64,000 nucleotides of DNA. It comes from a virus. The stretch spans positions 17,141 to 81,140 of the IMG/VR virus record IMGVR_UViG_3300020176_000010, one strand, 5' to 3'. The position numbers were made by a program, and so were the translations under genes. The notes below the pieces were generated by a model. The model worked only from the letters and a program-made list of their open reading frames with translations. It made no database searches and was not told the origin of the DNA. Below are positions 1 to 64,000 of this stretch, one piece after another (the first letter of the stretch is position 1; every line of letters starts with the position of its first letter).

Positions 1-1
1 G

Positions 2-163
2 CACAACAGAACCGCCAGCTCCGGCGACACGCACTACGCCGACCAGAAGGTTGGCCTGCTGCCACAGTGGGTCAGCGAAGAAGGTCGTCGCGATTCAACG
101 CCGGCCGAATACAATCAGCGCATCGAGGCGATGAAAGATCTGATCGCCTGCCTCCGCAACTAA
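2..163 (+). CDS. 3' end of a large polyvalent virion protein (partial)
   Basis: Open frame HNRTASSGDTHYADQKVGLLPQW...RIEAMKDLIACLRN* ending at TAA 161-163, 12 nt before the next gene. The YADQKVGLLPxW motif resembles phage polyvalent proteins. Confidence 0.7.
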   Translation, partial: HNRTASSGDTHYADQKVGLLPQWVSEEGRRDSTPAEYNQRIEAMKDLIACLRN

Positions 164-175
164 GGACCGAAGTAC

Positions 176-3100
176 ATGGCCCAGATTACGAACTGCCTGA
201 AGCTCATCTCCCGCATGCCTGAGAGCGACCAGGACGCACTGGTTTCTCGACTTGACGAGCTGCAGGCTCTCGGCGTTCCTGCGCAGCGCGCACAGGTGCA
301 GGCGGCCATCGACCTGATGTCGCGCCTGGAGCGCGAGGCAAACCCGCAGGGTATTCAACGCAGCGCAGCGCGCGACGTCACCGAGACGCCGGAGTTCCGC
401 AGCTGGTTTGGCGATAGCAAGGTGGTGGATGCCGATGGCAAGCCGCTTGTCGTGTACCACGCAACCACATCGAACATTAAAAAGTTCTCGACGAAGAAGT
501 CAGCAGGCGGCTTCTACTTCACGCCAAACGCCGAAGATGCATACCCAAGCAAGCGCGGCGAAATGACGTCCGAGCGCGGTCTCAATGTGATGCCAGCCTA
601 CCTGGCCATCAACAGCCCACTGCGGACCAGCGACCCAGCCGATTGGCACAGGCTTGACGCAGACCGACGCTCCAGCATCGAGGATCGCGGATTTGACGGC
701 GTCATTGTTGAAAACGAAGACGGGTCTGTGCGCGAGTACATCGCCTTCGAGCCCAGCCAGATCAAGTCCGCCATCGGAAACCGGGGCACCTTCGACCCGG
801 CCGACCCCGACATCACCCGCAGCGCATCCCGCCTGCCCGCCGGTGTTGAAATCATCGAGGTCGATGATGGCTTCGACGCCATGCAAGACGGCAAGCGCAT
901 CGGCCGCCTGCGCGACAACCTGCCACGCGGCGCCGCTGAGCGGCTGGACGAAAACGCCAGCGTCGACATCGTCAAGGTCGAGAACGAGTTCAAGGGCCAA
1001 GGTGTTGGCGCGGCCCTGTACGACGCCTTCTACGAGAAGCACGGCGGCCGCATCGCGCCATCCGGCAAGACCTCGCCAGAGGCCTGGGCCCTGTGGAAGC
1101 GCAAGTTCCCTCAGAAGGTGCAGGAGTTCGTGCAGGCCGAAGCTCAGCGCATCCGCGACGGCGCAGACCCATTCATGGTCATGCGCAACATCACCGACAA
1201 GGACGTAGCGCGCGACGTGGCCATTGCGGCGGGCGACAACGTTATCCGCAGCGTGGCGCGGAATGTGGTCGATAGCGCCGAGTTCAAGCGCTGGTTCGGC
1301 GACAGTAAGGTGGCGGATGCCGAGGGTAAGCCGCTGGTGGTGTATCACGGCAGCCGATACAACGCCGACATCAAGAGGTTCAGCGCAGCAAAGTCCGAGC
1401 AATCGGCGGCGGAGCGCGGAATCTACTTTACCGACAGCGCAGATCATGCAGATCAATACGCGAGCCAGTGGGGAGACGCCAGCCCAGAAGACGGCGGCTC
1501 AATTTACCCCGTCTATCTGAAGATTGAAAACCCCTACGTTTCCAATGCGTGGGAGTGGAACATGGGCACAGACATCACGCCAGCCCAAGCTCGCAAACGA
1601 GGGCATGATGGCTACGTGATTCAAAACCACGAGGGCGGCACAACCTACATCGCCTTCCGCCCCGAGCAGATCAAGAGCGCCATCGGCAACCGCGGCACGT
1701 TCGACCCATCCGACACCGACATCACGCGCAGCGCCGCGCGCCCCGAATTCTTCAGCCAGCTGCAGCGCTCCATCGAACAAGTGCCAGACCGCCTGGCCAC
1801 CATGTCTGCGCCACAGTGGAAGCTCTGGCTTGACGCCAATGCAGCCAAGCTGGGCGTAAAGAAGGACGAGATTGAGTGGTCAACAATCAAGGATTACTTG
1901 ACACTTCGTGGCAAGGACAAGGTCACGCGCGACGAGTTGGCGGCATACCTGTCTGACAGCGGTGTGCGGGTGCGGGAGGTTGTTCTTGGTGGCGGCGGCA
2001 CTGAAAAGGTAACCTTGGTTCGAGACTCAACCAGGCAGGACGCATGGGGAGAAGTCGTCGTCTATCGAAGCTCCGACGGGGCTTTCGTTGTCGAGAATGG
2101 AATTGGTGGGCAGAGCTGGTCGGTTCAGGATGCCGATTCATACGACAGCGACTACTCAGAAGACGATGGAAGCTACGCAGGAAGCTTCAGCTCACGCGAA
2201 GCTGTAGAGTCTTTCATCAATGGCCAGACGCAGGCCGCCGACCCATATTACTCCGGCGTTGGATCGAACCCAGCAACCAAGTATGGCGCCTATACCGTGC
2301 CCGGCGGCCCGCTCTCGCGCGATACTGAGATCCTGACCCGTGATGGCTGGATGCGGATGGATGAGGTTCAGATCGGCGACGAGGTCATGACGCGACGAGA
2401 TGAAGACGGCGGCCTGGAGTGGCAGCCAGTTGAAGCGCTGCCGACCGTTTACGCAGAAAAGCTATACCACTTCAAGAATCAATCGATCAACATGCGCGTC
2501 ACGCCATGCCACAAGATGGTAGTCAAGCGTCGGCGCAGATCAACGGGCGAGATCGTTCGCGTCACGGCAGAGCAGCTTTGGGGCATGTCGGAGATGGTAG
2601 CCCCACTCACGGGGTCATGGGGCGGCGGTGAATTCTCTGACCTGTTTGATCAAGATCCTGGAGATGTCGCTGAGCTGCTTGGGTGGTTTATTGCAGAAGG
2701 CCACTACAAGACGGAGGCGGATGGCAAGAAGTCAACCATCGGTATTGCTCAGTGCCGATCAGCAAACAGCGACAAGTGCGCCCGTATCGAGTCCCTATTG
2801 GGGAGGATGGGTATCGCCTGGAATTACTCTGGCGGTCAGTATTGGCTGGGTGTCAAGAAGATGTCTGCCGATCTGGTGCAGCTTCTGCATGCACAAGGGA
2901 AATCTGCTGAAAAGTATGTGCCTGGCTTCATGTTCAATGCGCCAGCCAGCGTCATTCAGCGCATGCTTGATGGCCTCTTGCTTGGCGATGGCTGCCTTGT
3001 AAAGCAGAATGGCCGAAAGCCTCGGTGGACATACCACACGAAATCCAAGCAGCTGGCAGATGATGTCCAGGTGCTTGCTCTTCTCGTTGGTAAACGTGGA

Positions 3101-3739
3101 TCCGTGTCTCGGCGCAAGACGGGTCTTTACACGGTCACCATCAATGATAAGCAGTGGGCGAGCATCGATGATGCGAAGCACGCGGTCGTCGATTACAACG
3201 ACATCGCGTACTGCGTCACTGTGAAGAATCACTCGATCTACGTTCGTACCAATGGCGTCGCAGCGTTCACTGGAAACTCCAACTACCGCGAGGTGCTGAT
3301 CACGTTGCCTCCGATTGGCCGGGTGAGATACACCGAGGAAAATGTCGTCGCCATCGATGACGCGGACGACCCAAATCGTTCCCGCTACTTCTGGCGCTTC
3401 AAGGTTCCAGGCAATGAGCTACAGATCTCCAAGCAGGTTTACCGCACCCAGGAGGAGGCGAAGGCCTACATCCTGAGCGAGAAGCAGCCAGAGCCTCCGG
3501 CCGACAAGAACTACCGCTCCAGCCACTGGGATGCGCTGAATGTTATCGCGCATATCAGGGTGGATGATAGGGTGGACTCCGATGGAAAAAAAGTGCTCTT
3601 TGTGAATGAGCTGCAAAGTGATTTTGGCCAGGACTATCGCAAGGCAAAAGAAGCAATCGAGAGCGCTGTTGACACCGATTTTATGGGCATCGTCGAGCGC
3701 ATGAAAAAAGCAGGCGTACTGGAGGTTGTTTGTGATTAA
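176..3739 (+). CDS. Large polyvalent (ejection/internal virion) protein: 2 ART-PolyVal-like ADP-ribosyltransferase domains, GNAT domain, intein-containing domain
   Basis: Two copies of FxxWFGDSKVxDAxGKPLVVYH..G(F/I)YFT..YL.I..P..G.DG..YIAF.P.QIKSAIGNRGTFDP; GNAT motif A VENEFKGQGVGAALY; YTVPGG/SNYRE..SHW..AHIR..LFVNELQSD domain. Confidence 0.85.
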   Translation: MAQITNCLKLISRMPESDQDALVSRLDELQALGVPAQRAQVQAAIDLMSRLEREANPQGIQRSAARDVTETPEFRSWFGDSKVVDADGKPLVVYHATTSNIKKFSTKKSAGGFYFTPNAEDAYPSKRGEMTSERGLNVMPAYLAINSPLRTSDPADWHRLDADRRSSIEDRGFDGVIVENEDGSVREYIAFEPSQIKSAIGNRGTFDPADPDITRSASRLPAGVEIIEVDDGFDAMQDGKRIGRLRDNLPRGAAERLDENASVDIVKVENEFKGQGVGAALYDAFYEKHGGRIAPSGKTSPEAWALWKRKFPQKVQEFVQAEAQRIRDGADPFMVMRNITDKDVARDVAIAAGDNVIRSVARNVVDSAEFKRWFGDSKVADAEGKPLVVYHGSRYNADIKRFSAAKSEQSAAERGIYFTDSADHADQYASQWGDASPEDGGSIYPVYLKIENPYVSNAWEWNMGTDITPAQARKRGHDGYVIQNHEGGTTYIAFRPEQIKSAIGNRGTFDPSDTDITRSAARPEFFSQLQRSIEQVPDRLATMSAPQWKLWLDANAAKLGVKKDEIEWSTIKDYLTLRGKDKVTRDELAAYLSDSGVRVREVVLGGGGTEKVTLVRDSTRQDAWGEVVVYRSSDGAFVVENGIGGQSWSVQDADSYDSDYSEDDGSYAGSFSSREAVESFINGQTQAADPYYSGVGSNPATKYGAYTVPGGPLSRDTEILTRDGWMRMDEVQIGDEVMTRRDEDGGLEWQPVEALPTVYAEKLYHFKNQSINMRVTPCHKMVVKRRRRSTGEIVRVTAEQLWGMSEMVAPLTGSWGGGEFSDLFDQDPGDVAELLGWFIAEGHYKTEADGKKSTIGIAQCRSANSDKCARIESLLGRMGIAWNYSGGQYWLGVKKMSADLVQLLHAQGKSAEKYVPGFMFNAPASVIQRMLDGLLLGDGCLVKQNGRKPRWTYHTKSKQLADDVQVLALLVGKRGSVSRRKTGLYTVTINDKQWASIDDAKHAVVDYNDIAYCVTVKNHSIYVRTNGVAAFTGNSNYREVLITLPPIGRVRYTEENVVAIDDADDPNRSRYFWRFKVPGNELQISKQVYRTQEEAKAYILSEKQPEPPADKNYRSSHWDALNVIAHIRVDDRVDSDGKKVLFVNELQSDFGQDYRKAKEAIESAVDTDFMGIVERMKKAGVLEVVCD
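2309..3277 (+). mobile_element. Intein (323 aa) with LAGLIDADG endonuclease and non-canonical Pro1
   Basis: Block A PLSRDTEILTRDGW, block B VTPCH, LAGLIDADG motifs LLGWFIAEG and MLDGLLLGDG, block F AYCVTV, C-terminal FTGN|S. Removal restores YTVPGG-SNYREVLITLP. Confidence 0.9.
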
Positions 3740-4367
3740 GACCTTCTATGTTTACAGGCACTACCACACCGACAGCGGACTCCCATTTTATGTTGGCAAG
3801 GGGACCAGACTATCCAAGAGTGACGGCTATCGCAGGGCTTTTGATGTGCATCGAAGGAAGGCCTCATGGAAAAGCGCGTCCGCAAAGCACGGCCTAGTGG
3901 TAGAGGTTGTGGCCGAGTTCTTTGCTGAGGCGGATGCTCTTGCGTTTGAGGCCGATTTGATAGCTATGCATGGTCGCCGGGATCTTTGTGCTGGCACGCT
4001 CATAAATCACACCGATGGGGGTGAGGGGTGCTCTGGGTTTAAGCACAAGCCGGAGTCAATCGAGCGCATTCGGATGGCAAGCCAAGGGCGCCGCCTTGGC
4101 GATGCGTCACGCCGCAGAATCTCCGATGCGCTAACCGGTAGTCGGCACCCTGGCTACGGCCGCCGGCAGTCGGCAGAAACGTCCGAGCGAAAAAGGGTGG
4201 CGATGCTAGGTAAAAACTTAAATGGTCGCTCTGTGCTGGATCGCTCAACAGGCGCTGTGTACAAATCAGTTCTTGCGGCATCAAGAGCAACAGGAATACC
4301 GGCACGAACACTCGCCAACTATCTGCATGGCGAGAGGAAGAATAGAACAGAAATGGAGTTCGCATAA
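3732..4367 (+). CDS. Free-standing GIY-YIG-type homing endonuclease with NUMOD-like DNA-binding repeats
   Basis: FYVYRH..FYVGKG..R..EADALAFEADLI..LINHTDGGEG, then NUMOD3-like and terminal HTH-like segments. GTG start at 3732 after GGAGG; overlaps both neighbours. Confidence 0.85.
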   Translation: MIKTFYVYRHYHTDSGLPFYVGKGTRLSKSDGYRRAFDVHRRKASWKSASAKHGLVVEVVAEFFAEADALAFEADLIAMHGRRDLCAGTLINHTDGGEGCSGFKHKPESIERIRMASQGRRLGDASRRRISDALTGSRHPGYGRRQSAETSERKRVAMLGKNLNGRSVLDRSTGAVYKSVLAASRATGIPARTLANYLHGERKNRTEMEFA

Positions 4368-7300
4368 TGGCCTGCCGATACACCTACCAGGGCAAGACCT
4401 ACGAGGCCCACGAATTCGACGACGTGCTGCGCGCTATGGCGCCAATGGATGCGGAGAAGTTCATGCCTACCGTGAAGAGCATTCCATCAGCGCCACTGAT
4501 CTCCGACACCAAGGCCTGGGCCGGCCTCGCCCTGAAGCGCGCCATCATGATGGCCGTGGAGGAGGGGCACGACAAGATCGCTTTGATCACCGGGCAGCAG
4601 GCCGCGGATCTCTATGACCTGAGCAAGCAGATCAGCAGGGTCGAGTTCTCGGACGCCAGCAGCGGAGGCGTCAGTGATGCCAACCTTGGCGCGCCAGATG
4701 GATCTGGGAATCTGTCGGCATTCGACCTTGACGGCAAGCGTGTCATCGACACCTATGTCAGCGCCGACAAGATCGAGGACTATGTTGGCAAGGAGGTTGC
4801 GCGCAAACTACTCGAATCCGAGCCAAGGGCCGTCCGCGCCGCCGGAGTTGGCCTGCGTCGCCGCTCCCTTGATGGCCTAGACCTCAAGGTCGGTGGCGAA
4901 GGCATGCGCGCCTTCTACGACCAGATCATCCCCCAGGTGGCGCGCGACGTGCTGAAGAGGCTGGGCGGCGGGCAACTGGCCACAGCGAAAATCACAACCG
5001 ACAAGAATGGCTGGCACATCACGCCACCCAGCCAGACGGCCAGCGGAAAGTGGATGGTCAAGAGCAGCGACTACAACTCCGTCGGCCTCAAGTTCGACAC
5101 AGAGGCCGAGGCGCGCGCCGCCCTGGCCGAGAAGCAGGAAACGAGCGAGCAGGTTTCGCTCGACATCACGGACTCCATGCGCGAGAAGGTGGCCTCCGGC
5201 GTGCCGCTGTTCAGCCGCCGCCGTGGCTGGGATGCATTCCCTGACGCGATCATCGCGACACCGCCGTCCACACAATCAAGCGACCCATCGTACGCAGCAG
5301 CCAAGGGCGGCGACATGAAGGCCGCGCTCGAGCTCGTGGACCGCGTGATGCCCGATGACATCGAGCAGCGCGTGCGCGCAACCATTGGTGATGCCAAGCC
5401 TATCGTTGCCGCCGTGCACGCCGAAGAGGCCGCCGGCCGCAACAAGATCCCCTTGGCCACCGCCTTCGTGCTCGGAGAGCGCATGGGTCTGCAGGTCGAC
5501 GAGAAGCTGGTTCAGGCATCACGCGCCAAGCGCACCGGCTCCGACGGCATGGCCCGCCTCGGCGTGCAGCCAGAGTTTGCCGGCGAAGTGGAGCGCGACG
5601 CAGACTACCTGCTGGTCGATGACACCCTGGCCCAGGGCGGCACGCTGGCGCAGCTCAAGACCCACATCGAGGACAACGGCGGCCGCGTCGTGGGGGTATT
5701 CGCGCTGAGCGGCAAGCAATACTCTGCTAAGATTTCCCTTGATAATGCAACACTTAATGATGTCAGGGCGAAGTATGGATCGATCGAAGACTGGTGGAAA
5801 GGCGAGCTCGGCTACGGCTTCGAAGGCCTCACACAGTCCGAGGCCCGCTACATGCTCAACTCCGGGCTTTCGCCTGAAGCCCTGCGAGATCGAGTCGCTG
5901 CAGCACGACAAGCGGCTGGCGCTGGAGATGGCGCGCAGCGTTCGGAAAGCGTTGGCGATCAAGAAGTAGTACGCAGCATGCCGCGCGTTCCTGGTTTGAA
6001 CGCCGGGCCTGTCGAGAGCACGACAGGAGACTATGGCCGCGAGTACACGCCGCAGCAGTTGGCCATGTTCAAGAACACCGGCCGCACCACGCAGAAGCCG
6101 TCCCTCGTTGAGCGCCTAAAAGAGGCTCGCAAAGACTTGGGCAAGAAGATGGCCCAAGGCATCGTCGATCAATTCCGCCCGCTGCGCGATCTCGGCGGCA
6201 ACGCCTACACGCTGGCCCGCTTGTCAAAGGGCGCGGCCGGCGCGTTCGAGGCGCTGCTTGGCCACGGCAAACTGAAGATCGTCGATGGAGCCTACGACGC
6301 AGACACCAGCGGCGGCTTCATTGACACCGTCGGCAAACCCCTTGGCCGCGAGATCGAAGACTTCATGTGGTGGGTAGCCGCCAACCGCGCGGACAGCCTT
6401 TCTCTGCAGGACCGCGAGAACCTCTTCACTGACGACGACATTGCCGCGGGCAAATCGCTGGCAGACGGAGACCTCGAGTTCGACTACCTCCTGCAGAGCG
6501 GCGCAACAACGCGCGACCGCAAGGCCGCCTACGAGGACTCGCTGAAGAAGTTCAACGCGTTTGGCAAGAATGTGCTGGACATCGCCGAGGAGAGCGGACT
6601 GATCGATGGAGAGAGCCGCAAGCTGTGGGAGAGTGAGTTCTACGTGCCGTTCTACCGCGTGAGCGAAGAGGATGGCTCATTCATTGGCGCAAAGATCAAG
6701 GGCGGCCTGGCTCGCCAGCGCGCGTTCCACGAGCTCAAAGGCGGAAGCCAGAAGCTGAACAGCGACCTGCTGGCGAACACCATGCGCAACTGGGCGCACC
6801 TGATCGACGCGTCTGCGAAGAACCGCGCAGCCAAGGCGACGCTTGAGTCTGCGCAGAATGTCGGCATCGCGCTTGAGGCTGACGCTGAGACCGTACGCCA
6901 GCTCGGAAAGTCGATGGGCGGCAAGGGTGGCACCGTTTGGTTCATGGACGGCGGCCAGCAGCGCCACTTCCTGGTTGGCGACCCATACGTGCTCGAGGCA
7001 ATCAATAGCCTGGAGTACGCCGGCCTGCGCGGCCCACTGATGGACGCCCTTTCCACAATGAAGCACTGGCTGACCGTCGGCGTCACGGCGTCGCCAGCGT
7101 TCAAGATCCGCAACTTGATCCGCGACTCGATTCAGGCCATCAGCTTGAGCGGCCTGAGCTACAACCCGGTGACCAACCTGGTTGAGGGCTACAAGGCCAC
7201 AGATCGAGCAAGCCAGGACTACGTCTCTACGCTGGCATCTGGCGGCCTGATTCGCTTTGGCTCCATGCTGGAAGACAGCGCATCAGAGCGCGTACGGAGG

Positions 7301-8572
7301 CTTGTGAAGAAGGGCGTCGATGGCAACACCATCCTGGACAGCGAGAGCAAGGTGCAGGCCTTCTATGGGAAGTACCTTGAGCCAGCGATTGAGGCCTACC
7401 AAGAGATCGGCAACCGCGGGGAGGAGATCAACCGCGCCTCGCTGTACAAGCAGCTGCGCGCAAAGGGCGTAAGTCATGCGGAGGCATCCCTGATGGCGCG
7501 CGACCTTATGGACTTCAGCATGCAGGGAACGTGGACCAGCATTCGGTTCCTGACCCAGGTTGTGCCGTTCATGAACGCCCGCCTGCAGGGTATGTACAAG
7601 CTGGGCCGTGGAGCCATGGAGGATCCTCGTCGATTCGCCCTGGTTACCGGCGCCGTGGCACTCATGTCTATCTCGCTGCTGGCGGCCTACGGCGATGACG
7701 ACGACTGGAAAAAGCGCGAGGACTGGGATCGCGATGGATTCTGGTGGTTCAAGTTCGGCGGCACAGCATTCCGCATTCCGAAGCCATTCGAAATTGGCGC
7801 CATCGGCAGCCTTGCCGAGCGTGGAGTTGAGCTCTTCACCAACGACGAGTTCACCGCAAAGCGCTTCGGCAGCCGGGTGCTCCACCTGCTTGGCGACAAC
7901 CTGGCCATGAACCCAATTCCGCAAGCTGTGAAGCCAATGCTGGACATCTACGCCAACAAGGACAGCTTCTCCGGCAGGCCGATCGAGTCGATGGGCATGG
8001 AGCGCCTGCAGTCCGAGTACCGCTACAACGTGCACACAAGCATGATCGCCAGGGGCGCCAGCTCCGCGCTGAATGCGGCAACGCGCACCGTTGGCGCGGA
8101 GGCCCTCAGCCCGGTGCAGATCGACTCACTGATCCGCGGATACTTTGGATGGCTTGGAACCTTTGTGGTTGCAGGAGCGGATATGGCAGTGCGCCCACTC
8201 ACTGACGAGCCAGCACGCCCACAGGCCGATTACCTGAAGGTGGTGTCACAGGGTTTCTTGAAGACCTTGCCAGAGCCTGGCTCAAAGTACGTGAGCGCCA
8301 TGTACGACCAGGCAAAGGTAATCGAGCAGGCCTACGCCACGCACCGGCAGATGGTCAAAGAGGGCAAGGTCGACGAGGCGCGCGAGTTCGCGGCCGAGAA
8401 CAAAGATCTGCTGGAGCGCCACCGCAGGATCGAGGGCGTCAAAGAGGCCCAGTCCAAGATCAACAAGCGCGTGCGCGAGATCGAGCTCAGCGACATGGAC
8501 CCAGCTCGCAAGGCCGAGGAGATCCAAAAGCTGCGCGATCAGTCGGGCAAGATCGCTCGGAAGGTTTACTGA
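4367..8572 (+). CDS. Large polyvalent ejection protein: second half of the split domain, PRTase domain, C-terminal LPD38-like region
   Basis: PSAP..W..LALKRAIMMAVEEGHDKIALITGQQAADLYDLSKQ; PRPP-binding loop YLLVDDTLAQGGTL; FRIPKPFEIG motif and hydrophobic helix near the C-terminus. Confidence 0.85.
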   Translation: MACRYTYQGKTYEAHEFDDVLRAMAPMDAEKFMPTVKSIPSAPLISDTKAWAGLALKRAIMMAVEEGHDKIALITGQQAADLYDLSKQISRVEFSDASSGGVSDANLGAPDGSGNLSAFDLDGKRVIDTYVSADKIEDYVGKEVARKLLESEPRAVRAAGVGLRRRSLDGLDLKVGGEGMRAFYDQIIPQVARDVLKRLGGGQLATAKITTDKNGWHITPPSQTASGKWMVKSSDYNSVGLKFDTEAEARAALAEKQETSEQVSLDITDSMREKVASGVPLFSRRRGWDAFPDAIIATPPSTQSSDPSYAAAKGGDMKAALELVDRVMPDDIEQRVRATIGDAKPIVAAVHAEEAAGRNKIPLATAFVLGERMGLQVDEKLVQASRAKRTGSDGMARLGVQPEFAGEVERDADYLLVDDTLAQGGTLAQLKTHIEDNGGRVVGVFALSGKQYSAKISLDNATLNDVRAKYGSIEDWWKGELGYGFEGLTQSEARYMLNSGLSPEALRDRVAAARQAAGAGDGAQRSESVGDQEVVRSMPRVPGLNAGPVESTTGDYGREYTPQQLAMFKNTGRTTQKPSLVERLKEARKDLGKKMAQGIVDQFRPLRDLGGNAYTLARLSKGAAGAFEALLGHGKLKIVDGAYDADTSGGFIDTVGKPLGREIEDFMWWVAANRADSLSLQDRENLFTDDDIAAGKSLADGDLEFDYLLQSGATTRDRKAAYEDSLKKFNAFGKNVLDIAEESGLIDGESRKLWESEFYVPFYRVSEEDGSFIGAKIKGGLARQRAFHELKGGSQKLNSDLLANTMRNWAHLIDASAKNRAAKATLESAQNVGIALEADAETVRQLGKSMGGKGGTVWFMDGGQQRHFLVGDPYVLEAINSLEYAGLRGPLMDALSTMKHWLTVGVTASPAFKIRNLIRDSIQAISLSGLSYNPVTNLVEGYKATDRASQDYVSTLASGGLIRFGSMLEDSASERVRRLVKKGVDGNTILDSESKVQAFYGKYLEPAIEAYQEIGNRGEEINRASLYKQLRAKGVSHAEASLMARDLMDFSMQGTWTSIRFLTQVVPFMNARLQGMYKLGRGAMEDPRRFALVTGAVALMSISLLAAYGDDDDWKKREDWDRDGFWWFKFGGTAFRIPKPFEIGAIGSLAERGVELFTNDEFTAKRFGSRVLHLLGDNLAMNPIPQAVKPMLDIYANKDSFSGRPIESMGMERLQSEYRYNVHTSMIARGASSALNAATRTVGAEALSPVQIDSLIRGYFGWLGTFVVAGADMAVRPLTDEPARPQADYLKVVSQGFLKTLPEPGSKYVSAMYDQAKVIEQAYATHRQMVKEGKVDEAREFAAENKDLLERHRRIEGVKEAQSKINKRVREIELSDMDPARKAEEIQKLRDQSGKIARKVY

Positions 8573-8775
8573 CAGCACGGGGCTGTGATGGCCCCGTATC
8601 TGATTGCCTGGAGGATGGATCCAACGATCCATCCGGCAGCCCCGAGGCAAACCATCCAGACGACAGCCGTGCCAAACAAGTCCTTGATGCGAGCCTTTGT
8701 GGCACCGCCAAGGATTGCAAAAAGACCAAAGAAAGCGAGTAGTGCGAGCATTGCCGATTTTATAGAGGTCGGCAA
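8566..8775 (-). CDS. Small membrane protein
   Basis: 69 aa with two hydrophobic segments, convergent with the ejection gene. Confidence 0.5.
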   Translation of the reverse strand: MPTSIKSAMLALLAFFGLFAILGGATKARIKDLFGTAVVWMVCLGAAGWIVGSILQAIRYGAITAPCCQ

Positions 8776-8796
8776 TGCTTGAGTCTCTTTTCTGCG

Positions 8797-9012
8797 CTAA
8801 ATCGTGCAGAACTCGTGCAGCTGTCGCTTTTTTAAGACGTATGCCTCATGAGCCTTTTCTGGTGCCTCGTAGAAGCCTGCGTGGTGCTGCTTGCCATTCA
8901 GGTTCACCTTTGCTCCCCATGCGTTTCGCTGCGCAGACCAGTAGACGCCAAGCAGGCCCGATGCCTTGTTGTGCGACCACGCCTTCCGCGTGTTCTGCGC
9001 ATTCTGGGACTT
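8797..9012 (-). pseudogene. AP2-domain gene fragment interrupted by the IS
   Basis: KSQNAQN..SGLLGVYW..WGAKVNLNGKQHHAGFYEAPEKAHEAY is the AP2 tail typical of HNH-AP2 proteins; it begins exactly at the IS right end. Confidence 0.8.
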
Positions 9013-9029
9013 TTGACATCCTCTCCGGC

Positions 9030-10103
9030 CTAAACGCCGGAGATTCCTTCTGCAAGACGGCGATGTCCCGCCGCGAGAATGTTTTTTGCTGCATTCACGT
9101 CCCGGTCGTGTACCGCGCCGCAGTCGCTGCAAACCCATTCTCTTATTCGCAAACCTGCTCTACCTTTCGGACTGCTGGCGGGTATGGCCCCGCAGCACGA
9201 ACAAGTCTGGGTGGTGTAGCTTTCGTTGACTACCTCGAAGACGATACCGGCCTGCTGGCTCTTGTATTCCAACATCGTCTTCAAACTGGCCCAGCCCGCA
9301 TCCAGCGTGCTCTTGGCCATCTTGGTTTTGACCAGCTTGGCGCTGGCCACGTCGCCCACGAAGATGGCGGCGTTGTTTTTCACAAGGTTCGTGGTGAACT
9401 TATGGATTGCATCCTTGCGGCGATTCGCAATCTTGGCGTGTATCGCCTTGACGCGCTTTTTCTTCCGCGCCCGTTGCGCGACCGCCAGATGCGGCTCAAG
9501 CTCACGGAACCACCGTCCTTGCAGCTTGTCGCCGTCGCTTGTGGTGGCGCACTCTTTCAGACCCAAATCGATGCCAACAGCCGATGCCCCCTGGCTGGGA
9601 AGAGCCTCGACCTCGACGGCAACATTGAAATACCAGCGCCCACGGCTGTCTTCGTTGAACGATCCGGCTCGCAGCTCAAAGCGGCTCAGGCCATAGCTGT
9701 CCCACAGGCTGAATTTGTGCCCACCAAACTGGACTTGGCCCGACTTGTACTTGGCGTGCCCGCCCTTGAATGGAATCCAGCCAAGCGAATACTTGGGCGA
9801 CTTCGGGTTGCTGACGCGCCAGTTGAGGCGGGTCTTCTTGAACTGCTTGCGGCGTGTGGCGTACTCCACGCACACCAGTTGCACTGTGCCGCTGCCGACC
9901 GTAACGCCATCGCACCTGCTGTAGCCGGCGGTGAGCTTCTGTAGGTCGTAGGCGCTCAGCCACTTGCCACGCTCACGGATGGCGCGGCTGCTGGTTTCGT
10001 TGGCGAAGTTGAACACCTGATTCACGTCGCGCGCCATGCGCCGAAGCACACTGGCGTGCTTGTCCTTGATGCGAATCTTGAGTGTCTTCACTGCCGTCTG
10101 CAT
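9030..10103 (-). CDS. tnpB: TnpB RNA-guided endonuclease
   Basis: MQTAVKTLKIRIK start; RuvC-I VGIDLG; Zn finger TCSCCG..WVCSDCG; RuvC-III DRDVNAAKNI. Confidence 0.95.
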   Translation of the reverse strand: MQTAVKTLKIRIKDKHASVLRRMARDVNQVFNFANETSSRAIRERGKWLSAYDLQKLTAGYSRCDGVTVGSGTVQLVCVEYATRRKQFKKTRLNWRVSNPKSPKYSLGWIPFKGGHAKYKSGQVQFGGHKFSLWDSYGLSRFELRAGSFNEDSRGRWYFNVAVEVEALPSQGASAVGIDLGLKECATTSDGDKLQGRWFRELEPHLAVAQRARKKKRVKAIHAKIANRRKDAIHKFTTNLVKNNAAIFVGDVASAKLVKTKMAKSTLDAGWASLKTMLEYKSQQAGIVFEVVNESYTTQTCSCCGAIPASSPKGRAGLRIREWVCSDCGAVHDRDVNAAKNILAAGHRRLAEGISGV

Positions 10104-10109
10104 GGCGTT

Positions 10110-10161
10110 ATTGTGGCACGAAAATACGACGCTTGCAATCTGTTCTCGTGCCACGGATAAT
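10110..10161. promoter_or_regulatory. Bidirectional sigma70-type promoter with inverted operator pair
   Basis: Palindromic TTGCAA (10133-10138) lies 17 bp from GATAAT (+) and 17 bp from CACAAT (-). Inverted repeat GTGGCACGA (10113-10121) / TCGTGCCAC (10146-10154). Confidence 0.7.
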
Positions 10162-10167
10162 TCGGGC

Positions 10168-10329
10168 ATGGAAGAACGAAAAAAGACCGGGCGCCCGCCT
10201 GTCGCGCCGGATAAGGAATTGGTGCATGGCACGCTGCGGCTCACGCGCTCGCAGTGGGAAAAGGTTCGCATAGCTGGTGTTCCTGCACTACGGCTGCTGA
10301 TTGATCGATGGCGCCCGAAGAAGCCCTGA
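10168..10329 (+). CDS. Small putative ribbon-helix-helix DNA-binding protein inside the IS
   Basis: MEERKKTGRPP..HGTLRLTRSQWEKVRIAGVPALRLLIDRW, 53 aa, divergent from tnpB. Confidence 0.7.
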   Translation: MEERKKTGRPPVAPDKELVHGTLRLTRSQWEKVRIAGVPALRLLIDRWRPKKP

Positions 10330-10386
10330 CGGGCTTCGCGCTTTCCTTCCCCGGCCTGAAGGCCGAGGCTTGACGCGCATTCTTGG

Positions 10387-10953
10387 TCACGGATGCGGGT
10401 CATACACAAAGTCCTGCTTGCTCTTTGGCTCTTCTGATTTCAGGTGGCGCTCGATCTTCGCGGTGGCTGTGATGTGCATTCCAGACATGTAGCCATTAAT
10501 GCTCACGGGGTGTACTGTGATCAGCTTTTGCGAGTCGATGAAGTAGGCCTGTACGCCTCCTTGCGTGATGATATTCAGCCGACCAAACAGGTCGCCAGGC
10601 CCCCACCCCGCGGTGCCGAGATACTGGGTGATAGTGTCGCGAAGCGCTTCGTCAATCTGGCGCGCGATGCGCATGCCGAGCTGACTTGATATCTCATTGC
10701 TGACGTCGACAATACCCCGCGAATTTGGGACGCTCTCGACGCGGAATACTTCAATACCAAGACCCGCCGCGTACCCCAGAACCCCCTCAACAGCGCGCTG
10801 TTCCATGCCCTGCTGAAAAAGAAGAAGCGTCGCGCCGCGGCAGCCGGCCATATCGGATGGCACTCGCACCATTCGGTATTTCTGTATAAACATCTTCTGC
10901 GCAAACATTTCTGCAGTAATCGTGTTCCGCGCGCAAATCAAAAGCTGACTCAT
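10387..10953 (-). CDS. Hypothetical phage protein
   Basis: 188-aa ORF in a coupled operon; its TGA stop is part of the IS target TGAC. Confidence 0.65.
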   Translation of the reverse strand: MSQLLICARNTITAEMFAQKMFIQKYRMVRVPSDMAGCRGATLLLFQQGMEQRAVEGVLGYAAGLGIEVFRVESVPNSRGIVDVSNEISSQLGMRIARQIDEALRDTITQYLGTAGWGPGDLFGRLNIITQGGVQAYFIDSQKLITVHPVSINGYMSGMHITATAKIERHLKSEEPKSKQDFVYDPHP

Positions 10954-11246
10954 AAAACCACTCCTTCACTCCATGCGGCCACGTATTCAGCGCCGCGAAT
11001 GCTGTCCGTCCTGCGCACCATGCGCCACGCTGCGCGCCACGCCTTGCGTCTTGTCGGGTACATCTGCATCCAGCCCCAATGGCTGGTGATGCGATGGTCG
11101 TGCCCGTCGAAATAGTGCACAGCGCACCAGGTCTCCTTTGTCACGATGCACTCGTACACGTAGACCAGGTCCGCGTGCCCGCCATGGCCGCGGATCACAT
11201 CGAGCCGCCACCTTGTGTGGCCCTGCTTAATCCGGCGCCTTGTCAT
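10950..11246 (-). CDS. Hypothetical phage protein
   Basis: ATGA overlaps with both neighbours. Confidence 0.6.
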   Translation of the reverse strand: MTRRRIKQGHTRWRLDVIRGHGGHADLVYVYECIVTKETWCAVHYFDGHDHRITSHWGWMQMYPTRRKAWRAAWRMVRRTDSIRGAEYVAAWSEGVVL

Positions 11247-11839
11247 TTCGGCTGTATGCGAATACGCCGGTCATCGCCAAGCAGCCTGCGAATTTCATTG
11301 AATGCCACCATACGCTCCGATTCGACGTGCCTCGCAACCTTCAGTGCGACGTACCTGTTTGGCTTTGTTCTCAGCCGCTCCAGATCCTCCATGACGCCAA
11401 TGAGCTCAATGATCCTGTCTATCTTCTGGTAGTCGCTCTCGTTTCTGCCATCGAGCAGGGTTGACCTTTCGTTGCCAATCTTCTGCATGCGAGCTTCGAG
11501 CATCCTTGCCGCCTCCGCGTCAGCCTTCGCCTTATTCTTCGCGAGAAGCTCTTCGTTGCGCACGGCGGCTGGCGTCTTTGGCTTGGACTCCTGTGCAGAG
11601 GTCTCCTCTGGCGGGTTAAGAACCAGGGACCACACAATGCGTCCGCTGGCACTCTTTGAAGCCTCTACAACTCCGGCATCAAGTGCTACCTTCATTGCAT
11701 CAACCAGGTCTTGAGGCCGGTCGATGCAGAGAGCCTCCGCGAGATCCGGGCTTCGCATAGCGCAGTCGCACTCCCGCAGGTATGCAACCGCGCGGTGCGC
11801 GATGGTCCCTGGTTGCAGAATGTTTTCTCCAGTCGCCAT
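11243..11839 (-). CDS. Hypothetical protein with possible N-terminal winged HTH
   Basis: MRSPDLAEALCI..GRIVWSL; operon position. Confidence 0.6.
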   Translation of the reverse strand: MATGENILQPGTIAHRAVAYLRECDCAMRSPDLAEALCIDRPQDLVDAMKVALDAGVVEASKSASGRIVWSLVLNPPEETSAQESKPKTPAAVRNEELLAKNKAKADAEAARMLEARMQKIGNERSTLLDGRNESDYQKIDRIIELIGVMEDLERLRTKPNRYVALKVARHVESERMVAFNEIRRLLGDDRRIRIQPK

Positions 11840-11850
11840 TGCCTTAGCCC

Positions 11851-12798
11851 TTACGCTTGAGTGGATGCCGCAGCTTCAGCAGCGCTGGCTACGCCGCTTT
11901 CCGCCTCGCCCCCAAGAGCTTCGATCAGGTCTGGGATGAGCTTTACCAGCTCGCCTGTTGCAATCGCCACGTCAGTGTCAAAACCGCCGTCATCGACTTT
12001 AGCGCCCTCAAACACGGCGTCCAGGAACTGCAGCCTCTTCAGCTGACAGCCCTCGGTCAGCATGAACGAGACGCGGTCGCCCCAGGTCAGTGCCAGCTTG
12101 GTTGGCAGCTTGCCATGCTGGATGTGCTGCTGCACTTCGGCAATGTCCAGCGGGTGGCGGCCGTAGCGCACCACGGCCTTGCTTTCATCGCAGGCCTTCA
12201 GCTCACACTCGCGGTCAATGGTGAAGCTGTGCATCTCGTAGAGGTCGTCATCTCCGCCAGACAGCCAGTGCGCCATGGCGGCCTGCGGGCTTGTTTGCGT
12301 GCTGAGCAGCGACAGAGATAGACCGGGGATCGCATCAACCAATAGCGTCACGATCTCGTCGGCGCGGCTTTGGCTGGATGCATCAACCAGCAGTGTGCGC
12401 GCAGCAGGGTCGATCCACACCCAGGTGCTTGCCTGCTTCGTGAATGCGTACGGCAGCAGGTCGAGCAGAGCCTCTTCCTTGAGCTCCTTGGTCTCTTTGC
12501 GGCCAGGCTTGCGGCCAGTTTCTTTCTCGATGAGTGCGACCTTCTCCGCAACCTTGCGAGCCAGCACAGAGCCTGGCACAACCTTGGCCTCCGACATGAA
12601 GCGCAGGATCCACTGGCCAGCAACACTCTCAATGAGTGCTCCGTTCTTGTCGCCGCGCGGCGGAATCCACCCGTAGGACTTCTGCTGGGTTGCGCCGCAC
12701 TCCAGGAACGGAGCCTTGGCCAGAGAGCTCTCGATGGCGCTTAGGTCATCGCCCACAAGACTGTTGGCGATGCGATAAATGATTGCTTGTTTGAACAC
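11851..12798 (-). CDS. rdgC: Recombination-associated protein RdgC
   Basis: MFKQAIIYRI..SYGWIPPRG..LLDLLPYAF..GKLPTKLALTWGDRVSFMLTE..LIEALGGE. Confidence 0.95.
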   Translation of the reverse strand: MFKQAIIYRIANSLVGDDLSAIESSLAKAPFLECGATQQKSYGWIPPRGDKNGALIESVAGQWILRFMSEAKVVPGSVLARKVAEKVALIEKETGRKPGRKETKELKEEALLDLLPYAFTKQASTWVWIDPAARTLLVDASSQSRADEIVTLLVDAIPGLSLSLLSTQTSPQAAMAHWLSGGDDDLYEMHSFTIDRECELKACDESKAVVRYGRHPLDIAEVQQHIQHGKLPTKLALTWGDRVSFMLTEGCQLKRLQFLDAVFEGAKVDDGGFDTDVAIATGELVKLIPDLIEALGGEAESGVASAAEAAASTQA

Positions 12799-12802
12799 TT
12801 GA

Positions 12803-13000
12803 TTACTCCTTGTTGCTTACTTCTGGAACCTGTGTTGCCGCCTCTTTTTGGTGTGCGCTCAGCTTGAGCTGCTCGCGCAGCCTGTAGATCATCGCCTCAC
12901 GCTCGAGCAGCATTTTTTCTTGCACGCTGATGTGCCGCGTTGCCATTGCCAGCGAATTCTTCAGGGCCCGAAGGCGCTTCGTCGTGATGACGGTGATCAC
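12803..13000 (-). CDS. Hypothetical protein
   Basis: 65-aa coiled-coil-like ORF in operon. Confidence 0.55.
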   Translation of the reverse strand: MITVITTKRLRALKNSLAMATRHISVQEKMLLEREAMIYRLREQLKLSAHQKEAATQVPEVSNKE

Positions 13001-13001
13001 G

Positions 13002-13358
13002 TCAGCCTCCGTTCATCTTCTTGATGAATTCCGCGTACAGGTCGCCGAGCGTTTTTGCGATCGACCCAACCTCTTCTGCCTGCTTCTCCTCAAATCCAGA
13101 ACCAAGAAGTGCAGCCGATGAGGAAGCGCTTTCGGCAAGGATGATGATGCCTGGAATCTCTGGTAGATCATCCAAGACACACCTGCCCTCATTCTCGAGC
13201 TTCGAAGTCATTGATGCCAAAGCGAACATCATCTGATGCATGTTGAAGATGATCGAAACAGCTGTCACAAACTGCTCGCCCTTGATCTTCCGTGTGTTGC
13301 TTACGATTTCGTTCACAGATTCATGGAAGTCGTGCTTGATCTTTTCCGGGTTGCTCAT
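13002..13358 (-). CDS. Hypothetical protein
   Basis: ATG after AGGAG, downstream of the promoter/palindrome at 13382-13410. Confidence 0.6.
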   Translation of the reverse strand: MSNPEKIKHDFHESVNEIVSNTRKIKGEQFVTAVSIIFNMHQMMFALASMTSKLENEGRCVLDDLPEIPGIIILAESASSSAALLGSGFEEKQAEEVGSIAKTLGDLYAEFIKKMNGG

Positions 13359-13444
13359 TGAATCTCCTTTTGATGGCGCCAATTATCACACGAAAAGTTG
13401 GCGCCACAACAAAAACTTGCGTTCGTGGCGCAAAAAAGCAACGG

Positions 13445-14086
13445 CTATTTCGGCAGCTGCTCCTTGAACCAGCTGTCGTATGCGATATGCACGCCTGCCA
13501 GGTAGTTGATCGCACCAAGGATCTCCGCCTGGGCCCGGCCATCCTGCAGGCGGCGCGACTCGCCAGCCTTCTTGGAGGCCTGGTACAGCATGCCATCAAC
13601 GCTGCCGAGTGTGCGGCTGATGGAGCTCATCGGCTGATCCTCGAACTGCACGCCAGCGCTTGCGTGGCGGTCCTTGCCCTTGCCATTGGCGGCCTGATCC
13701 AGTGCTGCCACCAGAACGTTCAGCAGCTTCTCGTAGCCCTTTGGCACCTCGATCGTCAGCATGCTGCGGTCAGGCTTGCTGGCAATGTCGACGCCAAAGG
13801 CGACTGGCTTGACTTCTTCGCCCTCTTGCTCTGCGGGTGTCTCGACACTCTTCGCCGGCTCATCTGGCAGCAGGTGGGTAAGGTCGTCTGAACTGTCCCC
13901 GGCATCACCGAGGTCGCCCCACGCCTTGCCGTTTTTTCCGCAGCTGCCAACATCCTCGCCAGTGCGGTCGCTCAAAAGATTTACCGGGAAGTCATGATGA
14001 CCATCGATCGAACCAATCCGAACAACATCACCACAGCGCGTGCGCCACCGCTGCCCAACAGCGATCTCAATTCCGTTTACTGCCAT
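13445..14086 (-). CDS. Hypothetical phage protein (QAANGKGKDRHA motif)
   Basis: RBS GAGGA; C-terminal helical domain AEILGAINYLAG. Confidence 0.7.
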   Translation of the reverse strand: MAVNGIEIAVGQRWRTRCGDVVRIGSIDGHHDFPVNLLSDRTGEDVGSCGKNGKAWGDLGDAGDSSDDLTHLLPDEPAKSVETPAEQEGEEVKPVAFGVDIASKPDRSMLTIEVPKGYEKLLNVLVAALDQAANGKGKDRHASAGVQFEDQPMSSISRTLGSVDGMLYQASKKAGESRRLQDGRAQAEILGAINYLAGVHIAYDSWFKEQLPK

Positions 14087-14088
14087 AG

Positions 14089-14259
14089 CTACTTCCTCTT
14101 CGAATTGAATAGGCGCCAGCATGCTGCGCAGCGCCACTTGCCAGGCGTCAGCTCGACGCCGCTTGCCTGCTCCTTTTTCTCGCCACACTGCACGCATTCG
14201 CGAAGTGGGCGAGCATCACGGAGCGACCCATCAAGAGCGTGATACTGGTGATGGGCCAT
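14089..14259 (-). CDS. Small zinc-finger protein
   Basis: CVQC..CAAC. Confidence 0.55.
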   Translation of the reverse strand: MAHHQYHALDGSLRDARPLRECVQCGEKKEQASGVELTPGKWRCAACWRLFNSKRK

Positions 14260-14263
14260 GGCG

Positions 14264-14956
14264 TTAGAACGACTTGCCGCCCTCTGTTGTGCGGTTCTCG
14301 ATCTTGTGATCTGGCCGGTGAGCGTTGTAGCGAATCTTTTCTGCAATTGCGCCGCCGAGATCCATTTCCAATCCGCCCGCCAGATCGCAAATGCGAATGA
14401 CAGCATCTGCCAGCTCAACCTCCAGCATTGGGCGGTGCGGCAGCTTGTCGTCCATCAGGCCCTTGCGGTGGCCCTCCAGACCTTCGGAGACCTCGCTGTG
14501 CACCAGGGCCAGCTTGGTGCCAATCCACAGGCTGAGGAACTTCGTAGGCCACAGGCGCACATCCTCGCCGGTCTCTGTGTCTTTCCACCAGCCGGAGCTT
14601 GCTGCAGCGCCGTGGCACACGGCCACCAGCAGGTTGCCTGAGTTGGCCACATCGTCTGACGATACATCGGCAGAGCCTTTGTTCTCTGTCACGGAGCCGA
14701 GCAACGAGAGCAGCATGTTGTAGGCGTACTGCATGTCCGTGGCGCGCTCGTCGTCATCGAACTTGATGTCGCTCAACAGGTCCGCGGCGATGCCCAGGCG
14801 GTCGGCTGCAGGCGATTGATCCTTCACTGCGGTGACGTACGCCTTGACCAGCTCCTCTGCATCGGTGATGTCGATGCTGGACTTGCGTGGGCTGAGAACG
14901 ATGGAGGCAGCAACTGCGTGCTGCAAGGCGGTCTGGCTGATTGGTGCGTGGTTCAT
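14264..14956 (-). CDS. MazG-like all-alpha NTP pyrophosphohydrolase
   Basis: ALVHSEVSEGLEGHRK..EVELADAVIRICDLAG..EKIRYNAHRPDHK. Confidence 0.85.
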   Translation of the reverse strand: MNHAPISQTALQHAVAASIVLSPRKSSIDITDAEELVKAYVTAVKDQSPAADRLGIAADLLSDIKFDDDERATDMQYAYNMLLSLLGSVTENKGSADVSSDDVANSGNLLVAVCHGAAASSGWWKDTETGEDVRLWPTKFLSLWIGTKLALVHSEVSEGLEGHRKGLMDDKLPHRPMLEVELADAVIRICDLAGGLEMDLGGAIAEKIRYNAHRPDHKIENRTTEGGKSF

Positions 14957-15147
14957 TGTGTGTCCTTGTCGTCCGTTCTGGACGTGAGATTGAAATTGGG
15001 GCCGAACTCAAGGCCATCGCGCGGACTGGCTGTGATTCGGTTGCGGTGGGTGCAGTCCACGTGGCTGCACTCCCATGTTGCATTGCTTCCAAGAGGCTTC
15101 CCTGCGGAGGCCTTCTTGCTGCAAATGGCGCACTGCTGCTGTTGCAT
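14953..15147 (-). CDS. Small Cys/His-rich protein
   Basis: CAIC..ECSHVDCTHR; ATGA overlap. Confidence 0.55.
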   Translation of the reverse strand: MQQQQCAICSKKASAGKPLGSNATWECSHVDCTHRNRITASPRDGLEFGPNFNLTSRTDDKDTQ

Positions 15148-15383
15148 CAGCGCAGCGTGGCGAGGCCCAGGCGATGCTTCTCTGCCTTACGCGTCAGCTT
15201 GCTGCCTGCTGGGCGCTTAGGGCCCTTGGTGCGCGAGCGGAAGACGTACCCGCCACGTGAGTTGACGGGCGCAGGGCCAAATGGCGTGAAGCCGAGTGGG
15301 TTGAGAGATGTCGGCGCACCGACGCCAAACATGGCCGCAATGGATGCAAGGATGGTTGCTGCTTTCATGGGTACTGCTTTCAA
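15147..15383 (-). CDS. Small basic hypothetical protein
   Basis: Coupled to the next gene; start uncertain. Confidence 0.5.
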   Translation of the reverse strand: MKAVPMKAATILASIAAMFGVGAPTSLNPLGFTPFGPAPVNSRGGYVFRSRTKGPKRPAGSKLTRKAEKHRLGLATLR

Positions 15384-15440
15384 AAGTTGATGGGCCGAAG
15401 CCCATATTCTAACGCAAGTTTTTGTTGCTACTGCAGAAAA

Positions 15441-16010
15441 TCAGAAGGGGACATCTTGGTCAAAATCATCAAACCCACTTCCACCACCGCCGCCTCCGCC
15501 GTAGTTCTGCTGCTGGCCCTGCTGTTGGCGCTGCTGCCCGCCCTGCTGTCGCTGATGCGGCACGCCGTACCCGCCGCCACTCCCTTGGGGTGCCTGGCGC
15601 TGCTGCTGCCGCTGCTGGCCGCCGCCGTAGCCGTCATCATAGCCACCGCCATCGCCACCGCGGCCGCCGCCGTCTTGGCGCGGGCCCAGCATCTGCATCT
15701 GGCCGGCGCGGATCTCGGTGCTGTACTTTTCAACGCCGGACTGGTCCGTCCACTTGCGGGTGCGCAGGCTGCCTTCCACGTACACCTGCGAGCCCTTGCG
15801 CAGGTACTGGTTTGCGATTTCGGCCAGCTTGCCGTTGAATACGATGCGCACCCACTCGGTGTGCTCCTTATGCTCGCCGGTTTGTTTATCCTTCCATTTC
15901 TCCGTGGTGGCCACGGTGATGTTGCAAACCATGTCACCCGAAGGGAACGTCCTTGCTTCTGGGTCGCGGCCAAGGTTGCCGATGATTTGAACCTTATTCA
16001 GACTTGCCAT
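15441..16010 (-). CDS. ssb: Single-stranded DNA-binding protein
   Basis: [37 protein letters not shown]; G/Q-rich linker; acidic DFDQDVPF tail. Confidence 0.97.
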
Positions 16011-16467
16011 TTCTCTTCACTCCGTTTTTTATTGCGATCCGTCCAGCGTACTGCCGACTGATTCCAAACTGCCTTCCAATATCTGCGTACGGGACCCCAT
16101 TCCTTGCCAGCTCAACGATCGCTAACTCGTCTTCAGCGCCGATGACTGTGTGCGGCAACATGAATCCCTTTGCTTGGCGCCCTTTCTTCACGGCGTCCTG
16201 CATGTTCTCCTTTCTCGTTCCGGCGAATAGATGGAGCGGGTTGATGCACTTTCTGTTGTCGCACAGATGGCACACATCAAGCCCATCAGGTATTTCCCCG
16301 TTGACAAGCCTGTATATGTGCCGATGTGCCCCATCAGCCTTTCGGTTGACTGTCGCCCTGGCGTAGCCGTTGCCTTGGACGCACCCCGTGTACTCCATAC
16401 ACCCGGCTTCTGTTGTTACTGTTTTCCTCAGCAGCGTCGCCGCGCTGCCGCAAACATCAAGCAGCAC
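15994..16467 (-). CDS. HNH homing endonuclease
   Basis: [40 protein letters not shown] plus C-terminal HTH. Confidence 0.9.
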
Positions 16468-16477
16468 AACCGAATCG

Positions 16478-16747
16478 CTACAGCGTTTCGTTCAGGTTCT
16501 TGCTGGGGCGAAACTTCGCCACCCGCTTGGCCTTGATCTTGATTGGATCGCCAGTGCCAGGGTTGCGGCCGGTGCGCGCAGCACGCTTTGCCAGCTCGAA
16601 TGTCCCGAAGTTTGTGATGCTCACACTGCCGCCGCGGCGCAGCGACTTCTTTGTGCGCTCCACAAAGGAATCGAGCATGCGCGCGGCCACTGCCTTGCTC
16701 ACATCCGCGTCCGCGGCGATTGCCCCGATCAGTTCTGACTTGTTCAT
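16478..16747 (-). CDS. HU/IHF-family DNA-binding protein
   Basis: MNKSELIGAIAADA..NFGTF..RAARTGRNPGTGDPIKI..KFRPSKNL. Confidence 0.95.
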   Translation of the reverse strand: MNKSELIGAIAADADVSKAVAARMLDSFVERTKKSLRRGGSVSITNFGTFELAKRAARTGRNPGTGDPIKIKAKRVAKFRPSKNLNETL

Positions 16748-16775
16748 TGCTTGCTTCTTTCTGCCCTGCGGGCGG

Positions 16776-16982
16776 TTACTGCGCACCCTTGCGCATTTTC
16801 TTGTAGGCCTTCTTCAGCTGGATCTCCATGCCTCGGACGGTCAGTGGGTTGTTGATCACTCGGTCGTGCCCTTTGATGTTCGCAATGACGAGCTCTCGCT
16901 CGGGTGCTGCGTACATCTGCTGGTCCATGGCCATCTCTTCGCGCGCCAGTTTGCGCAGCCGCTTGGCCACGCGCCCGCTCAT
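16776..16982 (-). CDS. Hypothetical protein
   Basis: MSGRVAKRLRK..LKKAYK; RBS GAGG. Confidence 0.6.
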   Translation of the reverse strand: MSGRVAKRLRKLAREEMAMDQQMYAAPERELVIANIKGHDRVINNPLTVRGMEIQLKKAYKKMRKGAQ

Positions 16983-17029
16983 TTGAGAACCTCGCTCTTT
17001 TTCATCTGCTACTTTCGACGATATTGAAA

Positions 17030-17938
17030 CTATGCCAGCAGCAGGGCCGCCAGCGGTGAAGAAAGCTGCGCAGGGGCCGCAGCTGCAGCCTGACTCACAA
17101 CAGCCCGCGGCTCAAGGTCCGTGGGCGCATCGGTCGACAGGATGTTTGAGTTCAGTCCGTCGCGACGGAATGGCTTGGACCAGAACTTAATGGCCTCCTC
17201 GACGCGCGCATTGAATGCCATGAGCTCCATCTCCATCTTCTCGATGAAGTTGTCGTCTCGGTACACCCGCTTGACCAGGAGCTCGTTGCGCACGTTCTTG
17301 AGCTGCGGCATCCAGATGATGTTGTCAACCCACTCCCACCCGCGGATCCACATTCCGCCCTGCACCTGGTGCTCGTACTCAGAAAGGTCGAGGCTCTGGA
17401 CCATCTCGCGCAGCTTTGCCGTGCTGGACGGCGTCTTGATCTCGATGCCGCCGTTCTGGCCGCGCACCTTGCCATCAGTGCTGTAGCCGAACAGTCGATC
17501 TTCGGTGAGCGCGATACCGCTCTCCACAATCTCGACGTCGTACAGCTCCTCGTAGCGAGCGCGGGCCCACATCTCCTCCTCATTGCCGCGGCGCATAGCC
17601 TGCGTCTGGTAGGTATCGCCGTATGGTTTGCCGCTGATGCGCTCGAACGCGAGCTCGTCGCAGTAGGCGATCGACGCACTGCTTGGGCCGACTGTTGGCT
17701 TGCCAGCCAGCGCGTCCGCCACAGACTGAGCTTTGGGGTCAGCCTTGTAGCCGGCGATTGCGCGAGCCTCAGCCTTGTCCTTGCCAGCCAGGATGGCGTC
17801 GACATAGGCGCGCTGCTTATCGTCCAGCGTGGACACCGTGGAGATGGCGGTGCTGAACATGCTCGCGGTAATCACACCGACGCGCGCCAAATGCCACTCT
17901 GGAGTCCCTTGTTCACACTCGATGATGTGGTAGCTCAT
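17030..17938 (-). CDS. YqaJ/lambda-exonuclease family protein
   Basis: EQGTPEWHLARVGVITAS..GYSTDG..GIEIKTP..QVQGGMW. Confidence 0.92.
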   Translation of the reverse strand: MSYHIIECEQGTPEWHLARVGVITASMFSTAISTVSTLDDKQRAYVDAILAGKDKAEARAIAGYKADPKAQSVADALAGKPTVGPSSASIAYCDELAFERISGKPYGDTYQTQAMRRGNEEEMWARARYEELYDVEIVESGIALTEDRLFGYSTDGKVRGQNGGIEIKTPSSTAKLREMVQSLDLSEYEHQVQGGMWIRGWEWVDNIIWMPQLKNVRNELLVKRVYRDDNFIEKMEMELMAFNARVEEAIKFWSKPFRRDGLNSNILSTDAPTDLEPRAVVSQAAAAAPAQLSSPLAALLLA

Positions 17939-18864
17939 TTCGATGACCCTTCTGCATCAATGACAATCCCAAGCTCCTGGCGGCGCTTCAGCACCGCCGC
18001 GCGGATGCGGTCGTACGCGCCCTTGTCGCGCGCCTCGCTTGCGGCTGTAAGGCCCTCCTTGCGGATGGCGTCGATCTCCTTGCCGCTCTCTGCGCCGTCG
18101 AGTCGAGCAAGAATGTTGCCGACATTGAATGCTGGCCGATCCGGCTCGATGACCTGCTCGGACGCGAAGTCGATACCCTCTCCGCCGTCGGTGTTGAGGT
18201 GGTGCACAGCCTTGTCCAGGCGCTCGGTCTTTGGCCACATCTTTGATGCGCGCTTCACCAGCGTCTTCTTCACCATCTCGCTGTAGTCCGTCACCCATGG
18301 GCATGGACGCTTCTTTGCGATCCAGGCCTGCCACGCATCAGACCGATCGCGGATGGCATTGACCTCGTCGATGGACATGGTGTCTGTGAGGTAGTCGCCG
18401 TCAGCGGTCTTTGCCACGCAGTACACGCCAACGATGTCGCCGCGATCTTTGGCGAACGGGTCGAACTCATGGACCGGCGGCTTGTCGACGCCCTTCAGAA
18501 TCAGGCGGTCCGCCTGACGAACAACCTCGCACTTCACCCAGCGGATAGACCCGCTCTCGACAGCCAGGTCGGCAAGCCCCATGTAGGAGATCACGAGCGT
18601 GATTCCACCCTTTCGCGGCACCAGGTAGGCTTGCTTCTTTGCAGGGTTCAGCGAGATACCGATGGCAGCGACATTAATCACCGCATCGCGCACCGACTGC
18701 GGGTTCTTCAGCGCGATCTGGCGCGCATAGTCGTTGCTGTAGATGGACTGCAGCGCAAACTCCTGCTCGCGCGCAAACTCGATTGTCTTGTCGACGCGGA
18801 CCCTTTCGAATACCGGCGCGGCAGAGTCGATGATCGACTCGATCGTCATTACTTCGTTGCTCAT
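17935..18864 (-). CDS. recT: RecT-family single-strand annealing protein
   Basis: GISLNPAKKQAYLVP..ISYMGL..PWVTDYSEMVKKTLVKRASKMWP. Confidence 0.92.
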   Translation of the reverse strand: MSNEVMTIESIIDSAAPVFERVRVDKTIEFAREQEFALQSIYSNDYARQIALKNPQSVRDAVINVAAIGISLNPAKKQAYLVPRKGGITLVISYMGLADLAVESGSIRWVKCEVVRQADRLILKGVDKPPVHEFDPFAKDRGDIVGVYCVAKTADGDYLTDTMSIDEVNAIRDRSDAWQAWIAKKRPCPWVTDYSEMVKKTLVKRASKMWPKTERLDKAVHHLNTDGGEGIDFASEQVIEPDRPAFNVGNILARLDGAESGKEIDAIRKEGLTAASEARDKGAYDRIRAAVLKRRQELGIVIDAEGSSK

Positions 18865-18880
18865 GGATTGCTCCGCTTTC

Positions 18881-20119
18881 TCAGAATGGAACTTGCATGT
18901 CGACGCTCAGCTTTCGCAGGTCCATCGACATGAGCCAATCGAGGGCAACCGCCTCCGACACCTTGTAGGCATTAGCCATTACGCGAAGGATGTCTGCGTC
19001 GGATGGGCGGCCTGGCAACTCAGCCGCTGGATCCGAATCAACGGTCTCGCGCACAGGCTGGTCGACAGCCTGCTCAACCGCGTGCGATGGCTTTGCTGAC
19101 TCCTCGGCAGCCTTTTGTGCGCGCCCAGCCTCTTCGGCCTCGGCGCGCTTGCGCTCGCGCAGCTCGACCTCCTGCTTGCGGACGGCCTCGCGCTCTGCAT
19201 TCAAGCGATCCTGCTCTTCGCGCAGCACGCGCTCAGCCTCGGCGCGCTCTGCTGCGAATGCGTCCTGTTGAGCCTTCAGCTGGGCGGCCGCGTCGGCGGC
19301 ATCGCGCGCAGCCTTGTCTGCTGCTTGGCGGCGCTGCTCTTCTGCCAAGATCTGCGCGTTGCGCGCCTCTTCCTCTTGCCGCTGGCGCGCCTCATCCAGT
19401 TCGCGCTGCTGGGCGGCGATGCGCTCGCGCTCTGCCGCGGCCAGCGCTTCCTGCTCTGCGCGGGCTTCTTCGATGGCCTTGCGCTCTGCATCGAGTCGGG
19501 CGGCCTCCTGCTCGCGGCCGAGCACAGAGTCGCGCACCTCCGTGAGCTTGACCTTCATCTGGTCAACCAGCGCAACAGCCTCTTCCAGAAACTCTGCGAA
19601 GCGCTCCTCGTTGATTGGCATGGCTCCGAGGTCTGCAATGACCGCAGAGATCTGGGCACTGTTCATGTTAATGACGGCGAGCGGCAGGCCTGCAATCACG
19701 GCGATGCGGTCGCGGATGGTCTTCACACGCGCAGCCTCGGCCTCTGCTTTGGCTTTTCGCTCCGCTTCGCGCCGAGCCTCGTCTGCAACGATCTGCTCAT
19801 CGATCGGCTTCTCGAGTTTTTCGACTTCGTCCTTGATGAACTTAACCTTTTCGCGAGCCAGGCGCTGCTGCTCTAGCACAGGCTTGTTCCACTCGGAGTA
19901 GGCCTTATCGGCGCTTGTGCGAATGCGGACAAGTTCGGCGCGAGCTTGGCGCGCCTCTTTGTCGCCCTTGGTGGTGGTCAGGTCGAACACCGCGTTCTGG
20001 TACTTTGTGCGTGCGTCGTTGAGGATGGTCTCGATTGGATCGAGAACGGTCAGCGCGCCCTTGAAAGAAACCACTTCTTCCGCCGACTGCTCGCCGGCGG
20101 GTGCTGCTTCAGATGTCAT
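18881..20119 (-). CDS. Long coiled-coil protein upstream of recT
   Basis: FDLTTTKGDKEARQARAELVRIRT..LEKPIDEQI followed by A/E/R-rich heptads. Confidence 0.8.
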   Translation of the reverse strand: MTSEAAPAGEQSAEEVVSFKGALTVLDPIETILNDARTKYQNAVFDLTTTKGDKEARQARAELVRIRTSADKAYSEWNKPVLEQQRLAREKVKFIKDEVEKLEKPIDEQIVADEARREAERKAKAEAEAARVKTIRDRIAVIAGLPLAVINMNSAQISAVIADLGAMPINEERFAEFLEEAVALVDQMKVKLTEVRDSVLGREQEAARLDAERKAIEEARAEQEALAAAERERIAAQQRELDEARQRQEEEARNAQILAEEQRRQAADKAARDAADAAAQLKAQQDAFAAERAEAERVLREEQDRLNAEREAVRKQEVELRERKRAEAEEAGRAQKAAEESAKPSHAVEQAVDQPVRETVDSDPAAELPGRPSDADILRVMANAYKVSEAVALDWLMSMDLRKLSVDMQVPF

Positions 20120-20213
20120 TTGATCTCCTGTTAACCGATGCGTGTCGGCAGGAGAAATTATAGCGGCAGTTGTTGGTGACACAACAAAAAGTTGCGCCAC
20201 CGTCGCAAAAAAA

Positions 20214-21026
20214 TCACACAGCCACCGGCATGGGAACGAAATCCCGAGGCGTGTACCCGACGATGCGGAAGTCGTCGATGGTGTACCCGTCGATGTCCGT
20301 GTTGTCCGTCAGGATCTCGAGCTGGGCTCTATCGCCCCACACGGGCCCGGCCTCCACAACCTTGCGCATCTGCTCGACGTGGTTCAAGTAGATGTGCGCG
20401 TCGCCGTAGTTGAACACCAGGCGGCGCGGCTTTCGACCTGTGGCGCGAGCATAGAGATGTAGGAGTAGGGCGTACGCGCTTATGTTGAATGGAGCCCCAA
20501 GGGCGATGTCCCAGCTGCGCTGGTAGACCTGCATGTCGAGCCACTCGTCTCCGCCTGCGTAGCACTGGTGCCAGGCATGGCATGGGGGTAGGGCCATGTA
20601 CGGAATCTCCGATACGTGCCACGCTGTTACGATGTGCCGCCTTCCATGCGGGTCTTTCTTGATGCCGTCGATCAGCCCGGCAACCTGATCAATCTCCTCT
20701 CCGCGCGGCCCGACAAAGCACCTCCAGACGGAGCCATAGACTGGCCCAAGGTCTCCACCCTTGTTGGCCCATGGAGTCCACAGCTTGCTTCCGCGATCCT
20801 CGAGCCACTTGACATTTGTCTGCCCAGCCAAGAAGAAAAGCATTTCAAGAAACGCTGTGCGCCACCGCGTCTCCTTTGCCGTCACCAGCGGGAAGCGATG
20901 GCGCAAATCCCACTCAATGCTGCCACCAAAGATGCTGAGCGTGCCGACGCCTGTGCGATCTTTCCGCTCCTCGCCGGTCATGAGGATATTCTGTGCGAGC
21001 TCAATGTAATTCTGCATATCGTCCAA
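20214..21026 (-). CDS. thyA: Thymidylate synthase
   Basis: DRTGVGT..DLGPVYG..ALPPCH..YQRSWD..PFN..GDAHIYLNH. Confidence 0.97.
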   Translation of the reverse strand: MDDMQNYIELAQNILMTGEERKDRTGVGTLSIFGGSIEWDLRHRFPLVTAKETRWRTAFLEMLFFLAGQTNVKWLEDRGSKLWTPWANKGGDLGPVYGSVWRCFVGPRGEEIDQVAGLIDGIKKDPHGRRHIVTAWHVSEIPYMALPPCHAWHQCYAGGDEWLDMQVYQRSWDIALGAPFNISAYALLLHLYARATGRKPRRLVFNYGDAHIYLNHVEQMRKVVEAGPVWGDRAQLEILTDNTDIDGYTIDDFRIVGYTPRDFVPMPVAV

Positions 21027-21055
21027 TCAGCTGTTGTTGCAATAAATTCTATTCG

Positions 21056-21529
21056 TTAATTGGCCATCGGCCTGGTTGGCTTGAACCATGCTGGGTCCAT
21101 CCACCCCCCGCCACCGCCGGGAACGTCGGGGTGCACCTTGATAAGCACACCCGTGTACGATACCTGCACCTTGCGCAGCTGCCCCGGCGGCGCCTTGCCG
21201 AGCTCGAAGTCTGGCTGGCGGTGTGTGACGGTGTGCTGCGTCACGCGGCCTGAGAACCTAGTGAACACCTCATCGCCAACAGCAATGGCCCGTGCAGCAT
21301 CGCGGTTGCACCCCATCCACTGAGGGCTGTCGTCCCAGGCGCCAACAGCACCAGATGGCTTGTACATGACGACTCCTGCTGCCGACTGGATCCACAAGCG
21401 CCAGTGCTTTCGCTCGCCGGCGGCGGCAAGCTCGGCGGCCCTCTCGGAGCTTGGCGCAACGATGGTCATGATGTCCCAGCCAGCCGCGCCGCTCCATGGG
21501 TGGCCAGCGTTGCGCTCTACGGTTATCAC
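21056..21529 (-). CDS. Hypothetical protein
   Basis: GTGA overlap with the upstream stop. Confidence 0.55.
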   Translation of the reverse strand: MITVERNAGHPWSGAAGWDIMTIVAPSSERAAELAAAGERKHWRLWIQSAAGVVMYKPSGAVGAWDDSPQWMGCNRDAARAIAVGDEVFTRFSGRVTQHTVTHRQPDFELGKAPPGQLRKVQVSYTGVLIKVHPDVPGGGGGWMDPAWFKPTRPMAN

Positions 21530-21738
21530 AGCCTGCCCTTGCTCTCTGCTGTCATGCGGCCCTTCACACTCTTTGGAATGACGGGCTTCTTCGACCAGCA
21601 GAGCGCGCCATCGTACCAAGGCATCACCGCCAGCCGGCCGCCCTCGGTGACGACCAGTAGCTCACCGCTTGGCGGCGGCTCGATGGCTGGGTCTTTCATG
21701 ACCCAGTCCTTGTTCGTTGGGTGCTGTGGATCTGACAT
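21526..21738 (-). CDS. Hypothetical protein
   Basis: RBS AGGAG; 70 aa. Confidence 0.65.
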   Translation of the reverse strand: MSDPQHPTNKDWVMKDPAIEPPPSGELLVVTEGGRLAVMPWYDGALCWSKKPVIPKSVKGRMTAESKGRL

Positions 21739-21762
21739 TGTTTTAACTCCTTTTATTTACAC

Positions 21763-21987
21763 TTATCGCTGGTTGTTGCTATTAGTTTTGACGTCCTTGA
21801 ACGATCGCCTTGGGTAACCCTGGGCCGAGATTCGGCTCCAGATTTCATCCTTCTTGGTCCGGTCCAACTGGTTCCAGTTGGCCACCTCGAGGTAGTGCCT
21901 CCCGCAGGCGCGACAGTTCTCGTCATAGAGCGTCGTGCACACACCAACGCAAGGGCTGTCAGGACGCTCCGCATTCGATGTGGTCAC
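21763..21987 (-). CDS. DUF1289-like Cys-rich protein
   Basis: SPCVGVC..CRACGRHYLEVANW. Confidence 0.8.
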   Translation of the reverse strand: MTTSNAERPDSPCVGVCTTLYDENCRACGRHYLEVANWNQLDRTKKDEIWSRISAQGYPRRSFKDVKTNSNNQR

Positions 21988-23635
21988 CGGGCTTCCCTTT
22001 TGCAGTATTCGCAGGAGATTACGCCAAAGCGCAGAGGGGCTCCGCAGCCTTCGCAACACGAGAAAATTCCACCTCGACGCAATGCGCCGCTGGTGGTGTC
22101 ATTCCCTCTTTCTTGCGTATAACCCGCAATCACCCTCTTCACCTCGTGCGATTTAACAGCAGACACCGCTGCCGCTGCCGCTGCCGCAGTCGAAATGGCC
22201 GCCATGATTATTGGCCTTCGCCATCTTCCGTCTTGCGCTCACGCATCTTGCGCGCGGCGACGGCGCCACTGAGCACATCGTTCGCATACTCCAGGATGGC
22301 CATCGGCCGGTACTCCTGAGTCTCGCCGCCGTCAGCGTCTGGGGGCATGCGCTTTATTGGCAGCGGGAAGCCTTTGCGCTCCCAGTCTGGCTCGTGGCGA
22401 ACGGTGATTGTCCGTTGCTCGATCAGTGCCTCTGTCGCCTGTCGCGCGAGCGTTTGAATGTCTGCTGTCATGCTGCTGGATCCTTCCCCGTTGAATGAAT
22501 GATCGGCACCAGGGTGCCTTTGTCCGTCAGTTGGCTACCCCACTCGTGCGCATAACCATGCTTGATGAGCCCCTTCGCGATGCGGTCGACAGACCCTCGC
22601 CTCAGGCTCAGCCGCTCCGCCAGCTCTGCGCGCGTGGCAGGCAGTGCCGCCTGCGCCTTGCTTATGGTCTCTGGAGTCATGTATTTTCTCCAAGCCTTGC
22701 TTTGGCTGCGGCAACTGCCGCCGACCGCTTGATGACAAAGGCTTCCGGCTTCCAGGCGAAGGTGGCATCTGTGTGCGGAGAGGACTGCTCAAGAGCATCC
22801 AGAAGCTGCCGAATCAGCGCATCGTCCTGCTTGCGCGCAGCCTCAAGAATTGCGATTGACTGGTACGCAAAAGCTAATTTTCCGGTCGGTTTACCCAGCG
22901 CCATGCTGGCCTCCTACCGGCCTGATGGATAAGCATTGCCCCGCATCTGTGTTCTTGTAAGCAGCCCACCATTTGTTGGCGCAGTCATTGCAGAAGGTTG
23001 CCGACTGAGGTCCCTTGCTTGTGGGCCATTTAAAATTCTGAGTTGCCAGCTTTTCGCACTGGCTGCATTTTTCATCCATGCTGACCTCCTTTGATGCCGT
23101 GTTCGGCTTCTGTTGTGCGAAGCAGCCGCAGCATGTCGTCCTTTTCTTGATCGTCTAGCGACCACCCCATGGAGTCGATGAGCGCATATGCCTTGCAATC
23201 CGGCAGCGGCTCCCTCGCAGCTGGCTGCGTGACGCCCCGAACAAAGGCCATCGCATCCAAGATGGCGGAGTAGGCATCTGGGTGTTGCGACTCGTCAATA
23301 AAGCCGCTGCCCTCAAGGATCTTTGAGAGGTTGTGTAGACTCCAGTAGAGGTCTTCGCTTGACTCCCGTGCAACTGGCTGACTTGCCATCAACCTTGCGT
23401 TCTCATTCTCCAGCCGCGCAATCTCTGTTCGCAGCAAACAATAGCCGCTCATGTCTTCATGGGGGTGGCTGCGGGTGCAATCTGCTGGCTGTGATGCGCC
23501 CCACTTTTCGAGGGCTGCGCGGGCGAATTCCACTTCACCCTCAAACCAAACTTCACCTGAGCTGAATTGTGCAAAGGCTTTTAAGTGTTGTTGCGCCAGC
23601 GCCAGAATCTCCGCATCGCTCGGTGTGTTGCTCAT
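21984..23635 (-). CDS. Run of six small coupled hypothetical genes (21984-22205, 22208-22471, 22468-22680 HTH-like, 22677-22904, 22891-23079, 23072-23635)
   Basis: Consecutive minus-strand ORFs with overlapping or abutting start/stop codons. Confidence 0.6.
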
Positions 23636-24141
23636 GGTGTGTCTCCTGTGTGTAAAGGAGAGTATGGAGAGTATTCACCTTTTATCCTTATGGATGCCTC
23701 CCTGTAGCGCTCCCACGCGGCTTCCGGTGTTTTGAACGTTCCCAAGTGAATCACCTTTCTGCAGTGACTAATAGTGGCTTTGTATTTGCCATTAGCCAAC
23801 CTAGAAACTCCGCGAAAACCACTTTGGCTTTTTGTCTTCACAATGTTTGCACTGTTCTGGCTGCAATTTGAAGGCCTCAAGTTGCAAATGCGGTTATCCA
23901 GCCTGTTTCTATTTATGTGGTCTAAAAACATGGGTGGCTTCTCCCCATAAAAAATCATCCACGCGACACGATGTACTAAATAGGTTTTCCCATGGCATAT
24001 GACCTTTCTGTATCCGTGTCGATCGAAGCTGCCAGCGACTATTCCCTTTTTGTTGTGGCCTCGCTGAATACGCCATCTAAGCTCGCCACTTTCAGGGTCG
24101 TAAACAAAGCAGGAGCGCAAGAGTTCAATCTCGTCCGTCAT
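23632..24141 (-). CDS. HNH-AP2 homing endonuclease
   Basis: [51 protein letters not shown]; lower GC than flanks. Confidence 0.92.
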
Positions 24142-25514
24142 ATTCCTCCCTGTGCGGCTAGAGCTGCGTCGATGGCAGCATCCCATTCGCACCCGCACAA
24201 ATTCACAGCAACGTACCATGCTGCGCCGTGTTTTGCGTCATTACCTTCGCGCAGCCACCGATACCGCGCAGCATCCTTCGCGTCATCACTCAGCGGCTCA
24301 GGCGCTCGCTGGGGTGCTGCTTGTTGTTTACCGATGGCTTCAGCGGCCATAACCGCAGCTTTGATCGTTGCGTTTACACAGATCAAGTCGTGAAAACGCT
24401 GAATTGCTGCGTGTAGGTCTCCGACCCTGCTAGCAGGGCCAATGAGACCAACGCTTTCCGCAAGCTCCATCGTCTTTTTGACAACGGTAGTAGGCTCCTG
24501 CGCCTCCTGCTGGGGTGCTGCCTCAGCTTCCATCAAAGCCCTTTTGAGCAGCGCAATCTCTGCCTCGCGGGATGCCAAAACACCACGCACAGAAAGCAGC
24601 ATTGCGCTCAGGGATGCCTTTTCATCGTGTGCCCAACGAGCGGCTTGAACAAACTTGCGCACAGCCTCACCGCTGACAGTCTTGCCACTCAAAAAGTCTG
24701 CGGCAGTCTTGTGGTCAAAGCCGCTATTCCCCACCCCTGGCGCTGCCTCGGGTGCGGCTTGCTGCTCTGCTTGTGTGTGTAATGCTGCACAAAGCTGCAT
24801 ACCGTTCACCGCCTCAATTGCGGCAGCCCACACGGTTCGAGGATCGGGGTTCCCCTTGTACGGGCACCAATCGTCAAACATTTGCTGTTCTTCAAGTGGC
24901 GAGATAGTCAACGGCTCCCCTGGCGCTGCCTTGGGGGCGGCTTGCTCCATGCGCAGTGCATGGGTGCGGTCTGTGAAGTTGCGGGCTTGTTCGGTGGTGT
25001 AAAGCGTGCGCTTTGGGTGCATCGACGCATGGAATGACTGGTGCGATGGCTCCACCCGCCACCCAACGATTGCGTCTCCGTGTTCGCATGCTTTGAGCTC
25101 CGCAATCTGGTGGGTAGTTGGCTCAGGCAGCTCCGCATAAACCGCGCCGGATTCGGATGTGATAGCTGACTTCTCTGCCTGCGCCACCTCGACAAGCTCC
25201 AGCGCTGCGGCCGGGTATATCTGAACGGAGCCGCGCTCCGTGTTGCTCTCCACTGCATAACCTTCAGGTGCGAGGGCGGTGGAGTACGTGCCAACGACGC
25301 GCCCTGTCCACTGGCTGCCCTTGACCTTGGTGACCAGGACGCCAACTTTGAACTTGGCTGCTGGCGCTGCGCTGAGCGCATGCACACCGCTCAATGCCTT
25401 GATCACTGCCTTGCGCGCCGCCTCGGTCTTGGCGTTGTAGGTCGCGCATCCGCAGCGGTGCCGCGTCTCTGCGTATTCGTCGATCAGCTCGATCAGCGTC
25501 TTGGTGTTGCTCAT
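24138..25514 (-). CDS. Modular phage protein containing a DfrB (R67, type II DHFR) SH3-like domain
   Basis: [52 protein letters not shown] at about 25195-25355; C-terminal [10 protein letters not shown] module. Confidence 0.88.
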
Positions 25515-26729
25515 TGCAAGCCGCCTTCCGTATCGTCCGCCGGAAGGCGCTTCACTGAAATCGCGCCACCAAGCTCCTCGGCCGGTATGAACTCACCGGA
25601 CTCGAGGGCGACCCCGGGGCGAAACGCAGGCGCCTTAGCGCCAACGCGCTCGAGTGATTCGATAGCCGGTCCAAGCAGGCCCTCCGCAATGCGTTTGGCG
25701 CTTGCTGTGTCGCGCACCTGTCCGCCGATCATTTGCGCATACAGGTGCCGCAGGTTTGCGACAGCTGCGCTGCTTGTTGTGGCATTAGCCATTCTTCTTC
25801 TCCTTGCTTGCGCCCGTGGCGCTCAATGCGAATACATAGTTGCTGTGGCTGTCTATGCCTGACGGCCGAAGGGTTCCGTCGGTCGCCAGGCGCTTTGCCT
25901 CACTCTGGTCGACGGGTAGCTGCTCGCTGTTTTTGACCAGGAAGAAGGTCTGGCTGCGCGCCCCGAACTTGAGCACGCCGCCATCGCGCAGCGCTGGCAG
26001 GATCTTGATGCTGCCTGCCGTCATCACACGCCACCCAGCGATGCGATGAGCTTTTCAACCCTCTCACCCACGTTGTCACGCATGTACGCGAACAGCGCTC
26101 GGTTTTGCTCAGCCAGCTTGCGCACCTCTCCGGTCAGCTCTTCAATGCGCTCCTCGAGAACATCCAGGCATTGCGGAGAATGCTCCTGCTGCCGCTGTGG
26201 ATTTTCGTTCTCGCGCTTCTGGAGCGCTGCACGGATTGCATTTCGCGCAGCCTCTGGCTCGTACAGCCGCATGAGACCCCGGCCATACGGAACTGAGTGC
26301 ACCGGCGCAATGCCAGCCTCGTCGAGAATCTTGTTTGCCTGCGCGTTGAATATGCCGAACTCCCTGGCGAGCTGCCCTGGGTTCATGAGGTCTGTCGTCT
26401 TTGTGCTGCTTGCCGCCTGGTTCATTTAAATCTCCCGCATGCAATCAGATGTCCGTAGCGTGCGAGCGGTGAAGGCGGTGACCTTCCTTGAACTCGCAGC
26501 ATGCAGGGAACTGCCGGCCGGTGAATTGGTTGTGAGACACGCACCCGTGGATCGTATTGCAGGATGGGCAGCACCATGTTCCGCCAACGAGGCGCGAATC
26601 CAGGCACTCGTAGGTGTGCACTCGGTTGTGTGCCAGGGCAGTCTTGAAAGACTTGCGCTTGGCCGCGGCACGGCGCCATTTGTGCCATGCTGCCGTGATG
26701 AAAAGAATCGGGATGTCCAGCAATTTCAA
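25511..26729 (-). CDS. Four small hypothetical genes (25511-25792, 25785-26027, 26024-26425 possible HTH plus coiled coil, 26445-26729 Cys/His-rich)
   Basis: Coupled ORFs downstream of the promoter at 26751-26779. Confidence 0.6.
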
Positions 26730-26802
26730 CTCCTTGTTGTTGATGATTCAATTATAGGAGGAAATGTTGGCATCGCAACAGAAAGTGTGTGCGGCAGGCA
26801 AC

Positions 26803-26826
26803 AAAAAGCCCGGACTTGCCGGGCTT
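26803..26826 (-). terminator. Rho-independent terminator
   Basis: Minus strand AAGCCCGG-CAAGT-CCGGGCTT followed by TTTG. Confidence 0.8.
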
Positions 26827-26955
26827 AGTGTCTTTGACGTAGTTTGTGCTGCAGTATTAACGATTCATAGGCATTGCTCCTTGGGGTGCTGATGATGGTC
26901 GCTTCAAATAAAGAAGCTCCATTCTCTACAGCTCAAGACCCGTGTCAATAGGGGT

Positions 26956-27706
26956 TGATGGCGGCCGGCGCTGAACTCCGGCATCTCTTAGACGAACGGC
27001 CCATTTGGGCCATACCCGGGCCAGTTTCCGGGATCTCCCCATGCGGGGAATCTTTACTGGAGAAGCCCTTTTGTATCAGGGGCGCATCAGCCTGCGGATT
27101 CACCATCATTGAAGCGGGCCGGACGGCCATTCCCGGCTATGACACTGTTTGACGTGCCTCACAAGCCATGCCTCCCGCGCTTTCGCGCCGCCTGGAGCAT
27201 GAACTCCAATTCTTCCCCGGGTATCGACTACCGGCTTCTCGGCTGTTTTGCGACCCCGTTGCAGGTTTCCCGCACTTCGTCGCGTCCGCTTCAATGATGG
27301 CCCTCGTCTTTCCGAGGCGTCTCCTGCCGCGAGTGCACCAGCCGAAGCCGAGGCGTCGCTAAGTTGCAAGCATCGTGGTCAGGACACCACCAGCGTCACA
27401 GGTGCAACTCCCGCTGACCGTTATCCACTCTATGTTTCAGGTCAGAAAGCCAAACCCCTTTCGGGTTGTGGAGGCTGGATTCACCATCGTGGCGGAGCAC
27501 TGCCCGACGGGTTGCAAGCAGGCCAGGCTGCAAGAACCCACAATGCTCCGACACGATGGCTCTGCTTTCGCAGAAATCGTGGCGGTGTTTTTCAATCCAC
27601 CGCTGCCCCAGATGCTTGGGCCTTATCGCCGTGCTCGCCCGTTTTCTGGCACTTCGTCTTCGGTACTCGCCGAGCTTTCCCTACTGGCTTCGCCATACTT
27701 CCACGA
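26956..27706 (-). ncRNA. Tandem array of structured, tRNA-like RNA units
   Basis: No credible CDS; four units, each with a closing stem stacked on a 3' 5-bp hairpin, plus a long hairpin (see findings). Confidence 0.6.
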
Positions 27707-27737
27707 CGGTCCGCACTCTTTTGCGCTCCGCCGCCAG

Positions 27738-28367
27738 TTAGGCGGCAATGCGATCATCACTCATCCTTGGCATGTGAGCGTGGTAGTTGCTCAGTATTGC
27801 CAGCTCGTTTGCATAGAAGCTCCTACGCCTCTCTACAAAGATGCCCTCATCGTGGTTTGACAAGCGGCCGGATTTTCCACTTACTCCAATAATGTCTATC
27901 AGCTTCGACTCAAGCATCAATGCTTCGAGCTCTGTGAGCCCATCCCTCATGATGACGGGCACAACCCTGTGGCCAGAATCCTGAATTCTCTGCTTCACCT
28001 TTCTGTGGAGGCCATTTCTGTTCATGTTGAGCGCCCTATCTCCAGCCCCCTTGCCTATGTAAAATGGGTTGAACTCGGCCCCAAGCGATGCCAAGAATGT
28101 TGAAACTGGGTGCGCTCCTGCACGTATCGGCTTCGATGAATCGCAGTGTGCATACACGTAGAACTTACGCTCATCTGATAGTCGAACGGACTCGTATATC
28201 GAGCTGATGTCACAGTCCCAGATTGCGTTCGCAGCCTCAAACTTCCTCTTGTAGTCTTTATTCTTGCTTACCGGGCGAAGACATCCGGCCGCAGATTTCA
28301 GCTGGTTAATTGCCCGCACGATTGAGTCCAGGTCATCAAGGTCTACTGAGAAATTCTTGATCTTCAT
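27738..28367 (-). CDS. GIY-YIG-type endonuclease
   Basis: FYVYAH..PFYIGKGAGDRA..EALMLESKLI..LSNHDEG. Confidence 0.8.
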   Translation of the reverse strand: MKIKNFSVDLDDLDSIVRAINQLKSAAGCLRPVSKNKDYKRKFEAANAIWDCDISSIYESVRLSDERKFYVYAHCDSSKPIRAGAHPVSTFLASLGAEFNPFYIGKGAGDRALNMNRNGLHRKVKQRIQDSGHRVVPVIMRDGLTELEALMLESKLIDIIGVSGKSGRLSNHDEGIFVERRRSFYANELAILSNYHAHMPRMSDDRIAA

Positions 28368-28739
28368 GCTGCTACTTCGATCACGGAATCGGGCTCTCGC
28401 GAACCGGATTTCGTGATGCACATCTTGCGATGTGCGCCACGGCTGCCGACGCATGTAGGGATGCAGCGCTCCCCAGGAGATCCCCACCTCTCGGTGGCCG
28501 GATGCGTCTACCGGTGTGGACTGATCAAAGTATAGCCGCAGCTGCAACAAAAAACGCGCCAGCAAAACATTTTTATGTGAACTTGTTGCAAAGACGCACT
28601 GCCGTCGCAGCCATTTGGCTCGAGCTCTCGACAAGCGGCCAGCCGTCGGTGCATGCGCCGCGGCAACAAGGATCACTCAGCGCAGCCGAATTGCCCAGCC
28701 AATCCGCACACCCGTGGCCATAATACAACACAACAAACC

Positions 28740-28769
28740 GTTGGCGCGGCAACAATTACAAAATACAAT
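28740..28769 (+). promoter_or_regulatory. Rightward early promoter overlapped by a GTTG-N6-CAAC palindrome
   Basis: TTGGCG-17 bp-TACAAT; GTTGGCGCGGCAAC at 28740-28753. Confidence 0.7.
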
Positions 28770-28816
28770 GCCTACTGCGCTGCAGGCGTGCAGTGCATTT
28801 GCAACAAGGAGTATTC

Positions 28817-29179
28817 ATGACATTTGTAAACATCCACGGCCAGCCGATCGACATCGCAGCGCTGGTCACCAAGAAGACCTCCAAGGTGAAGATGCCAACT
28901 GTCTCCGTGCACAAGGGCTTCCAGCCCATGGGCTACAGCCAGGAGCAGATCTCCGAAGCCCGCCGCAAGCACGAGTCCGACAGCCGGCTCGAGATGCAGG
29001 CCGGTCGCCCGCCGCTGGAGCCATTCTCGCTCGATGGGTTCCTGCGCAAGGCAAGGCCGAAGAAAATCGGCAAGCCGCTCTCTTCACACGACGCAGCAAG
29101 CGTGGCCGCAAGCCTTGCCGAAAAAGGCGGATGGGTGAAGGTCCATGTTGTTGAGCTGAAGAAGGGTGGAGCAGCATGA
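28817..29179 (+). CDS. Hypothetical protein
   Basis: RBS AGGAG; first gene of the rightward arm. Confidence 0.7.
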   Translation: MTFVNIHGQPIDIAALVTKKTSKVKMPTVSVHKGFQPMGYSQEQISEARRKHESDSRLEMQAGRPPLEPFSLDGFLRKARPKKIGKPLSSHDAASVAASLAEKGGWVKVHVVELKKGGAA

Positions 29180-30297
29180 CACTCACACCAAAGGGACAGA
29201 TCGACCGCGCCGGCCGCGTCAGCTTCGGTGATGCGAGCCTTGACGTGTGGGAGGACACCATGCCACCCCTGTCGGGCCTCGATGCCCACAAAAAGCGCGA
29301 CGCATGGGAGGCCGCATTCAAGCGGCAGGTCTTCGCCCGCATCATCCAGCAGCTGAACCGCATCGGCTGGACAGTCCAGAAGCCGCCAGTCAACCCGCAC
29401 GACGTGAAGCACTACGGCGGACGGGTGGCTCGGTGGGCTGCAGAGCGGCATCGCAACTGCAGCAAGGGCGACCTAACAGGCGAGCTGAAGATCAGTGGCC
29501 GCTCCATCAATTTCCAGATGTGGCAGGGCGTCAACACCCCCACCCGCCCAGACCACGGTGGTCGCTACGAAAGCGACCTCGAAGGCTGCATGCCTTACGT
29601 GCTGCGCCTGGAGATGGAGCGCACGCGCCGCCGCATCCGCGACTACCTGTGCGCGGTTTTCGCTGGCTACACTTTTGATAGCAAGCGCCGCACCATCTAC
29701 AGGCGCCCGCTACAGTTCACAGCCATGGACTTGATCGAGCAGAGCTACGCAAAGAGCTGCCACTTCAAGGGGGACATGGCCGACTACCTCAAGCGGAACG
29801 GATACACCGAGCTGCCCAGCTACAACTGCACCAGCCGCGACGGACATCGGATCCAGCACGGCCAGCGCGTCTGGTTTCAGGATTACAACGGCCGCATCTG
29901 CGAGGGCATCGCCTACTACAACATCAACAACATGTGGTGGGTGGTCACTGGACGCTACGACCGGCGCAACATCGGCACGAGCGACATCTGGGTGAAGTGC
30001 CCAGAAAACCCGCGCGTCAAACGCAACGAGCGCCAGCGCCGCAAGCGCCTGGAGGGCCTGCTGGCCGACGCCGTGAAGGCCATGGACTTCGACCGCGCGA
30101 AGGTGCTCAAGCGCATCCTTTGGCCTGAGCCCGAGCCACTGTTCCACATCATGAAGGGCGACGCCTACTTTGCGCCGAACTACTGCGGCTACCGCAGCAG
30201 CCCGATCGACGCCGGCAAGTACACCAAGGCTGAGCTGCGCCCCTACCAGGACCAGATACAGCGCGGCACCCTGCGCGCCATCCCTGCCTCAGAATAA
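29176..30297 (+). CDS. Hypothetical phage protein
   Basis: 373 aa with strong GC3 bias; AYYNINNMWWV motif. Confidence 0.8.
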   Translation: MTLTPKGQIDRAGRVSFGDASLDVWEDTMPPLSGLDAHKKRDAWEAAFKRQVFARIIQQLNRIGWTVQKPPVNPHDVKHYGGRVARWAAERHRNCSKGDLTGELKISGRSINFQMWQGVNTPTRPDHGGRYESDLEGCMPYVLRLEMERTRRRIRDYLCAVFAGYTFDSKRRTIYRRPLQFTAMDLIEQSYAKSCHFKGDMADYLKRNGYTELPSYNCTSRDGHRIQHGQRVWFQDYNGRICEGIAYYNINNMWWVVTGRYDRRNIGTSDIWVKCPENPRVKRNERQRRKRLEGLLADAVKAMDFDRAKVLKRILWPEPEPLFHIMKGDAYFAPNYCGYRSSPIDAGKYTKAELRPYQDQIQRGTLRAIPASE

Positions 30298-30312
30298 CCA
30301 ACGAGGAATCAC

Positions 30313-31344
30313 ATGAGTGCTACAGAAAAGATATCTGCCGGCGCAGATCCCGCAAGCGCTGGCGGCGAAATACACCAGGATGGCGGCCCGCCGGGCTCGG
30401 GTGGATGGAGGGCTCACGCTGAGAACATGGAGCGCGAGCGCGACCACTGGCGCGAGCGTGCCCGGACCATGGAAGATCACCAGCGCTGCACGGTCTGGTA
30501 CTGGCAGGGCGATGGCAACGACCACCCTGAATCGATGGTGAACAGCTTGCCAGTGGTCATCCGCGCAGACCAGCTGCGGGCGCTCATCGCTGGCGGGGTG
30601 CAGTCGCTTTCACAGAAAAAAGCTACGCCGGCAAGCGTGGATAAAGCGCAGGCAGCTATCAATTCAGGAGCGGCGGCGGGGCCGAGCTGGTGGAGCAAGC
30701 GCGCCGACGAGATCGAGGGTCAGGTGGCGCTCACGGGCAGCCCGGAGGCCATGCGCTGCTACACCGACATGCGGACATTGCTGCAGGCTGCGGCTGGGGC
30801 AGCACCCCAGCAGGAGGCGCAGGAGCCGGGAGAAATTCCCGAATCAATCGAGCGCATGGCTACCGGCAGATACAAAGTGGTGCCTTCACATGAAAGCATG
30901 TTCCATCGATGGGCTGTTGTCGCAGGCTCTGGAACGCAGCAGCTCTATCTAGGGCGCGAAGTTGAATGCCAAAACATGGCGCGCAAGTTTGCTGGCGCAT
31001 TTCTCGACGGCGCATTTTTTGCCATGCAGCAGCCAGCACCCCAGCAGGAGGCGCGGGAGCCTGTGGCATTCAGGTGCTTGCATGAATGGGATGGACTGAT
31101 CCGAACATCCATGCCTCCAAAATATGCGTGCAAGCACTGCCACAACTTCTTCGATGCGCCGCCCTCACCCGCACTCCAGCCAGCGCCTGCGCCGCTGAGT
31201 GATGACGTTTTCCAAAAAACATGGAGGCTGCTCGACGAGCTGGAAAAGCTGCGCAGCGCAAACCGTGACGAGGAAGACTGGGGTGCGCTCAACAGGCGCG
31301 ATAGCGAACTGCGCGCAGCGCTGGCAGAACGGGAGGGCGCATGA
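30313..31344 (+). CDS. Modular phage protein with PQQEA(Q/R)EP linkers
   Basis: WYWQGDGNDHPESM module; linkers shared with 24138-25514. Confidence 0.75.
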   Translation: MSATEKISAGADPASAGGEIHQDGGPPGSGGWRAHAENMERERDHWRERARTMEDHQRCTVWYWQGDGNDHPESMVNSLPVVIRADQLRALIAGGVQSLSQKKATPASVDKAQAAINSGAAAGPSWWSKRADEIEGQVALTGSPEAMRCYTDMRTLLQAAAGAAPQQEAQEPGEIPESIERMATGRYKVVPSHESMFHRWAVVAGSGTQQLYLGREVECQNMARKFAGAFLDGAFFAMQQPAPQQEAREPVAFRCLHEWDGLIRTSMPPKYACKHCHNFFDAPPSPALQPAPAPLSDDVFQKTWRLLDELEKLRSANRDEEDWGALNRRDSELRAALAEREGA

Positions 31345-31601
31345 CCACCAGAACAATTCCGGCGCATACGATCAAGACCTGCGACTGCTGCGACGTGATC
31401 ATGAATAGAGAGAACTCGCGGCAGGATGGAAGCCTGACCCTCAAAGCTGACGCGCTGGACATGCATGGCCACGCGGTTGCAAGCGCAACCCGCAAGCTGG
31501 ACCTATGCGACTCGTGCCCGCATGACATGGAGAAGGGCATCGGCGCAGTCCTGCGCAGCAAAGCTGAGCAGCGAAAGGCCAACGAAGGAGCAACGAAGTG
31601 A
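31341..31601 (+). CDS. Zinc-finger protein
   Basis: TCDCC..DLCDSC. Confidence 0.65.
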   Translation: MTTRTIPAHTIKTCDCCDVIMNRENSRQDGSLTLKADALDMHGHAVASATRKLDLCDSCPHDMEKGIGAVLRSKAEQRKANEGATK

Positions 31602-31912
31602 CTCACTTTTTCGACGACATCCAGGTCATCAAGAAGCGCGTGCGCGCGAGCGATCCGGTGAGCAGCGTGCAGGCCGCCGAGCGATCAACGAGGTTCTCAG
31701 AGACCCACAAGGGTCGGATCCTGGCGGCCATGGAAAGGCTGGGCGGATCAGCTACAGCGCACGAGATCAGCATATCCACAGGACTGTCCGTGGTCCAGAT
31801 CGACAGGCGACTGCCAGAACTCGAGCGCGACAATCTGGCGGGTGTGGTTGAGCTGGCCGGAGAAGATGTTATGCGGGGCGGCTTTCGCTTGTGGCGGCTG
31901 AAAAAAATTTAG
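31598..31912 (+). CDS. Winged-helix DNA-binding protein
   Basis: RASDPVSS..ATAHEISISTGLSVVQIDRRLPEL. Confidence 0.75.
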   Translation: MTHFFDDIQVIKKRVRASDPVSSVQAAERSTRFSETHKGRILAAMERLGGSATAHEISISTGLSVVQIDRRLPELERDNLAGVVELAGEDVMRGGFRLWRLKKI

Positions 31913-32133
31913 CCGTAGGGCGGCAAACAGTTGCGCTGCCAAGCGCTTGTTGCACTACAATCCAATCGCGGCGCGCAATGCGCTGCACCATAGCTCCCGC
32001 ACGAACTTGGCCGTGAGTGCGGGGTTTCAGTAGTCGTAGAGGGCTCAGGGAGAGGGAGCTGTGCGAAAGCACGCCCCGATCTGCGACGGGGAGGCCAAGA
32101 GCTTCTCTCTCACCCTGAGCCCGGGAAGTAGTA

Positions 32134-32559
32134 ATGAATCACGAAAACGAAGAGCAATTTGAGGCCACCTACAGGAAGCGCCTCGCGGAATCGATAGCCG
32201 AAGAGCGCTCCCATACCGAAGCCATCGAACGCATGGCGCGCGATAACGCCGAGTCAATTCGCTACCTATGGGAGCGCGGCAACGGGTACGGCGGATGGAT
32301 TCATCGCGTTCTTGCGAGCGCCGCCGGTCGCGCAACCGGGCCCGCGGGATGCGCCGACTCTGGCAGAAAGAAAAAAATTGATGGCGCACTTCGAACAAAA
32401 GTGTTTGAGCGCGATGCCTACCGATGCGTTCACTGTGGGGCGCACAAGGATCTTTCCTGCGACCACATCCTCCCAGAGTCAAAAGGCGGAGAGACAACCT
32501 TCACCAACCTGCAGACGCTATGCCGCCCGTGCAACAGCAAGAAGGGGGCGCGTCAATGA
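32134..32559 (+). CDS. HNH endonuclease
   Basis: VFERDAYRCVHCG..DHILPESKGG..NLQTLCRPCNSKKG. Confidence 0.92.
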   Translation: MNHENEEQFEATYRKRLAESIAEERSHTEAIERMARDNAESIRYLWERGNGYGGWIHRVLASAAGRATGPAGCADSGRKKKIDGALRTKVFERDAYRCVHCGAHKDLSCDHILPESKGGETTFTNLQTLCRPCNSKKGARQ

Positions 32560-33479
32560 CCATCAGGCGAGGTGCCCGGCGAAATGGGTTCACGGTTCTC
32601 GATAACGCCGTCTTTAATTCCGGCCTCAGCTTTCGAGCAATTGGACTTTTGACGTACCTGCTGAGCAAGCCGGACCACTGGGAGGTCTCTGTCCAGCAGC
32701 TCGTCAACATATCCAGTGGAACGCTGCGCCCAGACGGGCGGGACAGCATCTATTCGATCATCGATGAGCTCATGAAAAAGGGGTTCATTCGTCGCGAGAG
32801 AAAGCGCGACAACGGGCGCATGAATGGCTACGACTACGAGGTTCACGACGTTCCTCAGAGAGAGTTCCCATCACCGAAAACGCCTCTGCCGGAAACGGCG
32901 GCGCCGGAAACGCCTCTGCCGGAAACGGCGGCGCCGGAAACGCCTCTGCCGTCTACGGCAGAATCGACACAAGTAAAGACTGACTTGGAAGTAAAGACTG
33001 AATTGGAAGTAAAGACTGAATTGCCGGCAGCTTCGCAGCCGCCCGCAGTGAAGGTGGTCGCTGAGCCTGTTGATGAAAAAGAGACAGCCCTGCAGTCGGC
33101 ATGCCGAGCGACATGGGCGGCCTACGGTGAGGCGTACGCAGCGCTGTATGGCGCCCCTCCGCTGCGCAACGCGTCAGTGAACGCGAAGATCAAGCAGTTC
33201 GTGCAGCGGATTGGCTACGAGGAATCTCCGGAGGTTGCCCGCTTCTACGTGGAGCGCATTCGAGAGCGAATCGTCTCCCAGAGGTTCCATGACGTTGGGT
33301 TGCTGCTGTCTGGTGCTGAGGGCTATCGGACCCAGTGGTACACCAACACCACGATGACCGGGACGCGCGCCCAGCAGATTGACAAGACGCAGAGCAACGC
33401 CGACGCGGCCGATGAGGCGCTTGCAATCCTGATGGCCCGCCGCCGCGCGCAGGCGGAAGGGGGTGATGCATGGCACTGA
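32556..33479 (+). CDS. Replication initiator (lambda O-like architecture)
   Basis: FTVLDN..LSFRAIGLLTYLLSKPDHW..ELMKKGFI N-terminal wHTH; internal tandem repeats. Confidence 0.85.
   Translation: MTIRRGARRNGFTVLDNAVFNSGLSFRAIGLLTYLLSKPDHWEVSVQQLVNISSGTLRPDGRDSIYSIIDELMKKGFIRRERKRDNGRMNGYDYEVHDVPQREFPSPKTPLPETAAPETPLPETAAPETPLPSTAESTQVKTDLEVKTELEVKTELPAASQPPAVKVVAEPVDEKETALQSACRATWAAYGEAYAALYGAPPLRNASVNAKIKQFVQRIGYEESPEVARFYVERIRERIVSQRFHDVGLLLSGAEGYRTQWYTNTTMTGTRAQQIDKTQSNADAADEALAILMARRRAQAEGGDAWH
32878..33023 (+). repeat. Iteron-like repeats, probable replication origin
   Basis: 30-bp unit cgcctctgccggaaacggcggcgccggaaa x2 plus a partial copy; 18-bp unit aagtaaagactga(c/a)ttg(g) x3. Confidence 0.8.
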
Positions 33480-34273
33480 GCGACAACGATCTTGCCTGGC
33501 TGGTGCGGCAGCTGGCGGCAACAGCCGAGCTGCTCGGGCAGGAGATGAGGCCAAACGCCGCAGCGCTGCTTGCTGACGACCTGTCAGCCTACGACAGGCC
33601 AACTCTTGCTGCAGCGCTCCAGAGGGTTCGCATGGAGCACACCGGCAAGCTTACGCTCAAGGCAGTCATTGACCGGATTGACGAGGCGGCTGGCCGACCT
33701 GCGGCAAATGAGGCGTGGGCAATGGCGATGAGCGCCCAGGATGAGCGCAACACCGTTGTTTGGACGCAGGAGGCTTCGGATGCCTGGCTGGTGGCAAAGC
33801 CCATTGCAGACAGTGGCGACATGGTTGGCGCTCGCATGGCGTTCATTGCGGCGTACGAGCGGCTTGTGCGCACCGCGCGCGAGGAGCGCAGGATGCCAGC
33901 CGTTACCGTGTCCCTTGGTTGGGATGAGCAGCTGCGCGCCTTGGCCGTCGAGAAGGCGGTAAAGGCTGGATACCTAACGAAGAATGCAGCTCTCGAGTAT
34001 TCGCAGCCGGCCGGCCGGCTGACATGGGTTGACCCCGTGAAGCTGCTTGCCGGGGATGTGCAGCCAGGCCACACAGCAACCCCAGAGCAGCGTGAGAGGC
34101 TGAAGAAATTGCGCGACGAGATTGCCTCAAAGGCCGCCCGCAGAGCTGAGGAGTCTGCAGCAAAGGCGAAGGTTGAGAGAGATGCACTTACCGAGCGAAA
34201 GCGCCTCGCGCAAAAGGCTGTTGATGAGCGCTTAATGAATGGAGCTGAAGATGTACGCACAGAACACCGCTAG
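33470..34273 (+). CDS. Putative helicase loader (P-like position)
   Basis: Follows the initiator; GRPAANEAW..TVVWT..ARMAFIAAYERLV..VSLGWD. Confidence 0.7.
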   Translation: MALSDNDLAWLVRQLAATAELLGQEMRPNAAALLADDLSAYDRPTLAAALQRVRMEHTGKLTLKAVIDRIDEAAGRPAANEAWAMAMSAQDERNTVVWTQEASDAWLVAKPIADSGDMVGARMAFIAAYERLVRTAREERRMPAVTVSLGWDEQLRALAVEKAVKAGYLTKNAALEYSQPAGRLTWVDPVKLLAGDVQPGHTATPEQRERLKKLRDEIASKAARRAEESAAKAKVERDALTERKRLAQKAVDERLMNGAEDVRTEHR

Positions 34274-34757
34274 TCATTGGGCGGAGATCCGAGAGATCTA
34301 CTCTGGAATCACCGATGGAATTAGCAAGTCTCCCGCAAACCGGTACGCAGTGGATCCATATTTTTGGTGCGGGACAACGATAGAGCTCAGCCCAATTGAG
34401 CGGATTGTCTGGGACGAGGCGCGCGCTTTTGGTCTCGTTCTCTACCCGCAGTTTCCGATAGATAGGTTCTTCGCTGACTTTGCGAGCCCGGCTGCAAAGG
34501 TGGTGATTGAGTGCGATGGTGAGGAGTTTCACAAGGACGCAGCAGCGGATCGTGCGCGCGAGCGTGTCATGGAATCTCTTGGGTGGCATGTGTATCGAAT
34601 CAGTGGGGCTGCGCGCCACCGGGCAATGCGCGGAGAGGGGCACAGGATCAACGAGATGGACTGGTTGTTCAATCGAATTTGCTCCGAGCACCCGGAGGTG
34701 GTGTCAGCTCAGATGGTCTCTCGCATTCGCTCCGGTGGCCGAGAGTTCCAGCAATGA
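34239..34757 (+). CDS. DUF559/Vsr-like endonuclease
   Basis: SPIE..PQFPIDRFFADF..VIECDGEEFH..DRARE..GWHVYRISG. Confidence 0.85.
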   Translation: MELKMYAQNTASHWAEIREIYSGITDGISKSPANRYAVDPYFWCGTTIELSPIERIVWDEARAFGLVLYPQFPIDRFFADFASPAAKVVIECDGEEFHKDAAADRARERVMESLGWHVYRISGAARHRAMRGEGHRINEMDWLFNRICSEHPEVVSAQMVSRIRSGGREFQQ

Positions 34758-35677
34758 CAACGAAGCAACGCGCAAAGCAAGCGCTAGCCGACCTCCGGCC
34801 AAACGCCACGATCAAGTGCCTGCAATGCGACCGGCAAAAGTCGCATGCTGGCAGCGTGAAGTTTCACGCCCACCACATCTGCGAAGAGTGCGCGGCAAAT
34901 CTGAAGGCAAAGGAGGTCGCAAAGTGACCGTCTCAAGCACGCTTCCGCAGGTTCTTGGAGCCTACAAGCCAACGCCTCGCCCGCCGCGCAAGCAGCAGTA
35001 CCGCGGTTACTCCGTCGAGCCAAGGCGCACCTCCGAGACCCTGCTCTCCGACCACCAGGTGCGCGAGGCTCGATGGCTCAGCCAGTACGGCGGATGGACG
35101 CACGCCATGGTCCGTGATCACTTTGGGCTTACGGCTCAGTACACGAACCGGCTGCTGTCCTATGTGGTCAGGTCGAAGATCTACACAAAGGAGGGTGATT
35201 TCCCTCCAGGGTACAAGCCAGGAACGGCGACAAACTAAGACACAATCGCAACATGAAATTACTTCACATCGATGAGTCCCGCTGCGCGGGCCGCGACACA
35301 AAACCAAACCCCACGATCTGCGCCGAGCGCCAGTCCTGCCTGCGTCACACCCAGATGACCAAGGACCGGGAGATGGGCCTTGAGAGCCTCAAGGTCATCA
35401 AGGTGATGACCCTGCCACGCGTCGGGGCGCACGCGTGCAACTACCGCCTGCGGCAGACGCCATGAGCGCCACCGACACAACGAGCGCCGAGTGCATGCAC
35501 CAGTGCCTGGTACGCCATGTGCTGAAGATGCGCGCCGCGCGTGGTGGCGCAGATCGTGCGCGCGACTTCCTGGATGGCTGGGAGAAGAAGCACCCTGGCG
35601 AGAAGACGCTACGCGCGGATGTCATGGACCAGTGGGGTCGAGGCAACCGTGGCGCTGACGGCGACTGGAGGTCGTGA
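34754..35677 (+). CDS. Four small nin-region-like genes (34754-34927, 34924-35238, 35253-35465, 35462-35677)
   Basis: Coupled ORFs; two are Cys-rich. Confidence 0.6.
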
Positions 35678-36150
35678 TGGCTGAGATCCTGATGATCAAG
35701 ACAGCAGCCGGCGGCCTAGCTCCAGCAAACGACGATGAGGCCGAGAAGCTGCGGCGCATGAAGACCGGCGCCACGGTGAAGGTCGCCGTCTCCGAGATGC
35801 GCAACGGCCGCTTCTTCCGCAAGTGGTGGGTGCTGGCCAAGTTCGCGTTCGACACATGGGCGGAGACTGCGCCGCGCGCCATGTACAAGGGCGAGCCAGT
35901 GGAGCACAGCTTCGACAGGTTCCGCAAGGATCTGATTGTGCTCACAGGCCACCACCGCTGTGTGTTCAACGCCCTGGGAGAGATGCGCCTGGAGCCGGAG
36001 TCCATCAGCTGGGCAAAGATGGACGAGGACTCGTTCGAGAAGCTGTACTCCAGCACGATCAATGTGATTCTCGGGAAGATCCTGCATCGTCCCGAGCTGA
36101 CAGAGGATCGCTTACGCAGCCTTATCGACCAACTGATGAGCTTCGACTGA
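35674..36150 (+). CDS. DUF1367-like (NinB/YbcN-related) protein
   Basis: RNGRFFRKWW..SFDRFRKDLIVLTGH..SISWAKMDEDSFEKLY. Confidence 0.8.
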   Translation: MMAEILMIKTAAGGLAPANDDEAEKLRRMKTGATVKVAVSEMRNGRFFRKWWVLAKFAFDTWAETAPRAMYKGEPVEHSFDRFRKDLIVLTGHHRCVFNALGEMRLEPESISWAKMDEDSFEKLYSSTINVILGKILHRPELTEDRLRSLIDQLMSFD

Positions 36151-36227
36151 GTGTTGTGTTTTTGCACGTTGCTTTTCTGCGACGCTATTCTGTGTTAAAA
36201 CCTGCCGTCACAACAAAATGTTTTCAC

Positions 36228-36506
36228 ATGAATAAGCAAGAACTCATCGCAGCAGTAGCCAAAGAATCTGGCCAGGCGGCCAACACGGTGCGCGCCATTC
36301 TCGACGCCACCGACAGCGTCGTGCGAAGAGCTGTCGGCGCCGGCGACGAGGTGTTCCTGTTCGGGCTTGGCAAGGTCTTCACAAAGCGCCGCGGCAAGAC
36401 AGTTGCCAGCAACTTCGGCAAGTCGCAGCCGATTGTTGTGCCGGAGCGCAACCTGGTCCAGTTCCAACCATCTTCGGGCCTGAAGCAGGCCGTCAACCAG
36501 AAGTAA
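36228..36506 (+). CDS. Second HU-family protein (divergent arm)
   Basis: MNKQELIAAVAKESG..LFGLGK..VQFQPSSGLKQAVN. Confidence 0.88.
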   Translation: MNKQELIAAVAKESGQAANTVRAILDATDSVVRRAVGAGDEVFLFGLGKVFTKRRGKTVASNFGKSQPIVVPERNLVQFQPSSGLKQAVNQK

Positions 36507-36509
36507 CGC

Positions 36510-36944
36510 GTGCTGGTGCGTTTCACCGTACCGGGCGACCCGGTGGCAAAGGGGCGGGCCAGGTCTGTCGCGCGCAGGGGCAAGGGCGGTGCCTCGTACA
36601 TCGCCCACATCACGCCAGAGAAGACGGAGCGGTACGAGGCGCGCGTAGCCGTGTTTGCGCAGCAGGCTATGGCTGGCCGCCCGGTGATCGAGGGACCGGT
36701 GGCGCTGTCGGTGACCGCGCTTTTCCCGATCCCGACCAGCTGGACGAAGAAGCGCCAAGCCGCCGCGCGCGCAGGCACCGAGCACCACACCAAGCGACCA
36801 GACGCGGACAACTGCGCAAAGGCAGTCCTTGACGGACTCAATGGGGTGGTTTGGAAGGACGACTCTCAGGTCGTAACGCTGTCAATCGAAAAGCGATACG
36901 CGGAAGTCCCGCGCGTCGAGGTTATTGTTGGGGCCGTTGAATGA
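36510..36944 (+). CDS. rusA: RusA Holliday junction resolvase
   Basis: PGDPVAKGRAR..KRPDADNCAKAVLDGLNGVVWKDDSQV. Confidence 0.92.
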   Translation: MLVRFTVPGDPVAKGRARSVARRGKGGASYIAHITPEKTERYEARVAVFAQQAMAGRPVIEGPVALSVTALFPIPTSWTKKRQAAARAGTEHHTKRPDADNCAKAVLDGLNGVVWKDDSQVVTLSIEKRYAEVPRVEVIVGAVE

Positions 36945-37456
36945 GTGGCGGGATCACAACCCTAGAGAGGATCGCTAGGGCATACAGCTCAAGCGACCTC
37001 GGCATGGAGAGCTACGAGCGGCAGCGCATCAAGGATGTAGATGTGCTCACCGCAACAGGCATTGCGGCAAAGCGCAACAGCCTATCGGCGGCCATCATGG
37101 CGGCCCAGGCTGGCGGTGGCGTGACAGCCCTCAAGCACGCGCGCGAGTCCATCCTTGGCCTTGCTCGCAAGCTGAGCATCCGGCGCAATTGGCAGGTATC
37201 CGAGGGTGATCTGGTTCGCATTGCGGAGCTCTCCCTGGTGCACCACATCAGCCCGGCATGCAGGCACTGCGGTGGACTCGGCTACCACGTCACACCAGGC
37301 GCTGACAGCCTATCCAGTCGCAAGTGCAGCCACTGCAAGGGCACCGGCAGACACCCAATCCAGAAGAGACACAGGGCCCACGTCGAGGTTGTTCTTGGGT
37401 CTCTTGCAAGCATCGACTCGCTGGCCGAGTACCACGTAAGAAAGCTGCTCAGATGA
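36941..37456 (+). CDS. Putative Q-like late antiterminator
   Basis: CRHCGGLG..CSHCKGTG Zn finger; position after rusA. Confidence 0.65.
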   Translation: MSGGITTLERIARAYSSSDLGMESYERQRIKDVDVLTATGIAAKRNSLSAAIMAAQAGGGVTALKHARESILGLARKLSIRRNWQVSEGDLVRIAELSLVHHISPACRHCGGLGYHVTPGADSLSSRKCSHCKGTGRHPIQKRHRAHVEVVLGSLASIDSLAEYHVRKLLR

Positions 37457-38010
37457 CGGGGCTCATCACGATCGACGAAGCTCTGGCCGACCCCATGGCT
37501 GGCCGCGCAAAGATCCTGGGGGGAACGTTCGAGGACATAGTCAATCCGGTTGATGGTGTCGTCTACCCAGCTATCAACCGCGACCCGCACCAGGATGTCG
37601 TGCGCGAATTCCACTCCAAAATTGAGAGCGCAATTGGTCGCAGCATCAGTCCAAAGGTGACATTTTCCAGGGCAATGTTCCTGGGCATGAGCGCGCCCAA
37701 CAAGATCCACAGCGATCGGATCATGGCGTCTCATGCTGCCCATATCTACCTATCGACGGACTGGCCGGAGGGGTCTGGAACCAGCTTCTGGGAGCACAAG
37801 GTGTACGGCCCCGTGCACGACGATCGTGTTGTTCCGGCCGACATCAGGACCAACGAGATGAGCGACTGGAACAGGCTCTATCTCGCGCAGGCGGCTTTCA
37901 ATCGCATGCTGGTGCACCGCGGTGACCTGTGGCACTTAGCAGAGCCAATCGGTGGGTGGGGCGACAAGCCGGAAAACGCCCGCTTGGTCATCACCTGCTT
38001 CTTCGACTGA
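37453..38010 (+). CDS. 2OG-Fe(II) dioxygenase-like protein
   Basis: IHSD..IYLS..GSGTSFW..FNRMLV..WH..RLVITCFF (HxD..H..R pattern). Confidence 0.75.
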   Translation: MTGLITIDEALADPMAGRAKILGGTFEDIVNPVDGVVYPAINRDPHQDVVREFHSKIESAIGRSISPKVTFSRAMFLGMSAPNKIHSDRIMASHAAHIYLSTDWPEGSGTSFWEHKVYGPVHDDRVVPADIRTNEMSDWNRLYLAQAAFNRMLVHRGDLWHLAEPIGGWGDKPENARLVITCFFD

Positions 38011-38498
38011 TGCTGCGCCGCACTCCATTCAAGCGCACTATGCCAGCCTCGCAGGCGGGATCCCGAGAGGAGCGCCTACAGTCCCGGGCGGCGGCCGCGC
38101 TGAGAAATAGGGCCACTAGGGCTGCTGTGGTTGTTGCGTCACAGGCCGCTGTGGTGTCGACGCCAAAGCGAGAGTACGTCAGGAGCAAGGAACTGCGCGA
38201 GGCGTACCGCCTGATACCGTGCCAGCACTGCGGCAGAGACGATGGCACGGTGTGCTGCGCGCACAGTAACTGGGGGGCTCACGGCAAGGGTGGCGGAATC
38301 AAGGCTGATGACAGCCGCGGTGCCAGCCTGTGCTCTGCATGCCATGTGCCGGTGCTCGACCAGGGGTCGAAGCTGAGCAAGGCCGAGCGGCAGGATATGT
38401 GGTGGCGGGCCCATGTAAGGTCTGTTGGCCTTCTGGTGAAGCGCGGACTGTGGCCACATGGCGTGGCCGTTCCTGACATCTCGTCACCGCCCTGGTGA
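38010..38498 (+). CDS. DUF968/DUF1364-like nuclease-fold protein
   Basis: PCQHCG..CAHSN..GKGGGIKADD..LCSACH. Confidence 0.7.
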   Translation: MLRRTPFKRTMPASQAGSREERLQSRAAAALRNRATRAAVVVASQAAVVSTPKREYVRSKELREAYRLIPCQHCGRDDGTVCCAHSNWGAHGKGGGIKADDSRGASLCSACHVPVLDQGSKLSKAERQDMWWRAHVRSVGLLVKRGLWPHGVAVPDISSPPW

Positions 38499-38870
38499 CA
38501 GAGCGTATGGGTGTCTGCGAAGGTCCATGACCGGAACGCCTGCGGACGCTGCCCTTGACACCATGTCGTCAGTCCCGTTTCCGCCGGGGAATGCCACGAC
38601 GCCGTCTGGCTTTCCCTCCCGTAGCATCCTTTCGTTGCGACTGCTGCCTGCGCGTCTTCCGAGCATGCGCCACATCTCTGGAGTAACTGGAAATGCGATA
38701 TGCTCTACGCCTCGATAGATCGCCCAGTCTTTTGCCAGGGTGTCTGCGCCGCGGGCGTCTCCATGGATCAGCAGTGAGATTCCAGACTTCCTGAACACTG
38801 CATCCAGCGCTGAATAGACAGCGCTGCGGTTGCTGTAGTTTCTGCCTCCTGTAACCAGCACCCTTTTCAT
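38484..38870 (-). CDS. SLOG-superfamily (DUF2493/YspA-like) protein
   Basis: VLVTGGRNY..LIHGDARGADTLA..AGSSRNERML..VVAFPGGNGTDDM. Confidence 0.88.
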   Translation of the reverse strand: MKRVLVTGGRNYSNRSAVYSALDAVFRKSGISLLIHGDARGADTLAKDWAIYRGVEHIAFPVTPEMWRMLGRRAGSSRNERMLREGKPDGVVAFPGGNGTDDMVSRAASAGVPVMDLRRHPYALSPGR

Positions 38871-41440
38871 GCCGCTGTCTTGCTCGCGTTCTTCTTCAGA
38901 GCCTTCTCCCGCGCCTCCTGCGGCAACGCTGAGAACCAAGCCCTGGCCACCGACATCTTGAACTTGCGACTCTGACCGGTTCCGCTGTTGTTGTTGCGCT
39001 CGAATTCGTGGGCCATGTGGCCATAGTGCTTTCCGAGTGCCACGATCTGCTGCCTGGATATGCCAAGCTTTTCGGAGATCTCTTCCATGGTGTAGAGCGG
39101 CTCGCGCTTTACACCGCTTCGGCGGTAATTGACCAGCGACGCGTAGTTCATTTGATGCGGACCCCCGGAAGCGTCAGCCGACTGATGCGCGCACCAATGT
39201 CGGTGGCGTAGTGTGGCGTGTAGCGGAAGTCCTTGTTGGCCAGCCCGCCGTTGGATGGCTCAATGCGGCTGCGCACGCGTGGCGCCTCCGTCTTTTGGTT
39301 GGTTGTCTGTTGCACGATGATCTCCTATTGATCAGCCTGGGTAAGCGTTGAATTCAAGCTCGCGCTCGAGCGCCTTGTCTGCCGAAGATTGGCGGTATGG
39401 ATCCAGCTCTTTTGCGCGAGCCCGCAGAATGTCTGCAGCTGCGAGCTCCTCCTCTGTTGGGATTTGGAGCTCGGCTGGCGCCTTGTTAGGCTGCAGCATG
39501 CTCTGGGCTGTGGATGCGGCCGGATCGATCTGGCGACACCGCGGTGTACTCATTGCGAGCAACCTCGGCATCCTCGCGGGTGGCATGCTTGCTGAAGTCG
39601 ATGAAAGTCAGGCCGGCGTACTTGGCCAGGACGTGGTGCCCCTGGGCGACAGCCTTGGGGATTTCGGCCTCAACAGCCTTGGCGTTTTGGCGAGCGATAA
39701 CGTTCAGATCATTCATGGTGTACCTCTTAAAAGTTTGGTGGTGACGCAGGGATTTGCATCGGTGAGTGCGGCTCGCCACACTCACAGCTACATCATCCTC
39801 GCTGTGCTGCGTATCGGCTCCACTGGCGCTGGTTGTGTGCCATGGCGCGTGATGCGCCGAGGTTTCGATCTTTGGCGCTCTTCAGCGCGAAGGCCTTTTC
39901 GACGGCGCTGTCGTAGGTTCCAGTCCAGATGTACTGCCCGCCTGGAGTGACAACACCGTACTCGAGCTTGCTGCCAGACTGGCGAGCTGCAATCACGTAT
40001 GGGTAGAGGCCTCCTGCGCTGTGGCGCTGAATCGAGCTTCCGTCTGAGAGATGTCCTTGATACTGCACTTTGAGCTCCTTGCTGCGATGACCTCATTATG
40101 CACGAAAATGTTGTGGCACCAACAGAAAGTTCAAATTCACGCATGCGCCGTGTGGGTATTGGCCTCGTTCCATCGACCACCCTCGTAGAAGCCAATAAAC
40201 GGACCGACGCAAAACACCAGCGTGCTGGTGGTTCGCAGAAAGACTCGGTCGCCTGATGCTGGTCCTCCGCTCGCACGGTACGCCCTTGCGGGCCCCAGCT
40301 TGCGCGGCACGCGGCGACGACGTGGCTTGATCTCCTTTGCCATAGTTGGCTCCTATGCTGTGATGGTGATGATGACCGCAGATGCGATTGAGACGGCGGT
40401 GATGGCCGCCCACCACACCTTCGAGTATTGGCGGCCGGAACTCATGTGGTTGGCCGCTTCTGGGCCGGCTTGGGCCTCGCCTCCCCAGCAACGCAGATCA
40501 TGACAGCAAGGATGTCGTAGACGCGCGTTCCGTCTTCCGTCCACTCCTTCACCGTCCCCTGGATGACACCGCCCTGCAGGTCGACGCGGCCAATCTGGCC
40601 ATAGCTTGTGCCGCATCCGGTGACACCCATTCGGACGCGGAAGTCGCCTTTGTCGGACGTCAGGTCGACCAGGGCGTCTGACTGCTTGGCCTGGTTGCTG
40701 TTGGTGTACGTGCGCACAGACGACTCCAGCACCTTAGCCTTGCCGCCATCGAAGTGCACGACCCAGAGGTCTTTTGTCTGGGCGTGGGCTGCGCCGGATA
40801 GGATGGCGGCAGCAATGATGAGTTTCTTGATCATGATTTTTTCACTGTGTATTTGCCCTGGTACTCTCCACCAATGCGCTGCAGGTGCGGGTTGTTCTTG
40901 GGCTCGTTGAGGTCGGCTGTGGTGTAGGGTTGCAGCTCGGATGCGCCAGCCTTTTCGCGCACCCAGCCGTTGTCGTTTCCGATGACGGAGAAGAGGATGC
41001 CGCCCTGCACGAATGCGCGCAGTCCATTCCACTTGCCGTACACGCGGCCCGGGTTAGGCTGATGCATGCTCTGTCTCCTGTGAAGCCTGCGCCTTGAGCG
41101 CTCGAATTTCAGCGAGGCGTGCAAGCAGCTCATCCTCCTCGTCGGCCATCGATAGATTCACGCGCTGCCGCAAGTCATCCAGCGCCTGCGCCGCAAGCTC
41201 TTCGAAGCGCCTGGCGATCACCTCCGCCAGCGCGACATCGAAGATCTTGCTCCTCCAGTAGTTTTGCGCACCGTGGCTTGCTTGGTGCCCAATTTGCGTT
41301 TCAACATTGATGGTGTGAAGTTTCCCAACAGGGCTGCCATCGAAGTGCGGCTGAGGCTTTTTGAGGAGGCTGACGTAATGCGCTGCGATGTCGTACTCGC
41401 GCTTCAGCTCGTCTGTTTTTTCGAACTTGCGCATGATCAC
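38867..41440 (-). CDS. Cluster of small leftward hypothetical genes (38867-39151 HTH-like, 39148-39315, 39332-39499, 39486-39716, 39793-40068, 40137-40343, 40442-40834 with signal peptide, 40831-41067, 41054-41440)
   Basis: Coupled ORFs with RBSs; MIKKLIIAAAILSGAAHA signal peptide in 40442-40834. Confidence 0.6.
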
Positions 41441-41721
41441 GCCCCTGGGATTTTCGACTGGGCCAAGCTCGTCAGCTTCTGAACTAGCGTGACGGCGTCG
41501 CCGATGGTTGCAACCGCGGAGCCCTCTTCGTCGGACACCTCGATCTCGAACTCATCCTCGAGCGCCATGACCAACTCCACCAGGTCCAGGCTGTCGCAGC
41601 CCAGGTCTTTTTCTAGTGACTGCTCGGCGGCGATCGAGGCTTGCTCAATGCCGAGCTGCTCTGAGACCAGCTTGGTGATCCGCGGCAGGATCTCTTGCGT
41701 TGAAATTTCTGCAGTGCTCAT
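41437..41721 (-). CDS. acpP: Acyl carrier protein
   Basis: KLVSEQLGI..DLGCDSLDLVELVMALEDEFEIEVSDEE..TIGDAV; phosphopantetheine Ser in DSL. Confidence 0.93.
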   Translation of the reverse strand: MSTAEISTQEILPRITKLVSEQLGIEQASIAAEQSLEKDLGCDSLDLVELVMALEDEFEIEVSDEEGSAVATIGDAVTLVQKLTSLAQSKIPGA

Positions 41722-41888
41722 GTAATGCTTTCCAATGCAGGGCAACATCGCCCGCAACAACCCTGCACGCAGGGCTGGCGCGGATGTGGTCACGCCATGT
41801 TTATCTCTTTTTAAGCGAATGAGATAATTATTGCAGAAGCAACATAAAACGCAAGTTCCGGCTGTTCCGGTGTTGCGTTTTTGTTGCG

Positions 41889-43774
41889 TCAGATCCTGAT
41901 AAATGAGATCTGGCAGTCGCAGATGTCTTCGCAGTCAATCCTGCTGGACGCCGTGAGCTGCTCGTAGGTGGGGCGAGCGATGCGGTAGCCGGCGCGCCTC
42001 ACATCTTCCAGGCAGAACTGCTCGCGGAACCAGACATCCAGGCCATCGGTTTGCCTGGCCAGCTCCGTCGCACGCCCGAGGCTCATGCCGTCCAGCTGAA
42101 TGTGCATCAACGCATAGTCGTCCTCCACTGCAACGCGGCTGACGATGTAGGTGTTGCCATCTGGGCACTTCACGCGAACGGCGTTCCATGCTGGATTGGT
42201 GGGTTTGGTGGTCTTCGTCCAGTAGTTGGCCATGGTTAGATTTCCTCACTTTCGATGCCATCCATCCGCTCGCGCTCGGCACGTAATGACTGGGCGGATT
42301 CCCAGCTGTCGACCCACTCCTGGAAGTGGTTGCGTTCATCGGTTTGCTCTCCGACGGTGGCCATATGGCTCTTCACCTGCTCGACCAGCGCGGCGCGCAG
42401 TGGCATGGTGGCGCGGTGGATGATGACGCCGGCGAGCTTCTGCTTCACCGGGAAGGCTGCGCACATCATCACCTCAGCTATCGCCTGACGCAGCTTCGGG
42501 TCTGCTGGGTTGAAGCCGTAGTGGCGCAGGATGCTGGCCACGCCCGGGGCATCCAGGCTCGGCGGTTTGAAGGCATCATCGATTGCGGCATCCACCGTGG
42601 GGCAAGTCTCGGGCACCAGCTCGAAAGAGCGACGCTCGGCGGCGGTGTAGTTGATCCTGGTGGCCATGGTCAGCCCGCCTTCCGCAGCGCCAGCAGGCGC
42701 GCAGTGATGTCGTTGGCAGCCTTGGAGCCGCCGTGTTTGTCCGGGTGGCACAGGCGCACCAGGGTGTCGATCTCGTCGGGCGTGAATGTGCCGCGCTGCA
42801 TCTGTGACTTTGGCACCAGGTCGCCGCGGTTGACCCGCCGCACCAGGTCATTCCACTTGTTCAGCAGCTCTTGGTACTCGAGCTCGGTGATGCGCTTCGC
42901 GATATCAAGCTCGGCAGCTGCGCGCAGCAAGCGGTTGTAGCTCTTCTGTGTGACGAACATGCGGGCCTTTCTGTACGGAGCTTTGCTCCCGAATTGATAG
43001 CTGCAAGCGCTTTCTGAATAAGCGCTAGACGTGAATTTGTCAGTCGAACTTGAAGACCAAGCCGCCGGCCAGCGGCTGGCAGTCAACCAACTCCTGGCGC
43101 TGCTCATCGGCTCCGCTGAAGCACACCAGATTGCCCTGGTAGTTCACCAGTCCGACTTCAGACCAGAGCTCAGGGTTCTGCCGGTAGTGATCTCCAGCGG
43201 ATGCGGAGACGTAGCCCGGGAATTCGTACACCCGACACTGCGGGTGGTGGACGTCGCCGGATGGTGGCGCGATGTAAAGAGTGGTGGTCATAATTGCTCC
43301 TTAATTGATAGCTGCTTGCGCTTGCTAATCAAGCGCTAGAGGCAGATTTCACTGGGAAACCCTGGCACGCAGGGCTTCGCGGTGGAATCAGGCCGCCTGC
43401 TTCAGTTCGCCGCGACCCAGGCGGGTGCCGTCGAGCTGGAAGAAGTACACGGGGTTGAACTCACCCCAGGCGGCGGCGCGCGGGCCGTACAGGTGACCTT
43501 CATCCTTGGATGGGATGTAGACCGCGATGCAGTCCTGGTTCAGCTTCTCTGCCAGCCAGGTGGTGCACACACGGACGTCACCGGTGTGGGATGCGCGCAC
43601 CACCAAAGTGGGCTCCGTGTCGCTGGCCACGATGGCAAAGCCGATGACCTTGAAGTTCAGGCACTTCACAGATGTGAGTGCTGTTTCGAACAATGGGATC
43701 TCGCGGCCAACCGAGTAGACGTTGTCGAACTCTTGTGGGATTCCGTTCAGGCCAATATTGAGAATGACTTCCAT
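41889..43774 (-). CDS. Five leftward hypothetical genes (41889-42233, 42236-42667, 42670-42960 with J-domain-like HPD, 43040-43291, 43388-43774)
   Basis: RBS-preceded ORFs; LCHPDKHGG in 42670-42960. Confidence 0.65.
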
Positions 43775-43906
43775 GATGTTTCCTTTACTACTGCAACAAA
43801 AACTTGCGATAGAGTGATTATGCACGCCAAGGAAAAATCAAGGAAATAAATAACCTTGCGACTTTGTCTGGTATTGGTGAAGATCGTTGTCTTCGCGCAA
43901 CGTTTG

Positions 43907-43935
43907 TTGCGAACACGACAGGATGTGTGTAGAAT
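43907..43935 (+). promoter_or_regulatory. Putative late promoter
   Basis: TTGCGA-17 bp-TAGAAT at the start of the rightward late operon. Confidence 0.65.
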
Positions 43936-44011
43936 CGCGCGCAGTCAGAATTGACCACGGCCATCAACAGGCCCGGCGCCAGCGGAACCCGTCTTTCGCT
44001 GACGTACTGTT

Positions 44012-44069
44012 AACCCGGCAGCGCGCCCATCACATCTTGATGCGCGAGCTCGTCCGGGTTTTTTGTTTT
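44012..44069 (+). terminator. Terminator-like structure in the late leader
   Basis: AACCCGG...CCGGGTT closing stem followed by TTTTGTTTT. Confidence 0.55.
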
Positions 44070-44151
44070 GCGGCGCCCGCTGAAGTGATGGCGGGTTTGG
44101 GTTGGGGGTTCCTGGCCGGTGGCCGCAGCTATATCGCCAACCGGAATATCC

Positions 44152-44286
44152 ATGCGCTACAAAGCCAAGTTCCAGAATGGCGTGTGGAAGTTGTTTGACA
44201 GCCACACGTACACCGACATCGACACCTTCGATACGCAGAAGGCTGCCGAGCTGGCGGCCGATCGGGCCAACGCTCGCAGGCGTTGA
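44152..44286 (+). CDS. Small protein (44 aa), absent from the ORF track
   Basis: MRYKAKFQNGVWKLFDSHTYTDIDTFDTQKAAELAADRANARRR with phage-typical codon use. Confidence 0.6.
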   Translation: MRYKAKFQNGVWKLFDSHTYTDIDTFDTQKAAELAADRANARRR

Positions 44287-44451
44287 TCGCAAACCCAGCA
44301 AGCGATTGACACCGCGCCCGCTCAGGGTGTGGTGAAGACAAAGCTGGCCCAAGCAAACGGTGGGCAAACCGCTTGCCACCGGATGCGCCCGGCATCAGCT
44401 CCCACCACCACGGGACGCCGGGCGCAAGCCGCAGAAGTTAAGAGGTGCCGC

Positions 44452-44763
44452 ATGCAGGACAGCCCACGCCGCCCTGATGGGGGATCGGATAGACGTGTCG
44501 GTCAGGCGTTGACGACTGAGATCGTCAAATACATCGACCACGCTGTCGAGAGCAAGGTGCGCGAGTTTGCGAACTCAGCAATCCCAGACGGAGACGTCGC
44601 CAAACACAAGGCAGGGCACCTACAGAGGATGGAGTCCGAAAAGGACCGGCAAGCCCTGTGGAAGAGCGTGCGGGAGAAGGTACTCGCAGGCGGCATCTGG
44701 TCCGCTGTGGCGCTGCTTGCAACGGCTGCGGCCGAAGGAGCAAAGCAATGGCTTCAACGTTGA
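44452..44763 (+). CDS. Small membrane protein, possible holin/antiholin
   Basis: C-terminal hydrophobic helix; upstream of the endolysin. Confidence 0.5.
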   Translation: MQDSPRRPDGGSDRRVGQALTTEIVKYIDHAVESKVREFANSAIPDGDVAKHKAGHLQRMESEKDRQALWKSVREKVLAGGIWSAVALLATAAAEGAKQWLQR

Positions 44764-45212
44764 GGCACAAGCTGCGGTGCATGCTTGTGAACACCATCCC
44801 GTTCGCGGTTGTTCTTGGGTTGCTTTCCACTGTGAAGATGCTCGAGCCAGTTGTGCTGCCTGTGGTCACTGGTTTCGTGGTGCACGAGATCTCCCAAGCG
44901 GGACAGCTTGTGACCATCTCCGGCACGATGATCAAGGAGCGCGAGAGTTGCAAGTTCGAGAGTGTGACTGCGTACAGCGTGTTCCCTGCCGGTATCGAGA
45001 AGCAGCGCGTGCCGATCTTGTTCCTGGACTCCCGCGGTGATGACATGTCAAACCGCACCAGTGGCGCCCAGAAGTGGGGTCCGTGGCGCATCACCATACC
45101 GGTGTCACCCAAGACGGTGGCCATCGAATTAACAAGCCTTCACACCTGCCATTGGATGTGGGGGCAAACAACGCTGCTCGCTACGGTGCCACTGGTCAGC
45201 GAGACCCACTGA
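44748..45212 (+). CDS. Membrane-anchored protein in the lysis module
   Basis: N-terminal TM segment then a beta-rich domain with two Cys. Confidence 0.6.
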   Translation: MASTLRHKLRCMLVNTIPFAVVLGLLSTVKMLEPVVLPVVTGFVVHEISQAGQLVTISGTMIKERESCKFESVTAYSVFPAGIEKQRVPILFLDSRGDDMSNRTSGAQKWGPWRITIPVSPKTVAIELTSLHTCHWMWGQTTLLATVPLVSETH

Positions 45213-45224
45213 GCGAGGTAGCGC

Positions 45225-46088
45225 ATGGCACAAATCAACAAGGCTGGAGAGGATCTCGTCTTCAGCTACGAGCAGTACCGTGAGTTCGCGTACCCAGACC
45301 CAGCAAGCCCCCTGGCCAAGGCCACCCGCGGCATGCGTGTACGCTGGGGCTATCGCCCTGCTCGAGAAATCATTGCGGAGCTCGACGAAAGCGTTAAGCA
45401 TCTGCACGGCAACCCATGGACCTGCGGCATCGGCCGCACGCGTGGCGTGACCATCGATACCCGCATGTCCAAGGCTGAGGCCTGGAAGGACATGAGAGCC
45501 GAGCTCGACATGGTCGCCACCCAGGTGCGCGACGCGTGCAAGATCGAGCCCAACGAAAACGAACTGGCCGCCATGACCAGCCTGGCCTACAACATCGGCA
45601 TGGGCTGGAGTGGCTCCAAGAAACCAGCCGGCGCAAAAGACGGCTTCCGCCAGTCCAGCGTCCTGCGCGCCCACAACCGTGGCGACAAGCAGGCGGCCGC
45701 CCGGGCGTTCCGATTGTGGAACCGCGCCGGCGGGGTGGAGATGGATGGGCTGACCAAGCGCCGGGTGTCAGAAGCTGACCTGTACCTGAAAGCGCCGCGA
45801 GTGCTGATGGACCCAGCTGTAGATGATGGCGATGACCCAACGATGCCTCAGACGGTGGATGCCGAGCGCCCCATGACGCAGAGCTCCATCAACCGCAGCG
45901 CCTTGGTGGCCGGCGGCACGGCCGCTGCAGCCACGGTTGCTGAGACGGCCCGCACGGCGGCCGAGGTGAAGTACAGCGTGGCCCAGCTGGGCGACTGGCT
46001 TCTGCCCGTTATGTTGCTGGTGATTGTGGCCCTGTGCGGCTACATCATTTACGAGCGCGTCCGCGTGCGCAAGCAAGGCTGGTACTGA
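45225..46088 (+). CDS. Endolysin (GH24 lysozyme) with C-terminal hydrophobic extension
   Basis: E..AYPD..PWTCGIG..SLAYNIG..SSVLRAHNRGD..WNRAGG..GLTKRR..E. Confidence 0.92.
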   Translation: MAQINKAGEDLVFSYEQYREFAYPDPASPLAKATRGMRVRWGYRPAREIIAELDESVKHLHGNPWTCGIGRTRGVTIDTRMSKAEAWKDMRAELDMVATQVRDACKIEPNENELAAMTSLAYNIGMGWSGSKKPAGAKDGFRQSSVLRAHNRGDKQAAARAFRLWNRAGGVEMDGLTKRRVSEADLYLKAPRVLMDPAVDDGDDPTMPQTVDAERPMTQSSINRSALVAGGTAAAATVAETARTAAEVKYSVAQLGDWLLPVMLLVIVALCGYIIYERVRVRKQGWY

Positions 46089-46543
46089 TGACGGTTATCG
46101 CCTGGGATGGAAAGATACTGGCAGCAGACAAGCGCTGCTTGAGCGCCTGGCGCGCCGGCACGGTAACCAAGCTGCACAGCATCAACAACAAATCCGTTGC
46201 CGCCATTGCCGGTGATCTGGCCAAAGGCATGGAGATGATCCAGTGGTTGCGCGATGGTGCAATACCGGGCTCATTCCCAGCTGCGCAGCGCACCAGCGAA
46301 TACGTGCTTGTTGCCGAGCTCCGGCACGGTGGACTGCTGTACCTCTACGAGGACTCGCCAGTGCCGTTTCGAGTCGAGGACAAGGTGTGGGCTGGTGGGA
46401 GTGGGCGCGACTTCGCCCTGATGGCCATGCACCTTGGGCACAGCGCTGTTGATGCGGTGAAGCTGACGTCCGTGCTCACCCAGGGGTGCGGCAACGGCGT
46501 GAACTCCGCATGGTTCGAGCGCGGCAGCCTGGAGATGAGATGA
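46088..46543 (+). CDS. Ntn-hydrolase (HslV/proteasome-beta-like) protein
   Basis: MTVIAWDG..LAAD..AG..GSGRDFALMAMHLG.SA.DAV; Thr at position 2. Confidence 0.75.
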   Translation: MTVIAWDGKILAADKRCLSAWRAGTVTKLHSINNKSVAAIAGDLAKGMEMIQWLRDGAIPGSFPAAQRTSEYVLVAELRHGGLLYLYEDSPVPFRVEDKVWAGGSGRDFALMAMHLGHSAVDAVKLTSVLTQGCGNGVNSAWFERGSLEMR

Positions 46544-47076
46544 CCAAGATATTCGACCTGATCCCCAGCTGGGTGTACGCCGCTGCTGTCGCGCTGCTGT
46601 CGACCATGCTGCTCCTGCAATGGAGCGCCAGCAACGTCGAGATCCAGCGCCAGAAGATGGCCGTGCTGGCGGAGCAGAAGAAGCACAGCGACTGCGTCGC
46701 CGAGCAGCTGAAGATCAACACCAAGGCCAAGGACGAAGCCCGCCAGCGCGAGCAGGACCTGCAGGCCCAAGCCGACAAGGATCGCCATGAATCGCAAACT
46801 CGCATCAATCGCCTGCGCACTGAGCGCGATGCTGCTCTTGCCAAGCTGCGCGACCGCCCCCAGCGACCCGCAAGTGCAAACGGAATTGTCCTGCCCTCGC
46901 CTGCCGGATCCGGGCCCCAAGCCAGCGGTTGCACAGGGGCCGAGCTTTACCGAGAGGACGCTGAAGCTGCTCTCGGGATCGGCTTCGACGCAGAAGAGCT
47001 CCGACTTGAATACAACAAGCTCTGGTCCCTCTACGAGCGGGCTCGGGCTCAAACCCCCCAAGCAGTGAAGCAATGA
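46540..47076 (+). CDS. Rz-like i-spanin
   Basis: N-terminal TM plus coiled coil. Confidence 0.8.
   Translation: MTKIFDLIPSWVYAAAVALLSTMLLLQWSASNVEIQRQKMAVLAEQKKHSDCVAEQLKINTKAKDEARQREQDLQAQADKDRHESQTRINRLRTERDAALAKLRDRPQRPASANGIVLPSPAGSGPQASGCTGAELYREDAEAALGIGFDAEELRLEYNKLWSLYERARAQTPQAVKQ
46787..47068 (+). CDS. Rz1-like o-spanin embedded in the +1 frame
   Basis: Lipoprotein signal MNRK..LLLPSC; Pro-rich mature part. Confidence 0.8.
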   Translation: MNRKLASIACALSAMLLLPSCATAPSDPQVQTELSCPRLPDPGPKPAVAQGPSFTERTLKLLSGSASTQKSSDLNTTSSGPSTSGLGLKPPKQ

Positions 47077-47363
47077 CCAACCAATACCAACCTCACGAAG
47101 AGCGCGTCATCACCGAGAAGGCAGAGCTCGACCAGAAGATCGAGAAGCTGGGCGCGTTCCAGAATACCGACGCCTTCAACGCCCTGCCAGAAGAGCAGCG
47201 GAAACTGCTGACCATGCAGTGCAATACGATGCGCAACTACAGCTGGATTCTCGGCAAGCGCATCGAGCTGTTCACGCCAACACCCCAGGAAGACGACAAC
47301 GACTTCCCCCTGGGCAAGGCTTGTGACCTGAGCGGCGACGGCACCTGCGAAGCATGCACCTAA
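47073..47363 (+). CDS. Hypothetical phage protein
   Basis: ERVITEKAELDQKIEKL..Q..M..YSWILGKRI; tail ACDLSGDGTCEAC. Confidence 0.7.
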   Translation: MTNQYQPHEERVITEKAELDQKIEKLGAFQNTDAFNALPEEQRKLLTMQCNTMRNYSWILGKRIELFTPTPQEDDNDFPLGKACDLSGDGTCEACT

Positions 47364-47830
47364 CGCAGTCCAGGCTTATTGAGTTGCTTGAGTACGACCC
47401 AGATTCTGGGCGCTTCATGTGGCGAGCAACCGGGCCCGGCCGCCGTCGCAAGGAGGCTGGCAGTGCGCCAAACAAGGGAAACCCATACCGACGCATACAG
47501 GTTGATGGGGTGCTCTATTACGCGCACCGCTTGGCATACCTATACATGACAGGAGAAATGCCGGAGGTCGTTGATCATAGGGATGGCGACGAATCCAACT
47601 GTCGTTGGGAAAACCTCCGCGCCTCAAGCGGCTCAGATAACGGAAAAAACGTAAATAGGCGCGGCTACCATCAGAGCAAGAGTGGGCGATTTGTAGCTCA
47701 ACTGACTACCGACTACAGAACAGAACACATCGGCACCTTCGATACGCCGGATGAGGCCAGGGCGGCATATGTCCAGGCAAAGGCAGCCTCTCATGCAGCC
47801 TGGATCACCGGGCAAGGCTCTTCCGCATAA
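47354..47830 (+). CDS. HNH-AP2 homing endonuclease
   Basis: LTQSRLIELLEYDPDSG..YAHRLAY..VDHRDGDESNCRWENLR..HIGTFDTPDEA. Confidence 0.9.
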   Translation: MHLTQSRLIELLEYDPDSGRFMWRATGPGRRRKEAGSAPNKGNPYRRIQVDGVLYYAHRLAYLYMTGEMPEVVDHRDGDESNCRWENLRASSGSDNGKNVNRRGYHQSKSGRFVAQLTTDYRTEHIGTFDTPDEARAAYVQAKAASHAAWITGQGSSA

Positions 47831-47888
47831 GCGAACTTCGCCAGTAACCCTGGCGCAAGAGATCAACAACACCTCACCGAGACCCACC

Positions 47889-48608
47889 ATGAGCAACATC
47901 ATCAAACCCACAGTCGGCCGCAAGGTCTGGTATCGCCCAAGTGAGGCTGACCAGCTCGGCCCAGCTCCAATGATTGTCACCAGCAATCAGCCGCTGGATG
48001 CCACGATCATTGCCGTGTGGAGCGACCGCATGGTGAACCTCTTGGTGACGGACTCCGTCGGGCGCCAGTTCCCCGTGCTGTCGGTGAGTCTGCTCCAGGG
48101 GGACGACAAGCCACACCTCGACCGAGAGGGCAAGCCGGCCGGCCGCTATGCCGAATGGATGCCCTACCAGAAGGCCCAGACTGAGGTGGTGAAGCCTGCG
48201 ACACAAAAGACGGAATCCGTCACGCTGGGCGCCATCGAGGATGCACTGATCCGCGGCATTGGCGTCTCCGCCGTGCACGTGGATACCGCCAGCATCTTCA
48301 ACCGCGAATGGAAGTTCCGTGAGCACAGCAAGCTGGAGCGGCTGGTCGAAAGCCAGGGTGCAGTGAACGGCAAGCTGTACTCCGCCATCAAGGAGGCGAT
48401 GGACAAGCTGGGTGAGATCCCAGAGAACGCAAGCCCCACGGTCAACGCCGCGTTCAACACGCTGCGCAAGGCCTTCTGGCTCGAGACGCCGGCGCCTGCC
48501 AATGCTGCGCCAGAGCGCGCGGTGCGTGTGTGTAGGTGCGGGCCCAACGAAGGTTGCACCGCTGGCTCTACGTGCATGACGTTCACTGGCGACCTGAAGG
48601 GGAGGTAA
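47889..48608 (+). CDS. Hypothetical phage protein
   Basis: KPTVGRKVWY..QPLDATI..VNLLV..WMPYQ. Confidence 0.75.
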   Translation: MSNIIKPTVGRKVWYRPSEADQLGPAPMIVTSNQPLDATIIAVWSDRMVNLLVTDSVGRQFPVLSVSLLQGDDKPHLDREGKPAGRYAEWMPYQKAQTEVVKPATQKTESVTLGAIEDALIRGIGVSAVHVDTASIFNREWKFREHSKLERLVESQGAVNGKLYSAIKEAMDKLGEIPENASPTVNAAFNTLRKAFWLETPAPANAAPERAVRVCRCGPNEGCTAGSTCMTFTGDLKGR

Positions 48609-48617
48609 GGGGTAGGC

Positions 48618-49238
48618 ATGGCTCGCAGAAGCAAGGACAACGCGATCGACTGGGATGCCCTCGAAAAGCAATACCGCATCGGTCAAAAGTCAAATAAGCA
48701 GCTGGGCGAGGAATACAACGTCGACCCAGCGACGATCGGCAGGCGGGCGAAGAAGTTCGGCTGGGTCGTCGACAAGTCGGAAGAGGTTGCTGCCGCAACG
48801 AATTCACTGCTGATCCAGGCTGCAAGCGGAACGTCAAATCCGAACGCAACCCCCTCTGCATTGGACATTAAAGCGGCCGCCCAGACCAACTTCACGGTGA
48901 TCATGGGGCACAGGGCTGGCCTGGCCAGACTGGCTAAGGTCAAGGACAAGATGCTCGACCACATCGAGTCGGCTGTTGAGGGTATGACGTCGGTCGATGA
49001 GATCGTCGCATTCGTGCGCAATGCAAGCGACGACGATGAGTCTGTTGGCAAGGCGCTGGAGATGCTCCGCAAGGCTGTCGGGCGTGGCGCATTAGTCGAT
49101 GACCTGAAGAAGCTCTCCGAGATCGATGAGAAGGTTCGCAAGGGTGAGCGCGAGGCGTTCGGCATCGACAAGGAAGGCGACAAGCCGGCCTTTGAGTACG
49201 AGGCTGTTCTGAGGCGCATCCGTGAGCTCAAAAAATGA
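48618..49238 (+). CDS. terS: Terminase small subunit
   Basis: IDWDALEKQYRIG..HTH..RAKKFGW..EREAFGID; upstream of terL. Confidence 0.8.
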   Translation: MARRSKDNAIDWDALEKQYRIGQKSNKQLGEEYNVDPATIGRRAKKFGWVVDKSEEVAAATNSLLIQAASGTSNPNATPSALDIKAAAQTNFTVIMGHRAGLARLAKVKDKMLDHIESAVEGMTSVDEIVAFVRNASDDDESVGKALEMLRKAVGRGALVDDLKKLSEIDEKVRKGEREAFGIDKEGDKPAFEYEAVLRRIRELKK

Positions 49239-49382
49239 CCTCACACAGGCGCAGCTGAAGGAGCTGCTCAGATCAAGGTCAACGGCAAGCGCATTTATTT
49301 GGGCCTCTTTGTTGAGGCGGAGGATGCTCACCAGGCGTATTTGGCGGCGAAGCGTGAGCTGCACCCGTTTGGAAACCTATGA
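49222..49382 (+). pseudogene. Internally deleted HNH-AP2 endonuclease remnant
   Basis: DLTQAQLKELL joined out of frame to AQIKVNGKRIYLGLF..AHQAYLAAKRELHPFGNL*. Confidence 0.8.
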
Positions 49383-50890
49383 CAGAACAAGAACAGGCCG
49401 AGTCGCTGGAGGTGCTTGCGAATGACCTCGAGGTCTTCTGTGCGTACTGCATGAAGATCAAGACGAAGTCTGGCTCGATGGTTCCATTCATTTGGAATAA
49501 GGCCCAGCAGATCGTTCACGAGATGCTTGAGAAGCAGCTGCGCGAGACCGGCAAGGTGCGCGCCCTGGTGCTCAAGTACCGCCAGGGCGGGATCTCGACC
49601 TACATTGCGGCGCGCTTCTATCACAAGGCGACGACGCAGGAAGGGCAGAACGTCTTCGTGGTTGCGCACGAGCAGAAGGCGACCGACAACCTGTTCTCGA
49701 TGGTCAAGCGGTATCACGACTACAACCCGCTGCCGGTTAGCACCGGCAACACCAATGCGAAAGAGCTGATCTTCGACAAGCTGGAAGGCGGATACAAGCT
49801 GGCCACAGCAGGCACCAAAGACGTCGGCCGCTCCAATACCGCGCAGATGCTGCACGGCTCAGAGTACGCATTCTGGGCAAATGCTCAGATGCACCTTGCC
49901 GGTATCGGCAGCACGATTGCCGATGTGGATGGCACGGAGATCATTCTTGAGTCGACGGCGAACGGCCTTGGCAACTCGTTTCATGAGCTATGGCAGGCAG
50001 CGGAGGCTGGACAAAACGAGTGGCTGCCGATCTTTTTGCCGTGGTTCATACAGCCCGAGTACCGAGCGAAGGTTCGACCCGACCTCGAGCTCACCACTGA
50101 GGACATCAAGTACCAGCAGGCGTACGGCCTGGACATGGAGCAGATGCAGTGGAGAGCGAACAAGATCTCCACGTATGGCAAGGGTTTCGAATGGCTGTTC
50201 AGTCAGGAGTTTCCGGCGACCGCGGCCGAAGCCTTCCAGACATCAACACAGAACCCGCTGATCTCTCCGAACGATGTGATGGAGGCGGTGAACAGCGGCT
50301 ACCGCGATCGAAGTGGGCCGCTGATCATTGGGTGCGATCCAGCCGAAGAGGGCGCTGACCGCACCGCGATCGTGTTCCGCCAGGGTCGCACGGTTTTCCG
50401 CATGGAGTATCACGAGCGCAAGCGGACGATGCAGATCGCTGGGATCCTGGCTGGCTACTGGCAAGAGTTCAAGCCAGACGCAATGTTCATCGACCGCATC
50501 GGCATCGGAGCTGGAATCTACGACCGGCTGCTGGAGCTGAACATTCCAGTGATTGGCGTGCACTCTGGCGAGCGAGCCAACGAAAGCGACATCTACGAGA
50601 ACAAGCGTGCCGAGATGTGGTGGCTGATGAAGGAGTGGATTGAAGACCACCCGAATCGACTTCCAAAAGACGCCGCCCTGATCGCAGACCTTATCGCCCC
50701 GCAACCGAAGGTCACCAGCAAGAGCAAGCGATTGCTCGAGTCAAAGGCCGACATGAAGAAGCGCGGCATCCGAAGCCCAGACGGTGGAGACGCCCTGGCG
50801 CTGACTTTTGCAGAACCTGTCGTGAGGCGGGATGAGAACTGGGGCGCGAGCTCCGGGGGCTACAAACCGGCAACACGAGTCGGCTACTGA
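49379..50890 (+). CDS. terL: Terminase large subunit
   Basis: LKYRQGGIST Walker A, HGSE Walker B, ESTANG motif III, IGCDPA nuclease Asp, SPDGGDALALTF. Confidence 0.95.
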   Translation: MTEQEQAESLEVLANDLEVFCAYCMKIKTKSGSMVPFIWNKAQQIVHEMLEKQLRETGKVRALVLKYRQGGISTYIAARFYHKATTQEGQNVFVVAHEQKATDNLFSMVKRYHDYNPLPVSTGNTNAKELIFDKLEGGYKLATAGTKDVGRSNTAQMLHGSEYAFWANAQMHLAGIGSTIADVDGTEIILESTANGLGNSFHELWQAAEAGQNEWLPIFLPWFIQPEYRAKVRPDLELTTEDIKYQQAYGLDMEQMQWRANKISTYGKGFEWLFSQEFPATAAEAFQTSTQNPLISPNDVMEAVNSGYRDRSGPLIIGCDPAEEGADRTAIVFRQGRTVFRMEYHERKRTMQIAGILAGYWQEFKPDAMFIDRIGIGAGIYDRLLELNIPVIGVHSGERANESDIYENKRAEMWWLMKEWIEDHPNRLPKDAALIADLIAPQPKVTSKSKRLLESKADMKKRGIRSPDGGDALALTFAEPVVRRDENWGASSGGYKPATRVGY

Positions 50891-50899
50891 GGAACCACT

Positions 50900-51679
50900 A
50901 TGGCAACGACCACCGAAGATGATTTCGCCCGCACATGGAGAGAGGCTACAGCCCTCGACGGTGTTGAGCAGGCTGCAGGCGAGAAACCTGCAGAGCTGCC
51001 AACGACCACGGCGATGACGCCCGAGGAGCTCTACTCCACGACATGGAAGAACGAGCAGAACGGGTACTACAACACCAAGCCACTGCGGGTGGATGCCCCC
51101 ATCGCCGAGAAGCCCGTTGGCATCGATGTCCCAGTGGCCGAGAAGCCTGTCGGCACCATGGTTGAGCCAGAGGTTGAGTACGAGGTGCGCTGGACGGGCG
51201 GCACCGAGGCTGACGATGGCCAGACCGTACTGATCGACCCAAAGACTGGTCAGACGGTGAAGTCGTTCGCCGGCAAGCTGTTTGATGACGCCGAACTGGC
51301 AGGCAACAACCGCATGGCCGCTAGCAAAATCAGCGAGATGACTGGCTGGGCGGCTCCAGCAAAGCCTATGCCAAAGCCAGCCGCGGCCATCACGCCAGAT
51401 GCCGTGGAAATTGGTGGCGTCAATGGCAGCGCGAGCCCCGCCAGCGATGTTGTCGCAAAGCCTATGCCCAAGCAGCCTGTGGTTGATGCGGGCCCAGTGG
51501 CGACTCCAATGCCAAAGAAGCCTGCGACATATACGGGCTCGTCTGGCGTTTCCATGACTGGAGCTCAGAGTGGCTTCGGCTGGGGCCGCGACATCGCGAA
51601 CGGCGTGGCGCAGCGGCAGCCCGCAGGAGACGCTGGAATGGCGGATAGCTACGAACAAGCCTGGAAGGATCAAGCGTGA
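50900..51679 (+). CDS. Hypothetical protein between terL and portal
   Basis: RBS GAGGA; P/A/K-rich repeats (KPMPK). Confidence 0.75.
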   Translation: MATTTEDDFARTWREATALDGVEQAAGEKPAELPTTTAMTPEELYSTTWKNEQNGYYNTKPLRVDAPIAEKPVGIDVPVAEKPVGTMVEPEVEYEVRWTGGTEADDGQTVLIDPKTGQTVKSFAGKLFDDAELAGNNRMAASKISEMTGWAAPAKPMPKPAAAITPDAVEIGGVNGSASPASDVVAKPMPKQPVVDAGPVATPMPKKPATYTGSSGVSMTGAQSGFGWGRDIANGVAQRQPAGDAGMADSYEQAWKDQA

Positions 51680-54063
51680 CCCAAACACTGAGCCCTGACG
51701 AGATCGAATTCGCTGCGGCTCATGTGGAGGCCGTGAAGGAAGACGAGACCGGCGCCAAGATGCACTTGAGCACCCTTGGCGCTCTGCTGCAACGCGAGTT
51801 CGGGCAGGCTGAAAACGATCGCCGAATGACCGAGGAGCGCTGGCTGAAGGACATTCGCCAGTACCGCGGCAAGTACGACCCTGACGTCGAGCGCAGCATC
51901 GGCAACCGCTCCAGGGCCTTTGTGCGCAAGACGCGCGTGAAGGTCAAGACGGTGGACAGCCGCGTGGCCGACCTGCTCTTCCCCGCTGGCAGCGAGAAGA
52001 ACTGGTCCTGCGACCCAACGCCGAAGCCCAGCATTGCCGAGGACTCGCGCAGGCAGATCGCGGCGCAGCTGGCCCAGGCTTCGGGTGGCCAGCCTCCATC
52101 ACAGCAGGCGCTCGATGAGGCCGTTCTGGCCGTGGCCAAGGAGTCCGCCAAGCGGATGACCAAGACCATCGAGGACCAGCTGATCGAGGCGCGCTACAAG
52201 GACGCCTGCGTGAAGGCGGTGCACTCTGGCAACCTGTATGGCACCGGTGTGCTGAAGGGCCCACTGGTCGAGCGCAAGGTGCGCACGCGGTTCCGCCACG
52301 TTGTGAAGACCGTGATGGGAGCTGGCGGCCAGCCAACCCAGGTGCAAGCCTGGGAGCAGTACAACGAGTCGTACGTGGTGCCGTTCGTGGACTACGTGCC
52401 GCTCTGGCGCTTCTACCCCGACATGGCCGCCACAACGCTGGACCAATGCCGGTACGTGTACGAGCGCCACAGCATGGCCAAGCACGAGGTGCTGGCGCTG
52501 ACCAAGCGCAAGTCGTTTGACGCGCAGAAGATCGTCGACTACGTGAAGGCGAACCCAGATGGATCTGTGGTCGCCCGGTACTACGACAACGAGCTCAAGA
52601 GCATTGGCGAGCGCGAGGCCACACAGGCCAGCGCATTCGGCCAGTACGAGGTGCTTGAGCGCTGGGGGTGGATCGATGGCCAGCACCTGAAGGATGCTGG
52701 CGTGGATGTGCCAGAGGCGCGCATTCACGAGACGTTCTTCAGCAACGTGTGGATGCTGCCAGGCGGGTGCGTGATCAAGGCCGCGATTCAGCCGATCAAC
52801 GGCGTGACGTGGCCCTACCACATGTACTACTTCGACAAGGACGAGACATCGATCTTTGGCGAAGGGCTGGCATCGATCATGCGCGACGACCAGGAGATGC
52901 TGAACGCCGCTGTTCGATTGATGATCGACAACGCCGCCATCTCCTCTGGCCCGCAGCTTGAGATCGCGGTTGGCCTGCTGTCGGCCATGGAGAATGTGGA
53001 CGAGATTGTCCCGTGGAAGGTGTGGAAGCGGAATCGCGAAAGCCCGGGTCAGCGCGCCATCCATGTGGTGGACCTACCAAGCCGCGTGAACGAGCTCTCC
53101 GCCATGGCGCAGATGTTCGAGGCGAACGCCGACGAGGTCACCGCGATCCCGCGTTACATGACGGGCGAGAATGCAACCACTGGCGCCGCCGGTACGGCTG
53201 CAGGCATGTCGATGCTGATGGCCGCTGCCAACATCGTGATCAAGGATCTGATCACCAGCTGGGATGAGGGCGTGACCCGGCCCTTCATCCAGGCGATGTA
53301 CAGCTGGAACATGCAGTTCAACCAGGACAACAGCATCAAGGGCGACTACGACGTCAAGGCACGCGGTACTGCAAGCCTGGTGGCCAAGGAGGTGCGAGCC
53401 CGTCAGCTCAACGAGTTTGCTGCGATGGCAAGCGATCCGCAGGACGCCCCGTTCATCAAGCGCCACAAGCTTCTGCTGCAGCGCGCGGAGGCCAACGAGC
53501 TGTCCGACGCTGTCAAGACCGAAGATGAGGTCAAAGCTGAACAGGAAAGCGAGCAGGCCAAGCAGGCCGCAGATCTCCAGCAACAGCTGGTGCAGGCGCA
53601 GCTGAAAGAGGCGCAAGGACGTGCCGAGAAGATCGTGGCCGAGGCCGAGGTCGCGCGGCGCAAGTCGGAAGAGATTCTGGCCAACATCGACCTACTGGTC
53701 GCCAAGAAGGTCAGCGAGAAGGTCAGCGCCGTGTATGCAGCGCTGCAGGCTGGTGGTGTAGCAACCAACAGCCCCTACACCGCGCCAGCTGGCGACGAGA
53801 TCCTGCAGAGCTCAGGGTGGGAAGACGAGAACGGCGACCCAACGGTGGCCATGCTCAACGGCCCGCCCGTGCAGCAACTGCAGGGCACTCAGCAGCTGGT
53901 CGGCAGGGGGCAGTCATTCCAGACTCAGCTGCGCGGCACAACGACGGTAGAGGCCGATGTGGCCGCAGCTCAGTCCCAGCAGCAACCATCCGCAGGCCAG
54001 CCGCAGCCAGCCACCGGCATGGTCGGCGTGCAGCAGGGTATTGAGACCACGAGGATCGACTGA
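51676..54063 (+). CDS. Portal protein (podovirus type)
   Basis: 795 aa after terL; FYPD, SIFGEG..RDDQ..N, TAAGMSML motifs; C-terminal coiled coil. Confidence 0.88.
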   Translation: MTQTLSPDEIEFAAAHVEAVKEDETGAKMHLSTLGALLQREFGQAENDRRMTEERWLKDIRQYRGKYDPDVERSIGNRSRAFVRKTRVKVKTVDSRVADLLFPAGSEKNWSCDPTPKPSIAEDSRRQIAAQLAQASGGQPPSQQALDEAVLAVAKESAKRMTKTIEDQLIEARYKDACVKAVHSGNLYGTGVLKGPLVERKVRTRFRHVVKTVMGAGGQPTQVQAWEQYNESYVVPFVDYVPLWRFYPDMAATTLDQCRYVYERHSMAKHEVLALTKRKSFDAQKIVDYVKANPDGSVVARYYDNELKSIGEREATQASAFGQYEVLERWGWIDGQHLKDAGVDVPEARIHETFFSNVWMLPGGCVIKAAIQPINGVTWPYHMYYFDKDETSIFGEGLASIMRDDQEMLNAAVRLMIDNAAISSGPQLEIAVGLLSAMENVDEIVPWKVWKRNRESPGQRAIHVVDLPSRVNELSAMAQMFEANADEVTAIPRYMTGENATTGAAGTAAGMSMLMAAANIVIKDLITSWDEGVTRPFIQAMYSWNMQFNQDNSIKGDYDVKARGTASLVAKEVRARQLNEFAAMASDPQDAPFIKRHKLLLQRAEANELSDAVKTEDEVKAEQESEQAKQAADLQQQLVQAQLKEAQGRAEKIVAEAEVARRKSEEILANIDLLVAKKVSEKVSAVYAALQAGGVATNSPYTAPAGDEILQSSGWEDENGDPTVAMLNGPPVQQLQGTQQLVGRGQSFQTQLRGTTTVEADVAAAQSQQQPSAGQPQPATGMVGVQQGIETTRID

Positions 54064-54305
54064 TGGATAGCGAGCCAATGATCCGCGGCAGGATTGCATC
54101 GGCGGTCGCTCTCGTGCGCGAGTACGAGGGCACCCCGGTGCACCGCGCCTTCTTGGAGCTCTTTGGGGCCCTCGAGGACGATTACATGCGGCGCCTGATG
54201 ACGGTGACCGTTGAAGAGTTGGCGCGAACGCAAGCGGCACTGCACCAGGTTTTGGAGCTGCAGCGAGCATCCGTCAAGGATGGCCAGTCTGATGGACGCA
54301 TTTGA
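54063..54305 (+). CDS. Small protein after the portal
   Basis: Coupled 80-aa helical ORF. Confidence 0.7.
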   Translation: MDSEPMIRGRIASAVALVREYEGTPVHRAFLELFGALEDDYMRRLMTVTVEELARTQAALHQVLELQRASVKDGQSDGRI

Positions 54306-54377
54306 TTTTTTGAGCCCCGGGGAAGCCGGGCAACAACGCCGGGCGAACCGGCATTCCCTGGAACGAAAGGAACCGCA

Positions 54378-55412
54378 ATGGCAATGACCGAAGAACAGCT
54401 GCGCAAACAAGAAGAAGAGTTTGCTGCAGCCTACGGCGAAGACGAACAGAAGCCCGACGAGCAGACTGAAGACGCAGCCTTCGGCATCGACCCAGAGCCC
54501 GCGTCGGAAGGCGATAAGGAGGCTGTGGTCGTGGTGGCTGACGGCGAGCAGTTGCAAGAGGCTGCCGGCGAAGCTGCCGCAGACGAAACCTCCAAGGCCG
54601 AGACCGATGCGGCAAACGCAGAGGCCCAAAACACTGGCGACAACGAGGTGATCGACACAGCAGCCGCTGCGCCCGAGTCACCAGCTGTTGACGTCGACAA
54701 GGAAACCCAGCGACTGAAGTCCTGGGAGGGTCGTCTCAAGGCTCGCGCCAAAGAGCTTGGCATGAGCCTGGACGAGGGTGGCGAAGTCGAGAACGCTGGC
54801 TCCGAGGCCCTCGAGGAGGTCGCAGACAAGGCAGAGGCCGCAGGCGACACCGAGAAGGCTGCCGCAGCAGAGCAGGCTGCTGATGCAGTTGAGTCTGGCG
54901 CAATGTCGTTCGAGCAGGCCATCAAGGCGCTGTCCGAAGACTTCGGCGACGAGTTCGTCAAGATGATCGAGGCCGTGGCCGCCAAGGCTGCAGCCGACGC
55001 CGCGTCCAAGACTGCCGACGGCAAGCTGGGCGAGCTGGGCAAGACGGTCGAAGAGATCATCGCCCACATCGGCGACAGCCAGCAGCGCGCGCACTTCGAG
55101 GCCATTGCTGACGCGCACCCAGACTTCAACGACCTCAAGGACTCGCCAGAGTTCAAGGAGTTCGTGAAGGCCTACGCCGATGGCGAGAAGATCGCCAACG
55201 AAGGCTCCGCCCGCCAGGTCATCAAGATGCTGACGGCCTTCAAGGAAGGCGCCAAGAACGCCGAGCAACCAGCCGAGAAGGCTGCACCAACCGAGGCCCC
55301 TGTGGACACCGCGGCAATGGATGCAGCAGAAGGCGTGCGCTCCGGTGGCCTGCGACTGCCTGAAGAGCCTGTCGAATCTGGCGACTACGCGGCGGCCTGG
55401 TCCGAGGCGTAA
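54378..55412 (+). CDS. Scaffolding protein
   Basis: Acidic and helical; AHPDF motif; precedes the capsid gene; ends GDYAAAWSEA. Confidence 0.8.
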   Translation: MAMTEEQLRKQEEEFAAAYGEDEQKPDEQTEDAAFGIDPEPASEGDKEAVVVVADGEQLQEAAGEAAADETSKAETDAANAEAQNTGDNEVIDTAAAAPESPAVDVDKETQRLKSWEGRLKARAKELGMSLDEGGEVENAGSEALEEVADKAEAAGDTEKAAAAEQAADAVESGAMSFEQAIKALSEDFGDEFVKMIEAVAAKAAADAASKTADGKLGELGKTVEEIIAHIGDSQQRAHFEAIADAHPDFNDLKDSPEFKEFVKAYADGEKIANEGSARQVIKMLTAFKEGAKNAEQPAEKAAPTEAPVDTAAMDAAEGVRSGGLRLPEEPVESGDYAAAWSEA

Positions 55413-55690
55413 CAGCTGACCCACCATGCGTGGGCACAGTATCTGAGCCCGTTGCGCACCCAGCGCAGCGAGCTCTGTCCGATCTCCTCACGAGACCGCC
55501 GTTGCAGGTGCGGCGGACACCAATCACCTGCGATTTGGAGCACGACGAACCAGTCGCGCTGGATGACACCACGGGACACGCGCAAGCGCCCCGGGCACGG
55601 TGTCGAATGTCTGGCATACGGCAATCGGGAAAGTCTTAGCGCTCCTTTTGAAAGCACTTCAAGAGTAACTGCCAACGAAAGGAATTTGTT

Positions 55691-56674
55691 ATGGCACAAA
55701 CCAACTACGGCGATATTTCGCCCCGCACCGCCGCCTATGCACAGAAGGATCTGTTGAAGCGCGGCATCCCCTTCCTGGTGATCGAGAAGTTCGGTCAGGC
55801 CAACCAGGTGCCCAGCAACGCGACCAAGGTGACGAAGTTCCGTCGCTACACCGCGCTGTCCAACACACCCAACGCCCTGGTCGAAGGCGTGACGCCCGCC
55901 GGTCAAACCCTGACCCACACGGACATCACCGCCACGCTGACCCAGTTCGGCGACAAGATCACGATCACCGACGTGATCATGGACACCCACGAGGACGACG
56001 TCCTCAAGGAGGCCACCGCACTGCTGGGCGAGCAAGCCGCGCAGATGATCGAGAAGATGCGCTTCGGCATCCTCAAGGCCGGCACCAACGTGATCTTCGC
56101 CAACGGCACCCAGCGCACGGACGTGAACACGGCTGTGACCCTGGCCCTGCAGCGTCGCGCCGTGCGTGCCTTGAAGCGTCAGAATGCGCGCCCGATCACC
56201 TCGATCGTGCGCTCCACGCCCGCCTACGGCACTGAGGCTGTGGCTCCCGGCTTCGTTGGCCTGATCCACCCCGACTGCGCCAACGACGTACGCAACCTGG
56301 TTGGCTTCACGCCCGCCGAGAAGTACGGCTCTGTGACCCCCTGGGAGAACGAGCTGGGCAAGTGCGAAGACGTGCGCTACGTGGAATCGACCATCTTCGA
56401 ACCCTGGCAGAACGCTGGCGGCGCGAAGGGCACGATGCTGTCCACCGGCGGCACGAACGCTGACGTGTACCCGATCCTGTACCTGGGTCGCGATGCATAC
56501 GGCATCACCGCGCTGAAGGGCATGTTCTCGATCACCCCCATGGTCGTGAACCCCAAGCCTTCCGACTCCGACCCTCTGGCCCAGCGCGGCCATGTGGGCT
56601 GGAAGACCATGCAGACCGCTCAGATCCTGAACGACGCCTGGCAAGTTCGCGTGGAAGTTGGGGCGACCGCCTAA
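55691..56674 (+). CDS. Major capsid protein, N4-gp56 family
   Basis: YGDISPRTAAY..FRRY..LVEGVTP..SDSDPLAQRGHVGWK. Confidence 0.93.
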   Translation: MAQTNYGDISPRTAAYAQKDLLKRGIPFLVIEKFGQANQVPSNATKVTKFRRYTALSNTPNALVEGVTPAGQTLTHTDITATLTQFGDKITITDVIMDTHEDDVLKEATALLGEQAAQMIEKMRFGILKAGTNVIFANGTQRTDVNTAVTLALQRRAVRALKRQNARPITSIVRSTPAYGTEAVAPGFVGLIHPDCANDVRNLVGFTPAEKYGSVTPWENELGKCEDVRYVESTIFEPWQNAGGAKGTMLSTGGTNADVYPILYLGRDAYGITALKGMFSITPMVVNPKPSDSDPLAQRGHVGWKTMQTAQILNDAWQVRVEVGATA

Positions 56675-56736
56675 TGATTGATTTCGCATGAGTTGATCTC
56701 CAGGATACAATGTTGTCCTGGAGGTCTCTTGTGCCA

Positions 56737-57534
56737 ATGAAAATCTGCGAGTGCTGCGGCACTCAGTTCCACGCAAGGCTCTCGGCAACGAGGACTTGCG
56801 GTGTTGCGTGTCGCAACAGGTTGATCGCGGCCGAGAAGGCGGAGAAGCACAAGAGCACAAAGGCGTGCCCCGTGTGCAAATCCGACTTCGAGGTCACTGG
56901 CGCCAACCCGCACCAACAAACATGCTCGAAGGAGTGCTCGTACAAGCTGCGCGGTGAAAATCGCTCAGATCGCGTCGACATGAAGTGCGCCACCTGCGGC
57001 AATGTCTTTGCCGCCCTGCGCAGCAAGGCTGAGCGAGGCGGTCCGCTGTATTGCTCGAAGGCGTGCTTTTACGAGCGCAACAAGGCGGCCATGACAAGGC
57101 AGTGTGAGTGTTGCGGACAGAGTTTCAGCTCCCCGCCAAGCCATTCGCACGTCAAGACATGCTCGCAGGAGTGCGGCTACAAAATCTCCTCCGGAGAGAA
57201 CAAGCCGAACTACAAAGGATTGACCGAGCTGGTCGTTATTGACGGCGTCAAGAAGTCCAGGCGAACAGCCTACGGCTCTGGCGTCCATAACACGATGAGG
57301 CGAGTGTCGATCGCTCTTGCGACTCCATCCTGGGCAAGCCAGGAAAAGATTCGCAAGATCTACGAGCTGCGCGCAAAGATCGACGAGATGACTGGCATCA
57401 AACACCACGTTGACCACGTCGTTCCATTGAACAGCAAGCTGGTGTGCGGACTGCACAACGAGTTCAATCTGGCTGTAATGCTGGGCGCTGAAAACGTGCG
57501 GAAGAACAACAGGCATTGGCCTGACATGTGGTGA
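56737..57534 (+). CDS. Endonuclease with CxxC..CSxxC zinc repeats and C-terminal HNH
   Basis: Four Zn repeats; ATPSWA..HHVDHVVPL..VCGLH..NL..ENVRKNN. Confidence 0.88.
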   Translation: MKICECCGTQFHARLSATRTCGVACRNRLIAAEKAEKHKSTKACPVCKSDFEVTGANPHQQTCSKECSYKLRGENRSDRVDMKCATCGNVFAALRSKAERGGPLYCSKACFYERNKAAMTRQCECCGQSFSSPPSHSHVKTCSQECGYKISSGENKPNYKGLTELVVIDGVKKSRRTAYGSGVHNTMRRVSIALATPSWASQEKIRKIYELRAKIDEMTGIKHHVDHVVPLNSKLVCGLHNEFNLAVMLGAENVRKNNRHWPDMW

Positions 57535-57555
57535 CACGCGCCACACAAACCCAAC

Positions 57556-57576
57556 GGGGCCTTCGGGCCCTTTTTG
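57556..57576 (+). terminator. Rho-independent terminator
   Basis: GGGCC-TTCG-GGCCC-TTTTT. Confidence 0.85.
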
Positions 57577-57628
57577 CTTTCTGGGATCCGGGAGGCATCA
57601 CATCGCGACAACGTAGCGAAGGAACACT

Positions 57629-58159
57629 ATGTCCAACATTTCTGAAGTCCACTCTGTAGGCGTACGGGCGGCAGTCGGCGACCGCTGCATGAGCAAGGTC
57701 ACTCTTGCGATCAATGCGGCGGCCGCTGCCACGGTAAAGACCACCGGCGCGGTCGTCTACACCATCGGCGGCGTGTTCTACACGAAGGCAGCGCTGGCAG
57801 CCCAGTCGATCGCGGCGACCCACCGCTTCGACGGCGAGGCCGTGAGCGCAGCAGACCCAGCCTACGTGCAGCCCGCCGGCACGACCGTGATCTATGTCGT
57901 GGCGCTGAATGCGGCCGGCACGGTGGCGGTGGTGCAAGGCAGCTATGCCGGCCAAGAAATCACCTACGCCAACGACAAGTCGAAGGTTCTGGTGGGTGCT
58001 GGCGGCATCCCCAAGCTGCCCGCCGGCTATGTGCCGATTGGCGCCATCAAGGTGGCCACGGCGAACGCCGCAACCTTCACGCCAGGCACGACCGCACTGG
58101 ACGCAACCAACGTGACGGCAACCTACTTCGACCTGGCAATCCTGCCTGCGTCGCTGTAA
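57629..58159 (+). CDS. Virion structural protein (possible head decoration)
   Basis: A/T/V-rich; between capsid and adaptor genes. Confidence 0.65.
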   Translation: MSNISEVHSVGVRAAVGDRCMSKVTLAINAAAAATVKTTGAVVYTIGGVFYTKAALAAQSIAATHRFDGEAVSAADPAYVQPAGTTVIYVVALNAAGTVAVVQGSYAGQEITYANDKSKVLVGAGGIPKLPAGYVPIGAIKVATANAATFTPGTTALDATNVTATYFDLAILPASL

Positions 58160-58182
58160 TCCAGCTGCTGCTGGTAACCATC

Positions 58183-58208
58183 GGGCCCTTCGGGGCCTTT
58201 TCTTTTTC
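58183..58208 (+). terminator. Rho-independent terminator
   Basis: GGGCCC-TTCG-GGGCC-TTTTCTTTTT. Confidence 0.85.
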
Positions 58209-58221
58209 GTGAGGAAAAACC

Positions 58222-58623
58222 ATGAGCGAAGACACCAAAGTAACCACCCTAGACGACGGCAACGACAACGAAACCGTCGAGACCGTCACAACACCCAGCA
58301 AGACCAAGGGCAAGGCCGTCACCAAGACGGCAGCCGCCGTGCCCGCTGCTGCTGATGCAGAGGCCGCTGCGCTTGCCGCCGATGGCGAGATTGGCCACAT
58401 CGGCCGATGCCTGGTGACGGTGCACGCCGACAAGGGTGAAGGCGGCAACCAGGCCGTGTTCGTGAGCGTGAACGGCCAAGCCTTCCAGATCCCACGCGGC
58501 AAGCCTGTCGATGTGCCCCTCGAGGTTGCCCAGGCCCTCGAGAACGCTGTCGAGACCATCTACGACGGTGGTGGCGCTGGTCGCGAAGCGCCCCGCTACG
58601 CAGTGACCATCAAGCACCTGTAA
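58222..58623 (+). CDS. Hypothetical virion-region protein
   Basis: VFVSVNGQAFQIPRGKPVDVP. Confidence 0.75.
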   Translation: MSEDTKVTTLDDGNDNETVETVTTPSKTKGKAVTKTAAAVPAAADAEAAALAADGEIGHIGRCLVTVHADKGEGGNQAVFVSVNGQAFQIPRGKPVDVPLEVAQALENAVETIYDGGGAGREAPRYAVTIKHL

Positions 58624-58626
58624 GAC

Positions 58627-59403
58627 ATGGCCGCATCCATCCTTGTGCGCGACATCCTCTCGAGGGTGTCAACACAGCTGCTCGATGCGACTCCGCAGTT
58701 CGAGCGCTGGACGGAGCGTGAGCTGGTCTACTGGCTCAACGACGCCCAGCGCGCGATTGCGAAGTACATCCCGCAGGCCTGCTCCAGGGTGGATGCCATC
58801 AGGCTGGCGCCCGGTACGAAGCAGGCAATCACAGAGATCTCGTCGTCCGACGTGATTCCTGGTGATGGGACATCCGCCCGCGTGATCCGCGGCATTGCGG
58901 TGCAGGACGTTGTGCGAAACATGGGCACCACAGGCTCATCGCCTGGGCGCGCCATCAAGCGCATCGATCGCGAGACGCTCGACGCAGCGAATCCCGACTG
59001 GCACTCGGCCAAGGCTTCATCGCCGGTGCGTGAGTACGCCTTCGATCCCCGCACGCCGACCGTCTTCTACGTCTCGCCACCAGCGCCTGTTGGTTGGTGG
59101 GTCGAGGTCTCGTACATGGCCAATCCTGACGAGATCCCAAACCCTGGCAACGCTTACGCAGCCGACGGCACGTCGATGGTCAAGATCTCGATCGACGACA
59201 AGTACACCGACGACATCGTGAACTACGTGCTGGCCAGGGCCCACCTGAAGGACGCCGAGTTTGCCGGCAACGCATCGCTGGCCTCGAGCTTCACCGCACT
59301 CTTCACGAGCAGCATCAATGCCCAGGCCGTCGCCCTCACGGGCGTCAATCCAAACCTGGAGTCGTTGCCGCTCTCACCGTCGCCACTGGCGGCAGCAAAG
59401 TAA
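58627..59403 (+). CDS. Head-tail adaptor-like protein (DUF6682-like)
   Basis: L.D..RWTERELVYWLNDAQ..FYVSPP..YVLARAHLKDAE. Confidence 0.75.
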   Translation: MAASILVRDILSRVSTQLLDATPQFERWTERELVYWLNDAQRAIAKYIPQACSRVDAIRLAPGTKQAITEISSSDVIPGDGTSARVIRGIAVQDVVRNMGTTGSSPGRAIKRIDRETLDAANPDWHSAKASSPVREYAFDPRTPTVFYVSPPAPVGWWVEVSYMANPDEIPNPGNAYAADGTSMVKISIDDKYTDDIVNYVLARAHLKDAEFAGNASLASSFTALFTSSINAQAVALTGVNPNLESLPLSPSPLAAAK

Positions 59404-59406
59404 GAC

Positions 59407-60045
59407 ATGAAGATCGAGGACTTCTACAAGTTCGTGAGCTTCGAGCTGCCCGGGTGCCCCGAGGAGCTGATGCGGCAAGCGATCGTCTACACAGCCAAGG
59501 ACTTCTGCTCGCGCACGCACGCGTGGAACGTCTTCATGGATCCTATCCGGCTGGTGGACGACGTTGCAGAGTACGAGCTCGAGTACCCCTACGGCTCAAA
59601 GCCTGTGGCTGCCATGGCGGTGTGGATCGGTGCGCGAAAGCTCGACCCGATCACCAGCAACCAGCTGGCCGACGCCCTGCCTGATTGGCAGACAGCAAAG
59701 TCCAACGAGCCGCGGCACTACAACTCAGCGAAGCTGGACAGCGCCATCACGGTGTACCCAACGCCGATCAACAGCACAGCCGAGCTGACCATGCGCGTCG
59801 CGCTCGAGCCAAGGCTGGACTCCGCGCAGCTGCCAGACATGCTGCTCGAGAAGTATGCGGACGCCATCGCGTCTGGCGCAAAGGCCAGGCTGATGGTGAT
59901 GCCCAACAAGCAGTGGAGTGCGCCGGCCAACGGCGTTGCATACAAGGCAGCCTACGAAGGCGCGGTCGTTGAGGCCCGCATCGAGGTGATCCACGACGGA
60001 GTACCCGGAACCATCCGCGTGCGCCCGCGCCGCTTTGGCGCTTGA
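59407..60045 (+). CDS. Second adaptor/tail tubular-like protein
   Basis: PGCP..FCSRTHAW..VYPTP..AIASGAKARLMVMPNKQWS. Confidence 0.7.
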   Translation: MKIEDFYKFVSFELPGCPEELMRQAIVYTAKDFCSRTHAWNVFMDPIRLVDDVAEYELEYPYGSKPVAAMAVWIGARKLDPITSNQLADALPDWQTAKSNEPRHYNSAKLDSAITVYPTPINSTAELTMRVALEPRLDSAQLPDMLLEKYADAIASGAKARLMVMPNKQWSAPANGVAYKAAYEGAVVEARIEVIHDGVPGTIRVRPRRFGA

Positions 60046-60071
60046 CCAACCAACCATAGAAAGCGAATCAC

Positions 60072-60503
60072 ATGTCCGCAGCATCGAACTACCTGGAATC
60101 CGGCCTCCTGGAGCACTTCCGCGGCACCCAGCTGCCACTGCCCTCTGGCTTCTACGTCGCCCTGCACACAGCAGACCCAACCGATGTCGCAACCGCCGGC
60201 ACCGAGGTGAGCACCGCGGCATGGCCAGCCTATGCGCGCCAGACCGTTGGCACGCCACTGTCGTCTGCATTCACAGCCTCTGCAGATGAGGCTGGCGGCG
60301 GCAAGCAGATCACCAATGCCAACACCATCAACTTTCCAGCCAACAACGGTGCTGGCGCTGTGGTGGTGACGCACTTCTCGGTTTGGGACTCGGCATCTGG
60401 TGGCAACATGTGGTGGCACGCACCCCTGGCGGCCGCGAAGACCATCGACCCCACCGACATCTTCTCCGCCATCCCAGGCGCACTGCGTCTGATCGTTCGC
60501 TAA
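60072..60503 (+). CDS. Tail-associated structural protein
   Basis: SNYLE..YVALHTADP..YARQ..THFSVWDSASGGNM. Confidence 0.75.
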   Translation: MSAASNYLESGLLEHFRGTQLPLPSGFYVALHTADPTDVATAGTEVSTAAWPAYARQTVGTPLSSAFTASADEAGGGKQITNANTINFPANNGAGAVVVTHFSVWDSASGGNMWWHAPLAAAKTIDPTDIFSAIPGALRLIVR

Positions 60504-61657
60504 TGCGTCTCAACAGCGCGACACTCAATGGGCGCCGATTCAACATCGGCCCCACGATCTACCCGACCAAGTTCTCGTCGGACTCGATCGGAATTGTGGC
60601 GTCCGCGCTGGATGCGACGCGCTATGCGAATGGCGCTGCCGCGGCCGTCGCGGAGCTGCGCGGCAACCTCCTTGCATCGGCGCTGCGCTACTTCAATGGC
60701 GACGTTGTCGCTGAGGTAGATGCTGAGCTGCTGGCCAACGCTGTGCGCAGCGGCGCAGGCGCCGCCATCGTTGAGGCTGGCGGCAGCCTGTTCTACACCA
60801 GGCTCATCTACGGGTCTGGCGGCGCAGAGGTTCGCATCATTGCAATCTCTGACGTTGGTGTGGTGTATGGCGAAGGCTCTGGCGTCGCAATGCCAACAGC
60901 CATGCTTGACGGAGCGCGCGTGCGCGTCAGCTCTGGCGAGGCCATAGCAACCACCGATGGCAGCCTTGCGGCATCGGCCATCCGCGTTCCGGCCACAGAG
61001 GTTTCTCAAGAGATCGTTCCGCTGATCGCTCAGCTGGACACGGCTCACATCAGCGCCGGCGGCATTCGCTACATCAACGGCGGAGCAGATGCCTACGCCT
61101 ACATCGAGATCGAGGATGCTGGCATGCGGCGCCAAGTGTTCATTGGATCCCTGGATCTTGAGCCCATGGCCACCGGATCTGCAACCGCCATCAGGCATGG
61201 CAAGGGTGATGCGCTGGTCACGTCCACGATGCTTGGCACATTCGAGGCGACTCGACGCGGAGAGGGCTCAGGGATCGTGCGAGGCATCAGTCAGCTCGAT
61301 GGCGAGGTGCTTGTTCGCTTCTCCGGTGATGCTGTTATTGAGCTGGCCGCCAGGATGACTGGATACGTGTACCGCCGAGGTGGCGTGCTGAACGCGATCT
61401 CCACGCTGGCTACTGAGCTGAACGGGGCTCGATCCAAGGCCTCGGGCGGATCGGCCATCGTCGTCACCGTCATGGACGCGTCAGCGAACATCCGCAAGCT
61501 CGCTTCCGGCACGTCTGTCATCGAGCTAAATGCAGAGTCCACGGCCACCGACTTTAATTTCAGTGGCGAAGACGATGACACCGAGGTCTTTTACCGACCA
61601 TCGATGCAGCGCGAGTTCTACCGCGCAGCAATCCAAAGAGAATGGAGGCGATCGTGA
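60503..61657 (+). CDS. Tail-associated beta-rich protein
   Basis: A/G/S-rich; coupled to neighbours. Confidence 0.7.
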   Translation: MRLNSATLNGRRFNIGPTIYPTKFSSDSIGIVASALDATRYANGAAAAVAELRGNLLASALRYFNGDVVAEVDAELLANAVRSGAGAAIVEAGGSLFYTRLIYGSGGAEVRIIAISDVGVVYGEGSGVAMPTAMLDGARVRVSSGEAIATTDGSLAASAIRVPATEVSQEIVPLIAQLDTAHISAGGIRYINGGADAYAYIEIEDAGMRRQVFIGSLDLEPMATGSATAIRHGKGDALVTSTMLGTFEATRRGEGSGIVRGISQLDGEVLVRFSGDAVIELAARMTGYVYRRGGVLNAISTLATELNGARSKASGGSAIVVTVMDASANIRKLASGTSVIELNAESTATDFNFSGEDDDTEVFYRPSMQREFYRAAIQREWRRS

Positions 61658-61941
61658 AGGTCGGAACTTTTGAAAAACAACCAGGCGAGCGCATAAGCAA
61701 CTCGATCATCTACGACGACGCACTCGACGTTGGGGACTACCTGGAAACGATCGTCTCATGCACCGCATCTCCTGCAGGCCTAACCGTCAACGCAGGCCTA
61801 GCCAGCGACAAGCGCGTGCGCATCTGGCATGAAGGTGGCGATGACCGCGTCACCTACACCGTCACCGTCGTTGTTACCACCCACACCGGTGAGCGATTCG
61901 AGGATGAGATCATCTGCAAGGTCCGAGAGGTTAGTCGATGA
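61654..61941 (+). CDS. Fibre-adaptor-like small protein
   Basis: FEKQPGE..VRIW..GG..YTVTV..TT..GERFEDEI. Confidence 0.7.
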   Translation: MKVGTFEKQPGERISNSIIYDDALDVGDYLETIVSCTASPAGLTVNAGLASDKRVRIWHEGGDDRVTYTVTVVVTTHTGERFEDEIICKVREVSR

Positions 61942-63113
61942 ATTACAGCAACAACGCTTTCTCCGTCATTGTTGGCGCCATTGCAAGCGCAAACACCATC
62001 ATCGCGCTTGCCCCAGGTACTGGTTCGCGCTTCCCGGCATCTGACTTTCGTGCAACGCTTGTTGGCTACGACGTCAATGGCAACGAGGATACGTGGGAGA
62101 TCGTGCACTGCTCGTCACGCTCTGGAGATGTGCTCACGGTCACGCGCGGCCAGGAGGGCACTTCCGCCGTAGCGTGGGACAACGGAGCTCGCATCGAGAA
62201 TCGCATCACCGCCGGATCCATGGCTGCACTCGAGCCAACAATAACTCCAGGCACAACTGCGCAGTACCTGCTCGGCAACAAGACCTGGCGCGACTTCTTC
62301 ACTGACGTTCGCGCAGCAACCCTTACGGGCCTGAGTACAGCGACAAACGCCGTGGTAGCTGCTACCGATACTGTGCTTGCTGCTATCGGCAAGTTGCAGG
62401 CACAGGTGAGCGCCAAGTTCGACAAGACGGGTGGAGATGTTGACGGGAACATCAACTTCACTGGAACTGCGCGGCGTATTACTGGGGATTTCAGTAATGC
62501 GACGATTGCAAATAGGTTGGCGTTTCAAACTAGCGCGGTAAATGGAATAACGTCAGTATCAGCCGTTCCAAATGGAAGCGGCACAGTTGCTCAATATTCC
62601 CTTTATAACCGTTCGGACGTAAATAACGCAACGCTGTTTGACTCGCTTGTAAATTCAGCAGAGGCGCGAATCCGGGTCTTGGCTGCTGGCACTGGTTCAA
62701 ATTTGCCATTGGTCTTTCAGGTCGGAGGACTTGAGCGCCTGCGCATCGACCCGACCACCGGCAACGTCCTAGCCACAAGCGGCGCACTTGGATACGGGGT
62801 AGGCGCTGGTGGGACTGTGGTGCAGGCTACGAGTAAGTCCACTGCTGTGACGCTGAATAGGCCGAGTGGTCGGATCACGATGCACAACGCTGCGCTGGCT
62901 GCTGGAGCATTCGTCGTATTTAATTTTACAAACGCCACTATCGCTTATGGTGATGAAGTGTCGATCACCATGATTGGAGGGATCAACTACCGGGTTGAGA
63001 CAATCGACATTTGGGATGGCGCGTGCACTCTCCGCGTGACAAATATCAGTGCAAGCAGTCTTTCTGATGCACTGGCTTTCAACTTCAAAGTGTTCAAGGG
63101 GGCATGGTCATGA
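61938..63113 (+). CDS. Tail fibre/receptor-binding protein
   Basis: N-terminal EIVHC..LTVTRGQEGT anchor; C-terminal GYGVGAGGTVVQATSKSTAVTLN domain. Confidence 0.8.
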   Translation: MNYSNNAFSVIVGAIASANTIIALAPGTGSRFPASDFRATLVGYDVNGNEDTWEIVHCSSRSGDVLTVTRGQEGTSAVAWDNGARIENRITAGSMAALEPTITPGTTAQYLLGNKTWRDFFTDVRAATLTGLSTATNAVVAATDTVLAAIGKLQAQVSAKFDKTGGDVDGNINFTGTARRITGDFSNATIANRLAFQTSAVNGITSVSAVPNGSGTVAQYSLYNRSDVNNATLFDSLVNSAEARIRVLAAGTGSNLPLVFQVGGLERLRIDPTTGNVLATSGALGYGVGAGGTVVQATSKSTAVTLNRPSGRITMHNAALAAGAFVVFNFTNATIAYGDEVSITMIGGINYRVETIDIWDGACTLRVTNISASSLSDALAFNFKVFKGAWS

Positions 63114-63577
63114 TCCTCAAACAAGTAATCCGCTACACCAACGCCCCAGCCCTTGAAGCCACATGGGTCGATGAAAACGATGTGGTCATCAAGTGCCAAG
63201 CCTACAGCAACCACCCCGAGCAGATTGCCATGCTCCGCGCTGATCTTGGCGCAGACGCTGCGCAGTATGAAGACCTGATTGCCGAGGTCGAGGCAACCTA
63301 CGTGCCGCCTGAGCCTCAGCCAATCCCCGTACCGCAACAGATCACCCGCGCCCAGGGTAAAGCCGCCCTAATCATGCAGGGCTTGTGGGGAGCAGTTCTG
63401 GACTACGTGGCGTCTATCCAAGACCCAACACAGCGCGCACTTGCCGATGTTGCACTTCACGACACCCTGACATGGGAGCGCAGCAGCCCGTTCCTCAACG
63501 CTGCAGCCGAAGGTATGGGCATGACAGCCGAACAACTGGACGCGCTGTTCATCCGAGCCGCAGGGATCGCGCTGTGA
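63110..63577 (+). CDS. Tail-fibre-associated (chaperone-like) protein
   Basis: VPQQITRAQGKAAL..WERSSP..LDALFIRAA. Confidence 0.7.
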   Translation: MILKQVIRYTNAPALEATWVDENDVVIKCQAYSNHPEQIAMLRADLGADAAQYEDLIAEVEATYVPPEPQPIPVPQQITRAQGKAALIMQGLWGAVLDYVASIQDPTQRALADVALHDTLTWERSSPFLNAAAEGMGMTAEQLDALFIRAAGIAL

Positions 63578-64000
63578 ACTACGAGAAGTACCTGATCGCG
63601 GCGGGTGTTGACGACCCAGAGTTGCGCGCTCAGGCCCTGGAGTACCTATCCAAGTGTGAGCGTGACTACCGGGCCGCCCGGATTGCATGGCATAAGGTCA
63701 CAGCCTGGGCTGTTGTTGGATGGCTTCTCCTCACTGGTAAGGTGCCGTTTGAGGCCGAGGCACTACCAGAGCGCTGGGAAGCCTACGACAACGATGTGTC
63801 GATCAACGGCGACCGTGGTGTGTGGCTTCGGGCTGATGGCCAAGAAGGCACCTATGCCGAACTGCAACCCTGCCCCATTGATGATAGCGCACGGCAGTGG
63901 AGCTACTGGCCACCACATCACCCGCGCAGCAAGTGGCACCGCTGGCTGTGGCTTGGCACTCGCAACATGGCATCGCGCCTTGCCTCCGATGCCGGCCCAG
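63574..64000 (+). CDS. Hypothetical protein (partial, runs off the window)
   Basis: GTGA overlap; open frame with YDNDVSINGD..WLGTRN. Confidence 0.65.
   Translation, partial: MNYEKYLIAAGVDDPELRAQALEYLSKCERDYRAARIAWHKVTAWAVVGWLLLTGKVPFEAEALPERWEAYDNDVSINGDRGVWLRADGQEGTYAELQPCPIDDSARQWSYWPPHHPRSKWHRWLWLGTRNMASRLASDAGP

What the first reader, a model, noticed from the sequence alone, without database searches (positions are those of the whole stretch)
2..8572. Head-to-tail terminal cysteines may chain three ejection proteins together
Seen: the upstream gene ends ...KDLIACLRN* and the next starts MAQITNCL; that protein ends ...AGVLEVVCD* and the third starts MACRYTY. After intein removal, the 864-aa middle protein has exactly two Cys (residue 7 and the penultimate residue). 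The 1401-aa third protein has exactly one Cys (residue 3) and none at its C-terminus, as expected for the end of a chain. The two junctions have different flavours (amphipathic helices vs beta-strand-like), suggesting orthogonal docking pairs. Inference: paired docking peptides locked by inter-chain disulfides concatenate separately translated proteins so they are packaged or threaded into the host in order and released in the reducing cytoplasm. I do not know of a description of this system.
Basis: partly seen in the sequence, partly recalled or inferred. Interest (0 to 1): 0.9.

Follow-up and report, generated by a model that had tools for sequence, protein, structure and literature searches.

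The report
Cysteine-tipped connectors join split phage protein
A giant, otherwise cysteine-free protein that this phage probably packs into its particle and injects is encoded in three pieces, and each break is flanked by matched docking peptides carrying one cysteine each, a rule kept in many relatives and best explained by end-to-end disulfide links.

Summary
Three consecutive genes (3119, 1187 and 1401 aa) hold, outside an intein, only four cysteines in 5384 residues. All four lie within 7 residues of the two gene junctions.

- A GIY-YIG/NUMOD3 homing-endonuclease gene lies between genes 2 and 3.
- Close relatives make genes 2+3, or all three, as one chain. Those chains lack the cysteines exactly where the chain is continuous.

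The end peptides are conserved, portable modules:
- 56 of 56 split relatives of gene 3 start M-x-C-x-Y-T-Y.
- 14 of 14 split relatives of gene 2 end ...VLEVxC[D/E].
- 35 of 37 evaluable junctions pair the two.

Synonymous sites are close to the level of flanking segments, so selection acts on the peptides, not on the endonuclease's DNA target.

A published cryo-EM structure of cyanophage A4 shows the same geometry as a real disulfide, gp27 Cys1715 to gp26 Cys5. So the kind is known from one case, but I found no paper stating the general rule. Complex prediction gave only weak support. The disulfide, ordered threading and release on reduction remain inferred.

This scan has noted the same pattern on other genomes.

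The parts
2..163 (+). 3' end of gene 1 (P0124, 3119 aa; whole gene at G000:C1:7944-17303), stop codon at 161-163. It has an N-terminal peptidoglycan hydrolase plus InPase and ART-PolyVal domains.
98..160 (+). Tail A connector (...TPAEYNQRIEAMKDLIACLRN). The only Cys of gene 1 (residue 3116) is the codon at 149-151. Unsplit relatives lack this peptide and have a short linker instead.
176..3739 (+). Gene 2 (P0002, 1187 aa): two ART-PolyVal domains, an intein, and the first half of a domain that continues in gene 3.
176..379 (+). Head A connector (about residues 1-68, MAQITNCLKLISRM...), predicted helical. The Cys7 codon is at 194-196.
2309..3277 (+). Intein of 323 aa (residues 712-1034) with a LAGLIDADG endonuclease domain. 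It holds all five internal Cys of gene 2 and is absent from relatives P0005 and P0017.
3632..3736 (+). Tail B connector (about residues 1153-1187, ...DFMGIVERMKKAGVLEVVCD): a long helix, then a terminal peptide that is unstructured on its own. The Cys1186 codon is at 3731-3733.
3732..4367 (+). Free-standing homing-endonuclease gene (P0004). The GIY-YIG-like N-terminus is my reading by eye; NUMOD3 and PHROG 'homing endonuclease' are tool matches. The likely start is GTG 3732, behind GGAGG at 3721-3725; the ORF listing gives TTG 3726. The start overlaps the end of gene 2. The stop TAA at 4365-4367 overlaps the ATG of gene 3.
4367..8572 (+). Gene 3 (P0003, 1401 aa): the second half of the split domain, a phosphoribosyltransferase-like region, and LPD38 at the C-terminal end.
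4367..4480 (+). Head B connector (residues 1-38, MACRYTYQGKTYEAHEFDDVLRAM...): beta-hairpin 4-7/10-13, then helix 14-23. The Cys3 codon is at 4373-4375.
3671..4480 (+). Cassette (end of tail B + endonuclease gene + head B). This stretch has no counterpart in the unsplit close relative P0017, which carries a 73-residue linker in its place.

Best explanation
The three genes encode pieces of one polyvalent, virion-packed, injected protein that relatives make as one or two chains. Each break carries a matched pair of short connector peptides.
- Junction 1: a C-terminal helix ending ...ACLRN docks with a helical N-terminal head, MAQITNCL...
- Junction 2: a helix plus terminal strand, ...GVLEVVCD, docks with an N-terminal beta-hairpin plus helix, MACRYTYQGKTY...

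The peptides dock non-covalently. The two lone cysteines, brought side by side at the chain ends, then form an inter-chain disulfide once the particle meets oxidising conditions. The pieces would become one almost linear thread in gene order. This is inferred, by analogy with cyanophage A4.

Junction 2 is also occupied by a homing-endonuclease gene. In this lineage, tail B, the endonuclease gene and head B behave as one inserted cassette that splits the gene without loss of function.

Shown: the conservation, the co-occurrence with breaks, the portability and the cysteine depletion. Inferred: docking, the disulfide, threading in order, and release after reduction in the host cytoplasm.
For: Cysteine placement in this phage
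- There are 4 Cys in 5384 extein residues, all at junction-facing ends. Other ORFs of the phage hold about 1.1% Cys.

Heads
- Of 119 homologues found through residues 1-300 of gene 3, 56 start at the same point with M[ATGS]C.YT[YF].GK. Cys3 (Cys4 in one) is invariant. 52 of the 56 have no other Cys.

Tails
- Of 17 hits to the last 148 residues of gene 2, 14 end in the tail module, and all 14 end ...xC[D/E].
- Ten of those 14 have exactly two Cys, one at each end.

Pairs
- Among 46 unique head-motif loci, 37 could be evaluated. In 35 of them the upstream ORF has a Cys in its last 4 residues, against 10% of control ORFs.

Break versus continuity
- P0017 is 89% identical to gene 3 over 1378 positions. 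It is one chain of 2417 aa with Cys7 only.
- P0005 (2194 aa) is likewise one chain with Cys7 only.
- P0260 (4713 aa) spans all three genes, and P0154 and P0175 span junction 1. None of the three has any Cys. At junction 1 P0154 and P0175 join the same flanking domains through a short linker (P0260 runs on into a different domain).

Same chain layout elsewhere
- Independent contigs L128 and L211 have type A then type B junctions. L113 has two type B junctions.

Selection on the peptides
- Head codons 1-25 show 76% amino-acid identity. Four-fold synonymous identity is only 0.40, against 0.31-0.37 in flanking segments.

Cysteine depletion in the family
- Cys makes up 0.066% and 0.035% of 195,801 and 351,516 residues in the two homologue sets.

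Virion and injection context
- Neighbouring genes are internal-virion and tail genes. Gene 1 starts with a FlgJ-like peptidoglycan hydrolase.
- An LPD38 giant protein was found in phi24B virions by proteomics (preprint passages).

Published precedent
- In the A-4L record these are adjacent genes. Their only cysteines are exactly those two.
Against: - No disulfide, docking or virion content was measured for this phage.
- Our proteins show no sequence similarity to any PDB chain of A4, so the precedent is an analogy.
- Two of the 37 evaluable junctions (L130, L138, both short contigs) show no terminal Cys upstream.
- Some type A pairs are separated by other genes (L161, L182). Adjacency is therefore not required and gene order need not be chain order.
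- Virions assemble in a reducing cytoplasm, so any disulfide must form late.
- The AlphaFold2 models are of low to moderate confidence: mean pLDDT 70 for the head and 54 for gene 2.
Confidence: 0.6

Rival explanations
1. The peptides are docking connectors, but the cysteines do not form a disulfide. They bind a bridging metal ion, or serve some other thiol chemistry such as a thioester or ligation step.
For: - Each side offers one Cys beside a free terminus and often an acidic residue (...CD at the tail end).
- Assembly takes place in the reducing cytoplasm.
- No distance or contact data were obtained.
Against: - Two structurally different connector types, helical and beta, share only the single Cys on each side. 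That fits a chemistry needing nothing but two thiols.
- The one solved case shows a disulfide.
- No further conserved His or Cys ligand is present: position 15 of head B varies among H, W, S, Y and F.
Confidence: 0.15
2. The conserved ends are only the footprint of the homing endonuclease, that is, its recognition site and flanks copied along by gene conversion, and have no role as protein.
For: - 22 of the 36 junctions with a terminal Cys (including L089, which I judged spurious) hold an inserted gene, with a gap of 400 nt or more.
- 19 further unique inserted ORFs are homologues of this endonuclease.
- The whole cassette is missing from an 89%-identical relative.
Against: - Thirteen junctions have the same peptides with gaps of 100 nt or less and no inserted gene.
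- Junction 1 has no endonuclease.
- Synonymous sites in the head are hardly more alike than in flanking segments (0.40 against 0.31-0.37), while amino-acid identity is 76%.
- The endonucleases are only 24-38% identical to each other, far less than the peptides.
Confidence: 0.04
3. The pieces are rejoined into one polypeptide or one mRNA by splicing or recoding: a group I intron, a split intein, or ribosomal bypassing.
For: - A gene-endonuclease-gene layout resembles 'fractured genes' with split inteins (PMC2677866; search listing and abstract start only).
- From recall, it also resembles intron-borne GIY-YIG enzymes and the phage T4 gene 60 bypass.
Against: - No Rfam intron match was found in window 3000-5200 at E up to 1.
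- The endonuclease gene overlaps both neighbours, leaving no room for an intron core.
- Tail B (35 aa) plus head B (38 aa) is too short for a Hint fold, and no Hint match lies there.
- The cysteines sit at the break, not at the would-be extein borders.
- Many junctions have no insert at all.
Confidence: 0.04
4. Chance or composition: these proteins avoid cysteine because they cross narrow channels and the oxidising periplasm, and the four that remain are accidents.
For: The whole family is strongly depleted of Cys, as expected for proteins moved in an unfolded state (general knowledge).
Against: - The random-placement probability is about 7e-11.
- The Cys is invariant in 56 of 56 heads and 14 of 14 tails.
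- Both cysteines are absent from the unsplit relatives examined at these two breaks.
Confidence: 0.01

Closest known systems
Cyanopodophage A4 (Anabaena phage A-4L) pre-ejectosome proteins gp27 and gp26 (PNAS 2025, PMC12002296)
   Same: - Two consecutive giant ejection-protein genes.
- The upstream protein's only Cys lies 3 residues from its C-end (1715 of 1717). The downstream protein's only Cys is residue 5.
- The C-terminal helix docks into the next protein, and cryo-EM shows the two Cys as a disulfide.
- This matches the geometry of junction 1 here.
   Different: - No detectable sequence similarity to the proteins here.
- The passages I read treat the bond as a local stabiliser of one complex, not as a general, portable connector rule.
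- That case has no beta-hairpin (type B) connector, no homing endonuclease and no link to gene fission.
- I could not see the SI figures (supplements closed).
Aeromonas phage Aeh1 nrdA-a / mobE / nrdA-b (Crona et al., NAR 2011, PMC3045599)
   Same: - A free-standing homing endonuclease has split a gene that is continuous in relatives.
- The new C- and N-terminal tails arose with the insertion and act as protein interaction domains that restore function without RNA or protein splicing (abstract and passages).
   Different: - That is one enzyme in one phage.
- The tails promote dimerisation of heterodimers and are not reported as cysteine-tipped or as recurring at other sites.
- Here the same tail-head pair recurs in dozens of contigs, at different positions and also without any endonuclease.
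Fractured genes: split inteins with a free-standing homing endonuclease between the halves (Dassa et al., NAR 2009, PMC2677866)
   Same: The gene order is N-piece, endonuclease gene, C-piece in phage-like metagenomic DNA (title and abstract start seen).
   Different: Rejoining there is by trans-splicing of a Hint domain. Here there is no Hint match in the ends and the peptides are too short.
Polyvalent proteins of phages and conjugative elements (Iyer et al., J Bacteriol 2017, PMC5512222)
   Same: The genes carry that family's domains: ART-PolyVal, InPase and LPD38.
   Different: The paper's main text holds none of the words cysteine, disulfide, split, intein or homing. The connectors are not described there.
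Docking domains of modular polyketide and non-ribosomal peptide synthases (recalled, not tested)
   Same: Short matched C- and N-terminal peptides, helical or beta-hairpin, order separately translated subunits head to tail.
   Different: The system is unrelated, the docking is non-covalent, and it is not linked to virion packaging or to lone cysteines.

Membership tests
Polyvalent proteins (Iyer et al. 2017) | Giant multidomain proteins of phages or plasmids carrying the family's signature domains (ART-PolyVal, LPD domains) | tested here: met
   Pfam matches: ART-PolyVal twice in gene 2 (E 1.6e-49), LPD38 in gene 3 (E 1.1e-36), and InPase and ART-PolyVal in gene 1.
Polyvalent proteins (Iyer et al. 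2017) | Packed in the virion and delivered into the host | not testable with these tools
   Context only: internal-virion and tail genes lie next door, and gene 1 has an N-terminal peptidoglycan hydrolase. The phi24B LPD38 protein was found in virions.
Disulfide-linked consecutive ejection proteins (cyanophage A4 gp27-gp26 type) | Upstream protein has a lone Cys within a few residues of its C-end; downstream protein has a lone Cys within a few residues of its N-end | tested here: met
   Cys3116 of 3119 pairs with Cys7, and Cys1186 of 1187 pairs with Cys3. A-4L has 1715 of 1717 and residue 5.
Disulfide-linked consecutive ejection proteins (cyanophage A4 gp27-gp26 type) | The two ends dock and the cysteines form a disulfide in the particle | not testable with these tools
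   No structural or biochemical data exist for this phage.
Disulfide-linked consecutive ejection proteins (cyanophage A4 gp27-gp26 type) | Sequence homology to gp27 or gp26 | tested here: not met
   phmmer of all three proteins, and a profile of gene 2 relatives, against PDB sequences found no such chain.
Endonuclease-split gene reassembled by insertion-derived tails (Aeh1 nrdA type) | Gene continuous in relatives and split here by a free-standing homing-endonuclease gene | tested here: met
   P0017 and P0005 are single chains across the break. The inserted ORF matches NUMOD3 and PHROG 314 'homing endonuclease'.
Endonuclease-split gene reassembled by insertion-derived tails (Aeh1 nrdA type) | New terminal tails are absent from continuous homologues | tested here: met
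   Tail B and head B have no counterpart in P0017, which has a 73-residue linker. The head motif never occurs internally in the 260 proteins held.
Endonuclease-split gene reassembled by insertion-derived tails (Aeh1 nrdA type) | Tails required for function of the split protein | not testable with these tools
   This needs deletion mutants.
Split intein / fractured gene | Hint-fold halves flank the break, with a nucleophile at the first intein residue and at +1 of the C-extein | tested here: not met
   The only Hint and LAGLIDADG matches lie in the internal intein at 712-1034. The ends are 35 and 38 aa, and their Cys lie at the break, not at the extein borders.
Group I intron carrying a GIY-YIG endonuclease | Intron core RNA structure around the endonuclease ORF | tested here: not met
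   Rfam scan of window 3000-5200 at E up to 1 gave only a chance miRNA hit. The ORF overlaps both neighbouring genes.

The most novel reading that the evidence does not exclude
Phages own a small set of portable, cysteine-tipped connector pairs, at least one helical type and one beta-hairpin type. These let a giant injected protein be cut at any inter-domain linker and re-strung end to end by a disulfide. Cargo modules could then be swapped between phages like beads. One connector pair travels with a homing endonuclease as a self-neutralising gene-splitting cassette. That would be a third way, besides introns and inteins, for a selfish element to hide its insertion.
Probability: 0.4. Interest if true: 0.85.

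Novelty: new variant of a known kind. Interest (0 to 1): 0.75.

Why it matters
If the links are real, they explain how podovirus-like phages pack and inject several thousand residues of cargo encoded in separate genes as one ordered thread. They also explain why these proteins are almost free of cysteine.

They would generalise a single bond seen in one cryo-EM map into a rule that covers many uncultured phages.

The cassette at junction 2 would add a protein-level way, docking plus disulfide, by which a mobile endonuclease makes its insertion harmless.

The connector pairs could also serve as small orthogonal, redox-switchable protein-joining tags.

Tried and rejected
Readings I tested and set aside
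- Group I intron around the endonuclease: no Rfam match.
- Split intein: no Hint match in the ends.
- Conservation caused by homing or gene conversion: synonymous sites in the head are only slightly more alike than in flanking segments.

Searches that gave little or nothing
- Homology of our proteins to solved A4 chains: none found.
- A cultured model phage for the type B connector: tblastn of the 45-aa head against the phage collection found nothing. The genome contigs pattern scan gave only three true hits, all in metagenome-assembled genomes (L242, L244, L249).
- Pseudomonas phage F116, the closest named relative of the ART domain: its giant gene p59 ends in a Cys-rich stretch that looks frameshifted, so I did not use it.
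- Megablast of window 1-9000 against phages: only two 60-80 nt matches.
- Papers stating the general rule: none found. The library lacks most subscription journals, and supplements were closed, including the SI of the A4 paper, which may hold alignments of the two cysteines.

Complex prediction of junction 2
- I ran tail alignment A2 against residues 1-110 of head alignment A1.
- The verdict was 'weak support': ipSAE 0.44, best of 3 controls 0.01.
- The three runs agreed in at least 82% of contacts, and the partner's pLDDT was at least 57.
- In the tool's calibration the mark was reached by 58 of 80 solved complexes and 2 of 110 mismatched pairs. At 0.60 or under, only 7 of those 80 solved complexes passed, as did both passing mismatches.
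- No contacts were given. I do not count this as evidence either way.

Biases and dropped rows
- The adjacency tables contain many spurious ORFs from GC-rich DNA. The loci were partly chosen by the head motif, so I use both tables only as lists of examples.
- Rows dropped before the 35 of 37 count: 8 loci whose contig ends before the upstream partner (L086, L088, L093, L094, L124, L125, L142, L145), and L089, which is not a real head.

Full report
WHAT IS THERE

The window is bases 17141-81140 of an 81,140-base virus record. The finding covers three consecutive plus-strand genes.

- Gene 1 starts upstream of the window (G000:C1:7944-17303, 3119 aa, P0124) and ends ...EAMKDLIACLRN at window 160, with its stop at 161-163.
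- Gene 2 (window 176-3739, 1187 aa, P0002) starts MAQITNCLKLIS and ends ...MKKAGVLEVVCD.
- Gene 3 (window 4367-8572, 1401 aa, P0003) starts MACRYTYQGKTY.

- Gene 1 has one Cys, residue 3116.
- Gene 2 has Cys 7 and 1186, plus five inside a 323-aa LAGLIDADG intein at residues 712-1034.
- Gene 3 has one Cys, residue 3.

That makes four Cys in 5384 extein residues. Other ORFs of the same phage hold about 1.1% Cys, so about 60 would be expected. My simple random-placement probability for four Cys at the four facing ends is about 7e-11.

Between genes 2 and 3 lies a separate gene (window 3726/3732-4367, P0004).
- Its start overlaps the last codons of gene 2, behind a GGAGG.
- Its stop overlaps the ATG of gene 3.
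- It matches NUMOD3 (Pfam) and PHROG 314 'homing endonuclease'.
- It has a GIY-YIG-like N-terminus, which is my reading by eye.
- Rfam finds no intron around it.

WHAT THE GENES ARE

- Pfam places ART-PolyVal (twice) in gene 2 and LPD38 in gene 3.
- Gene 1 has a glucosaminidase/FlgJ-like peptidoglycan hydrolase, InPase and ART-PolyVal.
- These are 'polyvalent proteins' in the sense of Iyer et al. 2017.
- The genes follow internal-virion and tail genes.
- A preprint on phage phi24B found its LPD38 giant protein in virions by proteomics and proposes it as an ejection protein (passages).

That the three proteins here are packed and injected is therefore an inference from context.

THE PIECES ARE ONE PROTEIN IN RELATIVES

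A search with residues 1-300 of gene 3 returned 119 homologues. They fall into two forms.

- Unsplit form. One chain contains both the end of gene 2 (...SSHWD...ELQSDWGQ) and the start of the conserved part of gene 3 (...APFVTDTKAW...), joined by a variable linker of roughly 20 to 130 residues.
- Split form. 56 proteins start exactly where gene 3 starts.

The closest unsplit relative, P0017 (2417 aa), gives the clearest comparison:
- It is 89% identical to gene 3 over 1378 positions.
- It begins like gene 2.
- It has a 73-residue linker in place of tail B + endonuclease + head B.
- It has a single Cys, at residue 7.

P0005 (2194 aa) is the same kind.

Still larger relatives cover more of the set. 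P0260 (4713 aa) spans gene 1, gene 2 and gene 3 in one chain. P0154 (4793 aa) and P0175 (3756 aa) span junction 1. None of the three has any Cys.

At junction 1, P0154 and P0175 join the same flanking motifs...ADQKxGLxPxW... and ...TPEFKRWF..., through a short linker. Tail A and head A are absent.

So there are three natural states:
- one chain with no Cys;
- two chains with one Cys pair;
- three chains, as here, with two Cys pairs.

THE END PEPTIDES ARE CONSERVED, MATCHED MODULES

Heads
- All 56 split homologues begin M[ATGS]C.YT[YF].GK.Y..EF..L.
- The Cys is invariant, and 52 of the 56 have no other Cys.

Tails
- Of 17 hits to the last 148 residues of gene 2, 14 end in the module DF.GIVERMKKAGVLEVxC[D/E].
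- All 14 have the Cys at the penultimate residue.
- Ten of them are 'middle' pieces whose only two Cys sit at the two ends. Three have a Cys only at the C-end.

Pairs
- A pattern scan for the head in metagenome contigs, plus the viral contigs, gave 46 unique heads and 37 evaluable junctions.
- In 35 of them the upstream ORF has a Cys within its last four residues, against 10% of control ORFs.
- The exceptions are L130 and L138, both short contigs.

Portability
- The same head and tail occur in AT-rich phages on unrelated flanking domains.
- They also occur at other positions within the same domain family (L083, L086).
- The head motif never occurs inside any of the 260 proteins held.

Junction 1 type
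- 31 of 120 homologues of the end of gene 1 have a Cys within their last 12 residues. The common form ends ...LI.CL[KR]K; variants are ...LKKCMG, ...LKRCLG and ...ECLK.
- In 29 of the 31 it is the only Cys in 1,750-3,100 residues.
- 99 of the 120 have no internal Cys.
- 32 of the 63 unsplit-type homologues of genes 2/3 have a lone Cys at residues 4-9.
- Two relatives carry a type B tail at the junction-1 position (P0147, P0186).

Chains like the one here recur in independent contigs:
- L128 and L211 have type A, then type B with an inserted gene.
- L113 has two type B junctions.
- L167 has a type A junction.
- L169 has a type B-like junction.
- In L161 and L182 the type A tail and head genes are separated by other genes.

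PROTEIN-LEVEL SELECTION, NOT A DNA FOOTPRINT

Among 12 loci, head codons 1-25 are 76% identical in amino acids. Four-fold synonymous sites match at only 0.40, against 0.31-0.37 in neighbouring segments.

Thirteen junctions have the peptides with 100 nt or less between the genes. Twenty-two of the 36 with a terminal Cys, including L089 which I judged spurious, hold an inserted gene.

The inserted genes are of several kinds:
- 19 further unique ones are 24-38% identical homologues of P0004.
- Two more look like GIY-YIG enzymes by eye.
- Four AT-rich loci hold a ferritin-like ORF instead.

Two readings fit, and both may be true. The conserved junction may be a favoured landing site. Or, as the P0017 comparison suggests for this lineage, tail B + endonuclease + head B may move as one cassette.

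STRUCTURE

AlphaFold2 with an 18-row alignment gives head B as follows (mean pLDDT 70):
- a beta-hairpin, strands 4-7 and 10-13;
- then helix 14-23.

The whole of gene 2 was modelled at mean pLDDT 54, which is low. In that model:
- head A is helical (5-11, 16-31, 36-55);
- tail B is a long helix (1149-1178);
- the last nine residues are unstructured on their own.

This fits a terminal strand that needs a partner, but it does not prove it.

HOW IT MOST LIKELY WORKS

- Shown: matched, portable, split-specific end peptides, each with one invariant Cys, in proteins otherwise purged of Cys.
- Inferred: the peptides dock. At junction 2 the tail strand probably lies beside the head hairpin, which would put Cys1186 next to Cys3. 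At junction 1 the docking would be helix to helix. The two thiols then oxidise to a disulfide in the finished particle, giving a nearly linear thread in the order gene 1, gene 2, gene 3. Reduction in the host cytoplasm would free the pieces.

The strongest outside support is the cryo-EM structure of cyanopodophage A4 (PMC12002296, passages read). [quoted passage not shown]

In the A-4L genome record these are adjacent genes of 1717 and 1114 aa. Their only cysteines are those two.

There is no sequence similarity between those proteins and ours. This is therefore a precedent for the mechanism, not proof of membership.

COMPARISON WITH WHAT IS KNOWN

The A4 bond is the closest known case for the link itself.

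For junction 2, the closest case is Aeh1 nrdA-a/mobE/nrdA-b. There, tails created by an endonuclease insertion act as interaction domains (PMC3045599, abstract and passages).

'Fractured genes' share the gene order but rely on split inteins (PMC2677866, listing and abstract start). That feature was tested here and not met.

The founding paper on polyvalent proteins mentions none of cysteine, disulfide, split, intein or homing in its main text.

My other searches found no statement of the general rule. The library is incomplete and supplements were closed.

Earlier notes of this same scan describe the same pattern on other genomes. They pointed me to the A4 paper, which I then read and checked. 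They are not independent evidence.

VERDICT

I rate this a new variant of a known kind. One disulfide of this geometry has been seen, and one endonuclease-made tail pair has been studied. I found nothing in print on the following:
- the portable two-type connector system;
- its strict coupling to gene breaks;
- its cassette form.

My confidence that these are docking connectors is about 0.75. My confidence in the full reading, including an inter-chain disulfide in the particle, is about 0.6.

Noticed in passing
window 2309-3277: The intein in gene 2 (323 aa, with a LAGLIDADG domain) appears to begin with Pro (GG|PLSRDTEIL...) and to end ...FTGN|S. It lacks the usual Cys/Ser first residue and the penultimate His. 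The boundaries come from comparison with the intein-free relatives P0005 and P0017. Its class and activity are unknown.
   Followed up: partly
window 5336-5746 (gene 3 residues 324-460): There is a phosphoribosyltransferase-like region inside gene 3. It gives a weak match to hypoxanthine PRTase 4pfq (E 0.0018) and contains a YLLVDDTLAQGGT motif. PHROG 22413 covers residues 293-516.
   Followed up: no
L092, L132, L151, L133 (metagenome contigs), between the tail B and head B genes: In four AT-rich phage contigs the gene inserted at the type B junction is not an endonuclease. It is a 167-176 aa ORF that looks ferritin-like by eye (ELYAHNLY...ELGHY...). I ran no family search on it.
   Followed up: no
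L161:3796 and 9662; L182:2296 and 6284: Here the type A tail gene and the type A head gene are separated by one to three other long genes, whose ends resemble each other (...DRNYV, ...DRGYSNP, ...DRVYAA). Connector partners therefore need not be neighbours.
   Followed up: partly
L083:8473-8850; L086: The same type B connector sits at other break points. In L083 it follows the WSGVKDYL domain and precedes ...GVPLFSR, skipping a whole domain. In L086 the head precedes the E.QSD motif. This suggests module shuffling at connectors.
   Followed up: partly
L238 (Pseudomonas phage F116, NC_006552) 6083-12472: The annotated 2129-aa 'methyltransferase' p59 starts and ends in Cys- and Arg-rich stretches that look like out-of-frame translation. 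The true ends of this giant gene may be misannotated.
   Followed up: no
window 1-64000: ARAGORN finds no tRNA or tmRNA gene in the window.
   Followed up: yes

What the first reader, a model, noticed from the sequence alone, without database searches (positions are those of the whole stretch)
3600..4500. Homing endonuclease sits in a split domain flanked by putative re-joining peptides
Seen: one domain is divided between two genes (..AHIR..LFVNELQSD in gene 1; PSAP..W..LALKR..GHDKIA..TGQQ..YDLSKQ in gene 2). From my recollection of this family, these motifs normally lie in one polypeptide. Between them are a 43-aa tail ending VVCD*, the GIY-YIG gene overlapping both neighbours (no space for a group I intron core) and a leader MACRYTYQGKTY. 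Codons from about 3540 to 3739 look more A/T-ending than the rest of gene 1, consistent with co-conversion. Known precedent: mobE splitting nrdA in phage Aeh1. Inference: tail + endonuclease + leader may be a mobile cassette that repairs its insertion by protein docking rather than RNA or protein splicing.
Basis: partly seen in the sequence, partly recalled or inferred. Interest (0 to 1): 0.82.

Follow-up and report, generated by a model that had tools for sequence, protein, structure and literature searches.

The report
Endonuclease-split phage protein with docking peptides
A selfish endonuclease gene sits inside a giant phage virion-protein gene and cuts one conserved domain into two genes, whose new ends carry a conserved pair of cysteine-tipped peptides that probably clip the halves back together without RNA or protein splicing.

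Summary
Gene 1 (176-3739) ends with the N-half of a conserved domain plus a 38-aa tail (..GVLEVVCD*). An I-TevI-like GIY-YIG gene (3726-4367) overlaps both neighbours. Gene 2 (4367-8572) starts with a 36-aa leader (MACRYTYQGKTY..) followed by the C-half.

- In 15 of 20 related viral loci and 10 of 46 related proteins the two halves are one chain, joined by a hypervariable linker.
- Tail and leader have no counterpart in those linkers.
- The leader stands at the exact N-terminus in 123 of 124 profile hits. It varies synonymously, so selection acts on the peptide. It supplies the only Cys in 78 of 85 long proteins.
- Of 16 locus types split at this site, 13 carry the endonuclease, 1 keeps a remnant of it, and 2 hold other genes.
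- Nearly identical split and unsplit alleles exist.
- In a wastewater run the endonuclease and its left flank are far closer to the window than the surrounding gene is.
- Tail-leader co-folding gets weak support.

The connector also occurs at other junctions and without the endonuclease, so the endonuclease probably carries it but did not invent it. The closest precedent is Aeh1 nrdA/mobE (Crona 2011). This scan noted the same kind of cassette on DNA of at least five other genomes.

The parts
176..3739 (+). Gene 1: polyvalent virion protein part, 1187 aa. It has two ART-PolyVal domains and an intein, then the N-half of the split domain and the tail.
   Evidence: ORF. Pfam ART-PolyVal E = 1.6e-49, LAGLIDADG_3 E = 1.5e-9.
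3278..3622 (+). N-half of the split domain (C-extein part): SNYREVLITLP .. AHIRVDDR .. VLFVNELQSD. Its first strand starts before the intein, at about 2282-2308.
   Evidence: Aligns to the contiguous domain of 15 viral loci and 10 proteins. In the AF2 model of an unsplit relative it corresponds to strands 21-26, 87-97 and 103-112.
3623..3739 (+). Tail: FGQDYRKAKEAIESAVDTDFMGIVERMKKAGVLEVVCD plus the stop codon. The Cys is the penultimate residue.
   Evidence: Conserved in 14 of 14 loci, with invariant D17, F20, M27, G31 and C37. It is C-terminal in 10 of 10 gene-1-like proteins. No counterpart in unsplit alleles.
3536..4364 (+). Compositionally foreign tract: the end of the N-half, the tail and the endonuclease gene.
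   Evidence: GC3 is 35/67 in 3536-3736 and 117/209 in the endonuclease gene, against 0.75-0.83 in the flanks. Wastewater contigs are 99.5-99.7% identical on 3449-3631 and 3966-4296, but 93-97% identical on the flanks.
3726..4367 (+). Free-standing I-TevI-like GIY-YIG homing endonuclease gene, 213 aa from TTG 3726 (GTG 3732 is an alternative start).
   Evidence: NUMOD3 E = 1.7e-7. PHROG 314 'homing endonuclease' E = 2.3e-15. The family profile hits the I-TevI DNA-binding domain 1I3J, E = 6.3e-6. Invariant Y10, H12, Y22, G24, R37, E75 and N94. The GIY-YIG Pfam model is below threshold.
4355..4358 (+). GGAG ribosome-binding site of gene 2, inside the last codons of the endonuclease gene (..MEFA*), 8 nt before the ATG.
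   Evidence: Read. GGAG stands at that distance in 14 of the 16 aligned loci, including the HEG-less L003, L024, L033 and L038; L028 and L032 have GAGG at the same place and L025 has no such site.
4367..4474 (+). Leader: MACRYTYQGKTYEAHEFDDVLRAMAPMDAEKFMPTV, with Cys3.
   Evidence: 16-locus alignment, mean column identity 83%. The profile finds 124 proteins, 123 of them with the match at the N-terminus. Codons vary synonymously. GC3 is 30/36.
4484..4939 (+). C-half of the split domain: PSAPLISDTKAW..LALKR..GHDKIA..TGQQAADLYDLSKQ .. GGEGMRAFYDQIIPQV.
   Evidence: About 80% identical to the unsplit protein P0127. Contiguous with the N-half in unsplit alleles.
4367..8572 (+). Gene 2: 1401 aa, with the leader, the C-half and an LPD38 domain. 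Its only Cys is Cys3.
   Evidence: LPD38 E = 1.1e-36. Cys count.

Best explanation
Genes 1 and 2 are two pieces of one phage polyvalent (virion-packaged) protein. The break lies in a naturally hypervariable loop of a conserved alpha/beta domain, between the strand ..VLFVNELQSD and the helix ..W..LALKR.

In place of that loop the split allele carries a three-part unit:
1. A C-terminal tail (helix-helix-strand, ..GVLEVxCD*).
2. An I-TevI-like GIY-YIG homing endonuclease gene, packed between the stop of gene 1 and the start of gene 2.
3. An N-terminal leader (MACRYTYQGKTYEAHEFDDVLRAM..).

How it probably works:
- Tail and leader probably co-fold into a small inter-chain module that holds the two polypeptides, and so the two domain halves, together.
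- Its two invariant cysteines are almost the only ones in these proteins. They possibly lock the pair with a disulfide in the virion.
- The endonuclease probably cuts endonuclease-free alleles near the conserved N-half sequence.
- Repair from a split donor, using the conserved halves as homology arms, would copy tail, endonuclease gene and leader over the recipient's linker.
- The insertion would then be harmless and the unit would spread.

The connector itself is older or broader than this endonuclease. It also joins other polyvalent-protein genes.

Shown here: the anatomy, the conservation, the terminal position, the replacement of the linker, and the association with the endonuclease.

Inferred: docking, the disulfide, the cleavage site and homing.
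For: 1. The split is real. 15 of 20 viral loci and 10 of 46 proteins have the halves in one chain. The linkers there are unalignable and run from about 0 to over 100 aa.

2. Tail and leader are absent from unsplit alleles. hhalign of the leader profile against the unsplit domain gives probability 0.2%, and of the tail profile 7.4%.

3. Selection acts on the peptides.
- Leader mean column identity is 83% in 16 loci, with synonymous variation at most codons. The adjoining gene-2 N-terminal region of those loci is 37-53% identical.
- The tail is conserved in 14 of 14 loci.

4. The peptides are always terminal.
- 123 of 124 hits of the leader profile among 1.84 billion representatives start at residue 1-4. 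The one internal hit is weak, E = 2.5e-4.
- 10 of 10 tail-bearing proteins end with the tail.

5. Cysteines.
- 123 of 123 leaders have Cys at residue 3 or 4.
- 85 proteins of 500 aa or more (110,608 residues) hold only 16 Cys outside the leader. 78 of the 85 have exactly one.
- In 7 of the 9 other tail-bearing proteins the only Cys are one near the N-terminus and the penultimate residue; 2 have the penultimate Cys alone, and the window's own adds 5 inside its intein.

6. Portability.
- 18 of 109 leader proteins of 120 aa or more continue with other modules. Examples are ART-PolyVal in P0212 and P0274, and the whole unsplit domain in P0195.
- L024 has tail and leader but neither domain half.

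7. Co-folding test of tail alignment plus leader alignment: weak support.
- ipSAE 0.56 (runs 0.49, 0.60, 0.56), best of 3 controls 0.02.
- pLDDT of the peptides is 84-89 together and 42-51 with unrelated partners.
- The runs agree in at least 98% of contacts.
- The tool's calibration: 58 of 80 solved complexes and 2 of 110 mismatched pairs reached the mark. At 0.60 or under, only 7 of those 80 did, together with both of the mismatches that passed.

8. Association with the endonuclease.
- Of 16 locus types split at this site, 13 have a GIY-YIG gene in the gap.
- The four L003-L006 contigs (one locus type) keep a 66-nt remnant, made of the first 12 codons of an L026-like endonuclease and its last 17 nt.
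- 2 types hold unrelated minus-strand ORFs.

9. Gain or loss between close alleles.
- On a tree of the C-half region, with the leader excluded, the split state needs 21 changes among 122 rows. Well-supported branches force at least 7.
- P0150 (split) and L012 (unsplit) are about 97% identical from W51 on. They differ at 4 of the 12 residues before that and are unrelated further upstream.
- The window's C-half is closest to the unsplit P0127, about 80% identical.

10. Recent transfer.
- The GC3 drop runs from 3536 to 4364.
- In wastewater run X4 the contigs on 3449-3631 and 3966-4296 differ at 2 of 514 bases. Those on 3004-3393 and 4384-4612 differ at 28 of 622 (Fisher p = 6e-6).

11. Precedent. 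Tails tied to the mobE insertion are essential for the split Aeh1 NrdA (Crona et al. 2011, PMC3045599; abstract, Introduction and Discussion read).
Against: - Docking is not demonstrated. The complex test is only 'weak support' and gave no contacts, so whether the two Cys are adjacent is unknown.
- The window's leader is host-like in composition (30/36 GC3) while the tail is not. If the last transfer had brought the whole unit, the leader should look foreign too. This fits better a transfer into an allele that was already split.
- 77 of the 80 best endonuclease relatives in IMG/VR have no tail or leader beside them. The pair also occurs without any endonuclease (L024, L033, L038, L043). The peptides are therefore not a product of this endonuclease family.
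- The polyvalent genes are mosaics. Gene 1 is only 43% identical to P0125 over 715 aa, while the C-half is 66% identical. Ordinary modular recombination could interleave split and unsplit states.
- No split/unsplit pair is close enough on the N side to map the left end.
- The tree is FastTree only, with 16 of 118 inner branches starred.
- The X4 pieces are low-depth metagenome contigs and may come from more than one phage.
- No cleavage site is known.
- Unlike the Aeh1 tails, these peptides are both mildly acidic (pI 5.2 and 4.95), so the charge-pairing model does not apply.
Confidence: 0.6

Rival explanations
1. The tail-leader connector is an old, regular gene boundary of polyvalent-protein gene arrays and is inherited vertically. 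The GIY-YIG gene merely settled in the intergenic gap, as free-standing endonuclease genes do, and homes only between alleles that are already split. The scatter of split and unsplit states comes from ordinary module shuffling and is not driven by the endonuclease.
For: - The leader heads other modules in 18 of 109 proteins.
- Pairs occur without an endonuclease at other sites (L024; L043).
- Other Cys-tipped junction types exist with no endonuclease. One is at window 163/176. Others are the N-termini MAQISNC.. and MAK[NT]CTYSF...
- The window's leader has host-like GC3, while the tail and endonuclease gene do not.
- 77 of 80 endonuclease relatives lack the flanks.
- The genes are mosaic.
Against: - At this site 13 of 16 locus types carry the endonuclease and one more keeps a remnant.
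- The endonucleases in the gap are only 30-38% identical to each other, which points to a long joint history and not a recent squatter.
- Near-identical alleles differ exactly by linker versus leader. In P0150 versus L012 a short converted stretch sits at the right border.
- No contiguous tail-leader form exists among 1.84 billion representatives.
Confidence: 0.3
2. The two polypeptides are joined covalently by chemistry at the terminal cysteines, for example a very small split-intein-like or ligase-like reaction. They are not simply docked.
For: - Cys is invariant at the penultimate tail residue and at leader residue 3, in proteins otherwise almost free of Cys.
- Fractured genes with split inteins around a free-standing endonuclease are known (Dassa et al. 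2009, PMC2677866; search listing and start of the abstract only).
Against: - Tail plus leader total 74 aa, too small for a Hint fold.
- The Pfam Hint and LAGLIDADG hits lie only in the true intein at aa 714-992.
- The Cys sit at the chain termini, not at extein-intein junctions.
- No C-terminal His-Asn or block motifs were seen in the alignments. The comparison with intein blocks is from recall.
Confidence: 0.04
3. The halves do not reassemble. The split inactivated the domain, and the two genes work independently or are decaying.
For: No functional data exist. The function of the domain is unknown: there is no Pfam hit even for unsplit forms, and the fold match is only a middling GNAT-like one.
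Against: - Both halves stay conserved and open in all split loci. The motifs are as well kept as in unsplit alleles.
- Tail and leader are under strong purifying selection.
- The split form is found in 123 clusters at 50% identity.
Confidence: 0.04
4. The interruption is removed at the RNA level, by a group I intron carrying the endonuclease ORF or by translational bypass.
For: Endonuclease genes of this family are often intron-borne. I-TevI is the closest solved relative of the DNA-binding part.
Against: - No Rfam family reached threshold in 3200-4800.
- The endonuclease ORF overlaps both neighbours, leaving no room for an intron core.
- Tail and leader are protein-coding with synonymous variation. 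They keep the same stop and start whatever fills the gap, which ranges from 63 to 976 nt with unrelated contents.
- No joint was seen in the laid contigs, but none bridged the site, so this last point is not a test.
Confidence: 0.02

Closest known systems
Aeromonas phage Aeh1 nrdA-a / mobE / nrdA-b: fragmented ribonucleotide reductase assembled by tails (Crona et al. 2011, PMC3045599; abstract, Introduction and Discussion read)
   Same: - A free-standing homing endonuclease gene splits one gene between two secondary-structure elements of a conserved domain.
- The endonuclease gene overlaps the downstream piece.
- Composition dips over the insert.
- The new C- and N-terminal peptides have no counterpart in unsplit homologues.
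- No RNA or protein splicing is involved.
- The authors proposed this as a general way to neutralise fragmentation.
   Different: - Aeh1 is a single known case, with an HNH-family MobE and oppositely charged tails that promote dimerisation of heterodimers.
- Here the endonuclease is GIY-YIG and I-TevI-like.
- Both peptides are mildly acidic.
- They form a conserved family present in 123 clusters, always terminal and Cys-tipped.
- They are reused at other junctions of polyvalent proteins and are sometimes found without any endonuclease.
- Their function is not tested here.
Fractured genes: split inteins with a free-standing homing endonuclease gene between the halves (Dassa et al. 2009, PMC2677866; search listing and start of the abstract only)
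   Same: The gene order is N-piece with an added C-terminal peptide, then the endonuclease gene, then an added N-terminal peptide with the C-piece. The arrangement recurs in metagenomic phage DNA.
   Different: Those flanks are intein halves that splice the protein. Here the flanks total 74 aa, show no Hint signal and have their Cys at the chain ends.
Phage T4 topoisomerase genes 39 and 60 split by mobA, with tail-like extensions (as discussed in Crona et al. 2011, Discussion read)
   Same: An endonuclease-associated gene split with terminal extensions that are speculated to reassemble the enzyme.
   Different: The T4 case is not shown to depend on the tails, and no conserved, portable peptide family has been described for it.
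Free-standing GIY-YIG homing endonucleases of phages (Seg-type; I-TevI architecture)
   Same: - A GIY-YIG-like N-terminal domain with the conserved Tyr, Tyr-x-Gly, Arg, Glu and Asn.
- A NUMOD3 motif and an I-TevI-like DNA-binding tail.
- An intergenic position with overlapping start and stop.
- Marker co-conversion is expected (from recall of Seg and I-TevI biology).
   Different: This sub-lineage sits inside a domain, between two dedicated peptides. 77 of its 80 best relatives sit between ordinary genes.
Polyvalent proteins of phages and conjugative elements (Iyer et al. 2017, PMC5512222; listing and 'find' passages only)
   Same: Genes 1 and 2 carry ART-PolyVal and LPD38 domains. An LPD38 protein, phi24B gp47, was detected in virions and proposed to be an ejection protein (preprint 10.64898/2026.04.10.717836, passages read).
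   Different: The main text of that paper contains none of the words homing, intein, split, disulfide or adjacent genes. Cys-tipped connectors between successive genes are not described there. Its supplements were not seen.

Membership tests
Genes-in-pieces with endonuclease-associated assembly tails (Aeh1 NrdA type) | Homologues encode the two pieces as one polypeptide | tested here: met
   15 of 20 viral loci and 10 of 46 proteins are contiguous. Phage Dfl-JY45 has them in one CDS.
Genes-in-pieces with endonuclease-associated assembly tails (Aeh1 NrdA type) | A free-standing homing endonuclease gene lies between the pieces | tested here: met
   ORF 3726-4367. The same arrangement occurs in 13 of 16 locus types.
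Genes-in-pieces with endonuclease-associated assembly tails (Aeh1 NrdA type) | The terminal peptides at the break are absent from unsplit homologues | tested here: met
   The linkers of unsplit alleles are unrelated. hhalign probabilities are 0.2% and 7.4%. No internal leader was found among 1.84 billion representatives.
Genes-in-pieces with endonuclease-associated assembly tails (Aeh1 NrdA type) | The tails are needed for assembly or activity | not testable with these tools
   The only indirect evidence is the co-folding test: weak support, ipSAE 0.56, best control 0.02.
Genes-in-pieces with endonuclease-associated assembly tails (Aeh1 NrdA type) | The tails originated with the endonuclease insertion | tested here: inconclusive
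   For: co-occurrence at this site, and a tail that looks compositionally foreign. Against: the pair occurs at other sites and without an endonuclease, and 77 of 80 endonuclease relatives lack it.
GIY-YIG homing endonuclease (I-TevI-like) | Match to the GIY-YIG catalytic domain profile | tested here: inconclusive
   PF01541 gives E = 0.2 for the window and 0.018 and 0.0049 for two relatives, all below the gathering score, over profile positions 2-73 of 78. The family profile against the PDB gives a GIY-YIG protein at E = 0.029.
GIY-YIG homing endonuclease (I-TevI-like) | Conserved Tyr (GIY), Tyr-x-Gly (YIG), Arg, Glu and Asn | tested here: met
   Y10, Y22, G24, R37, E75 and N94 are invariant in 22 sequences. 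Their assignment to catalytic roles is from recall of I-TevI.
GIY-YIG homing endonuclease (I-TevI-like) | NUMOD3 motif and I-TevI-type DNA-binding C-terminal region | tested here: met
   NUMOD3 31.5 bits against a cut-off of 20.4. 1I3J (I-TevI DNA-binding domain) at E = 6.3e-6.
GIY-YIG homing endonuclease (I-TevI-like) | Site-specific cleavage and homing | not testable with these tools
   Indirect only: the GC3 tract and the unequal divergence in run X4.
Split intein / fractured gene | The flanking peptides form a Hint fold with intein blocks | tested here: not met
   Hint_2 and LAGLIDADG_3 hits lie only at aa 714-992 of gene 1, which is the true intein. Nothing is found in the tail or in gene 2. 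Tail plus leader total 74 aa.
Group I intron carrying an endonuclease ORF | A structured intron core flanks the ORF | tested here: not met
   No Rfam intron match in 3200-4800 at E up to 1. The ORF overlaps both coding neighbours.
Phage polyvalent protein | Several polyvalent-protein domains in giant ORFs | tested here: met
   Two ART-PolyVal domains and LPD38. PHROG 18222 at E = 9.5e-232.
GNAT-like fold (for the split domain) | Structural match to GNAT acetyltransferases | tested here: inconclusive
   The AF2 model of unsplit L014 has mean pLDDT 69. In VIA-align the top 11 of the 50 rows shown are GNAT-type acetyltransferases and most of the rest are too, but at Z 8.0-6.0, rmsd 2.5-5.5 and 78-108 aligned residues, a range the tool calls middling. 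The best Foldseek E-value is 1.2e-3 with TM 0.2-0.4. There is no Pfam hit.

The most novel reading that the evidence does not exclude
The tail and leader are the two halves of a self-contained, portable heterodimerising mini-domain. Its single inter-chain cysteine pair would chain successive polyvalent-protein gene products covalently in the oxidised virion and release them in the reducing host cytoplasm.

A homing endonuclease flanked by these halves could then land in any permissive loop of such a protein and leave it functional. That would be a third class of self-healing mobile insertion beside introns and inteins. It would be a natural family and not a one-off as in Aeh1.
Probability: 0.3. 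Interest if true: 0.88.

Novelty: new variant of a known kind. Interest (0 to 1): 0.72.

Why it matters
Homing endonucleases are thought to survive inside genes only by riding in introns or inteins. One experimentally studied exception is known, Aeh1 NrdA, where unique tails reassemble the broken enzyme.

This locus belongs to a large natural family (123 clusters at 50% identity) in which the same two short peptides recur at the break. They are always terminal, are under protein-level selection, and hold almost the only cysteines of proteins 1000-2300 aa long.

If they dock, several things follow:
- The published idea of tails as an antidote to fragmentation becomes a widespread, testable mechanism.
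- It would explain how giant virion proteins can be encoded in pieces.
- It would explain why these proteins avoid cysteine.
- It would offer a compact natural pair of split-protein tags (about 34 and 36 aa) for protein engineering.

It also bears on annotation. Gene callers and domain models miss the domain because it is split. No Pfam family matches it even when it is whole.

Tried and rejected
- Nucleotide search of 3000-5500 against GenBank phages found no match.
- phmmer of the endonuclease alone against PDB sequences found nothing at E up to 1. The family profile was needed.
- Pfam on the unsplit domain (L014, L012) found no family.
- Foldseek against the PDB found nothing at E up to 0.001.
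- hhalign of the tail against the unsplit domain gave a 16-column resemblance to the helix-strand after the break (KRMIRYAAENGFDKVA), probability 7.4%. This is too weak to claim that the tail is a copy of it.
- A search for a closer split locus with P0143 in IMG/VR found none.
- No split/unsplit pair is close on the N side, so the left end of the exchanged unit could not be mapped.
- GC3 of tails in other loci shows no consistent dip. Only the window and L029 show a low tail next to a high leader.
- Laid contigs showed no joints. No contig bridged 3737-4366 as a deletion. Contigs of the RNA library X19 lie only on 4026-4176 and 4827-5127, and DNA may be present in that library. This neither shows nor excludes splicing or expression. 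Parts without cover mean nothing.
- I considered folding tail and leader as one chain by reading L003 through its in-frame TGA. I left this out, because a genetic code may be named only to test how an organism reads its DNA.
- The contexts of the 18 proteins whose leader heads another module could not be fetched.
Those of Iyer 2017 and Crona 2011 might bear on whether the domain or the peptides were listed before.
- Literature searches for a description of such connectors (and 'find' in Iyer 2017) found only the Aeh1 work and the fractured-gene work.

Full report
WHAT IS THERE

The window is the last 64 kb of an 81,140-bp IMG/VR virus record judged 99% complete.

Gene 1 (176-3739, 1187 aa) has two ART-PolyVal domains and an intein with a LAGLIDADG domain. 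After the intein come SNYREVLITLP .. AHIRVDDR .. VLFVNELQSD and then FGQDYRKAKEAIESAVDTDFMGIVERMKKAGVLEVVCD and the stop.

A 213-aa ORF (3726-4367) starts inside the last codons of gene 1. Its TAA stop overlaps the ATG of gene 2 (TAATG).

Gene 2 (4367-8572, 1401 aa, LPD38 domain) begins MACRYTYQGKTYEAHEFDDVLRAMAPMDAEKFMPTVKSI. It continues PSAPLISDTKAW..LALKR..GHDKIA..TGQQAADLYDLSKQ.

The middle ORF is an I-TevI-like GIY-YIG endonuclease.
- NUMOD3 is above threshold.
- PHROG 314 'homing endonuclease' gives E = 2.3e-15.
- A 22-sequence family alignment keeps Y10, H12, Y22, G24, R37, E75 and N94 invariant.
- The family profile hits the I-TevI DNA-binding domain 1I3J at E = 6.3e-6.
- The Pfam GIY-YIG model itself stays below its cut-off.

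No Rfam family, intron or other, reached threshold in 3200-4800.

THE DOMAIN IS SPLIT

In 15 of the 20 IMG/VR loci found with the start of gene 2, both halves lie in one open frame. Four loci (L003-L006, one phage type) are split, and one has no upstream DNA.

Ten of the 46 proteins found with gene 2 residues 1-130 hold both halves. Several of them start with the same N-terminus as gene 1, MAQISNCLKLI...

All unsplit forms read E[IL]QSDWGQxGKKKGF, then a linker, then VPxAPFVTDTKAW. The linker cannot be aligned between relatives. It ranges from almost nothing (L014) to more than 100 aa (L020).

An AlphaFold2 model of the L014 domain (11-row alignment, mean pLDDT 69) puts the site in a low-confidence loop, residues 115-129. 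The loop lies between strand 103-112 and helix 132-149.

The fold searches returned mostly GNAT-type acetyltransferases, including the top 11 VIA-align rows, but only at middling scores: VIA-align Z 8.0-6.0 and a best Foldseek E-value of 1.2e-3. I leave the fold open. Pfam has no model for the domain even when it is whole.

TAIL AND LEADER ARE A CONSERVED PAIR

Fourteen loci give the tail consensus FGQxxRKQKDAIxKAVDxDFxGIVERMKKAGVLEVxCD, always followed by a stop. Sixteen loci give the leader consensus MACRYTYQGKTYEAHEFDDVLRAMxPxxAAKYMPGV.

Neither peptide has a counterpart in unsplit alleles. hhalign probabilities are 0.2% and 7.4%.

The leader's codons vary synonymously. Codons 4, 6, 9 and 14, for example, each use four codons. 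Conservation is therefore at the protein level.

A profile of the 36 leader columns was run against 1.84 billion representative proteins. It found 124 proteins, and in 123 the match begins at residue 1-4. The one internal match is weak, E = 2.5e-4. No contiguous tail-leader form turned up.

Ten of 10 proteins found with the tail end in ..G[VA]L[EQ]V[VD]C[DE].

THE CYSTEINES

This follows a lead from another first-stage note, which I checked.
- All 123 leaders have Cys at residue 3 or 4.
- The 85 leader proteins of 500 aa or more total 110,608 residues. They hold 101 Cys, and 85 of these are the leader Cys. 78 of the 85 proteins have exactly one Cys.
- Gene 1 has Cys only at residue 7, at the penultimate residue, and inside the intein. 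Of the other 9 tail-bearing proteins, 7 have Cys only near the N-terminus and at the penultimate residue, and 2 have only the penultimate one.
- Nine of the 10 unsplit relatives have a single Cys, near the N-terminus, and P0155 has none.

I infer that the terminal Cys have a dedicated role. An inter-chain disulfide is the simplest candidate. This is not shown.

DO THEY BIND?

The tail alignment and the leader alignment were folded together. The result was 'weak support'.
- ipSAE was 0.56 (runs 0.49, 0.60, 0.56) and the best of three controls was 0.02.
- The peptides had pLDDT 84-89 together and 42-51 with unrelated partners.
- The runs agreed in at least 98% of contacts.
- By the tool's calibration, 58 of 80 solved complexes and 2 of 110 mismatched pairs reached the mark. 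At 0.60 or under, only 7 of those 80 did, together with both mismatches that passed.
- No contacts were given.

Both peptides are mildly acidic (pI 5.2 and 4.95), unlike the oppositely charged Aeh1 tails.

ASSOCIATION WITH THE ENDONUCLEASE

I collected loci with the leader from IMG/VR, metagenomes and GTDB genomes.

At this break point there are 16 distinct locus types.
- 13 have a GIY-YIG gene in the gap: the window, L023/L036, L025=L037, L026, L027 (partial), L028, L029, L030, L031 (partial), L032, L034, L035 (a short form) and L039.
- These genes are only 30-38% identical to the window's. They keep the same packing: the start overlaps ..CD*, the end ..NPTxLEFA* holds the GGAG of gene 2, and the stop overlaps the ATG.
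- L003-L006 have a 66-nt spacer that reads MWKHYVYIQRRA... This matches the start of the L026 endonuclease (MWRHYVYVHRRA). The spacer ends with the last 17 nt of the endonuclease gene, so it is a deletion remnant.
- L033 and L038 hold unrelated minus-strand ORFs in the gap.

Conversely, of the 80 best endonuclease relatives in IMG/VR (out of at least 402), only 3 are flanked by a tail and a leader. The other 77 sit between ordinary genes. One sub-lineage of the family is therefore tied to this gap.

THE CONNECTOR OCCURS ELSEWHERE

- In 18 of 109 leader proteins of 120 aa or more, the leader is followed by something else. Examples are ART-PolyVal (P0212, P0274), the whole unsplit domain (P0195) and the N-half (P0177).
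- L024 has tail and leader 81 nt apart, with no endonuclease and neither domain half.
- L043, an AT-rich phage, has a distant pair (..GLQIIC* followed by MSCVYVFKGNEY..) in another context.

EVIDENCE FOR MOVEMENT

1. I built a FastTree tree of the region after the leader, with 122 rows.
   - I left out proteins shorter than 330 aa and those whose BLAST match did not span query residues 12-150.
   - The split state needs 21 changes, against a shuffled mean of 23.0. 72 of 500 shuffles were as low.
   - Starred branches force at least 7 changes.
   - Two rows that I labelled unsplit (P0177, P0195) carry the leader at another position.

2. Close split/unsplit pairs exist: P0150/L012, P0126/P0159 and P0143/L009. 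The window itself lies next to the unsplit P0127 (about 80%) and P0125 (66%). P0150 and L012 are about 97% identical from W51 onward. They differ at 4 of the 12 residues before it and are unrelated upstream of that.

3. In the window, GC3 falls to 35/67 in 3536-3736 and 117/209 in the endonuclease gene. It is 69/86 just before this tract and 30/36 in the leader.

4. In wastewater run X4 the contigs on 3449-3631 and 3966-4296 differ from the window at 1 of 183 and 1 of 331 bases. Those on 3004-3393 differ at 12 of 393, and the one on 4384-4612 at 16 of 229. Fisher p = 6e-6 for the inside against the flanks.

Points 3 and 4 say that the endonuclease gene and its left flank are younger than the surrounding gene. 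The right border lies at the junction of endonuclease gene and leader.

This fits an I-TevI-like enzyme that cuts upstream of its insertion point (from recall) and co-converts that side. It also suggests that the last event in this lineage entered an allele that was already split.

Caveats:
- The genes are mosaic.
- The contigs are of low depth.
- The tree is a quick one.

READING

The best reading is a docking connector with an endonuclease living in its gap. The three parts travel together at this site and replace the hypervariable loop. The connector is a broader device of polyvalent-protein gene arrays, not an invention of this endonuclease (confidence 0.6).

The main rival is that the boundary is ancient and the endonuclease only moves between split alleles (0.3).

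Protein ligation, RNA removal and loss of function are unlikely, for the reasons given under the rivals.

WHAT IS KNOWN

Crona et al. 2011 showed that tails tied to the mobE insertion are essential for the split Aeh1 NrdA. They proposed this as a general antidote to fragmentation and noted that such tails would be hard to find by similarity.

Dassa et al. 2009 described fractured genes with split inteins around an endonuclease. I saw the listing only.

The polyvalent-protein survey of Iyer et al. 2017 does not use the words homing, intein, split or disulfide in its main text.

An LPD38 polyvalent protein was detected in phi24B virions and proposed to be an ejection protein.

My four literature searches found no description of this peptide pair. 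I did not see any supplements.

Earlier notes of this scan describe the same kind of cassette in at least five other genomes. Those are AI notes and not independent evidence.

VERDICT

This is a new variant of a known kind. It turns a single published case into a large, conserved and testable family, with the added feature of cysteines confined to the chain ends.

Noticed in passing
window 2309-3277: An intein with a LAGLIDADG domain sits in the same domain's N-half, inside the conserved motif TVPGG|xNY[KR]E. Homologues read GGxNY with nothing inserted. One domain therefore hosts both an intein and the endonuclease split. The exact N-terminal residue of the intein (Pro712 or Ser714) is unclear.
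   Followed up: partly
window 2-163 and 176-220: A second Cys-tipped junction. The upstream giant gene ends ..KDLIACLRN*, and 12 nt later gene 1 starts MAQITNCLKLISRM. No endonuclease lies between them. Of the 10 unsplit relatives, 5 start MAQISNCLK.., 9 have a single Cys at residue 6-9 and P0155 has none.
   Followed up: partly
proteins P0282, P0285, P0286: A third kind of Cys-bearing N-terminus, MAK[NT]CTYSFTxPxGQxVVLTG.., heads tail-bearing gene-1-like proteins. Its hairpin-like pattern resembles the leader.
   Followed up: no
L033 3571-3924 (-); L038 3361-3936 (-) and 3039-3314 (-): In two loci the tail-leader gap holds minus-strand ORFs in place of the endonuclease: a 117-aa protein that looks coiled-coil with a hydrophobic end, and ORFs of 191 and 91 aa. 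The 81-nt spacer of L024 resembles the 3' end of the L033 spacer.
   Followed up: partly
L043 (reverse strand), around 5774 of the reversed locus: An AT-rich phage has a distant connector-like junction, ..DLKSKGLQIIC* followed at once by MSCVYVFKGNEYSESEF... It lies after a protein with an HExxH motif and has no endonuclease.
   Followed up: no
L001 (Dolichospermum phage Dfl-JY45, PP438435) 6001-6876 and 8752-9831: The unsplit domain occurs twice in tandem inside one annotated 2387-aa CDS.
   Followed up: no
window 3623-3700 versus 4526-4580: The tail shows a weak profile resemblance to the helix-strand just after the break: K.AI.KAVD.DF.GIV against KRMIRYAAENGFDKVA (hhalign probability 7.4%). 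This may be chance or may hint at the tail's origin.
   Followed up: partly
window 3449-4296, run X4: A 2021 wastewater metagenome holds contigs 99.5-99.7% identical to the endonuclease gene and its left flank. The window's own best holders are 2018 salt-marsh runs.
   Followed up: partly
protein P0177: In this protein the leader precedes the N-half of the domain (..AWLRMNERTDAEGNKGTFLEEIQSQ..) and not the C-half. The same connector is thus used one element earlier in the same domain.
   Followed up: no
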